The notes under the pieces are model-generated. The model saw nothing but the letters and a program-made list of their open reading frames with translations, did not search any database and was not told the origin of the DNA. Source: a virus. Taken from it: 41,247 nt of DNA. Made by a program: the position numbers and the translations under genes. Shown piece after piece: positions 1 to 41,247 of this stretch; within the stretch, counting starts at the first letter, position 1; each line of letters opens with the position of its first letter. The stretch lies in the IMG/VR virus record IMGVR_UViG_3300025867_000675; one strand, written 5' to 3'.

Positions 1-8862: not shown

Positions 8863-9456
8863 ATGGACACTCCAAAATTCATCAGGACCGAACTCCTCCA
8901 GCTCTCGCCCAAGGCCAAGGCCTTGCACATCTACGTCGAAGGCGAGGTCGATCTCAACCAGTTCCTCAAATACGCTGACGAGGTCTACCACAACTTTGGC
9001 AAGGACGGCGTCATGCAGGTCTCGGTCTGGGTCACCGGCGGCGTCACGGCCTTCATCGACCAGCGCGACATGGGCTATTGGCTGATCGGGCTTACCACCA
9101 TGAACACCCTGCTCGCCCAGGAGACCGCCCGCGTCCTCAAGCTCCCGAACCTGGCAGTCGAGAGCGACCTAGTCGGCCACAACATCATCCGCTCCCAGAG
9201 AGACCGCGACATCTTGCAAGTCCTGGCTACCGCCCGACCCCCGAACTTCGAGCAGATCATCAAAGAGGAATGCGACCGCTTCTACAAGGGCATGATCAAG
9301 GCACCCGCCCACTGCCCGACCTGCAAGCTCCAGTTCACCAACCCGACCACGGGCCTGGTTCAAGCCACCTGCCACCAGTGCAACAAGCCCCTCGTCGCCG
9401 GACCCCCTCTGGCACAGCCCAGGAGCTCCCCGAAGACCACGTCCCTACGACGCTAG
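8863..9456 (+). CDS. hypothetical protein with C-terminal zinc ribbon; likely continues to 9782 via -1 frame disruption near 9410
   Basis: ATG internal to ORF 8800..9456 (TTG); frame-0 ORF 9078..9782 has junk N-terminus but protein-like C-terminus ending CPMCGRTWCECG. Confidence 0.5.
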   Translation: MDTPKFIRTELLQLSPKAKALHIYVEGEVDLNQFLKYADEVYHNFGKDGVMQVSVWVTGGVTAFIDQRDMGYWLIGLTTMNTLLAQETARVLKLPNLAVESDLVGHNIIRSQRDRDILQVLATARPPNFEQIIKEECDRFYKGMIKAPAHCPTCKLQFTNPTTGLVQATCHQCNKPLVAGPPLAQPRSSPKTTSLRR

Positions 9457-9796
9457 ACGAAGCTCCCCAGAGCCCTTCAGAGCCCCTCCTGACCAAAGTC
9501 ATCCTCCCTACGCCCCTTGACCACGTCGTCACAAGCATCCTGACAGCCCCAGAGGCACCCGTCACCCAAGCCCCTGTGGAACCTAGCCCTGCCCTCTCTG
9601 TCATCCCTGACTCATGCCTGGGCTTCAAGGAAACGCCCCCTACGCAGAAAGGCTTCGGCATGGACATCTTCGAGATCGGCAACCGAGGCCCCAAGGAAAC
9701 AGGCTCTAACGACTACCCGGTCTGCCCCATGTGCGGCAGAACCTGGTGTGAGTGCGGCAAGGGCCCTGAACACCGGCCCTAACCATAAGAAACCCT

Positions 9797-9988
9797 ATGA
9801 GAACCTCTACCTGCCGCATCTGCGGCGTAACCTTCAATAAGAAGACCCGCAAGTACCGTGGCGCCCGTAGCAACGCCTGCGACGCCCATAACAGATACTT
9901 CACCCTCCCTAAGGGCCTGTTCGAGGAGATCGCAGGCCACTACGATGCCTCCGTAAGGCCCTCAGAGGCTGCAGAGATGGTGGGATGA
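9797..9988 (+). CDS. small zinc-binding protein
   Basis: ORF track; CRICG…CDAH. Confidence 0.5.
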   Translation: MRTSTCRICGVTFNKKTRKYRGARSNACDAHNRYFTLPKGLFEEIAGHYDASVRPSEAAEMVG

Positions 9989-10119
9989 TAGTGGACGAAG
10001 AGCTCTATTGCCACGCCATAGCAGTCCCTGAATCCATCTACATTGACTTCAATGCGTATGACGTCTGCCTAGACGGGAAGAGGGTGCGCATCATGCGGCC
10101 TAAGAGCACCTGGGACTGA
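9985..10119 (+). CDS. small hypothetical protein (44 aa)
   Basis: ATGA overlap with previous stop. Confidence 0.3.
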   Translation: MIVDEELYCHAIAVPESIYIDFNAYDVCLDGKRVRIMRPKSTWD

Positions 10120-10183
10120 TTAACGGACTGACATGCCGTTCTCTACGCGAAAGCGGTCCAACATCTAAATCGTAGACAAATTT

Positions 10184-13100
10184 ATGCCTGAAAATTTTGC
10201 TGAGCCCATCGGAGCGGCTGCTAATGAGAGTCAAGTCGCTGACAGTCAAGCACTTACGACGCGAGCCCAGGTACGCGAAAACCCCCTGCTTCGGCGACCC
10301 GCGCGAGCCCGTAGACAAGCCGGAGCCCCCGAGCCCGCGCCCTCGGTTGACGCAACGCCCACGATCCCGGGAACCCTTGAGGGCGCTGTGGAAGCCCGGG
10401 TAGCCAGTCCTGGCGAGCTCGTCCCGCCCATCCGAGCCCCGTTCAGACGCGCAGATTCAGCGAGGGTGCGGTCGTCGTACCGTGAGGTCTCGGACGCGGT
10501 TCGCGAGACATCGAACCGTTTGCAGGCCACCATGGCATCCGCGCCAGCTCCAGCGACCCCAGAATGGCCCCACGATGACATGGGCGACATTGACGAGGCT
10601 CCTGCTCAAGTCTCTGAGCGCCCCAGCTCTGATCGTCCCAGACCGCATCCTAGCGTGCTCGAGCCTCCCTCTCGAGCTCTAGACAACGCGCGGGTTGGCC
10701 AGGTTCAGGCCCCGTTCGACGAGACCATGGTCAATACGAACGACCCGACGCCTACCCCAGTGGTGAACGTGCGGGTTGAGCGCAGCCAGGTAGTGGAGCG
10801 CCCGCGCCGACTCGATGGAACGTGGACAGCTGAAGCTGAAACGACTCTGGCTACACACGCGCCACCCCAGCCCGTCCTGAGCGAGCAGGTCATAGCGCAG
10901 ATGCGCGAGCTGTCTAACCAGGTTCAACGGGTGCACGAGGTGGTGAACCCGGAGACGGGAGAGACCATGCGCCTTCCTGCTGCGACTATTGGACCAGGTG
11001 AGATCGCGAACCGAATCCAGCTGGTGAACGACATGATGGCAGCTTCCGCGGATGCAGTGACACGGCGAAACAACATCGTTGAAACAATCGGACGAACGAT
11101 CAGGCGGATGCGCGAGTCCAGGAACCAGCTCGCCCAGGTTAGCCACAACCAGCCCACTAGCCATAGACGAGATGAGGCAACGAACGCGGTCAGGGTATGC
11201 GACCAGCTCTTGAGCGCGTTCGACGAGGTGAGACCGACGATCAACAACGTATCCGACGTAAGCGACCGGCTGCTTATGGACTTCCAGGCAGCGTGCGAAG
11301 GCCAGACCGAGAACATGGACAGGATGCGCGATCAGTTTGACGCAATAACTGCTGCGGGTGCTGCGTTTAACTTTGACCCGCAGGCTCAGGCTCGGCGCCG
11401 CTCAGGGGCCTCTCCCACGCCCACCAATGAAGACCAGGTAGTCATCAACACAAACCTGTTGAGGCAGCTACGCGAGACCGTGAGCGCAGCGAGGACCATC
11501 CGCTCTTCGAACGTCATCACCCCTGAGCAGTGGAACCAATACGAAAACACTCTGAACGAGGCCGCAACCATCCTGTCAGCGAACAACGTCAACAGTCCTA
11601 TCACCGCGATGGACGCTTTGACGAGCTACGCAGAGGCGATCAGAAGGGTTGACCACACCCTGGCAGCCCTGAACAGTCAGATAATGCACACTCGCTACGG
11701 GGCTCCACAGTCACAGTCACAGTCACAAGAGACGCCTCCTATTCCTACCCCGATGCCACCCGTCGCTCCAATGAGCGAGCCACCTGGCGTAGTCCACTAC
11801 CTGGACCGCATCACTCCTGGCGAACCTCAGTTACGAATTTCTGGATCACCACGCACCGTCCGAAGCAACTTGTCTCTGGGTGAGGCAGCCCGCCAGTTCG
11901 CTGCGAGCCAGGAGACCCAGCGAGGAATTGACCTTCTTACCGAGCAGCTGAACTCGTACAATGCTGGCCTGAGAACTTCAGCCGCTGAACGCACTCAGTC
12001 TTGCCAAGAGCTGTCCTCGCGCATTCGAGGCTACTACACTGAGATCGACACGATGAGCAGTCGACTGGTGGCGCTTATCGCAGAGCATGGCACCAACCAG
12101 CGCTTGAACCCCGACGTCCTATCTGCGATGGCGCGAGCTGAAGACGCACGGCGCATGCAGGCCATGGTAGAACAAGCCGTAGCAAGCCAATCTGATGTGG
12201 TCCTTGAGACGATACTCGACACCTGCAGCATTGCCGTATCGCGTCTAGGGACGGCCATTGGCATGCTAACCCAAGTCGAGGTTACGGAGGATCCCACTGC
12301 GCCCGTCACTGTCGAATCAGTGCGTGCTGACATCCGCCGCTTGAGGGATTTAATCAACTCCAACAACGTGCTTCTGCCTCCTGCCGTTCTGCGCGAGGTG
12401 CTAGGAGCCAACCAGCGCGCTCAGACCATCTACAACGCGAACCCTGCAAACATTGGAGAGCTTATATCTGCGCGTGAAGGGTTGCAGAGAGCGCAGTCCA
12501 TGATCCAGCATGTAATGACCCCTGCGACGCCATCACCCACTGCTGCACCAGTTCCTCAAGCGCAACCTGAACCTCCTGCCACTCTCAGGAGCGCACCGAA
12601 CCTCGTGGCTCAGCAAGCCACCGCGGACGCTGCTAACCAAGACTTCGTAGTCACTGCAGGCTACTCAAACTCGAACTCACTCACTATGGAAATCCCTGTC
12701 CCCACAACCACCACGGTTCACACAAGCGCTGGCGTGACTGGAACATCTGGCACTCCTGGCATTCGAGGCGTGCGCGGATCTAACCGAGCCGCTACTGATT
12801 ACGACGAGGAAGCTACTGATTACGGCGAGGAAGCAGACGCGCCCGACACCAACCCGTATCAACCTGCGACCACCCTGCGCCAGGGCGATGTCTTCATCAT
12901 CGTGGACACCGCCCAGGGATCTCCTAACCTGGAGACCAAGCAGCTGTGCGAGTGCGTCTCAACCTCCAGCTTTGGGATCCACTACAACGAGATCGGCCAG
13001 ATGGGTGTGCCTACCCGGTCGCTGTCTCCCACACGGATGATCAGCAAGCTGCAAGTCACGAACCACTGGATGGTCACTCCCACATCTCAGCGCGACCTGC

Positions 13101-13324
13101 TCCACCGCATGTGGCACATCTACGCCACGGCCACCGAATATCCGCTCTCTGTGTCAATCATGCAGAGGGAGCCGTCTGATGCAAGCAGCCCAATCAGGTC
13201 TGAGGCTGTGCGTCCCTCGATCGCCGAGCGCATGGTCTATACCAGCAAGCGCGATCTCTCACTCGCTTTGAACGCGCTCCGCGTGTTCGACCGTACCGAA
13301 TGTTTTACACGTTCTAACCGCTAA
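10184..13324 (+). CDS. giant (1046 aa) low-complexity/helical protein, P/A/R-rich N-terminus, more globular C-terminus
   Basis: ORF track; ATTTATG junction start; internal QSQSQSQ and ATDY(D/G)EE tandem repeats. Confidence 0.7.
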   Translation: MPENFAEPIGAAANESQVADSQALTTRAQVRENPLLRRPARARRQAGAPEPAPSVDATPTIPGTLEGAVEARVASPGELVPPIRAPFRRADSARVRSSYREVSDAVRETSNRLQATMASAPAPATPEWPHDDMGDIDEAPAQVSERPSSDRPRPHPSVLEPPSRALDNARVGQVQAPFDETMVNTNDPTPTPVVNVRVERSQVVERPRRLDGTWTAEAETTLATHAPPQPVLSEQVIAQMRELSNQVQRVHEVVNPETGETMRLPAATIGPGEIANRIQLVNDMMAASADAVTRRNNIVETIGRTIRRMRESRNQLAQVSHNQPTSHRRDEATNAVRVCDQLLSAFDEVRPTINNVSDVSDRLLMDFQAACEGQTENMDRMRDQFDAITAAGAAFNFDPQAQARRRSGASPTPTNEDQVVINTNLLRQLRETVSAARTIRSSNVITPEQWNQYENTLNEAATILSANNVNSPITAMDALTSYAEAIRRVDHTLAALNSQIMHTRYGAPQSQSQSQETPPIPTPMPPVAPMSEPPGVVHYLDRITPGEPQLRISGSPRTVRSNLSLGEAARQFAASQETQRGIDLLTEQLNSYNAGLRTSAAERTQSCQELSSRIRGYYTEIDTMSSRLVALIAEHGTNQRLNPDVLSAMARAEDARRMQAMVEQAVASQSDVVLETILDTCSIAVSRLGTAIGMLTQVEVTEDPTAPVTVESVRADIRRLRDLINSNNVLLPPAVLREVLGANQRAQTIYNANPANIGELISAREGLQRAQSMIQHVMTPATPSPTAAPVPQAQPEPPATLRSAPNLVAQQATADAANQDFVVTAGYSNSNSLTMEIPVPTTTTVHTSAGVTGTSGTPGIRGVRGSNRAATDYDEEATDYGEEADAPDTNPYQPATTLRQGDVFIIVDTAQGSPNLETKQLCECVSTSSFGIHYNEIGQMGVPTRSLSPTRMISKLQVTNHWMVTPTSQRDLLHRMWHIYATATEYPLSVSIMQREPSDASSPIRSEAVRPSIAERMVYTSKRDLSLALNALRVFDRTECFTRSNR
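12791..12832 (+). repeat. 21-bp tandem duplication (gctactgattacgRcgaggaa x2) inside giant ORF
   Basis: direct inspection; encodes ATDYDEE ATDYGEE. Confidence 0.6.
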
Positions 13325-13337
13325 CAAATAAAAGCAT

Positions 13338-13571
13338 ATGCCAAACAAAGACAGATACCCGGACAACGTCCCTGGAAAGTTCTACACCGACAACAACTGC
13401 ATTGACTGCGATCTCTGCCGCGAGGCAGCGCCCGCTCACTTCGACCGCAACGAGGAAGGATTCTCGTTCGTGAAGAAGCAGCCCACGACTCCTGAAGAGA
13501 TGGCGGCCTGCGTCGAAGCGAAGGACGGTTGCCCGGTGGAAGCCATCATGGACGATGGCGACGACAAGTAA
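13338..13571 (+). CDS. bacterial-type single-cluster [4Fe-4S]/[3Fe-4S] ferredoxin
   Basis: CIDCDLC … GCPVEAI motifs. Confidence 0.8.
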   Translation: MPNKDRYPDNVPGKFYTDNNCIDCDLCREAAPAHFDRNEEGFSFVKKQPTTPEEMAACVEAKDGCPVEAIMDDGDDK

Positions 13572-13605
13572 ACCGCAACACTCAACCCAAAGAAACAGAA
13601 AGAAA

Positions 13606-13782
13606 ATGCAACTCGTTGAATTCACCCTCACCAGCGGCGGAAAGATCGCCGTTAACCCCAGTCAAGTCGCCGCAGTCGAAGTGCTCGGTGACTGCTCCAG
13701 AATCGTAATGGAAGGCGGCGTAAAGTACGACGTCACCACGCCGTTTGAAGACGCCATCGACGAGATCAATGGCGCCCTGTGA
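13606..13782 (+). CDS. small hypothetical protein
   Basis: internal ATG of ORF 13555..13782 after agaaagaaa. Confidence 0.5.
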   Translation: MQLVEFTLTSGGKIAVNPSQVAAVEVLGDCSRIVMEGGVKYDVTTPFEDAIDEINGAL

Positions 13783-13982
13783 GCGACGAAGCTCCAATCC
13801 GTAACGGTGGTCTCTTGCTGCTGTCCACCCCGCAGCTCGAGATGATCAAGCCCGGTGCAAAGATTCCTGCAGAGGACGGCACCGAGGCCACCATCGAATC
13901 CGTTGACAAGCCGAGCTTCATCGTTCGGTTTGTCGACGGTCGAAGGACCAAGTACATGGCAATGGGGGTGGTAGGAAAATAG
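13779..13982 (+). CDS. small hypothetical protein (GTG start)
   Basis: GTGA overlap. Confidence 0.45.
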   Translation: MSDEAPIRNGGLLLLSTPQLEMIKPGAKIPAEDGTEATIESVDKPSFIVRFVDGRRTKYMAMGVVGK

Positions 13983-13986
13983 GAAT

Positions 13987-14349
13987 ATGAAAAAGAAGCT
14001 AGCACTAATCGGTATCGCAGGAGCGGTTGCTCTTGCGGCAGTCGCATCCACCAGCATTGAGCTGTACAGCCGGCAGGTATCATTCGCCTGGGACTATCCC
14101 ACGAACGCCCCGGTCGCTGGGTTTCATCTCAACCTGTACACCAACGATCCTCAGGTGACGGCGTCGCTCCCGTCGATCATGGTCACCTCAACCAACCTGT
14201 CGGCCACGGCCACTAACCTGGCGGTCGGCACGAAGTACTGGGCAGCAGTGACAGCATTCAGCGCTGAAGGCCTGGAGAGCCCGCCCTCGAACGTGATCAC
14301 CTTCCAGGTCCCTGCTCAGCCCACGAACGTCCGCATCCTCGTGAGGTAG
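13987..14349 (+). CDS. secreted fibronectin-type-III-like domain protein
   Basis: signal peptide MKKKLALIGIAGAVALAAVA; SD AGGA; FN3-like beta pattern. Confidence 0.6.
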   Translation: MKKKLALIGIAGAVALAAVASTSIELYSRQVSFAWDYPTNAPVAGFHLNLYTNDPQVTASLPSIMVTSTNLSATATNLAVGTKYWAAVTAFSAEGLESPPSNVITFQVPAQPTNVRILVR

Positions 14350-14350
14350 T

Positions 14351-14602
14351 ATGACCAAGACCATCTGCGACATCTGCGAGGAAGAGACAACGCATCCGTT
14401 CCGCGTCGAGGTGCTTGACGGCGAGCACCCGCACAACGGATCTACCATGACCAAAGACATCGACGTCTGCGATGACTGCATCAGGCGGCTGAAGCTAAGG
14501 TGCAACGTGGAGTTTGACGAGCTTCGCCAGAGCCACCAGGAGCGCGAGCTAGTCAGGAACACCATCAAGTCCTCAACCGCCCCAAAACGGAAGCGCAAGT
14601 AG
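14351..14602 (+). CDS. small zinc-finger protein with basic tail
   Basis: CDICEE…CDDC. Confidence 0.55.
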   Translation: MTKTICDICEEETTHPFRVEVLDGEHPHNGSTMTKDIDVCDDCIRRLKLRCNVEFDELRQSHQERELVRNTIKSSTAPKRKRK

Positions 14603-14603
14603 C

Positions 14604-14951
14604 ATGAGCAACCAACCTGTACCAGGCCCTGGCTTCCCGAACGGATGGGGTCACCACACAAACACACCAGAGCGCCGCACCCTGACCTGCGTCTATTGCG
14701 GTCAGGAATATCCCAGTGGCACTCCATCGTGTGGAGCAGACGTGAAGGTACTGACTGACCACATCAAGGTCTGCGAGAAGCACCCGATGCGCAAGCTCCA
14801 AGCGGACTATGACGCAGTCCGGAATGCGTTCGCGAAGTTCGTCGAGGATTATGGTAAAGAAAACCTTCAAAAACTTCTTGTGAAGGCGACTACCGAGAAA
14901 TGGGACGAGGACCGCATTGAAGCGATCAAAGTTCTGATCTCTATCTCGTAG
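14604..14951 (+). CDS. hypothetical Cys/His protein
   Basis: ORF track. Confidence 0.55.
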   Translation: MSNQPVPGPGFPNGWGHHTNTPERRTLTCVYCGQEYPSGTPSCGADVKVLTDHIKVCEKHPMRKLQADYDAVRNAFAKFVEDYGKENLQKLLVKATTEKWDEDRIEAIKVLISIS

Positions 14952-14958
14952 TTAGCGC

Positions 14959-15609
14959 ATGGCCAAATACATTGCCGATCCGCAAGCAGCTCCTGACGAC
15001 GAGACACCCGATGTGCTAAGCGCTGACGGGTCGGTACGTTTCCCCTTCTCACCTCACCCCACCATGCAGAAGGCTGAGGTGCGCTACGCGGGAATCACTA
15101 CCACGGTCAAAGTTCCTAAAGAGGTCGCGGAGCAGATCTACGACGCCATAAGCAGCGATGAGGCTGCGCGCGTCCTAGATCAGTGGGTCAAGACAGTCAA
15201 GCAGGGTTACCCCTTCAACGACCGTCCTAACCGCACCTTCGCGACCAATCCCCCGTCCGCTCGCCCTCGCCGCCCCCGCTACGAGTCCAAGTCTAGCAAG
15301 CTCATTGAGAAGCTTATTACTGAAGGCAGCAGCGACTGGATCTGCGCTCTTCCCAAGGCCAAGTTCCCCGACGCTGCGAGCCTCCAGAAGTGGTACCGCA
15401 CCAGCGTGGAGCAAGCCAGAGCTGAGAGCGGCAACGACTCCTACAACGGCACCATCAGCACGACGCGTGGCATCCAGGTCACCAGCCTGGAGTTCCCTGG
15501 CAGACGCACCGCTGAGGAGTGGCTGCTGGCCAATACCCAGAAGTGGGGACCGCTCAAGGTCGTTACGGTCGGCGCCAATTGGATCGTGGGTGGCTGGGTA
15601 GCTTGTTAA
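14959..15609 (+). CDS. hypothetical protein
   Basis: ORF track. Confidence 0.6.
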   Translation: MAKYIADPQAAPDDETPDVLSADGSVRFPFSPHPTMQKAEVRYAGITTTVKVPKEVAEQIYDAISSDEAARVLDQWVKTVKQGYPFNDRPNRTFATNPPSARPRRPRYESKSSKLIEKLITEGSSDWICALPKAKFPDAASLQKWYRTSVEQARAESGNDSYNGTISTTRGIQVTSLEFPGRRTAEEWLLANTQKWGPLKVVTVGANWIVGGWVAC

Positions 15610-15629
15610 CACTGGGTAGCTTGTTAACA
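15594..15629. repeat. perfect 18-bp tandem duplication ctgggtagcttgttaaca x2 spanning stop codon of preceding gene
   Basis: direct inspection; contains GTTAAC palindromes. Confidence 0.85.
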
Positions 15630-15670
15630 ATACTTTGCCCGTTCGCGCGCCACGCGCTGTTCTATCAGCC

Positions 15671-16095
15671 ATGGCTACTAAAGGCAAGCACAACCCTGTA
15701 TTCACTACTCCAACCCAGGAGTTCGTAAAAGCGTTCCTCCTCGCTTCACCCACCTGCAAGGCTAATCGCCACGAATGCGCCTGCGGCAAAATCTGGTTCG
15801 ACGACTCGGATCTCGAAAACTGGACCTGGGAGGCTGGCGAACGCGAAGGCTCCGTGAACGAGCCACCGCCACTCCCAACCAGGTCGGCTCTCAAGACCGC
15901 GCCATCGAATACATCACCTTCTACGACCGCGACATTGTGGTGGGCTGCGCCTGCCAGTACGGCGATCACCTGGCTGAATTCGAGAAGATGGTCCTCCGCT
16001 ACGGCAAGGCCATTGCAAACTACCTGAACGGCGTCTCGGCGCGTGCCGCCCAAACCGCCATTGACCTGAACATCGAATCATCCAACCTGAGGTAA
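15671..16095 (+). CDS. hypothetical Cys-motif protein (HECACG … VGCACQYGDH); frame disrupted (-1) near 15870 (ORFs 15635..16027 + 15775..16095)
   Basis: frame2 N-terminus protein-like then junk; frame1 junk then protein-like. Confidence 0.4.
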
Positions 16096-16098
16096 TCT

Positions 16099-16638
16099 AT
16101 GAAACCATCTGGAATCGCATTTTTCATGCTGTGCGGAGTGCTGGCTATCAGCATCGCATTCGTCACATCTGAAGCCATCACCCACAAGGAGAAGCTCGAG
16201 AAGCTCAAGCTGACGCTCGCTGAGCTGAAGCAGAAAAATGAAGAGCTTGATGCCAAGCGCGCCGCGGTTGAAGCTGACGCCAAGAAGGTGGCTGAAGCCA
16301 TGGAGAAAGCGGTAAACGCAACCAGCAATACCACCGCGATCATCGAGCAGATCATTAGCAATACGATCGCGGTGGCAACCAACATGATTGTGCCTCCTCC
16401 GACCAACAGCCTGTTCAACACGAACTTTTATGCCACAAGCAGCAACAGCATGTGGTTCAGCACAAACGTCATCAAGTGGCAGGAATACAGCGCGAAGGTC
16501 GTGACTCGCTACCATGTGTATGAGGGCTTGCGGCTCGATCAGCTTCATTTCTGTGAAGGTTTCGTCTGGTGGCGCCAAGGCAACCAGAAGATCTTCGAGA
16601 GTGGCGACATCGAAATCATAGCCACGGAGATCCCATGA
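16099..16638 (+). CDS. membrane-anchored coiled-coil protein (N-terminal TM + EK-rich helix)
   Basis: ORF track. Confidence 0.6.
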   Translation: MKPSGIAFFMLCGVLAISIAFVTSEAITHKEKLEKLKLTLAELKQKNEELDAKRAAVEADAKKVAEAMEKAVNATSNTTAIIEQIISNTIAVATNMIVPPPTNSLFNTNFYATSSNSMWFSTNVIKWQEYSAKVVTRYHVYEGLRLDQLHFCEGFVWWRQGNQKIFESGDIEIIATEIP

Positions 16639-16862
16639 TAACAGTCAAGACGGCGCACCCCGCGTGGGACAACAATCAGTTGGACGAGATCCTTAAAAAC
16701 GGCAGTGACAAGCCGATCACCGACCTTGAGCTGATTGACGAGCTGATCAAGCGGGCAAAAGAGACGGGAGCCGACGTCCAGTTCGTGAACGCACACGGTC
16801 GCGCGCTATCATTGGACATGGCACATCGAATCCGCTACGATCGAGGACTGGACATGCGCTAA
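16635..16862 (+). CDS. small hypothetical protein
   Basis: ATGA overlap; internal ATG of ORF 16569..16862. Confidence 0.5.
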   Translation: MITVKTAHPAWDNNQLDEILKNGSDKPITDLELIDELIKRAKETGADVQFVNAHGRALSLDMAHRIRYDRGLDMR

Positions 16863-16871
16863 CCGAATCTT

Positions 16872-17159
16872 ATGACGAAACTATCAAATGACATCATAAA
16901 GGCAACCGACGATTACTCCACACACGTGATCAATCGAATGGTTGCGAGTGGAGTTCCTAAGGACGAAGCTGAAGCCACGAGAGATCACCTTAAATCGGCA
17001 GTCCTTTCGGGTATCTCGCTGTGCTGCAACTACCAGATCTCGAACGATGGTAACAGCTCGGTCAATCCGCACGTGATCTACACCGCTGTGCGCGAGGCCG
17101 CCGACTCGATGGGAAACCAAGTTCATCATCGCCTCATTGATCCTAACCAAATCCCATGA
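16872..17159 (+). CDS. hypothetical protein
   Basis: ORF track. Confidence 0.55.
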   Translation: MTKLSNDIIKATDDYSTHVINRMVASGVPKDEAEATRDHLKSAVLSGISLCCNYQISNDGNSSVNPHVIYTAVREAADSMGNQVHHRLIDPNQIP

Positions 17160-17356
17160 TTGAAGACCTTCTAATCCTACTGGCGAGCGGCAACCGCGAG
17201 GTCCGCATCGGCTACACCAGAGACAACATGCCGATTGTCACCGTCTACAAAGACGGAAAGATGGTCGTGACGCGTCATGACGAGTCGATGCGCGGCGCCC
17301 TGCTGGAATGCGCACTAACACTTGCAAATTCAAGCGAGATGCTTAAGAGGAGCTAG
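17156..17356 (+). CDS. small hypothetical protein
   Basis: ATGA overlap. Confidence 0.5.
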   Translation: MIEDLLILLASGNREVRIGYTRDNMPIVTVYKDGKMVVTRHDESMRGALLECALTLANSSEMLKRS

Positions 17357-17358
17357 AC

Positions 17359-17709
17359 ATGTACAACTTCAAGCATCTCAATCAAAACGTCGTAGAGATC
17401 ACCACGGGAGCAGCGGACCTGGTCCCGTGTGGAAGCCTCCTCAAGTGCGAGGACGGCTACTTCTACTTCTGGCCATTGGACCTGCCTGGCAAAAACAGCG
17501 GGTGCTACAGCGAGCACTTCATGCGGTGTGTGGCAGACAAGCTGGCAGAGCTGAACAAGGACTGGGACGAGACGGTCAAGCGAGAGCTCGCCCCTCTGTG
17601 CCCAGGAACCGACTGCGCGCTAGTGCGAAACACCACCAACAACAAGCTAGAGTGGGTTGGGGTCGGACTTGGCGAGCCTAAAGGACTTGAAGGAGCCACG
17701 GGACAATGA
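17359..17709 (+). CDS. hypothetical protein
   Basis: AGGAG SD; ORF track. Confidence 0.6.
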   Translation: MYNFKHLNQNVVEITTGAADLVPCGSLLKCEDGYFYFWPLDLPGKNSGCYSEHFMRCVADKLAELNKDWDETVKRELAPLCPGTDCALVRNTTNNKLEWVGVGLGEPKGLEGATGQ

Positions 17710-17819
17710 CTGCCATCAGCGTCCTCATTGTCATCTTTGGGCTCGGCTTCTTCTGGCGCATCGCTCACGCTCCGAGACCCGGTCCTGAGATGCCTCCACC
17801 GACTCGGCGAATTCGTTAA
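17706..17819 (+). CDS. small membrane protein (37 aa)
   Basis: ATGA overlap; MTAISVLIVIFGLGFFW. Confidence 0.35.
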   Translation: MTAISVLIVIFGLGFFWRIAHAPRPGPEMPPPTRRIR

Positions 17820-17842
17820 CAAAAGCGCGTTCTATACCACGT

Positions 17843-18136
17843 ATGAAATCATCTACGTTTATCGCGCTTATCGTGGTTTGCATGTTCGGGCTCTGCTACG
17901 GCTTCTACAAGACACTTCCAGACCCGCAGTACAAAAACGGCCAAAACAGCTATGTCTCGGCAGTCGAACACTACCACGACGGCATCACCAACCTCTACAC
18001 CACTCGAGCCACGGTGCACGTTGGCGCGAACTACGCCTATTGGACCGAAGGGGAAATGGAAACCTTCATCAGCGGCAGCTTCAAGGTCGTGTCCATCAAA
18101 TACAAAATGCACACCGGCTTGTTGAACGCCAAATGA
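17843..18136 (+). CDS. membrane/secreted small protein
   Basis: ORF track; N-terminal hydrophobic segment. Confidence 0.55.
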   Translation: MKSSTFIALIVVCMFGLCYGFYKTLPDPQYKNGQNSYVSAVEHYHDGITNLYTTRATVHVGANYAYWTEGEMETFISGSFKVVSIKYKMHTGLLNAK

Positions 18137-18264
18137 GCATCGTCCAAACAATCTGGTGCGCACTGTTCCACAGGAAGCACCATCACTCCGTGTGCCAAGG
18201 CTACCCTGGCTGGATCCTGTACAAGTGCAGCAAGTGTGACCGCACGTTCTGGAGGCAAGTATGA
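18133..18264 (+). CDS. small Cys/His zinc-finger-like protein (43 aa)
   Basis: ATGA overlap; C-terminal segment of ORF 17728..18264 whose N-terminus is junk. Confidence 0.4.
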   Translation: MSIVQTIWCALFHRKHHHSVCQGYPGWILYKCSKCDRTFWRQV

Positions 18265-18533
18265 GCAAAAGTACGAGCAATCAATCAGACCCATTCGTAG
18301 AAGTGCGCGAAGGAGCAGGATCAACCTGCCGCGACACAACCCCTGAAGAGCTCGCTGCGTCCGAGAGCTTGAAGAAGCAGATCGCCGACGCTCGCGCCGA
18401 ACTAGAAAAAGCGGAGAGCAAGCTTAAGGAGCTGGAGCAGGGATGCCAGCACATCGTGCGAGTCGACACCGCAGGTTGGCCCTACGACCTGCGCCACTGC
18501 CACGCTTGCGGAGAGCTTTTAGGAAGCATATAG
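18261..18533 (+). CDS. hypothetical coiled-coil/Cys protein
   Basis: ATGA overlap. Confidence 0.55.
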   Translation: MSKSTSNQSDPFVEVREGAGSTCRDTTPEELAASESLKKQIADARAELEKAESKLKELEQGCQHIVRVDTAGWPYDLRHCHACGELLGSI

Positions 18534-18534
18534 C

Positions 18535-18921
18535 ATGGAAACCACCATCAAAATCGAGCTGCCCCTCAACCGCGTCCCGCGCAACGACAAGTTCCGCCAC
18601 CTGCTGCCACTGAAGACCCGCTTGACTGACTGGCTCTTCTATCACACCTGCTGTGGCATCGGTGAGTTTGGCGGCTCGCGCATGAATCGCACCCACCGCT
18701 TCTACCTGTTCCGCTACCGCATCCTCACGATACACCGCAATCAGTACCACGATCGCAGCGACAAGGAACGCGCTGACGAGTATCTGAAGAAGTGGTCCGA
18801 GTGCGAGAAGGAGCTGAAGATGTTCAGACTCGCTGCTCTCGGAGAGGGAGTCGCTGACGACGTCAAGAAGGTAATCCGCGAATCGTGGGGTGTGGACCTG
18901 GATGAAGGAACGGTACGATGA
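18535..18921 (+). CDS. hypothetical protein
   Basis: ORF track. Confidence 0.6.
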   Translation: METTIKIELPLNRVPRNDKFRHLLPLKTRLTDWLFYHTCCGIGEFGGSRMNRTHRFYLFRYRILTIHRNQYHDRSDKERADEYLKKWSECEKELKMFRLAALGEGVADDVKKVIRESWGVDLDEGTVR

Positions 18922-19028
18922 AGATTAAACCAAGCTACGAAGCAGCCATGCTGGTCGCGACGTGCGGCATGATCCTAGTTGGGCTTGTGGTAATCGCCTG
19001 CGTGACAAGCTTGATGCTGTCAAAATGA
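18918..19028 (+). CDS. small membrane protein (36 aa)
   Basis: ATGA overlap; MLVATCGMILVGLVVIACV. Confidence 0.35.
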   Translation: MKIKPSYEAAMLVATCGMILVGLVVIACVTSLMLSK

Positions 19029-19351
19029 GCCCATCAACGCTAATCAAGCATGGTGACCGCAAGATCCTCGTGATCTTCTCGTGCACCACGCACTACAAGC
19101 GCGATACGCTCGGTAGACGGATCAGAGGCACGGATCGATCTGGTCCTTGCGAAAAGATCTTGGTTGGCTGGTACGATCCCAAGGTTCTTCACGTAAAGCA
19201 TCGCGAATACGCACCTCCAATGGGAGCGCAGGAAGCAGCGCGTAAATTCATCGAAGACGAAAGCCATGAGCAAATTCGAGCAAATCAGCGGGATGATGTG
19301 GAGCCTGATGGAGCCAGATCCTCGCTACAACCGACAGACGGAGCCAACTGA
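19025..19351 (+). CDS. hypothetical protein
   Basis: ATGA overlap; internal ATG of ORF 18962..19351. Confidence 0.45.
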   Translation: MSPSTLIKHGDRKILVIFSCTTHYKRDTLGRRIRGTDRSGPCEKILVGWYDPKVLHVKHREYAPPMGAQEAARKFIEDESHEQIRANQRDDVEPDGARSSLQPTDGAN

Positions 19352-19517
19352 TTGCACCGTCATAACCGTTGAGATCGAGAGCGACCGCGAGCGCGTCTGG
19401 TTCAGCCACCCGCTGCGCAAGCTAACGACAAACGAGCGCAGTCAGCTCACCCAGATCCTTGTGGACAACGGGGTGGAGCTGACTGTCGCAAGAAGAGAGG
19501 AGATTGACAGACTATGA
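19266..19517 (+). CDS. hypothetical protein (start uncertain; 86-nt overlap with previous)
   Basis: ORF track. Confidence 0.45.
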   Translation: MSKFEQISGMMWSLMEPDPRYNRQTEPTDCTVITVEIESDRERVWFSHPLRKLTTNERSQLTQILVDNGVELTVARREEIDRL

Positions 19518-19813
19518 TGCTTTTCAACCCACACCATGCTAGCGTCGATGGAGCCTGCATCGTCTGCCGTCAGAAGACCCAAGTGAACCACCTGACCAGC
19601 ATCTGCGTTCAGTGCTCCTTGGTTGTAACCATCCCAAATGAGGTCAAGGAAAAGCTAGACCGGCTCCACCGCTATCTTGACGAGCTCGACCACGGCGTGA
19701 CGCACACCGCATCGTACAAGCGCCGAATGGGAGACGCACAAAATGCCATTTCCACATGGAGGGAAGAGTACAGCCGCACCGCGGCCGAATGGAAGGAGCA
19801 CCCGAGTCTATGA
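19514..19813 (+). CDS. hypothetical Cys-rich protein
   Basis: ATGA overlap. Confidence 0.55.
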   Translation: MMLFNPHHASVDGACIVCRQKTQVNHLTSICVQCSLVVTIPNEVKEKLDRLHRYLDELDHGVTHTASYKRRMGDAQNAISTWREEYSRTAAEWKEHPSL

Positions 19814-20187
19814 AGCCAGATCTCAGCCTAAACAGCAGCACCGTGGTAACGGACTTCTCGCTGCACCTGCTACCTGTGATGATGGATGCAGTAGCTGAGT
19901 ACGGAAATCCTAACGTGGTTGTGGTTGACCAACCCACCGAGAAGATGCGCGGCCAGCCAGGTGGAAGTCTTCATTGCAATGGACACTTTGATCTCGCGGA
20001 TTTCTGGACGATCTACCACCGGCTCGCGCTTACAAAGTACGTCCACGTGGTGAATCACCGCACGAGTGACAACCTGCTCATTAGGAGTTATTTCAGAGGA
20101 GCGTTCAGCTTCAAGCTGACCGACGAGCAAGAAAATACTTTGCGGCTCATCCTTGAGGCCCGAGATGCAGAGAAATCAAGCCTATGA
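19810..20187 (+). CDS. hypothetical protein
   Basis: ATGA overlap; internal ATG of ORF 19756..20187. Confidence 0.55.
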   Translation: MKPDLSLNSSTVVTDFSLHLLPVMMDAVAEYGNPNVVVVDQPTEKMRGQPGGSLHCNGHFDLADFWTIYHRLALTKYVHVVNHRTSDNLLIRSYFRGAFSFKLTDEQENTLRLILEARDAEKSSL

Positions 20188-20540
20188 ACGTTGACCACCT
20201 CTTAATCGGCATCCTGATCGGCGTCCTAGTAGGAATGTGGCTTGCAAACGCGACGTGCACGTCTCGCAAGAAGCGGCCAGAGCGGACGTACCAGGACGAC
20301 CTGAACGACGCCGCTGAGAAAGGACCTGACAGGCAGCCCATCATGCCAAAGCCCGGCGAGACCTGGAGGCCAAAGACTGGCGGAGGTTGCGACATTCAAG
20401 TCCTGGACACCGACGACTTCTCAGTTAGGCTTGCGATCAACGGCAAACCAGCAGGGATGCGCTCCAAGCGCGGGTTCATGAAAAACTATCGCCGCATCCT
20501 CACCGTGGACGACATCTCAAACTCTCTTAAACCGAAATGA
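20184..20540 (+). CDS. N-terminally membrane-anchored protein
   Basis: ATGA overlap; LLIGILIGVLVGMWLA. Confidence 0.55.
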   Translation: MNVDHLLIGILIGVLVGMWLANATCTSRKKRPERTYQDDLNDAAEKGPDRQPIMPKPGETWRPKTGGGCDIQVLDTDDFSVRLAINGKPAGMRSKRGFMKNYRRILTVDDISNSLKPK

Positions 20541-20740
20541 AAATCTTGCTCATATTCCTAGCCTCGTATACCCTCTGGCTAGTTCTGTTTCTGGCCTACT
20601 TCAAGGAAGAGCTGCACCGGGTGCTCCCACAGCGCCGCCACAAGGTCTCGTTCCTCCTGCTGTCACCGTTCCTGTGCTTCGCCGTTGGGGTGCTTGGAAT
20701 CTTGTTCGCTTTATATAGGGCAGTAAGATGCATACGATAA
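20537..20740 (+). CDS. small 2-TM membrane protein (holin-like topology)
   Basis: ATGA overlap; two hydrophobic helices, basic C-terminus. Confidence 0.5.
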   Translation: MKILLIFLASYTLWLVLFLAYFKEELHRVLPQRRHKVSFLLLSPFLCFAVGVLGILFALYRAVRCIR

Positions 20741-20994
20741 ACATTGAGGCCGTTGAGGCAGGGTTGCGAGAGCAGATGCGCGGGTTTATCGGACTCAGCG
20801 CCTCTCAGGATACGCTGCGCCATGTTCGCATCATTGTCGACGAGTTCCTCAAGAGACGCCATTCTGGCTACGAGAGTCACTTCGTAGCGGTCGGGATCGA
20901 CACCCTTGACAACACCAAGCTCCACGTCATTCCGCAACCCCACGCACCACCCTGGGTTCACGAGATCTTTGACCGAATCTACGACCTTAGTTAG
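20728..20994 (+). CDS. hypothetical protein
   Basis: ORF track. Confidence 0.55.
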   Translation: MHTINIEAVEAGLREQMRGFIGLSASQDTLRHVRIIVDEFLKRRHSGYESHFVAVGIDTLDNTKLHVIPQPHAPPWVHEIFDRIYDLS

Positions 20995-20999
20995 GTCGT

Positions 21000-21434
21000 A
21001 TGATGACCAGCTCTGAATTGGACAGCTTCATTGGGCGCGAGCTGAACTACCCTGACAGCCAGGTGGTCGACGCCAAGTACTCACTCATCGACAAGGACTG
21101 CTTCTTCGACGAGTGCGCGCGCATCCTACAGACCGATCTCTTCTCATTCCGCGCCCGCTATCGGAAGGAAGTCTTCGACTGCGACGACTTCGCGCTCCTG
21201 ACTGTCGCCATCCTTCGCCTCGCTTACGCCAACACCAAGGATCGCCCAGAGGGCACCGCACTCGCGGTCGGCTACATGTTTTACGAGTCTGAGCAGGGAC
21301 CGCACGCCATCATCTTCGCCGTCTGTCGAAGCAAGTCAGGCGAGCGCGAGCTGGTGTTCATGGAGCCGCAAACTCAACTCGAGATAACCCTCACCAAAGA
21401 TGAAAAAGCTTCTACTCGTTTCTATTACGTTTAG
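21000..21434 (+). CDS. hypothetical protein; possible Cys-His (papain/transglutaminase-like) fold (FDCDDFA … GPHAI)
   Basis: ORF track; weak motif resemblance only. Confidence 0.55.
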   Translation: MMTSSELDSFIGRELNYPDSQVVDAKYSLIDKDCFFDECARILQTDLFSFRARYRKEVFDCDDFALLTVAILRLAYANTKDRPEGTALAVGYMFYESEQGPHAIIFAVCRSKSGERELVFMEPQTQLEITLTKDEKASTRFYYV

Positions 21435-21522
21435 CCTCTTGGTCCTGGCGGGATGCAAGACCAGAGAGCCGGTCCAGACCTACCCGGTCGCGCTCCCTCA
21501 GATCAAGCTGAGCGAACCGTAG
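21400..21522 (+). CDS. small Pro-rich lipoprotein (40 aa), overlapping end of previous gene in a different frame
   Basis: signal peptide + lipobox LVLAGC; spanin-Rz1-like architecture. Confidence 0.4.
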   Translation: MKKLLLVSITFSLLVLAGCKTREPVQTYPVALPQIKLSEP

Positions 21523-21529
21523 TTAGCGC

Positions 21530-21829
21530 ATGAATAACGCTGCGCGCGCTGCTAAACTGATCGGTGCTCTTCTCGAAGACGAATTTCATCCTGACGAGTT
21601 CGGTCAGTACGCCGACCTGGCTCGCGAAAAGTCTAAGAGCGGAAAAGCCGATGTCTCGCTCCCTCCCATGCAGTCTGACGGCGAGATTGCCGACGATCTT
21701 CTCCAGGTTGCTGAGCGCCTGACTGGGCTGTCTAACCGCGTCAGGTCGAATCCCCGCGTCCAAGCCCTGTTGCAACAAGCGCTTGATGCCGCCGATGAAG
21801 CCTGCGAGATCCTCGATAACGAGCTTTAA
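21530..21829 (+). CDS. hypothetical acidic protein
   Basis: ORF track. Confidence 0.55.
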   Translation: MNNAARAAKLIGALLEDEFHPDEFGQYADLAREKSKSGKADVSLPPMQSDGEIADDLLQVAERLTGLSNRVRSNPRVQALLQQALDAADEACEILDNEL

Positions 21830-21832
21830 CCC

Positions 21833-23035
21833 ATGAACTACCTCGACAACTCTGCCCCAAAAGGAACGCACTGCCTGTACAAAGTGGTCGCCACCGCAGG
21901 CGCAGGTGGAACTGGAGCGCAAAGCGCTGATTCGAACATCGTCGACCTGCTCACCACACCTGCGGCTCCGCTCACGTGCCAGGCAAACGGGACTATCACG
22001 GATGGAGCAACTTCAGGACCCATGGACATTCAGTGGCCTCCATCTTCATCGCCTGTGGTCGAGCTGTACCGCGTGCTTGAGGGGACCACAACTGGAGGTC
22101 CTTACACCGAAGTCGCTACTGTCCCAGCCGGAGACAGCCTGCATGTCGTTCTCTCGCGCCCTCTTGGAACATACTTCTATGTCGTCGTAGCGCATAACGC
22201 TTCTGGTGACTCCACTTACTCTCAGGAGTCATCCTCGAGTATCATAAATGGCGGGTTCTCAGGCGGATCAGTTCCAGCTCTGACCGCCGTAATGGGACCG
22301 AACGGACACCCTGTCCTCACGTGGACTGGAGTTGAAGATGCCACTGGCTACAAGCTTCGCATTTGTGATCCTGGCCTGAACCAAGATTGGGACGAGACGC
22401 TGAACGACGGAGAGGGAGGAATTGTCTACACCCAGATTCCGTACAGTGTCGGTGCAGAATCCGCGGTTGGAGAGTTTGACGCTACTGACCGCACTTACTA
22501 CGACTCTGCCACGTCACGGTGGACTGACGACGGCACGGACCGCAAGGTCTGGTACCGCATCTGCGCCGTGAGAGAAGGTTTCGAAGACGAGTACTGCGCG
22601 CCAGTCGAGCTTGACATCGCTCCCTTGCAGTACGGACTTGACGCCCCAGTTATTACAGTCCAGCGCTTAGATCCTGCGCTCAACGGCGGACGCCACTTCC
22701 TCATCAGCTGGCCTGTGGTTGACGGAGCGACATACTATACGGGTCAGAGGTTCACATCTGGTGGAAGCATGCCGCTCACTTCACAAGGAACAGGAGCGGC
22801 GACAAACCAGAACGTCATCGATGGCGCGGACAACGACCTTGAATCTGCTGGTGGTGGAGCGTGGGTTGTTTCACAAACGCCTGATGGGATGTGCCATGTC
22901 TACACCGCAAGCGGATCCAGCATGACGAGTGGAACAGGAATTGGAGACGAATTCTGGGTATTTGCATGGAACGGGAACCTGAAGAGCCATTCGTCAAACC
23001 GCATTGACGGCTGGGCACTCCCGCCTCTCACCTAA
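21833..23035 (+). CDS. multi-domain fibronectin-type-III / Ig-like repeat protein
   Basis: repeated FN3-like signatures (YRV…TGGPYTEVATV…YFYVVVAHNASGDS). Confidence 0.65.
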   Translation: MNYLDNSAPKGTHCLYKVVATAGAGGTGAQSADSNIVDLLTTPAAPLTCQANGTITDGATSGPMDIQWPPSSSPVVELYRVLEGTTTGGPYTEVATVPAGDSLHVVLSRPLGTYFYVVVAHNASGDSTYSQESSSSIINGGFSGGSVPALTAVMGPNGHPVLTWTGVEDATGYKLRICDPGLNQDWDETLNDGEGGIVYTQIPYSVGAESAVGEFDATDRTYYDSATSRWTDDGTDRKVWYRICAVREGFEDEYCAPVELDIAPLQYGLDAPVITVQRLDPALNGGRHFLISWPVVDGATYYTGQRFTSGGSMPLTSQGTGAATNQNVIDGADNDLESAGGGAWVVSQTPDGMCHVYTASGSSMTSGTGIGDEFWVFAWNGNLKSHSSNRIDGWALPPLT

Positions 23036-23088
23036 AAATAGTTGCAAAAAAGTGTTTACAAATTTCCGTGGCGTGATATAGTCGTGCC
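23034..23088 (+). promoter_or_regulatory. promoter copy 2 (-35 TTTACA 23055-23060; TGaTATAGT, -10 23077-23082)
   Basis: near-identical to copy 1; ATG 6 nt after -10. Confidence 0.8.
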
Positions 23089-23346
23089 ATGGTTACGAAA
23101 AACTCTATCACGCTGAACGAAGCGCTTGACGCTGGTTTCATCGGCGACGACTGCTACGTCACATACGACATCGTTCGTCCTGACGGTAGCCGCTGCGGTC
23201 AAGCTCAGTTCCACTACGACACAACCACCTGCGGTTTCTACGCGGGCCAGCTGTTCCGGAACGAAGACGGCAGCATCAAGACGGTCATCCTCGGCGAGGA
23301 TGGAGTGAACGCTGTGTTGGTCAAATCCGCTAACCCCCTGAAATAA
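23089..23346 (+). CDS. hypothetical protein
   Basis: leaderless start at promoter copy 2. Confidence 0.6.
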   Translation: MVTKNSITLNEALDAGFIGDDCYVTYDIVRPDGSRCGQAQFHYDTTTCGFYAGQLFRNEDGSIKTVILGEDGVNAVLVKSANPLK

Positions 23347-23348
23347 CC

Positions 23349-23783
23349 ATGAAACTCGTATCTTTAAATGGCAGAGAGCTCAAGGTCGGTTCGCGCGTGA
23401 TGGCCGATTTTGGCGGTGGCACCGCCTGCAATATCGTCTCAATCGACGGTTCAAACATCGGGATCGAAACTGTCCGCGGTGGCGCTGACTACGGCGCGTG
23501 GGACCACATCGAGCCAGAGCAGATCGGCGCCAAGTGGGTGGTAACCGGAGAAGACACCTGTGGCAAGTGCGTTACGACCTCTGAATACGTTTTGGCCGCG
23601 TGGTTCTCAGACGAGAATGCGCAGTTCAGGTTTCACTGCTCGCTTCCGAAAAGCCTCAAGGCTTACCGGACGCGCTGCGCCAAATACAAAAAGTCGCGGT
23701 TCGGCGTCGCGGTTAGCGCTGACGAACCCAACGCCAAGCGCATCACTGAGTTCCGCAAAATCGTGGAGGCGCTGAACAAATGA
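23349..23783 (+). CDS. hypothetical protein
   Basis: ORF track. Confidence 0.6.
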   Translation: MKLVSLNGRELKVGSRVMADFGGGTACNIVSIDGSNIGIETVRGGADYGAWDHIEPEQIGAKWVVTGEDTCGKCVTTSEYVLAAWFSDENAQFRFHCSLPKSLKAYRTRCAKYKKSRFGVAVSADEPNAKRITEFRKIVEALNK

Positions 23784-24115
23784 ACAACAAACCAGCAACC
23801 CACGCGGACGTAATCAAGGTGCTTAAAGGGCTGATTGAAGCTCAGGCCAAGGGAGAGAAGATCTACGCTTACATCCCAGTAACCTTCATCGTCAACAACG
23901 TCGAGATGAACAGCTGGATTCCTGTTGATCCTGCGAGATACATCGAGCTCTTGCAGTGCTGCGACGCCGAGACCAAGTATGCCTGCCACGTCGAGATCGA
24001 GCCTGACGGCGAAGTCTTCTTCCACCCGCATGCTGCGAACTTCGGCATCGACGACCAGCGTGCCTTCTTCCACCCGCATGACGCGAACGCCCAACCTACC
24101 GAGTTATGGCAATGA
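23780..24115 (+). CDS. hypothetical protein
   Basis: ATGA overlap. Confidence 0.55.
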   Translation: MNNKPATHADVIKVLKGLIEAQAKGEKIYAYIPVTFIVNNVEMNSWIPVDPARYIELLQCCDAETKYACHVEIEPDGEVFFHPHAANFGIDDQRAFFHPHDANAQPTELWQ

Positions 24116-24297
24116 AACAGCAATTCGTAGTGTTCAACACGGTAACCAAGCGCTACGTCGGCAAGAGGCAGGCGCCAAACGCCCGCAACGTCGACGATGC
24201 GAAGAAGTTCGCAACATCTGACGAAGCCGCGACCAAGTGCCGCGAGCTGACAAACGAGACGGGTCAACCACACTCAGTCGAAACCATTTACCAATAG
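24106..24297 (+). CDS. small hypothetical protein
   Basis: ORF track. Confidence 0.5.
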   Translation: MAMKQQFVVFNTVTKRYVGKRQAPNARNVDDAKKFATSDEAATKCRELTNETGQPHSVETIYQ

Positions 24298-24711
24298 ATG
24301 AAAACAGACCTCTTTACACTGAAGCAGATCGCCTACCGCGCCGGTCTCTACAGGCGCGACAACGAGCCAGTTCCGGCCCACATGGTCAACGAGCTTCTTG
24401 ACGCGATCTCGAACCTGGGACCGACGTCGGTCGACCTCACACCCGCCCAGTTTATCGAGTTCCTGTGCAGCAGGGACTTCGTTATCGCGTTTTCCGATCG
24501 CGATGGAGGAAACGGCGAGCTATGCGACGGCATCACCAACTTCAAGATGTCCAAGCACGGGAAGGTCGAGATCTTCGAGAGACTTCCGAATCGCATTGAG
24601 GTAGAGATCGCGGGTGAGAAGGTCACAATCTCATCAGACAACCGCCTGGAAGACGAGGACGTCAAGGACATCCTTTCGAATCCCATGGCTTACATCGACG
24701 GTGGCGAATGA
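24298..24711 (+). CDS. hypothetical protein
   Basis: ORF track. Confidence 0.6.
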   Translation: MKTDLFTLKQIAYRAGLYRRDNEPVPAHMVNELLDAISNLGPTSVDLTPAQFIEFLCSRDFVIAFSDRDGGNGELCDGITNFKMSKHGKVEIFERLPNRIEVEIAGEKVTISSDNRLEDEDVKDILSNPMAYIDGGE

Positions 24712-25031
24712 ACTTCTTCGAGAAACATGACGCTATCGCCCTTTACGGGCTGGCGGTATTCCCGCGGATCACACTGCTGATCGGGTCGTTCGCGACTGGC
24801 GGCGCACTCTGGTGGCTCACTTGGCTAATTGCCCCTCATGTCCTCGTGGCAATACTGGCGATTCCGTTCTTTGGCGATCACCCGATACTCGTCACATACG
24901 CCTGGGTCTGCGCCTTCTACGGCACAAGCGGCGAGCACAAAGCAGTGAACGTGATTAAAGGCGCTCACAAGAAACGCCAACTTAGAAAAGCAATTCAGAA
25001 ACTTGCAAAACAGGGCCATGCGAAAAACTGA
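24708..25031 (+). CDS. membrane protein
   Basis: ATGA overlap; multiple TM helices. Confidence 0.55.
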   Translation: MNFFEKHDAIALYGLAVFPRITLLIGSFATGGALWWLTWLIAPHVLVAILAIPFFGDHPILVTYAWVCAFYGTSGEHKAVNVIKGAHKKRQLRKAIQKLAKQGHAKN

Positions 25032-25296
25032 ACAAAAGCAATACTACTCGTATGACGGCGCGAGCAGCGAGGTAACGCACCGCGCTGGGTCTCTTGAAGA
25101 GCTACTGGAAAAGATCTTGAAAAGCGCGGGTAAAGAGTGGACCCGACTCAAGGTCAGCGGGTGGGTCAAAGGCGACCCAAGCTCAGAGCCTCTCTGCTTT
25201 TTTGTAAAAAGCGTCCACTCAGCTGACGACAGCGCGAGGCAGCTGAAGCTGGCCACCGTGCAGCGCGCAGCAAAACAATTGAAAATACTCGAATAG
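25003..25296 (+). CDS. hypothetical protein (alt. start 25018)
   Basis: ORF track. Confidence 0.5.
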   Translation: MQNRAMRKTEQKQYYSYDGASSEVTHRAGSLEELLEKILKSAGKEWTRLKVSGWVKGDPSSEPLCFFVKSVHSADDSARQLKLATVQRAAKQLKILE

Positions 25297-25299
25297 CTT

Positions 25300-25866
25300 A
25301 TGTGGATCAAATGGAAATATAATGATCACGGCCACCCTGACTTCAAAGAGCTGGAGATTCCAGACGATCTTGACGGGTGGGAAACAGTTGAAGAGTGGAT
25401 CTGTGAGCGAGGTCTCGTGCCTCAATACAGCGAACGGTTCAGCACATCACGGATCAAGTGGGAGAAGCTTGAGCTGACCACTGAGGAGCTTAAAACGCGT
25501 AGGATCGCAGGGCTTGAGGCGTGCATCGCGAGCCACGAGAGCGCTTTGAAAGAAGCGAGGAGCCAGCTGGCTGAGCTGAAACCGGCAAAACTGGTCTCAT
25601 TCAGCAACCTGCCGCTTGGCACCCGGTTTCGCTACCCAGGCAGCGACCGAGTCTACACCATACTCGAGCAGAGACGCCACCGCAAAGACAGCGAGCCGTG
25701 CCACGGCGTGGTCGCAGTGTGGGAGCCAAACATGGTGGACAAGGTGAATGAGACCTTCGATCCGCAACACCCGCACGTTGGCCGCTGGCATGGACAAAAC
25801 ATCTTCAGGCACGCTCCTGTTGAATGCGGCGGCGATTGCCCAGACATGGTTGAACCGATCGACTAG
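25300..25866 (+). CDS. hypothetical protein
   Basis: ORF track. Confidence 0.6.
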   Translation: MWIKWKYNDHGHPDFKELEIPDDLDGWETVEEWICERGLVPQYSERFSTSRIKWEKLELTTEELKTRRIAGLEACIASHESALKEARSQLAELKPAKLVSFSNLPLGTRFRYPGSDRVYTILEQRRHRKDSEPCHGVVAVWEPNMVDKVNETFDPQHPHVGRWHGQNIFRHAPVECGGDCPDMVEPID

Positions 25867-25867
25867 C

Positions 25868-26206
25868 ATGAAGACAAAGATATTTTACAAAGTGCGCCGC
25901 AAGGACGGGAAATACTACAACCCGTCGAAACCAGGAAACCGAGTTGACCCTGCGTTCGACGACAAGGGGAAGCCATACGCCTCGTTCAAGCATGCGCAGC
26001 GAGCTCAGGAATTCTGCGCGTCTGCGGTAAACAACCACTGGGTCCCTGCCGTACCAAAGACGCCGGTCGAGACTGACATCATCAAGTTCTCGTTTGAAAT
26101 CAAAGAGATTGGCGTGGTCACAGAGAAGATGCTGAAATGCTTGCATAAGCACAAGAAAGCAAGCAGCGACACCATCTGGTGCGAAGACTGCGGAAAGGCT
26201 TGGTAA
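25868..26206 (+). CDS. hypothetical protein
   Basis: internal ATG of ORF 25748..26206 right after upstream stop. Confidence 0.55.
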   Translation: MKTKIFYKVRRKDGKYYNPSKPGNRVDPAFDDKGKPYASFKHAQRAQEFCASAVNNHWVPAVPKTPVETDIIKFSFEIKEIGVVTEKMLKCLHKHKKASSDTIWCEDCGKAW

Positions 26207-26209
26207 ACC

Positions 26210-26455
26210 ATGAAACTGAACCCCACACTCCGCCATTACATCTGGAACTTCTTGATGTTCGCCATGCTGCTCCTGGCGCTCCCGCTGTTTTACTGCGTGG
26301 TAGTGCTTCCAACCCACGTCCTCACCTCTTACATCGCGCTCGTAGCGTCAGCAGTCGGTGTGCTTGCGGCGTTCACCGCATTTTACGAGCGATACCGCGT
26401 CTACAAATTGAACGAAGCCAGGCGAGCCCGCAAGCGCCGTTCTGCTCTGAAATGA
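26210..26455 (+). CDS. membrane protein
   Basis: ORF track. Confidence 0.55.
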   Translation: MKLNPTLRHYIWNFLMFAMLLLALPLFYCVVVLPTHVLTSYIALVASAVGVLAAFTAFYERYRVYKLNEARRARKRRSALK

Positions 26456-26604
26456 AGACAAATGGCAAAGGCGACGACTGGCGCAAATCAACCGACTTTA
26501 AGGCGTATCGCGACAGATTCCCCAAATCGATGGGGCCGAAGCCACAACCGAAACAAAAAGTCCGAGTAACCCGTAATGAAAGCAACGTTCCAAAAAATCC
26601 CTAA
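26452..26604 (+). CDS. small basic protein (50 aa)
   Basis: ATGA overlap; C-terminal part of ORF 26179..26604. Confidence 0.35.
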   Translation: MKTNGKGDDWRKSTDFKAYRDRFPKSMGPKPQPKQKVRVTRNESNVPKNP

Positions 26605-26908
26605 ACCCACTGGAAACGCCGGCGTAGGTCGGCTGCATCACCACGAAATCAAGGTCAAAGGCAAGAAGTGCGGCACGATCACCTTTGACGGCCAAGACAA
26701 CGCCAACCCCAAGGGCACCAACAAGTGGATCATCCGGCTCACAACCGTTGACCCGACTGCCCCGTGCGGATGGCGCTGGGTGACGATGCGCACCCGGTTC
26801 GACAACGACAACCTGGCCAAGAACTTCGTCGAGGAGAGCCTTGGCACGATCAACCGGGAGTACAAGCTCCACTTCATCCACGAGGGCCCGCAGCAACAAG
26901 CAGCATAA
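26576..26908 (+). CDS. hypothetical protein
   Basis: ORF track. Confidence 0.55.
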   Translation: MKATFQKIPKPTGNAGVGRLHHHEIKVKGKKCGTITFDGQDNANPKGTNKWIIRLTTVDPTAPCGWRWVTMRTRFDNDNLAKNFVEESLGTINREYKLHFIHEGPQQQAA

Positions 26909-26914
26909 ATCTGT

Positions 26915-27475
26915 ATGGAAACATTCCCGCCTAATCCCGGCTCCCCTAAACCAATCCTGGGAGCAGCGTTCACTGCCGAGAAGTATGATCCAGCTCCTCC
27001 GACTGCGGCTGTTCCTCGCAAGGAGTTCAAGAGCTCTGATGGGTTCACCTTCGACGAGCTTGTCGAGCGCCGGCGCATCGCGGAGAAGGTCCAGCGCGAA
27101 GCCTACGAGCATCTGCAGCAGAAGATTAGCGAGCTGACGCCCGCCCAGTCTGCGCTCGCCGTGGCATGCCACAACGTGGTTCGGGAGGGAGTGTACATGC
27201 ACCGCTGGATGAAGCAGTACGAGGCCCAGGAAGCGCAGCCGTGCCAATCATGCGGCTGCACGCCCGCCGAGAAGAATCCAGGCGAGTGCCCGCGCTGCTA
27301 CGCCGAAGACCAGCTCCAGTTAGCCACCGCCATGCCAGACTGCCTCGCTGCGACGTTCAATGTTGCCCACGAATACATCGGTCATTTGAAAGGGGTTAGC
27401 GTCTCTGGCGCTGACCGAATCGCCGCTCAGGCGATGGTCGAAGCATTAACCAAATTCCTAGACGGACGCTCATGA
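26915..27475 (+). CDS. hypothetical Cys-containing protein
   Basis: ORF track. Confidence 0.6.
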   Translation: METFPPNPGSPKPILGAAFTAEKYDPAPPTAAVPRKEFKSSDGFTFDELVERRRIAEKVQREAYEHLQQKISELTPAQSALAVACHNVVREGVYMHRWMKQYEAQEAQPCQSCGCTPAEKNPGECPRCYAEDQLQLATAMPDCLAATFNVAHEYIGHLKGVSVSGADRIAAQAMVEALTKFLDGRS

Positions 27476-28344
27476 AAACCAAGAAAGTTATATTCCCATC
27501 GCAGATCACGCTGGTGGTCAATCGCAAAAATCTGAAGGACATCGGGCCGGTCAAAAACATCTTCATGGAGCTGGTCAAGCTCTGGATGAAGAAGCGCGGG
27601 TTGCCGATGCTCGACCAGTTTTCAAACCCGATGTACAAGGCATTTTCAGCAGCGTCGCTCGAGGTTACACAGTTCGACCCGAGGGTAGCTCCGAGAAAGC
27701 GCTGCTTGCACAACGGTTTCACCGCGCTGTACGTCTCAGGTAAGGGAAACGAGGAAGCAATTGCGGCAATAAACCGCTTCTATAAGGATGCTCAAGTTGG
27801 AAGTCTCGACCATCAAGCATTTCAAAAGGTTATCAAGCTGGTTGGGGACAGCGAATACGTCCTTGTGTACAACATCTTGCCGCCGATGAATGGGCTACCA
27901 CGTCCATACGACGTCGTTCATGACACCGTCGACGCTCAGCTCGTGGAGCTCAGAGCTAGAACCGCGCAGCTCGAGCAGCTTAACAAGCAACACAACGAGC
28001 TTTCTCACTACGTTCACAAGTCGTTTGACGAGTTTGCAGAGACGTTCAACCACTACATTCGTGCCCACGCGGAAAAGTTGCTGCGCTTCTCCCCGAACTA
28101 CTGGGCAAAAGCTGTTCAGCTTCCAGAGCTTGGCAGAGGACGCGTTGCGATAAGACTTCCAGAAGAAGGACAGAGCGTTGTATACTTCACATTCGAGCTT
28201 GCTGGAGCGTACGGCGTCAACCTCCAAAAGTTTGCCAGCATCGAGATGGTCGCCAAATGGGTGCAGAACCTGATCCACAGCAAAACGCCGAAGAAGGAGC
28301 TCGATGCCTGGATCAATCGCGGCTGGGTGACACCGATCAAATAA
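27472..28344 (+). CDS. hypothetical protein, paralog A of tandem pair
   Basis: N- and C-terminal similarity to 28385..29299 (…VNRK.L…W…ERG… / …W..G..). Confidence 0.65.
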   Translation: MKTKKVIFPSQITLVVNRKNLKDIGPVKNIFMELVKLWMKKRGLPMLDQFSNPMYKAFSAASLEVTQFDPRVAPRKRCLHNGFTALYVSGKGNEEAIAAINRFYKDAQVGSLDHQAFQKVIKLVGDSEYVLVYNILPPMNGLPRPYDVVHDTVDAQLVELRARTAQLEQLNKQHNELSHYVHKSFDEFAETFNHYIRAHAEKLLRFSPNYWAKAVQLPELGRGRVAIRLPEEGQSVVYFTFELAGAYGVNLQKFASIEMVAKWVQNLIHSKTPKKELDAWINRGWVTPIK

Positions 28345-28384
28345 GTGTTTACAAATTTCCGTAGATTGATATAGTAGGGGTCGT
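28340..28384 (+). promoter_or_regulatory. promoter copy 3 (-35 TTTACA 28348-28353; TGaTATAGT, -10 28370-28375; no A-rich UP because it overlaps a gene end)
   Basis: ATG 9 nt after -10. Confidence 0.75.
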
Positions 28385-29299
28385 ATGAAGAAATCATTCC
28401 CATCACGGGTGGTGCTGAAGGTGAACCGCAAGGTCCTTCTTGCAATGAACCAGTCCGATAGCTCGAATCTAGTTGTGGCTCTCCTGAAGCGCTGGATGGC
28501 TGAGCGCGGCTACGCTTTGAAGGACAGGCACGGAAACGCATGCTACAACCACTGGACGTCCGGTCGCGTAGCTGTGGCGCAGCTTGACTACCGAAAGGAG
28601 ATGAAGTTCACCGCCATCTACGACAAAGTCGACGGGAACATTCATGCAATCAACGCCCTCCAAGGAATGATCAACGAGGCGAACACAAACGTCAAAGGGT
28701 CTTACACTCCAGCCGACATCGTCAAGAGCTACCGCAAAATGGCAGAGCTGATCGGCAACATCGAGTATCACATGGAGTTCATCGCCAACCCGAACCCACG
28801 CTTTGACTTTGTTCCAGACAACGTCGAGGACGGCATCGGGTCTGGCAATGGCAGATCGATGGCAGAACTTCAGGCGTGCTACGCCACAGCGCAGCGGGCT
28901 GAGCGCGAACTAACCCAGCGCATGGAAGCGGCGGCTGTAAAGCTGCGCAAGTTCATCGCTGATCTTAACAGCGCTCTCGGGAAGCTGAGCACCAGCGACA
29001 CCACTGACCACGGCTTTTTGTGCGAGAACGGGCACGGCGACAGCAACCCATTCTTCAACCCATCCTATTTCAACCACCACAACAACAAGATCTACTTCAC
29101 CGCCGGTATCCCGCGCACCGGCCAGTCAATGCTGCTGCTCAACGTAGCCGACCGCACAGGAGCAATCTGCGCGAATGGCCGACACTTCGTGGACCTGAGC
29201 CGCTTCGCGAGCATTAAGGAGCTCGCCCGCGAGATCAACTCGCTGATGAATGACACGTCGACCCTGACGCAGTGGAAGGAGAAAGGTTACATCAAATGA
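28385..29299 (+). CDS. hypothetical protein, paralog B of tandem pair
   Basis: see paralog A. Confidence 0.65.
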   Translation: MKKSFPSRVVLKVNRKVLLAMNQSDSSNLVVALLKRWMAERGYALKDRHGNACYNHWTSGRVAVAQLDYRKEMKFTAIYDKVDGNIHAINALQGMINEANTNVKGSYTPADIVKSYRKMAELIGNIEYHMEFIANPNPRFDFVPDNVEDGIGSGNGRSMAELQACYATAQRAERELTQRMEAAAVKLRKFIADLNSALGKLSTSDTTDHGFLCENGHGDSNPFFNPSYFNHHNNKIYFTAGIPRTGQSMLLLNVADRTGAICANGRHFVDLSRFASIKELAREINSLMNDTSTLTQWKEKGYIK

Positions 29300-29514
29300 A
29301 ATCGCTCGCGGCTTTAATGGACGACGCAAAGAGGCAGCGGGACTGCATGGACAACCCACGCACCTTCTTGGCGCTGTTTCCGACAGGACCACGCAACGGA
29401 AGATTCATCGACCCGTATCTCGCGCTAGTCGAGATTGATGGGATCGGGATCTCTTCGTTCCCGCGTGACCTGTTACACGAAACTCAAGCAACCTGGGCAG
29501 ACGAAAAGGACTGA
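29296..29514 (+). CDS. small hypothetical protein
   Basis: ATGA overlap. Confidence 0.5.
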   Translation: MKSLAALMDDAKRQRDCMDNPRTFLALFPTGPRNGRFIDPYLALVEIDGIGISSFPRDLLHETQATWADEKD

Positions 29515-29515
29515 T

Positions 29516-29794
29516 ATGAAAAACAAACAGATGTCGCGAGACGAGCTGATTACGCTGCGAGACCAGATCAAGGACATCCTTGACCAAGTCGAGCGATTGA
29601 TCTCTCCAGACTGCGAGTGCGGGCACGACTGGGACAATCCTGGTGGAACCGAGCGCCGTCGCAACAAGGGCGGAAACTGGGTCGAACACACTGGAGGGAA
29701 GACAGGCCACTGGGAAGGCGGCACCAACATCGTCGAGTACGTCCGCACATGCAAACGTTGCGGAGTCGAAGAGGTCGTTTCAACCTACGCATAA
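29516..29794 (+). CDS. small Cys-rich protein
   Basis: AAAAGGA SD before ATG. Confidence 0.55.
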   Translation: MKNKQMSRDELITLRDQIKDILDQVERLISPDCECGHDWDNPGGTERRRNKGGNWVEHTGGKTGHWEGGTNIVEYVRTCKRCGVEEVVSTYA

Positions 29795-29798
29795 TGCT

Positions 29799-30521
29799 AT
29801 GAAAGAAGCCTGTGAAATAAGCCCAATGTTCAGAGACGTCATTCTCGACAGAGAGGAGTTCCAGGCGGCGCTGTACGCGAGAGCCAAGGTGCCGCACTAC
29901 CCGACACTCAGCTTCCACGCTGATGTACCTGGGAATCCTGACCACCGAGGAGGTCTAATCCTTGAAGGAGTCATCGTCGACTCTCTGACCGTGCGCTATT
30001 CAACGACCGACGGGCGCCCAGTCCTGAGCGTCAACCTGAACTCGCCCGAAAGAGTCCAGCTCAGCGTCAACAACATCCGCTGTTTCCAGGTCAGGACCGC
30101 GCGCTACTGGAACGAAGCGCATCCACTGACAGCAACGTTCCACCGCATCGTCGCGCACAAGAGCTCTCAGCCTGGACGTCCTGATTGGCTCAAGACGCTT
30201 GTCGAGCGATTCAATGCTGCGCATCCACGCCAGGAAAAGAAGCGCGTGCGAAAAGCAGCGATGCCGAAGAAATGGAGCCGTGAAAAGATCCAGGACCAGT
30301 TTACAGGATTGCTTAAAAAGGATGGCACTCCGATGTCCCGCCAGCAGCTCCACATCCTGCGCAAGAAGGCCAAGGGTCTCTGTGTAGTGTGCAGCAAGCC
30401 TGCTCTCGGCATCCACTGCCTGGAACACTCAGTCGAAGCCCGGGAGCGCCAACGCAAGATCAACAAGTCCCGCAAGCGCCTGAAAAACGCCATGAGCTAC
30501 AAAGCGGAAAGGGAAGCATGA
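29799..30521 (+). CDS. hypothetical protein with basic C-terminal region
   Basis: internal ATG of ORF 29643..30521. Confidence 0.6.
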   Translation: MKEACEISPMFRDVILDREEFQAALYARAKVPHYPTLSFHADVPGNPDHRGGLILEGVIVDSLTVRYSTTDGRPVLSVNLNSPERVQLSVNNIRCFQVRTARYWNEAHPLTATFHRIVAHKSSQPGRPDWLKTLVERFNAAHPRQEKKRVRKAAMPKKWSREKIQDQFTGLLKKDGTPMSRQQLHILRKKAKGLCVVCSKPALGIHCLEHSVEARERQRKINKSRKRLKNAMSYKAEREA

Positions 30522-30712
30522 ATGGAATGACTCCAACTAGAGACGAAAATGAGATGTTCACCGAGGCCGACAGCATCACCTATTATGACCCAGGACAGGG
30601 CTCAATTCTAAGGAGAGACTCGGACAAAGAGTTTGTTCTGACGCTGGGGAACGGAGGCCACATCAGGCTTGTCAGCGAAACTCCGATTAAAGCTTTTTTA
30701 AAGGCTGAGTAA
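30518..30712 (+). CDS. small hypothetical protein
   Basis: ATGA overlap. Confidence 0.5.
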   Translation: MNGMTPTRDENEMFTEADSITYYDPGQGSILRRDSDKEFVLTLGNGGHIRLVSETPIKAFLKAE

Positions 30713-30924
30713 TGAGCGGATTCTTATTTGACAGCTTTGAAAACCTGCGCCAGCGCGTCAACGAGCTGCTTCCTCAAGAGCAGGACGCACTGCGCGAGCA
30801 CCGCTCGCTTTACCTGGAATGCATGTGCAGCCCGGGCAAGCTGCTGAAGGACCGCGAGACTCTACAGGAACTAAGGGACGGCATCCTGCTGTTCGGCGTG
30901 TACGAAACCTGCAAACCAAAATGA
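30712..30924 (+). CDS. small hypothetical protein
   Basis: TAATG junction. Confidence 0.5.
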   Translation: MSGFLFDSFENLRQRVNELLPQEQDALREHRSLYLECMCSPGKLLKDRETLQELRDGILLFGVYETCKPK

Positions 30925-31133
30925 ACCAACTAGTCAAGCTTGAAAACTCGCAGGGACGCCACGTCTGGCTCAACCCTGAAACAGTCGCAAGTATCCAGGT
31001 CACAGAGAGATCTCGCGACATCACCGAGGTGAAGCTCATGAGTGGCGAGGTCGGGAATTACAGAGGGACTCCGGACGCATTCCTGCTGACTCTGCGCTTG
31101 GGTGTAAGTCAGATGCCAACCTCTGAGAGATGA
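30921..31133 (+). CDS. small hypothetical protein
   Basis: ATGA overlap. Confidence 0.5.
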   Translation: MNQLVKLENSQGRHVWLNPETVASIQVTERSRDITEVKLMSGEVGNYRGTPDAFLLTLRLGVSQMPTSER

Positions 31134-32515
31134 TTGCAAATCCGTGCAGGTTCGATTCCTGCCGCGTTCGCCATAGTTATGGCATGCCCGCAAAGGACAT
31201 TCTAGCCCAGCTGATTGGAGAGTCGGTCACATACCGGCTTCCCCAATCTAAAAACGTCCTCTTCTACGATTTCTACGTTCTCTCGTACCTTCGCAGCCTG
31301 AACCTCGATCCCACGTCAAAGGACTCCAGGGCGTCATTCTTCGGCGGCGAGGTGAAAGAGGATGTCGATCACGCCGTCCAGGTGCTGGTCCCCTACCTCC
31401 GTCAGAACCTCCTCGACGCTACATTCCTGAGCATCTGCGCTGAGATCCGCCACAGCCTCACTGAGCTTCCTGAGTGGAAGCAGTTGGCCAGGAAAATGCC
31501 AATGATGTTTGACTACGCTCGGAACTATCTTTCCAAGCACGCAGGCATGCTTCGCCATACTGGAGAGCCATACCCGGTCAGAGGGAATTCAAAGAGCTAT
31601 GACGATTCAGTCGTGGCGGCGCTTCGCACGATCAGAGACAGGCAGTCAAGCAAGCGCGAGTTCGTGTTTAATTGCCGCAAGATGTTCGCGTCAGGGGGCT
31701 GGTCGGCTGATTACGGCGGCAGACCGTGGGCCGGCATCTGCGACGCCTGGATTCGCTTGCACGACACCAACCCTGGAGATCCGAGCGCGAACTTCGTCAG
31801 CATCGACCACCTGTTCGATATGCAGCACAACACGGGCACGGTGCTCAACAAGGTGAAGGAGTACGCGATCGACGGAGGATATAGCTGGCTTTCACGCGGT
31901 CTCGACAACAAGGCCAAGGTCTCGTCTATCCGGCTGCTGCTTCCAAACTGCTCAAGCGACATGCAACGTCTAGCGGCGAAAACGCTGAAGACGGGCGGAG
32001 AGCCAGAGATTCAAAAGCCTAAGGACTGGCCAAAGTACTTCCAATACGGAGCAACGCTGTTCAAAGCCGAATCTGCAACGTGCAAAGGTTTTTGGTACAA
32101 GGACGCGACAAGTGAGTGGATCCCACGGTTGTCACCAGAGTCGCTCTTTGACTACGCGAAGAGGCACAACTTTAGGGCGCTTACTCCTAAGGACGTGGCC
32201 GTAAGCTTTCCGTGCGCTATTGGCTACAGCAAGCAGTACACTGGGTATGACGCCAAGAAGGCAAAGTATACCAGCGCCGAAGATGAAGAAGAGCGGCGCG
32301 ATCCTCCGCCTCGCGTCCACGGCCACGCGCATGTAACATTCCTTCACGACGGAAAGACCTATGACCTGGTGTACTCGCACTTCTGCGGCGGGACGCTGAT
32401 CCGGCTTCCGAAAGAGCTCGGTGGAAATTGGGGAACCTACTACAAGGGCGAGATCAAGGACGGAAAAGTGATTCACAGGATCGGCCCAGTTGACTTCAAC
32501 AGCGGGCACAAGTGA
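31130..32515 (+). CDS. large hypothetical protein (461 aa)
   Basis: ORF track; ATGA overlap. Confidence 0.65.
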   Translation: MIANPCRFDSCRVRHSYGMPAKDILAQLIGESVTYRLPQSKNVLFYDFYVLSYLRSLNLDPTSKDSRASFFGGEVKEDVDHAVQVLVPYLRQNLLDATFLSICAEIRHSLTELPEWKQLARKMPMMFDYARNYLSKHAGMLRHTGEPYPVRGNSKSYDDSVVAALRTIRDRQSSKREFVFNCRKMFASGGWSADYGGRPWAGICDAWIRLHDTNPGDPSANFVSIDHLFDMQHNTGTVLNKVKEYAIDGGYSWLSRGLDNKAKVSSIRLLLPNCSSDMQRLAAKTLKTGGEPEIQKPKDWPKYFQYGATLFKAESATCKGFWYKDATSEWIPRLSPESLFDYAKRHNFRALTPKDVAVSFPCAIGYSKQYTGYDAKKAKYTSAEDEEERRDPPPRVHGHAHVTFLHDGKTYDLVYSHFCGGTLIRLPKELGGNWGTYYKGEIKDGKVIHRIGPVDFNSGHK

Positions 32516-32523
32516 TTCTCTAG

Positions 32524-33909
32524 TTGGTGAGAATCTTAGTTTTAGCCATTGCTAGCATCGCGCTCGTCTGCAACGCGTCCACGAACATCGTCATCGACTG
32601 CTCTAAAATTGTCGGCGAGTTCAAACCCCTAAACAGCATCAACGGCGGCATCCTCGTTAAGGATGGCACATACGACCTGACCGAGCCGAGCAAGAAGGCT
32701 GCTTTCCCGATGTTCCGCCTCCACGACTGCGTCTTCGCCTACCACGAGGTGGTTGATGTCCACTGCATCTTCAGAGACTTTAGGAACGACCCGTCGAATC
32801 CGGACAACTACTTCTTTGCGAGGACTGACGATTACCTGCTTCCAATCCTGACCAACGGCTTCAAGGTGGTTTACCGGCTTGGAGAGAGCATCGAGCACAC
32901 TCCCAAGAAGTACTTCATAAACGCGCCTGATCCGCACAAGTGGGCTGAGATCTGCAAGGGAATCATCCGTCACTACAACCACGGCTGGGCTAACGGGTTT
33001 CACTACGGAATCGTCTACTGGGAGATCTGGAGCGAGCCAGAGAACTACCTCAACTGGAAGGGAAGCGATGAGGCGTACTTTCAGCTGTACGACATCGCCT
33101 CAAAGGAGATCAAGAAGGAGTTCCCGTACGTGAAGATAGGCGGTCCGTCAATGGGTAACCCTTGCATTCCTAGAGACAACTACTGGGTCATCCAGTCGTT
33201 CACTGCATCATTTTTGGAATACTGCCGTGCGCGCAGGTCTCCGATCGACTTCTTCTCGTGGCACAACTACTCTAACAGCCCTTACGAAGTCTGCTCAAAG
33301 GCCAAGGTCATCAGAGAGGCGCTGAACAACTACGGATACACCAACTCTGAGTCGCACCTGAATGAGTGGGGCCACCTGCCTGGAAACAGCTGGGAGGGAC
33401 ACATCTCTAAATCTCACAAGGAGGCTCAGAAGTGGTCAGAACGTGTGAACAGCTTCGACGGCGCCGCTTATACAATGGCGGTCATGCTGGATGGCCAGGA
33501 TGCACCAATAGACGCTGCGTTCACCTTCAACTCGGACACCGGAAGATTCGGCATTTACGACCAGTGGGGAACGCCGCGGCCGACGTGGTACGCGCTGCAA
33601 GCCTTCAGCTGGGTGCTGTCTGGCACCAACATCAGGATCAAGACCACAAATCAGGACCGCGTCTCGGTCGGTGCTGGTGTTTCAAAGGATAAGAGTAAAG
33701 TGCAAGTCCTCGTCAGCCACCGCGCCAACCCTGAGAAGCTCTCGCTGAGCGTCACCAACCTGCCGTGGTCTGGGCAGTCTATCGTCGAGGTGTTTGAGGT
33801 GACAGAGGACAGCTTGGCTCCGATCTTCAAGCGCAGCATGGGAAGCGTCTCCGTTCCGCTTACTCTCTCATCCTCATCTGTCGTGCTCATTCGGGTCATG
33901 CCAAAATAG
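32524..33909 (+). CDS. secreted glycoside hydrolase (clan GH-A-like TIM barrel)
   Basis: signal peptide; WEIWSEPE (acid/base-like NEP) and HLNEWG motifs; TTG/GTG start. Confidence 0.65.
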   Translation: MVRILVLAIASIALVCNASTNIVIDCSKIVGEFKPLNSINGGILVKDGTYDLTEPSKKAAFPMFRLHDCVFAYHEVVDVHCIFRDFRNDPSNPDNYFFARTDDYLLPILTNGFKVVYRLGESIEHTPKKYFINAPDPHKWAEICKGIIRHYNHGWANGFHYGIVYWEIWSEPENYLNWKGSDEAYFQLYDIASKEIKKEFPYVKIGGPSMGNPCIPRDNYWVIQSFTASFLEYCRARRSPIDFFSWHNYSNSPYEVCSKAKVIREALNNYGYTNSESHLNEWGHLPGNSWEGHISKSHKEAQKWSERVNSFDGAAYTMAVMLDGQDAPIDAAFTFNSDTGRFGIYDQWGTPRPTWYALQAFSWVLSGTNIRIKTTNQDRVSVGAGVSKDKSKVQVLVSHRANPEKLSLSVTNLPWSGQSIVEVFEVTEDSLAPIFKRSMGSVSVPLTLSSSSVVLIRVMPK

Positions 33910-33957
33910 TTGCAAATAAATGTTTACATTTTTGCGTATCGTGATATAGTGCTCCCA
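33903..33957 (+). promoter_or_regulatory. promoter copy 4 (-35 TTTACA 33923-33928; TGaTATAGT, -10 33945-33950)
   Basis: only copy not followed by an ATG; followed by structured RNA. Confidence 0.75.
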
Positions 33958-33958
33958 T

Positions 33959-34062
33959 CGACGGTGAAAGTAGTCGGGTGACTACACCTGAAAGCATCTC
34001 CGCCCGAAAGGACGGAGGGATGAACTGAGGGAGAGCGGGTTCGAGTCCCGGTATCGTCGTCA
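33959..34062 (+). ncRNA. tRNA-like structured RNA (non-canonical; 7-8-bp acceptor-like stem, 6-bp/4-nt D-like hairpin, GNRA-capped long hairpin, GGTTCGAGTCC T-loop motif)
   Basis: cgacggt(g) pairs with (t)atcgtcg at 3' end; gtagtc-gggt-gactac hairpin; gcgggTTCGAGTcccgg. Confidence 0.4.
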
Positions 34063-34067
34063 TTAAC

Positions 34068-34775
34068 ATGAAACGCTATTACTACGCCATCCTGCACACT
34101 CCGAGTCCTTATATGAAATCGCCTGAGGCGGTTATCATGGACCAGCACCCCATTGACTGGCTGATCGCGCGCAGCAAGCTCGCGCCAGACGAAGAAGCCA
34201 TCCCTCCTGCAGAGGTTGAGTACACTGTCTCATTCTGGTGCGAAGTCACTGAAGAGCAGTTCAAAGCCTGGAACGGCGAGCGCGTCAAGAACATCTTGAA
34301 CCAGATTCCATTTGAGTTCAACACCGGTGAAGTTATTGACCCGCAGGGATGGAGCGACGACCGCTCTCCGTTCACCGTCGTCCACCGCACGCGATACAAG
34401 GATTTTGACGAAGAAGTCGACATCTACTTCCTGTCGTCCAACGCCGCCGAGAACGGCGACGCGTTCAACAACGCGATCCTGAAGCACCGCCGCGAGAAAG
34501 GCACGTTCGAGCTTCTGGACTTGGACGGTCAGTTCGTTTCTCCATCACTCGAGATCTTCGACACATCCATCAAAATCGACTCAAGCGTACGACCCGCGGA
34601 CATGAAAAAACCTGCAGAGGAGAAAGCGATCGACGCGGAAACCGTGGACTTGCACGCCATGTCGAGCGACGACCTGGTCCAGGACTTCGTGGACGAGCTT
34701 GCCAGCGATTCAATTGTCACTAAAAACCGCGCCAACAAAATCCGAGCTGAAATCCTTCGCCGCCTGAAATCCTAA
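34068..34775 (+). CDS. acidic hypothetical protein (start uncertain)
   Basis: ORF track. Confidence 0.55.
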   Translation: MKRYYYAILHTPSPYMKSPEAVIMDQHPIDWLIARSKLAPDEEAIPPAEVEYTVSFWCEVTEEQFKAWNGERVKNILNQIPFEFNTGEVIDPQGWSDDRSPFTVVHRTRYKDFDEEVDIYFLSSNAAENGDAFNNAILKHRREKGTFELLDLDGQFVSPSLEIFDTSIKIDSSVRPADMKKPAEEKAIDAETVDLHAMSSDDLVQDFVDELASDSIVTKNRANKIRAEILRRLKS

Positions 34776-34778
34776 TTT

Positions 34779-35042
34779 ATGATCAAAGTTGAACTCACTG
34801 AACAGCAATTCCTGAGCTTGATCTCCAAGCAAAAGTTCGTCATCCTCTTCGAGGAGACGGCCGGCACCGAGACCTGCGAGGGCTTCACCAACTTCCGGCT
34901 ATCCACGAGCCCGAACATGCACCGCGGTCTCAAGCACCATTACGAGATCAACGTGGGCGGAGTCGATCTCCACTTGCGCTCTGACAACCCGCTGAAAGGT
35001 CGCGAGCTGGCGCGGATCACCGCCAACCCATTCATTTGCTGA
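34779..35042 (+). CDS. hypothetical protein
   Basis: TAATTTATG junction. Confidence 0.55.
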   Translation: MIKVELTEQQFLSLISKQKFVILFEETAGTETCEGFTNFRLSTSPNMHRGLKHHYEINVGGVDLHLRSDNPLKGRELARITANPFIC

Positions 35043-35083
35043 CGAAACCTCAAATTAAACCACAAACCGAAAGGAAACCCATT

Positions 35084-35431
35084 ATGGGAGCAGACGTAGG
35101 ACAGTTGCTCTTCGGAGCTAAAATATCGGAAAAGATCGCGCAAGAGATCTTCAAAGCGTGCGGACTCGACGAATACGGCCGCAAAGACGACAAGGGCGGT
35201 CAAGAAGTCTCTGAAGGAGTCATTGTCGACATGCCGTACGAGACGGACGAGTATTACCTCGCGCTCAACGACGAGACCAATCGTGAGTCGCAAAATGGAG
35301 GTGACTTCATTGGCGAGAACATCGAGACGCCTTCGTACGGCCGCGCCAGAATAGAGGCAGCGCTGAAGAAGTTCAATCTGCCGGTCGAGACCGCAAAGAT
35401 CGGTTGGTATCTGATCGGGCACTATGACTAG
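35084..35431 (+). CDS. hypothetical protein
   Basis: AAGGA SD; internal ATG of ORF 35036..35431. Confidence 0.55.
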   Translation: MGADVGQLLFGAKISEKIAQEIFKACGLDEYGRKDDKGGQEVSEGVIVDMPYETDEYYLALNDETNRESQNGGDFIGENIETPSYGRARIEAALKKFNLPVETAKIGWYLIGHYD

Positions 35432-35609
35432 AAAGCTCGACCTCAAACCTGATCAAGTTGATCGGCGCATCCACGTCTGGGTGCAGCCGATCAACGGCTA
35501 CGCGCTGCATGAAGAGGCGCGGAAAGACAGCAGTCTGAAGTACTGCATCTGCCAGCAGATGTTCGTCGCAGCAACCAATCCAAGCTGCACTAAAAGGATT
35601 TGTGGCTAA
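35424..35609 (+). CDS. small Cys-containing protein
   Basis: ORF track. Confidence 0.5.
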   Translation: MTRKLDLKPDQVDRRIHVWVQPINGYALHEEARKDSSLKYCICQQMFVAATNPSCTKRICG

Positions 35610-35796
35610 AAAGAAACCAACCATAATTCGCACCAACGACAAACTGCGGGTTGAAGTCGACAAGAATCACAACTACAACTCCAGGTGCCAGTGCATGGCT
35701 TGCCTCCAGTTCTGGCTCGCGTTCGCGAGTGGAGAAATTGAGGTTCTAAGCCCAGATGGGCGCCGCATGGTCCCACCTGGAACGAGACAGGCATGA
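35602..35796 (+). CDS. small Cys-rich protein (GTG start)
   Basis: ORF track. Confidence 0.45.
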   Translation: MAKKKPTIIRTNDKLRVEVDKNHNYNSRCQCMACLQFWLAFASGEIEVLSPDGRRMVPPGTRQA

Positions 35797-35948
35797 ACGC
35801 AAAACACATTTTTCAAGGCCAACCGGCACCTTCACTGGCGCAATGCCAGGCCATGATCGATTGGTATTTCAAGACTTATCCCGAGATGGCGCGCGCAGTC
35901 AAGCGCCAGCAGCGCCAACTCGAGGCTAAAAGACGCGGAATAAAGTAG
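35793..35948 (+). CDS. small basic protein (51 aa)
   Basis: ATGA overlap. Confidence 0.35.
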   Translation: MNAKHIFQGQPAPSLAQCQAMIDWYFKTYPEMARAVKRQQRQLEAKRRGIK

Positions 35949-35965
35949 TCCCGTGATGCGTATCC

Positions 35966-36004
35966 GACTGGTCGTAGTTAGGCCATATGAAACTACGATC
36001 AGTC
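35966..36004 (+). other. 14-bp stem-loop with start codon of next gene in its 11-nt loop
   Basis: gactggtcgtagtt / aactacgatcagtc (one G·U); loop aggccatatga. Confidence 0.6.

Positions 36005-41247: not shown

Follow-up and report, generated by a model that had tools for sequence, protein, structure and literature searches.

Gene organization at the locus

The window, that is, the whole stretch of 41,247 nucleotides analyzed here, carries on its plus strand a gene for a glycoside hydrolase of family GH39, as assigned from its sequence, preceded by a gene for a 443-residue protein and by a short hairpin (Table 1). The hydrolase reading frame runs without interruption from TTG 32524 or GTG 32527 to the stop codon at 33907–33909, which gives a protein of 461 or 460 residues, respectively. 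A TAG codon lies in frame immediately 5' of TTG 32524. The next Met, residue 62, already lies within the conserved core, which leaves only these two codons as possible starts. Gene callers chose either of them in public assemblies; residue numbers used here refer to the 460-residue form (GTG start). The gene is real. Its DNA is 100% identical in all fetched loci having it, which come from five contigs of five samples, and it is thus not an assembly artefact; as all copies are identical, they offer no variation for a dN/dS-type test of purifying selection.

The stop codon of the upstream gene is 8–11 nt 5' of the GH39 start, so the two genes probably form one expression unit and would be co-expressed. 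The 5' end of the hairpin falls within the TGA that terminates the upstream gene, and both candidate start codons of the hydrolase, TTG and GTG, lie in the hairpin loop. This placement of a non-ATG start suggests coupled translation, and the hairpin may have a role in such coupling or in control. The upstream 443-residue protein has no match in Pfam, NCBIfam or PDB, a search with a 22-sequence profile included. Its paralogues in this genome have 618 and 1410 residues (the latter partial), and LR756511, a 595-kb uncultured phage, encodes a homologue. A protein search with the partial 1410-residue paralogue did not recover that paralogue itself.

Table 1. Features of the GH39 locus (positions in the window)
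Feature	Position	Strand	Details
Upstream gene	31184..32515	+	443 aa (461 aa if started at 31130); gene calls; weak phrog_20946 domain
7-bp hairpin	32514..32535	+	GATTCTC-TAGTTGGT-GAGAATC; terminator-like scan and sequence reading
GH39 glycoside hydrolase CDS	32527..33909	+	460 aa from GTG; TTG 32524 alternative, 461 aa; ORF list, Pfam PF01229 (60 bits)
Predicted Sec (SPI) signal peptide	32527..32577	+	residues 1–17, MRILVLAIASIALVCNA; predicted cleavage before S18
(β/α)8 catalytic barrel	32581..33624	+	residues ~19–366
Acid/base motif WEIWSEPEN	33019..33045	+	residues 165–173; E170 codon 33034–33036; aligns to XynB FEIWNEPN
Nucleophile motif HLNEWG	33355..33372	+	residues 277–282; E280 codon 33364–33366; aligns to XynB HITEYN
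C-terminal β-sandwich accessory domain	33631..33906	+	residues ~369–460; AF2 strands 369–459

Family, fold and catalytic residues

By sequence and structural model, the protein is a GH39 member, a TIM-barrel glycoside hydrolase of clan GH-A. It scores 60 bits for PF01229 (cut-off 26), in a match spanning only residues 86–268, and has 1107 homologues at E ≤ 1e-3 (top cellular match 1e-121); CmGH1 (PDB 5z3k) is matched at 3.7e-31. Taken together, these values put the similarity to GH39 far above chance. Furthermore, PF01229 is present in all 120 listed homologues, one of which NCBI names ‘GH39 family glycosyl hydrolase’. Searches of PHROGs and NCBIfam with the protein returned no match. The AF2 model has high confidence and displays the (β/α)8 barrel and C-terminal β-sandwich expected of GH39.

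E170, at the end of strand 4, aligns to the acid/base E160 of XynB and is conserved without exception in 119 homologues, and E280, at the end of strand 7, aligns to the XynB nucleophile E277; both H277 and E280 are invariant in the 119 homologues. More broadly, R64, H66, E170, H246, Y248, E280 and W289 do not vary in 120 sequences and are present in the query. Fold and residues suggest retaining glycosidase activity: the mature barrel and sandwich would cut a glycosidic bond by double displacement, in which E170 would serve as the acid/base and E280 as the nucleophile. The earlier note on this DNA, made from the letters alone, had proposed a clan GH-A-like TIM-barrel enzyme on the strength of the motifs EIWSEPE and LNEWG. 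Both motifs are found (residues 166–172 and 278–282), and the two points on which that proposal had been made to depend, a GH family assignment and catalytic glutamates present in alignment, come out in its favour.

Predicted export

The N-terminal 17 residues show, by inspection and in hydropathy windows, the n/h/c layout of a signal peptide, M-R / ILVLAIASIALV / C-N-A followed by S, in which R2 makes up the n-region. The h-region has a hydrophobic core of 12–13 residues (KD up to 3.06), with C at −3 and A at −1. Thus, by inspection, the segment combines a positive n-region, an h-region within the 10–15 residues of Sec (SPI) signals and small residues at −3 and −1, in agreement with the signal peptide and Sec export that the earlier note had predicted. 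In the AF2 model, residues 2–14 form an isolated low-confidence helix ahead of the first core strand at residue 19, and an N-terminal hydrophobic segment is found in 104 of 113 homologues. A lipoprotein signal was ruled out, as there is no canonical lipobox (A-L-V-C), and a signal anchor is unlikely with a hydrophobic core of just 12–13 residues.

Features of virion-associated depolymerases of the tailspike or tail-fibre type, namely, a particle-binding N-terminus, a catalytic module that is usually a trimeric β-helix and location in a structural gene block, were not found. The protein is without a virion-anchoring or β-helix tailspike module, its N-terminus being the predicted signal peptide and its fold a TIM barrel plus β-sandwich, and the neighbours of its gene are small ORFans, a patatin gene and a DHFR gene, with no tail genes. 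Since a Sec-type signal is present and such a module absent, the protein is most sensibly read as a soluble enzyme that is exported, which fits the earlier suggestion that the enzyme is not carried on the virion. With this signal, the host Sec machinery would carry the protein to the periplasm or envelope compartment, and cleavage would occur before S18. Once exported, the protein could not be incorporated into virions assembled in the cytoplasm and might reach the outside medium via host secretion or lysis. A role as endolysin was discounted: GH39 is not among the families that hydrolyse peptidoglycan, and with a separate endolysin-type Hydrolase_2 gene elsewhere in the genome, the GH39 protein need not be the lysin.

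Relatives and origin of the gene

The nearest GH39 relatives, 37–45% identical, are found in Verrucomicrobia, Anaerohalosphaeraceae, Pirellulales, Phycisphaerales and Sedimentisphaerales, whereas homologues from Firmicutes and Bacteroidales are only 30–36% identical. Because the best matches are from PVC bacteria, horizontal acquisition from this group is the best reading of the sequence comparisons, and the host of the element is probably a member of the Planctomycetes–Verrucomicrobia group. The phage copy is on a long branch, with a mean identity of 41% to the homologues, which are mutually 52% identical, and its GC3 (0.74) is near that of the other genes (0.69 ± 0.06). Branch length and GC3 are best read as indicating long residence in the phage.

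In the virus collections searched, the protein appears to have no close relative. No match was obtained when 21 kb of the window were compared by megablast with 50,697 phage records, and tblastn of the GH39 protein against the same records gave one weak match (MT836841, 24% identity). Protein and alignment scans of IMG/VR detected no GH39 copy and one marginal relative only, and structure matches in BFVD were confined to GH5-type folds with a TM of about 0.6. Enzymes of this kind are nevertheless known from viruses: GH39 is among the viral AMGs of virome surveys (PMC8725595, PMC11879238), and about 5% of prophage CAZymes have signal peptides (PMC13507307). As in other virus-encoded CAZyme auxiliary genes (viral GH5, GH39, prophage CAZymes), a host-derived glycoside hydrolase gene is here flanked by viral-type genes on both sides. 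Overall, the find is fairly ordinary, with one odd active-site change.

The carrier element

The carrier is probably a very large phage genome of at least 222.7 kb (JGI contig of 222,710 bp). Other contigs of it are ENA ERZ795026 NODE_110 (89,777 bp) and ERZ27257423 k141_348389 (68,022 bp), and smaller ones come from the JGI samples 3300009692 and 3300025858. Over ~51 kb around the window, all genes (~85 called genes lie inside the window) are on one strand. Most of them are short ORFans that are closely packed or overlap, and none is a housekeeping gene; phage-like ORFans extend for at least 20 kb on either side of the GH39 gene. The element encodes a Lar-like (anti-restriction) protein, DHFR, ThyA, thioredoxin, pYEATS and the endolysin-like Hydrolase_2. 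Moreover, uncultured phages of 595 kb and 635 kb encode homologues of two of its proteins, and phage WO encodes a homologue of its patatin. Of the ‘phage-like early array’ put forward in the earlier note, the phage-like part stands on this one-strand array and these phage-type genes; ‘early’ expression would be a prediction from gene layout.

Alternatively, the window could be part of a bacterial chromosome, a plasmid or another large mobile element, with GH39 as an ordinary resident gene. Consistent with this, the ~70 kb read showed no capsid, portal or terminase gene; a walk ~10 kb beyond the window end and a separate 16-kb piece around a paralogue each lacked such genes. In addition, most genes of the element have no PHROG match, and the IMG/VR scans likewise yielded no GH39 copy. 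A metagenome scan for further carrier sequence recovered only a 5.8-kb contig. The array, the absence of housekeeping genes, the phage-type gene set and the homologues in uncultured phages and phage WO all argue against a non-phage carrier, as does the unchanged sequence across several samples, and we regard it as very unlikely. If the carrier is a huge phage infecting Planctomycetes or Verrucomicrobia, the locus is one of a small number of clues to such phages and to the genes that they take from glycan-specialist hosts; otherwise, it adds one further exported carbohydrate-active enzyme to the known virus-borne auxiliary genes.

Active-site substitutions in the phage copy

The phage copy departs from its homologues beside both catalytic glutamates. 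S169 (codon AGC, 33031–33033, read directly) stands where the clan GH-A ‘NEP’ motif, expected in GH39, has Asn. This Asn is found in 119 of 119 protein homologues and in 80 of 80 motif matches in genome loci, a check in which one of 80 loci yielded no motif match. Similarly, G282 occupies a site that is Asn in 117 of 119 homologues. N169S, N282G, F344Y and a one-residue deletion after E170 are confined to the phage copy, and F315Y and Y283H are rare among homologues. Since N169S, the altered loop after E170, N282G and Y283H lie next to the two glutamates and are joined by F315Y and F344Y, the enzyme has probably come to recognize another sugar than its cellular relatives do, the difference lying above all at the 2-position of the −1 sugar. 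The loss of the NEP Asn could instead mean weakened catalysis rather than new specificity. A GH39 enzyme that keeps both glutamates but lacks the Asn that normally reads the sugar 2-hydroxyl is a small natural experiment and could reveal a new specificity of use in glycan analysis.

The uncharacterised exported GH39 subfamily of Verrucomicrobia and Planctomycetes (for example, P0002, P0013 and P0104) is one of the closest comparisons. Its members are 37–45% identical over the full length, have an N-terminal signal and share the pocket residues of the phage copy except at N169S, N282G, F344Y, F315Y, Y283H and the deletion after E170. Their genes lie in glycosidase clusters, whereas the phage copy lies among phage-like ORFans.

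The closest solved structure, CmGH1 from Croceicoccus marinus (GH39), is 26% identical, and its two-domain layout, like that of XynB, is common with the window protein. CmGH1 has Gln157 and Tyr264 at the sites of the catalytic glutamates and is nearly inactive, with a kcat of about 2 per minute (PMC6933502); unlike CmGH1, which is without both glutamates, the window protein keeps them. The groove of CmGH1 is narrow and of exo-type, and the term signal peptide does not occur in the paper describing it (PMC6933502). The β-xylosidases XynB (1px8) and XynB1 (1w91/2bs9) share with the window protein the retaining machinery as well as two conserved pocket motifs, R-x-H and H-x-Y. These enzymes, of about 500 residues, are only 16–19% identical to it and form tetramers in solution (PMC6933502), and the window protein differs from them in its predicted export and in Ser for the NEP Asn.

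Could the protein be catalytically weakened or binding-only, that is, lectin-like or a very slow enzyme as CmGH1 is? The replacement of an Asn kept in every homologue examined, the degenerate state of the closest solved relative and the long branch point in this direction. By contrast, both glutamates, R64, H66, H246, Y248 and W289 are kept, five samples share one identical, intact reading frame, and the model is of high confidence, which makes a weakened protein highly improbable.

Possible function

Overall, we consider it likely that the gene encodes a horizontally acquired, Sec-exported, soluble GH39 hydrolase on a probable phage genome of at least 222.7 kb whose host probably belongs to the Planctomycetes–Verrucomicrobia group. 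The loci of the cellular homologues are devoted to glycan catabolism (GH97/GH127/GH3; GH106/GH43/GH127; apiosidase), and none of the gene neighbourhoods examined placed such a homologue in an EPS operon. By analogy with these relatives and with the narrow groove published for the nearest structure (26% identical), the enzyme may act on chain ends or oligosaccharides rather than as an endo-depolymerase, although this is a weak inference.

The capsule/EPS depolymerase envisaged in the earlier note fits poorly with this picture. Its model would be PslG of Pseudomonas aeruginosa (4zn2), a GH39 endo-hydrolase of the Psl exopolysaccharide, and a PslG-like enzyme would degrade the extracellular polysaccharide of the host. 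The PslG gene is located in the psl EPS operon. PslG was undetected by sequence at E ≤ 1 and ranks below CmGH1 and the exo-xylosidases by structure, and its cleft is open and of endo-type (PMC6933502). Predicted export would suit a depolymerase, and the phage-specific remodelling of the active site could reflect a new polymeric substrate. However, besides the distance from PslG, the narrow groove of the nearest structure and the position of the homologues outside EPS operons, no EPS-related genes are nearby, and such a function seems unlikely.

How the phage would benefit from the exported hydrolase can be read in two ways, to which we give about equal weight: trimming of envelope or matrix glycans of the infected cell itself, for receptor removal or as an aid to release, or feeding of the host. 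As a nutritional auxiliary gene, GH39 would clip imported plant or algal oligosaccharides in the periplasm and supply carbon and energy during a long huge-phage infection. The glycosidase and apiosidase genes adjoining the cellular homologues, the signal peptide retained as in the cellular enzymes, the exo-type description of the closest structure and the survey data on viral GH39 genes and prophage CAZyme signals are all consistent with a nutritional role. Nevertheless, changes at an otherwise invariant Asn by the acid/base and at other pocket-adjacent residues are unexpected in a plain duplicate of a host activity, and no transporter or partner catabolic genes are found nearby. Furthermore, PVC bacteria encode very many glycosidases, and one more would add little. 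A nutritional function is thus possible but somewhat doubtful; because the active-site changes are phage-specific, we lean slightly towards an envelope or matrix target.

A more specific version of the envelope reading can be formulated. The rebuilt pocket (NEP to SEP, the loop after the acid/base, NEWNY to NEWGH) would mark a switch to a host envelope glycan. In a huge phage infecting Planctomycetes or Verrucomicrobia, the protein would then be exported by Sec and, in the manner of a neuraminidase, destroy receptors or exclude superinfection. Two tRNA-like elements, on which ARAGORN with introns and lowered thresholds gave mostly noise, would bracket the two-gene unit as RNA-processing or insertion boundaries. 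We consider this full scenario quite unlikely.

Family assignment and catalytic residues

The glycoside hydrolase gene is an uninterrupted plus-strand open reading frame running from TTG 32524 or GTG 32527 to the stop codon at 33907-33909 (461 or 460 aa; residues are numbered throughout according to the 460-aa version). Since an in-frame TAG lies directly 5' of the TTG and the next Met is residue 62, within the conserved core, translation begins at one of these two codons, both of which have been chosen by gene callers in public assemblies. An assembly artefact was ruled out, as all fetched loci carrying the gene (five contigs, each from a different sample, in ENA, JGI and Logan) share 100% DNA identity over it. 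The protein is assigned to Pfam family Glyco_hydro_39 (PF01229; 60 bits, cut-off 26). Its top match among PDB sequences is the GH39 protein CmGH1 (5z3k, E 3.7e-31), followed by GH39 beta-xylosidases and, lower, by alpha-L-iduronidase. The AlphaFold2 model (35 homologues in the input; pLDDT 92, pTM 0.90) consists of a (beta/alpha)8 barrel (~19-366) and a C-terminal beta-sandwich (~369-460), and in the Foldseek comparison with the PDB ranks 1-14 are all GH39 structures, with GH51 next. The EIWSEPE and LNEWG motifs, which the earlier note had read as catalytic-type, are indeed present at residues 166-172 and 278-282, respectively. In the HMMER alignment to XynB of Thermoanaerobacterium (1px8), WEIWSEPE lies opposite FEIWNEPN, which contains the acid/base E160, and SHLNEWG opposite FHITEYN, which contains the nucleophile E277. 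The corresponding E170 and E280, together with R64, H66, D67, H246, Y248 and W289, are invariant in an alignment of 120 sequences and all present in the window protein. The proposal of a glycoside hydrolase is thus borne out by both the family assignment and the two aligned glutamates, and we infer that the enzyme is a retaining, double-displacement hydrolase using E170 and E280. In keeping both glutamates it differs from CmGH1, its closest solved relative, which lacks both glutamates (Gln157 and Tyr264 instead) and is nearly inactive (PMC6933502).

Active-site changes specific to the phage copy

The residue preceding the acid/base Glu, the Asn of the clan GH-A 'NEP' motif, is Ser169 in the phage copy (AGC, 33031-33033). 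This Asn is known in clan GH-A to form a hydrogen bond with the 2-hydroxyl of the sugar bound at subsite -1. It is kept in all 119 protein homologues and at 80 of 80 motif matches in 80 further genome loci (one locus was without a match). Moreover, a one-residue deletion follows E170 (ENY-LNW, homologues ENRPxMW), and the phage copy has G at position 282 (N in 117/119 homologues), H at 283 (Y in 106/119), Y at 315 (F in 116/119) and Y at 344 (F in 119/119). Of these differences, those at residue 169, in the post-E170 loop and at residues 282-283 immediately flank the catalytic glutamates. Such changes may have weakened activity; however, with the catalytic residues all kept, the pattern looks more like shifted specificity than decay.

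Export and origin

The N-terminus reads M-R / ILVLAIASIALV / C-N-A|S, with a positive n-region, a hydrophobic core of 12-13 residues (Kyte-Doolittle means over 11 residues reach 3.06) and small residues at positions -3 and -1, and was called a signal peptide by inspection and hydropathy windows. A lipobox is absent by inspection, and a membrane anchor would normally have a longer core. In the AlphaFold2 model, residues 2-14 form a detached, low-confidence helix and the first core strand starts at 19. The protein is thus probably exported via Sec and cleaved before S18. Lacking an anchoring module, and kept out of cytoplasmic assembly once exported, it would be soluble rather than virion-bound. 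A similar hydrophobic segment is found in 104 of the 113 homologues with a complete N-terminus, so export appears to be an inherited family trait and not a phage invention.

Identical copies aside, the best of 1107 homologues are 38-45% identical to the protein. The top matches in species-representative genomes (37-45%) come from Verrucomicrobia, Anaerohalosphaeraceae, Pirellulales, Phycisphaerales, Sedimentisphaerales, Pedosphaera and similar taxa, with lower values for Firmicutes and Bacteroidales (30-36%). The phage copy is an outlier, its mean identity to 119 homologues being 41%, compared to 52% among those homologues themselves, and in composition the gene resembles its neighbours (GC 0.544 vs 0.556+-0.025; GC3 0.74 vs 0.69+-0.06). 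Taken together, these data suggest that the gene was acquired long ago from a PVC-type bacterium; such a bacterium is likewise our best guess for the host of the carrier.

Possible role

Virus-borne glycoside hydrolases are already well documented. GH39 is among the viral auxiliary genes of trench-sediment and rumen viromes (PMC8725595, PMC11879238), GH32 enzymes of Bacillus phages are thought to act on levan (PMC4595243), and ~5% of 64,678 prophage CAZymes bear signal peptides (PMC13507307). In the collections searched, no close viral relative of the GH39 protein was found, and BFVD contained only GH5-type clan-mates (TM ~0.6). What distinguishes the protein is the NEP-to-SEP change and its probable PVC-infecting huge-phage carrier.

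Two of the three cellular homologues inspected for genomic context adjoin other catabolic glycosidase genes: one, in a 6-Mb genome, neighbours GH97, GH127 and GH3, and another, in a Verrucomicrobiia MAG, has GH106 immediately beside it and GH43 and GH127 ~7 kb off. The third, in a Verrucomicrobia MAG, lies ~4 kb from an apiosidase gene, and none of the three lies within an exopolysaccharide synthesis operon. CmGH1, the nearest structure, has been described as having a narrow groove, like that of XynB and unlike those of endo-acting PslG and GH39wh2 (PMC6933502). Together with the occurrence of the relatives in catabolic loci, this weakly suggests exo- or oligosaccharide-type action. The phage could benefit either from trimming of envelope or matrix glycans, for receptor removal or release, or from feeding of the host by the enzyme; the two are about equal, with a slight lean to glycan trimming because the active-site changes are phage-specific. 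A depolymerase of capsule or EPS was suggested in the earlier note; in a true endo-acting form, this role has less support than the other two.

Two-gene unit and flanking tRNA-like elements

The upstream 443-aa gene ends in a TGA (32513-32515) that lies 8-11 nt ahead of the GH39 start. In this TGA begins a 7-bp hairpin, GATTCTC-TAGTTGGT-GAGAATC (32514-32535), which holds the TTG and GTG starts in its loop and was also flagged as terminator-like. Translational coupling of the two genes is a reasonable reading of this arrangement. The N-terminal ~270 residues of the 443-aa protein are common to 618- and 1410-aa proteins of the same genome (46-55% identity). This domain has invariant YGG..W and ID...HNTG..LNK motifs, and the C-termini vary. 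The 595-kb uncultured phage LR756511 and other large contigs also encode homologues; searches of Pfam, NCBIfam and PDB yielded no match to the family.

The window contains just two copies of the T-loop motif GGTTCRANTCC (0.19 expected), and the other 36 kb examined (loci L008 and L021) contain none. The two copies exactly flank the two-gene unit, each within a tRNA-like element whose acceptor stem and T-arm are good but which lacks a proper anticodon arm. In the upstream element, the acceptor GGGTGTA/CGCGTTC pairs 6/7, the D-stem is TCAG/CTGA, and a perfect T-arm (GCAGG-TTCGATT-CCTGC), discriminator G and encoded CCA are present; no anticodon stem forms. The downstream element, which is preceded by a strong sigma-70-like promoter, combines an acceptor of 7 bp (GACGGTG/TATCGTC) and a T-arm (CGGG-TTCGAGT-CCCG) with a tRNA-Sec-like D-stem (6 bp, 4-nt loop) and a long GAAA-capped hairpin in place of the anticodon arm; its folding z-score is -0.86. 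ARAGORN was negative for both, and their Rfam scores were sub-threshold (23.4 and 15.6 bits against 47; the downstream element scored 23.4 bits as tRNA-Sec). They may be remnants of tRNA genes, or they may mark insertion boundaries or signal RNA processing.

Carrier element

Every called gene in the window and ~10 kb past its end is on the plus strand. Most of the ~85 genes called within the window are short, lie close together or overlap, and match no Pfam or PHROG family; searches of the carrier sequence for standard tRNAs and Rfam families were negative. Those genes that can be recognised are of phage type. The patatin-like phospholipase shares ~31% identity, along its entire length, with the patatin of Wolbachia phage WO and with an ORF of the 635-kb uncultured phage LR745206. 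Locus L021 (54,289-bp contig, JGI 3300009692, same element) encodes Hydrolase_2, a likely endolysin, and thymidylate synthase, as well as pYEATS, an AAA ATPase, Amidoligase_2 and a methyltransferase. A 222,710-bp contig encodes identical proteins, GH39 among them. The ~70 kb of carrier sequence read showed no capsid, portal or terminase gene, and no copy was found in IMG/VR (scanned for GH39) or among GenBank phages (searched with 21 kb of the window). The carrier is very probably a phage, and its features fit a huge phage.

Features of the carrier element and of the two-gene unit
Feature	Coordinates	Strand	Remarks
SPFH/Band-7 protein	44-1177	+	first of three adjacent genes opening the window; phrog_200 'lipoprotein'
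465-aa ORFan	1234-2631	+	second of the three
Major Vault Protein shoulder + Vault_3 repeat + Band-7 protein	2628-3722	+	MVP_shoulder E 5.5e-22
Lar-like restriction alleviation, DUF6011, 77-aa ferredoxin-like	among 4405-4983, 5252-5674, 13338-13571	+	phrog_599 (Lar-like); Fer4_13 (ferredoxin-like)
tRNA-like element 1	31100-31173	+	74 nt; just upstream of 443-aa gene
Multi-copy family (443, 618, 1410 aa)	31184-32515; L008 18061-20327; L021 10001-11857	+ (window)	
Sigma-70-like promoter	33923-33950	+	strong; TTTACA, 16 nt, TG-TATAGT; 10/12 + extended -10
tRNA-like element 2	33960-34059	+	100 nt; in 158-nt gap after GH39 stop
Patatin-like phospholipase	38143-38985	+	phrog_25573, E 1.9e-36
DHFR	40949-41247	+	truncated by window end
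Rv2179c-like exonuclease, thioredoxin, P-loop protein	just past window end		
Hydrolase_2 (SleB-type cell-wall hydrolase), thymidylate synthase	L021 12285-12668 and 13181-14110		

Of the 85 genes, only 16 are preceded by a GGAG/GAGG/AGGA Shine-Dalgarno core, compared to 11% of random positions, which suggests that the host makes little use of such sites. ATG starts 82 of the 85 genes and GTG the other three, including GH39. The 1046-aa ORFan at 10184-13324 has only a sub-threshold FIVAR match; its predicted start, which varies between assemblies (865, 914 or 1046 aa), is covered by a GC-rich tract at 9000-13324 (0.62 vs ~0.55).

Follow-up and report, generated by a model that had tools for sequence, protein, structure and literature searches.

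A tRNA-like element with no anticodon arm directly behind a predicted phage promoter

Promoter copy 4 and the genes around it

The window analyzed here, by which we mean the whole 41,247-nucleotide stretch of DNA, derives from a phage found in anaerobic-digester metagenomes. It contains a promoter-like repeat family of five copies, the fourth of which is followed by the features of interest:

33902-33950, + strand: promoter copy 4, one member of the five-copy repeat family
Upstream of the -35/-10 of promoter copy 4, + strand: conserved block AAAATAGTTGCAAATAAATG
33923-33928, + strand: -35 hexamer TTTACA of promoter copy 4, with a 16-nt spacer to the -10
Ending at 33950, + strand: extended -10 of promoter copy 4, TG-ATATAGT, with hexamer TATAGT
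33957-33958, + strand: predicted transcription start (A33957) and 2-nt 5' leader AU, placed by reference to the other copies
33959-34059, + strand: tRNA-like element
34068-34775, + strand: first gene behind the element, encoding a 235-aa orphan protein, with gene calls on six public contigs

In a sigma-70 scan, promoter copy 4 proved sigma-70-like, with matches at 10 of 12 positions and an extended -10 (TG). Related phage contigs from digesters also carry the promoter module. Behind TATAGT in copies 1, 2, and 5, the seventh base is the A of an ATG; A33957 stands at the same distance behind copy 4 and is thus its predicted start. Four of the five copies in the window have an ATG at the start site or at most 3 nt from it, and most copies in the related contigs are arranged likewise. 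The preliminary description of this DNA had singled out copy 4 as the only one not abutting an ATG, with the next open reading frame (ORF) 118 nt beyond the -10. Both points hold, with 33950 as the last position of TATAGT and the next ATG starting at 34068. From its sequence, copy 4 is predicted to be a strong phage promoter of a type that elsewhere drives leaderless mRNAs. The tRNA-like element begins 2 nt after the predicted start and occupies the only long promoter-proximal noncoding gap in the window.

Eight nucleotides separate the end of the element (34059) from the AUG at 34068. No terminator-like site was found on the + strand between the element and the 34068 gene, and the two are presumably cotranscribed. 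No Shine-Dalgarno sequence precedes this AUG, and the genes of this phage generally lack one. Among 5.8 billion sequences, the 235-aa protein matched only itself, with the same outcome in a full HMMER search; it had no Pfam, PHROG, or PDB match, and its structure prediction (pLDDT of 40) was too poor for use. The accessory genes nearby comprise an orphan gene, a gene for a patatin-like phospholipase, and a GH39 gene. The GH39 gene lies upstream, and its homologues are exclusively cellular (Planctomycetes and Verrucomicrobia, 40-45% identity). No family match was obtained for the minus-strand ORFs overlapping the element. A second tRNA gene fragment, consisting of a T arm, an acceptor 3' strand, and GCCA, is located 2.8 kb upstream of the element (31146-31173). 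Recoding the window with TAG, TGA, or TAA as a sense codon gave no clear gain over the standard code.

Architecture of the tRNA-like element

A cloverleaf fold extends over 33959-34059 of the + strand (101 nt) and, together with the nucleotides that follow it, is made up of these parts:

33959-33966, + strand: acceptor stem 5' strand, CGACGGTG (RNA, CGACGGUG), which aligns to the tRNA-Sec acceptor
33967-33969, + strand: AAA linker from acceptor to D stem (3 nt; tRNAs have 2)
33970-33985, + strand: D arm, GUAGUC-GGGU-GACUAC, of the tRNA-Sec / allo-tRNA type
33987-34030, + strand: central arm at the anticodon-arm position, a 44-nt GAAA-capped rod
34031-34035, + strand: variable-loop-like connector GAGAG, the last G of which opposes G34051 as a G-G mismatch
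34035-34051 (stem-loop, 34036-34050), + strand: T arm, which aligns to the tRNA-Sec T arm
34052-34059, + strand: acceptor stem 3' strand, TATCGTCG (RNA, UAUCGUCG), which pairs with 33959-33966 and is followed by TCA
34060-34067, + strand: discriminator-position U34060 and trailer CAUUAAC, up to the ATG at 34068

The elements named in the preliminary description were confirmed to be real and to lie where it had placed them. The acceptor-like stem that it had drawn immediately before tca is a helix of 8 bp, two of which are G-U pairs. The hairpin that it had likened to a tRNA-Sec D arm (gtagtc-gggt-gactac) indeed has a 6-bp stem and a 4-nt loop of the tRNA-Sec type. The loop, GGGU, contains a GG like G18-G19, and the posterior probability of the arm's alignment to its tRNA-Sec counterpart is high; folded in isolation, the D arm has an energy of -6.1 kcal/mol (z = -3.6). 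The T-loop consensus that had been noticed is present in full (GGTTCGAGTCC, 34038-34048), including all of the conserved positions G53, U54, U55, C56, R57, A58, and C61. The T stem consists of four Watson-Crick pairs (CGGG/CCCG) bordered by the G-G mismatch, and it carries a 7-nt loop, UUCGAGU. A single unpaired nucleotide, G34051, stands between the T stem and the acceptor, so that the arrangement can be read as "8/4 plus bulge" or "8/5 with mismatch." The acceptor, D, and T stems retain every one of their 18 base pairs. No CCA is encoded at the 3' end of the element, which reads UCA.

The central arm rests on 3 bp (CCU/AGG, 33987-33989 with 34028-34030), above which are a 5x5 internal loop (GAAAG/AACUG) and a hairpin of about 10 bp with a C-A mismatch and a GG bulge. 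The GNRA-capped hairpin had earlier been delimited as 33997-34018; its cap, GAAA at 34006-34009, stands, but its extent is slightly longer (33995-34022). Because CCT/AGG closes this hairpin from below, a single 44-nt arm fills the anticodon-arm position. The arm adopts the same structure when folded in isolation (-14.1 kcal/mol, z = -2.05). No second copy of the hairpin sequence was found in the window or in any fetched locus. A possible homology of the acceptor 5' strand to the "ATGAACGAC" starts of promoter-proximal genes was also considered and proved unconvincing.

Comparison with chance expectation

A covariance-model scan against RNA families, one of the checks proposed with the preliminary description, returned Rfam tRNA-Sec as the only match at an E value of ≤10 across the 41-kb window. 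With 23.4 bits against a gathering score of 47, the match is sub-threshold, and its E value rises from 0.017 for a 301-nt segment to 2.3 for the whole window with all 4227 families counted. The alignment spans the acceptor, D, and T arms; 37 nt at the place of the anticodon and variable arms are passed over as an insert. The frequency of the composite geometry (8-bp acceptor, 6-bp D hairpin, 4-bp T stem with a TTCRA loop, and tRNA spacing) was determined in 1000 first-order Markov simulations of the window. It occurred 0.01 times per simulated window; the additional demand for GG in the D loop lowered this to 0.002. In the real window, the element is the one and only such site. The pattern GGTTCRANTCC has two sites in the window, versus 0.19 expected.

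The core proposal of the preliminary description, a tRNA-like structured RNA directly behind promoter copy 4, is upheld by the tRNA-Sec alignment together with the simulations: all three arms, namely the acceptor, a D arm of the Sec type, and the T arm, are genuine and nonrandom. Predicted folding energies lend the cloverleaf only modest thermodynamic support. Its energy of -37.6 kcal/mol is within 1.1 kcal/mol of the minimum free energy (MFE) of -38.7 kcal/mol, and the folding z-score of the element is -1.7 to -2.2. When 80 nt of downstream mRNA is added, the MFE structure is no longer a cloverleaf. Such weak z-scores, a score under the gathering threshold, and the whole-window E value over all families would be in keeping with an ordinary 5' untranslated region that resembles a tRNA by chance. 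Against this stand the rarity of the composite geometry (just 0.002-0.01 occurrences expected per window) and of the full T-loop consensus alone, as well as the coincidence of the match with the sole long promoter-proximal noncoding gap. We thus regard chance resemblance as very unlikely.

Absence of an anticodon and tests against known RNA families

With default settings, ARAGORN reported no tRNA at the element, and Rfam had no match there at gathering thresholds. Relaxed ARAGORN searches, which had also been proposed, yielded nothing but implausible models: across the relaxed, intron, and mitochondrial modes, these were a Leu(gag) containing an "intron" of 25 nt and a Ser(gga), the stems being broken in both. 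A decoding tRNA was rejected on these grounds. Inspection by hand likewise led us to reject the central hairpin as an archaeal-type intron or a variable arm, with neither a U33-containing 7-nt loop nor a 5-bp anticodon stem present. ARAGORN, the Rfam insert, and the fold of the region agree with the earlier observation that no canonical 7-nt anticodon loop can be drawn. One reading offered alongside that observation, a noncanonical or long-variable-arm tRNA that decodes, does not survive, as the central region is a single GNRA-capped rod. With this rod in place of the anticodon arm, the RNA cannot read codons.

In comparison with canonical tRNAs, the element has the T loop GTTCRANNC and the D-loop GG for an elbow and falls below the curated score threshold (RF00005 / ARAGORN). 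Neither the ARAGORN tmRNA search nor Rfam found a tmRNA, and the 101-nt element contains no ORF. There was no Rfam match to YrlA; the ends of the element lie in the acceptor stem, as in tRNA, and no Ro60-like gene was detected among the ORFs scanned. The yjdF family, whose expression platform pairs the T-loop arm with the ribosome-binding site, gave no Rfam match even at an E value of ≤10, and no complementarity of the T loop to the start region was seen by inspection. HgcC and the S15 leader produced only noise-level matches in Rfam E-value scans. An analogy to vault RNA by way of a major-vault-protein-like gene was set aside, as 31 kb separate that gene from the element and a link between them has no support.

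Search for relatives

Seven public copies of the element and its flanks were retrieved, all of which are 100% identical. The digester samples of origin are JGI 3300009692, 3300009694, and 3300025858, ENA ERZ795026 and ERZ27257423, and runs SRR5007244 and SRR4236661. No homologue of the element was found in IMG/VR, JGI metagenomes, GTDB genomes, or approximately 50 related loci. Searching by promoter pattern brought up related phage contigs of the same digesters, none of which carries the element. Sequence patterns combining the D arm with the T loop, or the T arm with the acceptor, retrieved nothing relevant from IMG/VR or GTDB genomes. Homologues of the 443-aa gene occur in unrelated T4-like jumbo phage contexts, all without the element. 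One related contig harbors a genuine tRNA(CUA) within an operon; the following ATG is 22 nt downstream, and CCA is encoded in this tRNA, whereas the element has no encoded CCA. The location of tRNA(CUA) within an operon means that excision of a tRNA from mRNA is already required in that phage.

A nondecoding tRNA mimic as the favored explanation

The explanation that we favor, and which may well be correct, is that the element is a tRNA-derived, nondecoding mimic that the host treats as a pre-tRNA and excises. The element retains the whole tRNA "upper body," including parts able to form a D-loop/T-loop elbow. From this anatomy, its nonrandomness, and its position, we infer that the element would be transcribed as the first ~100 nt of a phage operon transcript and fold in vivo into a tRNA-like shape. 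The acceptor/T-arm stack and the elbow are features recognized by RNase P, RNase Z, and the CCA-adding enzyme; their presence would lead the host to treat the element as a pre-tRNA, and tRNA-processing enzymes would probably handle it. RNase P would cut off the 2-nt leader before C33959, and a 3' endonuclease would cleave at or just after U34060, after which CCA addition may come next. The product, whatever role it might have once released, would be a stable RNA with the shape of a tRNA, about 102-105 nt long. That 3' cut would also trim the downstream mRNA leader to ≤7 nt before the AUG. Trimming of this kind, in the style of tRNA punctuation, would bring the 34068 gene near the leaderless format of the other promoter-proximal genes.

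There is precedent for the processing of comparably irregular RNAs: tRNA-Sec-like allo-tRNAs with an 8/4 branch, a tetraloop D arm, and U73 are processed in Escherichia coli, and some allo-tRNAs appear to be nontranslational (PMC5389517). Several observations count against this explanation. An RNase P substrate would not typically have an acceptor-D linker of 3 nt, a G-G where the T stem begins, or a leader as short as 2 nt, and CCA is unencoded, although the related phage tRNA encodes it. The Rfam score is half of the gathering threshold, the folding z-scores are weak, and the seven copies are identical. Finally, a 7-nt leader is not truly leaderless.

Alternative functional readings

Other readings keep the tRNA-like anatomy and assign it a different fate. 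By analogy, the element might instead act in cis, its tRNA-shaped fold remaining attached, engaging the ribosome, and raising translation of the 34068 gene, a reading that we consider doubtful. It would then be a natural, constitutive counterpart of the yjdF riboswitch or of engineered "cis-tRNA" leaders; in a variant, the element could simply shield the 5' end from decay. The 8 nt to the AUG, with neither a terminator nor a Shine-Dalgarno sequence in between, and the scarcity of Shine-Dalgarno sequences across the phage genes would suit a leader of this type. The yjdF RNA is a leader of four helices derived from tRNA, its acceptor-D junction is rich in purines, and the GG of its D loop forms an elbow with the T loop; authentic tRNAs grafted upstream of an ORF increased translation 2- to 6.3-fold in vitro (PMC9142559). 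The element shares the purine linker (AAA) and the D-loop GG. The published cis-tRNA constructs, however, stood upstream of an enhancer and a Shine-Dalgarno sequence (PMC9142559), and neither the Rfam search for yjdF nor the inspection for T-loop complementarity with which to form a switch was positive. Judging from ribosome geometry, a tether of 8 nt would probably not be long enough for a tRNA body bound to the ribosome to put the AUG in the P site. Moreover, an intact acceptor and elbow would normally draw RNase P and RNase Z, and cleavage by them would separate the element from the mRNA.

The element could also be a decaying tRNA gene, probably of the allo-tRNA or selC* kind, that lost its anticodon arm by deletion or rearrangement and is now functionless and merely transcribed through. 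The tRNA gene fragment at 31146-31173 indicates that tRNA debris exists in this genome, and related phages with the same promoter lack the element. The unencoded CCA and the sub-threshold score point the same way, and inactive and pseudogene allo-tRNAs are on record (PMC5389517). Nevertheless, we judge decay unlikely, because all arms should suffer under random decay, whereas every acceptor, D, and T base pair and every conserved T-loop base has been kept. Instead of eroded sequence, the altered arm presents a well-formed helix with a GNRA cap, and a full promoter copy is set to start transcription 2 nt before the acceptor. Remodeling confined to the decoding arm, and into so clean a helix, fits selection on the upper body better than it fits random decay. 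Retention of the upper body with loss of the decoding part would equally be expected of a decoy acting in trans, in which the released, anticodon-less body would titrate a host factor that recognizes the acceptor or elbow. Candidate targets would include a tRNA-directed defense nuclease, a tRNA 3'-end-modifying toxin, and enzymes of tRNA processing, modification, or maturation. A decoy would accord with the predicted strength of the phage promoter and with a lineage-specific element amid accessory genes (the orphan, patatin-like phospholipase, and GH39 genes); phage tRNAs are also known to counter tRNA-cleaving defenses. Most known tRNA-directed defense nucleases, however, cut the anticodon loop, which is missing here, and no partner gene was identified in the window; we regard this reading as unlikely. 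If true, it would constitute an RNA-based counter-defense or host-takeover device of an undescribed kind.

Phage tRNAs are of current interest as countermeasures to tRNA-cleaving immunity, and tRNA-shaped leaders were recently shown to increase translation. The element retains every feature for recognition by the tRNA-handling machinery, has lost precisely the decoding arm, and is attached to a promoter predicted to be strong. A retained tRNA body, a lost decoding arm, and a leaderless-type promoter together make it a clean natural test case, although its value is limited for now by its being known from a single sequence. The questions that it addresses are the roles of the tRNA body beyond decoding, the origin of mRNA 5' ends in hosts with little Shine-Dalgarno-dependent initiation, and the evolution of irregular Sec-like tRNAs into noncoding RNAs.

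Comparison with known systems

Like bacterial tRNA-Sec (RF01852), allo-tRNAs, and selC* tRNA-Cys, the element has an acceptor of 8 bp, a D stem of 6 bp closed by a tetraloop, and a canonical T loop. The combination of 6 bp and a 4-nt loop defines the tRNA-Sec D arm (PMC7609411), and RNAs of the 8/4-plus-bulge class are found among selC* and minor tRNA-Sec species (Mukai et al. 2017, PMC5389517). The T stem, with 4 bp and one unpaired or mismatched nucleotide, resembles that of the 8/4-plus-bulge species; the acceptor/T domain of bacterial tRNA-Sec comprises 13 bp (8/5), and a G-G stands in the element where the fifth T-stem pair would be. Allo-tRNA and selC* species have an 8/4 or 9/3 branch, a long D stem with a tetraloop, and G73 or U73 (Mukai 2017), and the element agrees with them in its 8/4 branch with unpaired G34051, its D arm, and U34060; a U at the discriminator position is shared with selC* and some allo-tRNAs (PMC5389517). 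Allo-tRNAs likewise surface as sub-threshold matches for the covariance model of tRNA-Sec, and some of them have been found in phages (PMC5389517). Unlike all of these RNAs, the element lacks an anticodon, a 7-nt anticodon loop, and a distinct long variable arm, and the single 44-nt GAAA-capped rod stands in for both the anticodon and variable arms. Its acceptor-D linker, at 3 nt, also departs from the group, and its discriminator is U where tRNA-Sec has G73.

With yjdF and cis-tRNA leaders (Trachman et al. 2022, PMC9142559), the element shares a tRNA-derived four-helix junction situated in a leader just upstream of a start codon. The D-loop-equivalent GG, the elbow-capable T loop, and the purine-rich junction between helices 1 and 2 are also found in yjdF (PMC9142559). 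The element differs from yjdF in lacking a sequence or covariance-model match, a Shine-Dalgarno sequence or T-loop complementarity to one, and an evident ligand pocket. A further difference is that its acceptor is a perfect pre-tRNA-like helix that starts at the predicted 5' end of the transcript.

In tRNA punctuation, t-elements, and mascRNA, a tRNA-shaped element sits beside an mRNA end, and cuts by RNase P and RNase Z define the flanking ends. The mRNAs that tRNA punctuation releases from mitochondrial polycistrons are leaderless or nearly so. These systems (mitochondrial polycistrons, plant mitochondrial t-elements, and MALAT1 mascRNA) are organellar or eukaryotic, whereas the element lies at the very 5' end of a predicted bacterial-virus transcript, and its cleavage is a prediction. 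The structural prerequisites of such processing signals, the acceptor/T stack and the elbow, appear in the modeled fold of the element. Among phages, the T4 stable RNAs (species 1 and 2) and the P1/P7 C4 RNA precursor have tRNA-like acceptor/T features and are matured by host RNase P. They have no known sequence relationship to the element, differ from it in architecture, and are not known as operon leaders directly at a start site.

Nondecoding mimicry of the acceptor, T arm, and D arm is also a property of YrlA (PMC4201824) and of the tRNA-like domain of tmRNA. tmRNA, whose 5' and 3' ends build its tRNA-like domain, differs from the element in having pseudoknots, a large mRNA-like insert with a tag ORF, and no D stem. 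YrlA is circularly permuted, with ends in the "anticodon" stem, a loop-closed acceptor, a Ro60-binding stem joined to the tRNA-like module, and a Ro60 gene (rsr) alongside, and YrlA-type RNAs occur in phages too (PMC4201824).

Structure of the tRNA-like element

Direct reading of positions 33959 to 34062, described preliminarily as a tRNA-like structured RNA, resolved the following parts 3′ of promoter copy 4, which together form an element spanning 33959-34059 (+).

33959-33966 with 34052-34059, + strand: acceptor stem (CGACGGTG with TATCGTCG), 8 bp, 2 of them G-U
33970-33985, + strand: D arm (GTAGTC-GGGT-GACTAC), a hairpin with a 6-bp stem and 4-nt loop
33987-33989 with 34028-34030, + strand: base of the central arm (CCT/AGG), closing the central hairpin from below
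33995-34022, + strand: central hairpin with a GAAA cap, between the D arm and T arm
34038-34048, + strand: GGTTCGAGTCC within the T arm, whose stem (CGGG/CCCG) has 4 Watson-Crick pairs and a flanking G-G mismatch

All four parts of the preliminary description (acceptor-like stem, tRNA-Sec-type D arm, T-loop consensus motif, and GNRA-capped central hairpin) were present, the last being slightly longer than first drawn. Because CCT/AGG closes this hairpin from below, a single 44-nt arm occupies the anticodon-arm position. The acceptor, D, and T stems comprise 18 pairs with no mismatches, and the complete cloverleaf has 31 pairs at −37.6 kcal/mol, versus an unconstrained minimum of −38.7. Next come U-CA-UUAAC and an ATG at 34068; by sequence reading, CCA is not encoded at the 3′ end of the element.

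Comparison with known tRNAs

ARAGORN called no tRNA and no tmRNA in the whole window, and its relaxed, intron-allowing, and mitochondrial modes returned only broken-stem models. No Rfam match reached gathering thresholds anywhere in the window; at permissive thresholds the element matched tRNA-Sec (RF01852) at 23.4 bits (gathering score, 47). In this alignment the acceptor, D, and T arms were covered with high posterior probability, supporting the tRNA-like structural reading, while the anticodon and variable arms were passed over as a 37-nt insert. No 7-nt loop with U33 could be drawn by hand. Hand drawing, ARAGORN, and the Rfam alignment thus agree with the earlier remark that a canonical 7-nt anticodon loop is lacking. 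Division of the central region into an anticodon arm and a variable arm was rejected, as it folds as one rod. Likewise, the option of a non-canonical decoding tRNA was discarded.

The tRNA resemblance of the element exceeds chance. Across the full 41 kb, tRNA-Sec at the element was the sole Rfam match with an E value of ≤10, and it lies in the one long non-coding gap next to a promoter. For the T-loop consensus GGTTCRANTCC, the expected number per window is 0.19. We also searched 1000 first-order Markov versions of the window for a composite geometry (8-bp acceptor, 6-bp D hairpin, and 4-bp T stem with a TTCRA loop, at tRNA spacing). This occurred 0.01 times per simulated window, or 0.002 times once GG was required in the D loop, versus exactly one site (33959-34059) in the real window; a chance resemblance is therefore effectively excluded. 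Thermodynamic support was weak (folding z, −1.7 to −2.2), which is not unusual for tRNAs. The minimum-free-energy structure ceased to be the cloverleaf once 80 nt of mRNA were appended.

Promoter module and genomic setting

Small plus-strand genes fill the window in a phage-like array. Most are orphans, and Shine-Dalgarno sequences are generally absent, also from internal genes. Two features of the window are as follows.

5197, 23034, 28327, 33902, and 39038, + strand: five copies of a promoter module of ∼45 nt, AAAATAGTTGCAAATAAATGTTTACA-N13-TGATATAGT
32524-33909, + strand: GH39-family glycoside hydrolase gene, directly 5′ of promoter copy 4

In the module, TTTACA serves as the −35 and TGATATAGT as an extended −10, with a spacer of 16 nt (10/12 positions matching). 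The seventh base 3′ of the −10 hexamer begins an ATG in copies 1, 2, and 5; in copy 3, an ATG lies within 3 bases beyond it. In copy 4, this base is A33957, 2 bases 5′ of the acceptor stem. Pattern searches recovered related phages with the module, which is present in contigs L007, L011, L012, and L022-L035, of the anaerobic-digester metagenomes that also yielded the window. As most of their copies also have an ATG at the predicted start, the module appears to launch leaderless mRNAs. In the relative L027/L012, ACG replaces ATG, and a capsid-like gene follows an A-rich leader of 50 nt.

Between the element and the ATG at 34068, where the gene for a 235-aa orphan protein begins, neither a terminator nor a Shine-Dalgarno sequence was found. 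The only match to this protein was itself, whether among 5.8 billion proteins or in a complete HMMER search. Strains vary just 3′ of this gene: contig L003 diverges fully past 34855, two assemblies end at about 34.9-35.0 kb, and contig L041 has different small-gene content further 3′. The closest homologues of the GH39 protein are encoded by cellular genes in Verrucomicrobia and Planctomycetes MAGs (40-45% identity), which suggests acquisition from a host and hints at a host in this group.

The element itself recurs on six other public contigs, all 100% identical over several kilobases. Searches with a single-sequence covariance model of it (R1) revealed no further copy in the window, the promoter-sharing relatives, or the other fetched loci, and pattern scans of IMG/VR and GTDB genomes yielded nothing relevant.

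Interpretation of the element

In tRNAs, the coaxial acceptor/T stack and the D-loop/T-loop elbow are the parts recognized by RNase P, RNase Z, the CCA-adding enzyme, and the ribosome. Judged by its sequence, the element retains exactly these parts, while exactly the decoding part is lost and replaced by a clean GNRA-capped helix. Its 8-bp acceptor, 6-bp/4-nt D arm, and 4-bp T stem with one extra nucleotide are shared with bacterial tRNA-Sec and the tRNA-Sec-like allo-tRNA/selC* group, and its U73 with members of that group. The group was first found as sub-threshold matches of the tRNA-Sec model and includes phage-borne and apparently non-translational members (PMC7609411; PMC5389517). Given the retained upper body, lost decoding arm, and this shared architecture, we regard the element, a single sequence, as a tRNA-derived, anticodon-less, non-decoding tRNA mimic.

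Most likely, the host would handle such a mimic as a pre-tRNA. RNase P would take off the AU leader, and a 3′ endonuclease would cut at or after U34060, after which CCA may be added. The product would be a stable RNA, about 102-105 nt long, and the downstream mRNA would keep ≤7 nt 5′ of its AUG. This route, similar to tRNA punctuation, would bring the 34068 gene near the leaderless format of the other promoter copies. There is precedent in a related contig, L024 (Ga0116171_10000596), where a canonical tRNA at 5377-5448 (−) with anticodon CUA and encoded CCA (Rfam tRNA score, 64 bits) lies within an operon, 22 nt 5′ of the next ATG; tRNA excision from mRNA thus already belongs to the biology of this phage group. 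This tRNA is an amber suppressor; when recoding was tested on the window, TAG reassignment was not clearly indicated.

Alternatively, the fold could be kept on the mRNA as a cis-acting leader. In the yjdF riboswitch, a leader derived from a tRNA, elbow formation turns translation on, and authentic tRNAs grafted 5′ of an ORF raised translation 2- to 6.3-fold (PMC9142559). However, the element has no yjdF match, neither a Shine-Dalgarno sequence nor a switch, and a tether of just 8 nt to the AUG, and its excision by tRNA-processing enzymes would be expected. A decaying tRNA gene would accord with the lineage-specific occurrence of the element and with a second tRNA fragment in the same genome (31146-31173), but the pattern of intact versus remodelled arms speaks against it; the mismatch-free pairs are better explained by selection acting on the upper body than by random decay. 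A trans-acting decoy for acceptor- or elbow-binding factors would be an attractive but speculative reading.

Additional features of the window and its relatives

31134-31183, + strand: second tRNA-derived fragment (T arm and 3′ part of the acceptor), in a 50-nt gap between a 70-aa ORF and a 443-aa gene
2382-3722, + strand: vault-protein-like gene with Pfam MVP_shoulder, Vault_3, and Band_7 matches
14947-14955, 21518-21526, and 35973-35981, + strand: exact sites of motif CGTAGTTAG, with a near-match at 20986-20994

The second fragment has a perfect T arm (GCAGG-TTCGATT-CCTGC) followed by CGCGTTC, G, and CCA as acceptor 3′ strand, discriminator, and CCA. A TTGCAAA 5′ of the T arm resembles a Cys anticodon loop; the variable loop and 5′ half are both absent. 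The fragment as a whole resembles an attP-type core or the remnant of a tRNA gene, and no integrase was recognized nearby.

Each exact CGTAGTTAG site lies 3-5 nt 5′ of a gene ATG (14959, 21530, and 35987), and the sites at 14947 and 21518 provide the upstream ORF with its stop codon, TAG. With one mismatch allowed, there were 9 sites versus 4.3 expected. The motif may signal coupling or re-initiation, or else serve as a second regulatory signal.

The D-stem/T-loop pattern also picked up an unannotated RNA-like region in Clostridia/Eubacteriales MAGs (L036, 6957-7034 [−]; L038, 268-345 [−]). It has a GUAGUC-AAAA-GACUAC hairpin, a later T arm (GUGGG-UUCGAGU-CCCGC), and a terminal GCUUCGA-CCA, with a possible 5′ partner, GUCGAA, ∼190 nt upstream. 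ARAGORN called neither a tRNA nor a tmRNA there. This region has no relation to the phage element and could represent a small RNA of tmRNA-like or tRNA-like type.

A 49%-identical homologue of the 443-aa protein led to a contig from the same digester sample (L044, Ga0116171_10000284, 7723-8058 [+]) encoding a YEATS-domain protein, an AAA ATPase, a thymidylate synthase, and an amidoligase. The downstream continuation of the window's own contig (L040) encodes DHFR, thioredoxin, an Rv2179c-like exonuclease, and a 1410-aa protein. Since public contigs with window genes reach 222 kb, the source virus is probably a large phage carrying nucleotide-metabolism genes. Its vault-protein-like gene is unusual for a phage. 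In a PDB comparison, residues 78-358 of the product align (E = 2e-17) to residues 466-760 of eukaryotic major vault protein.
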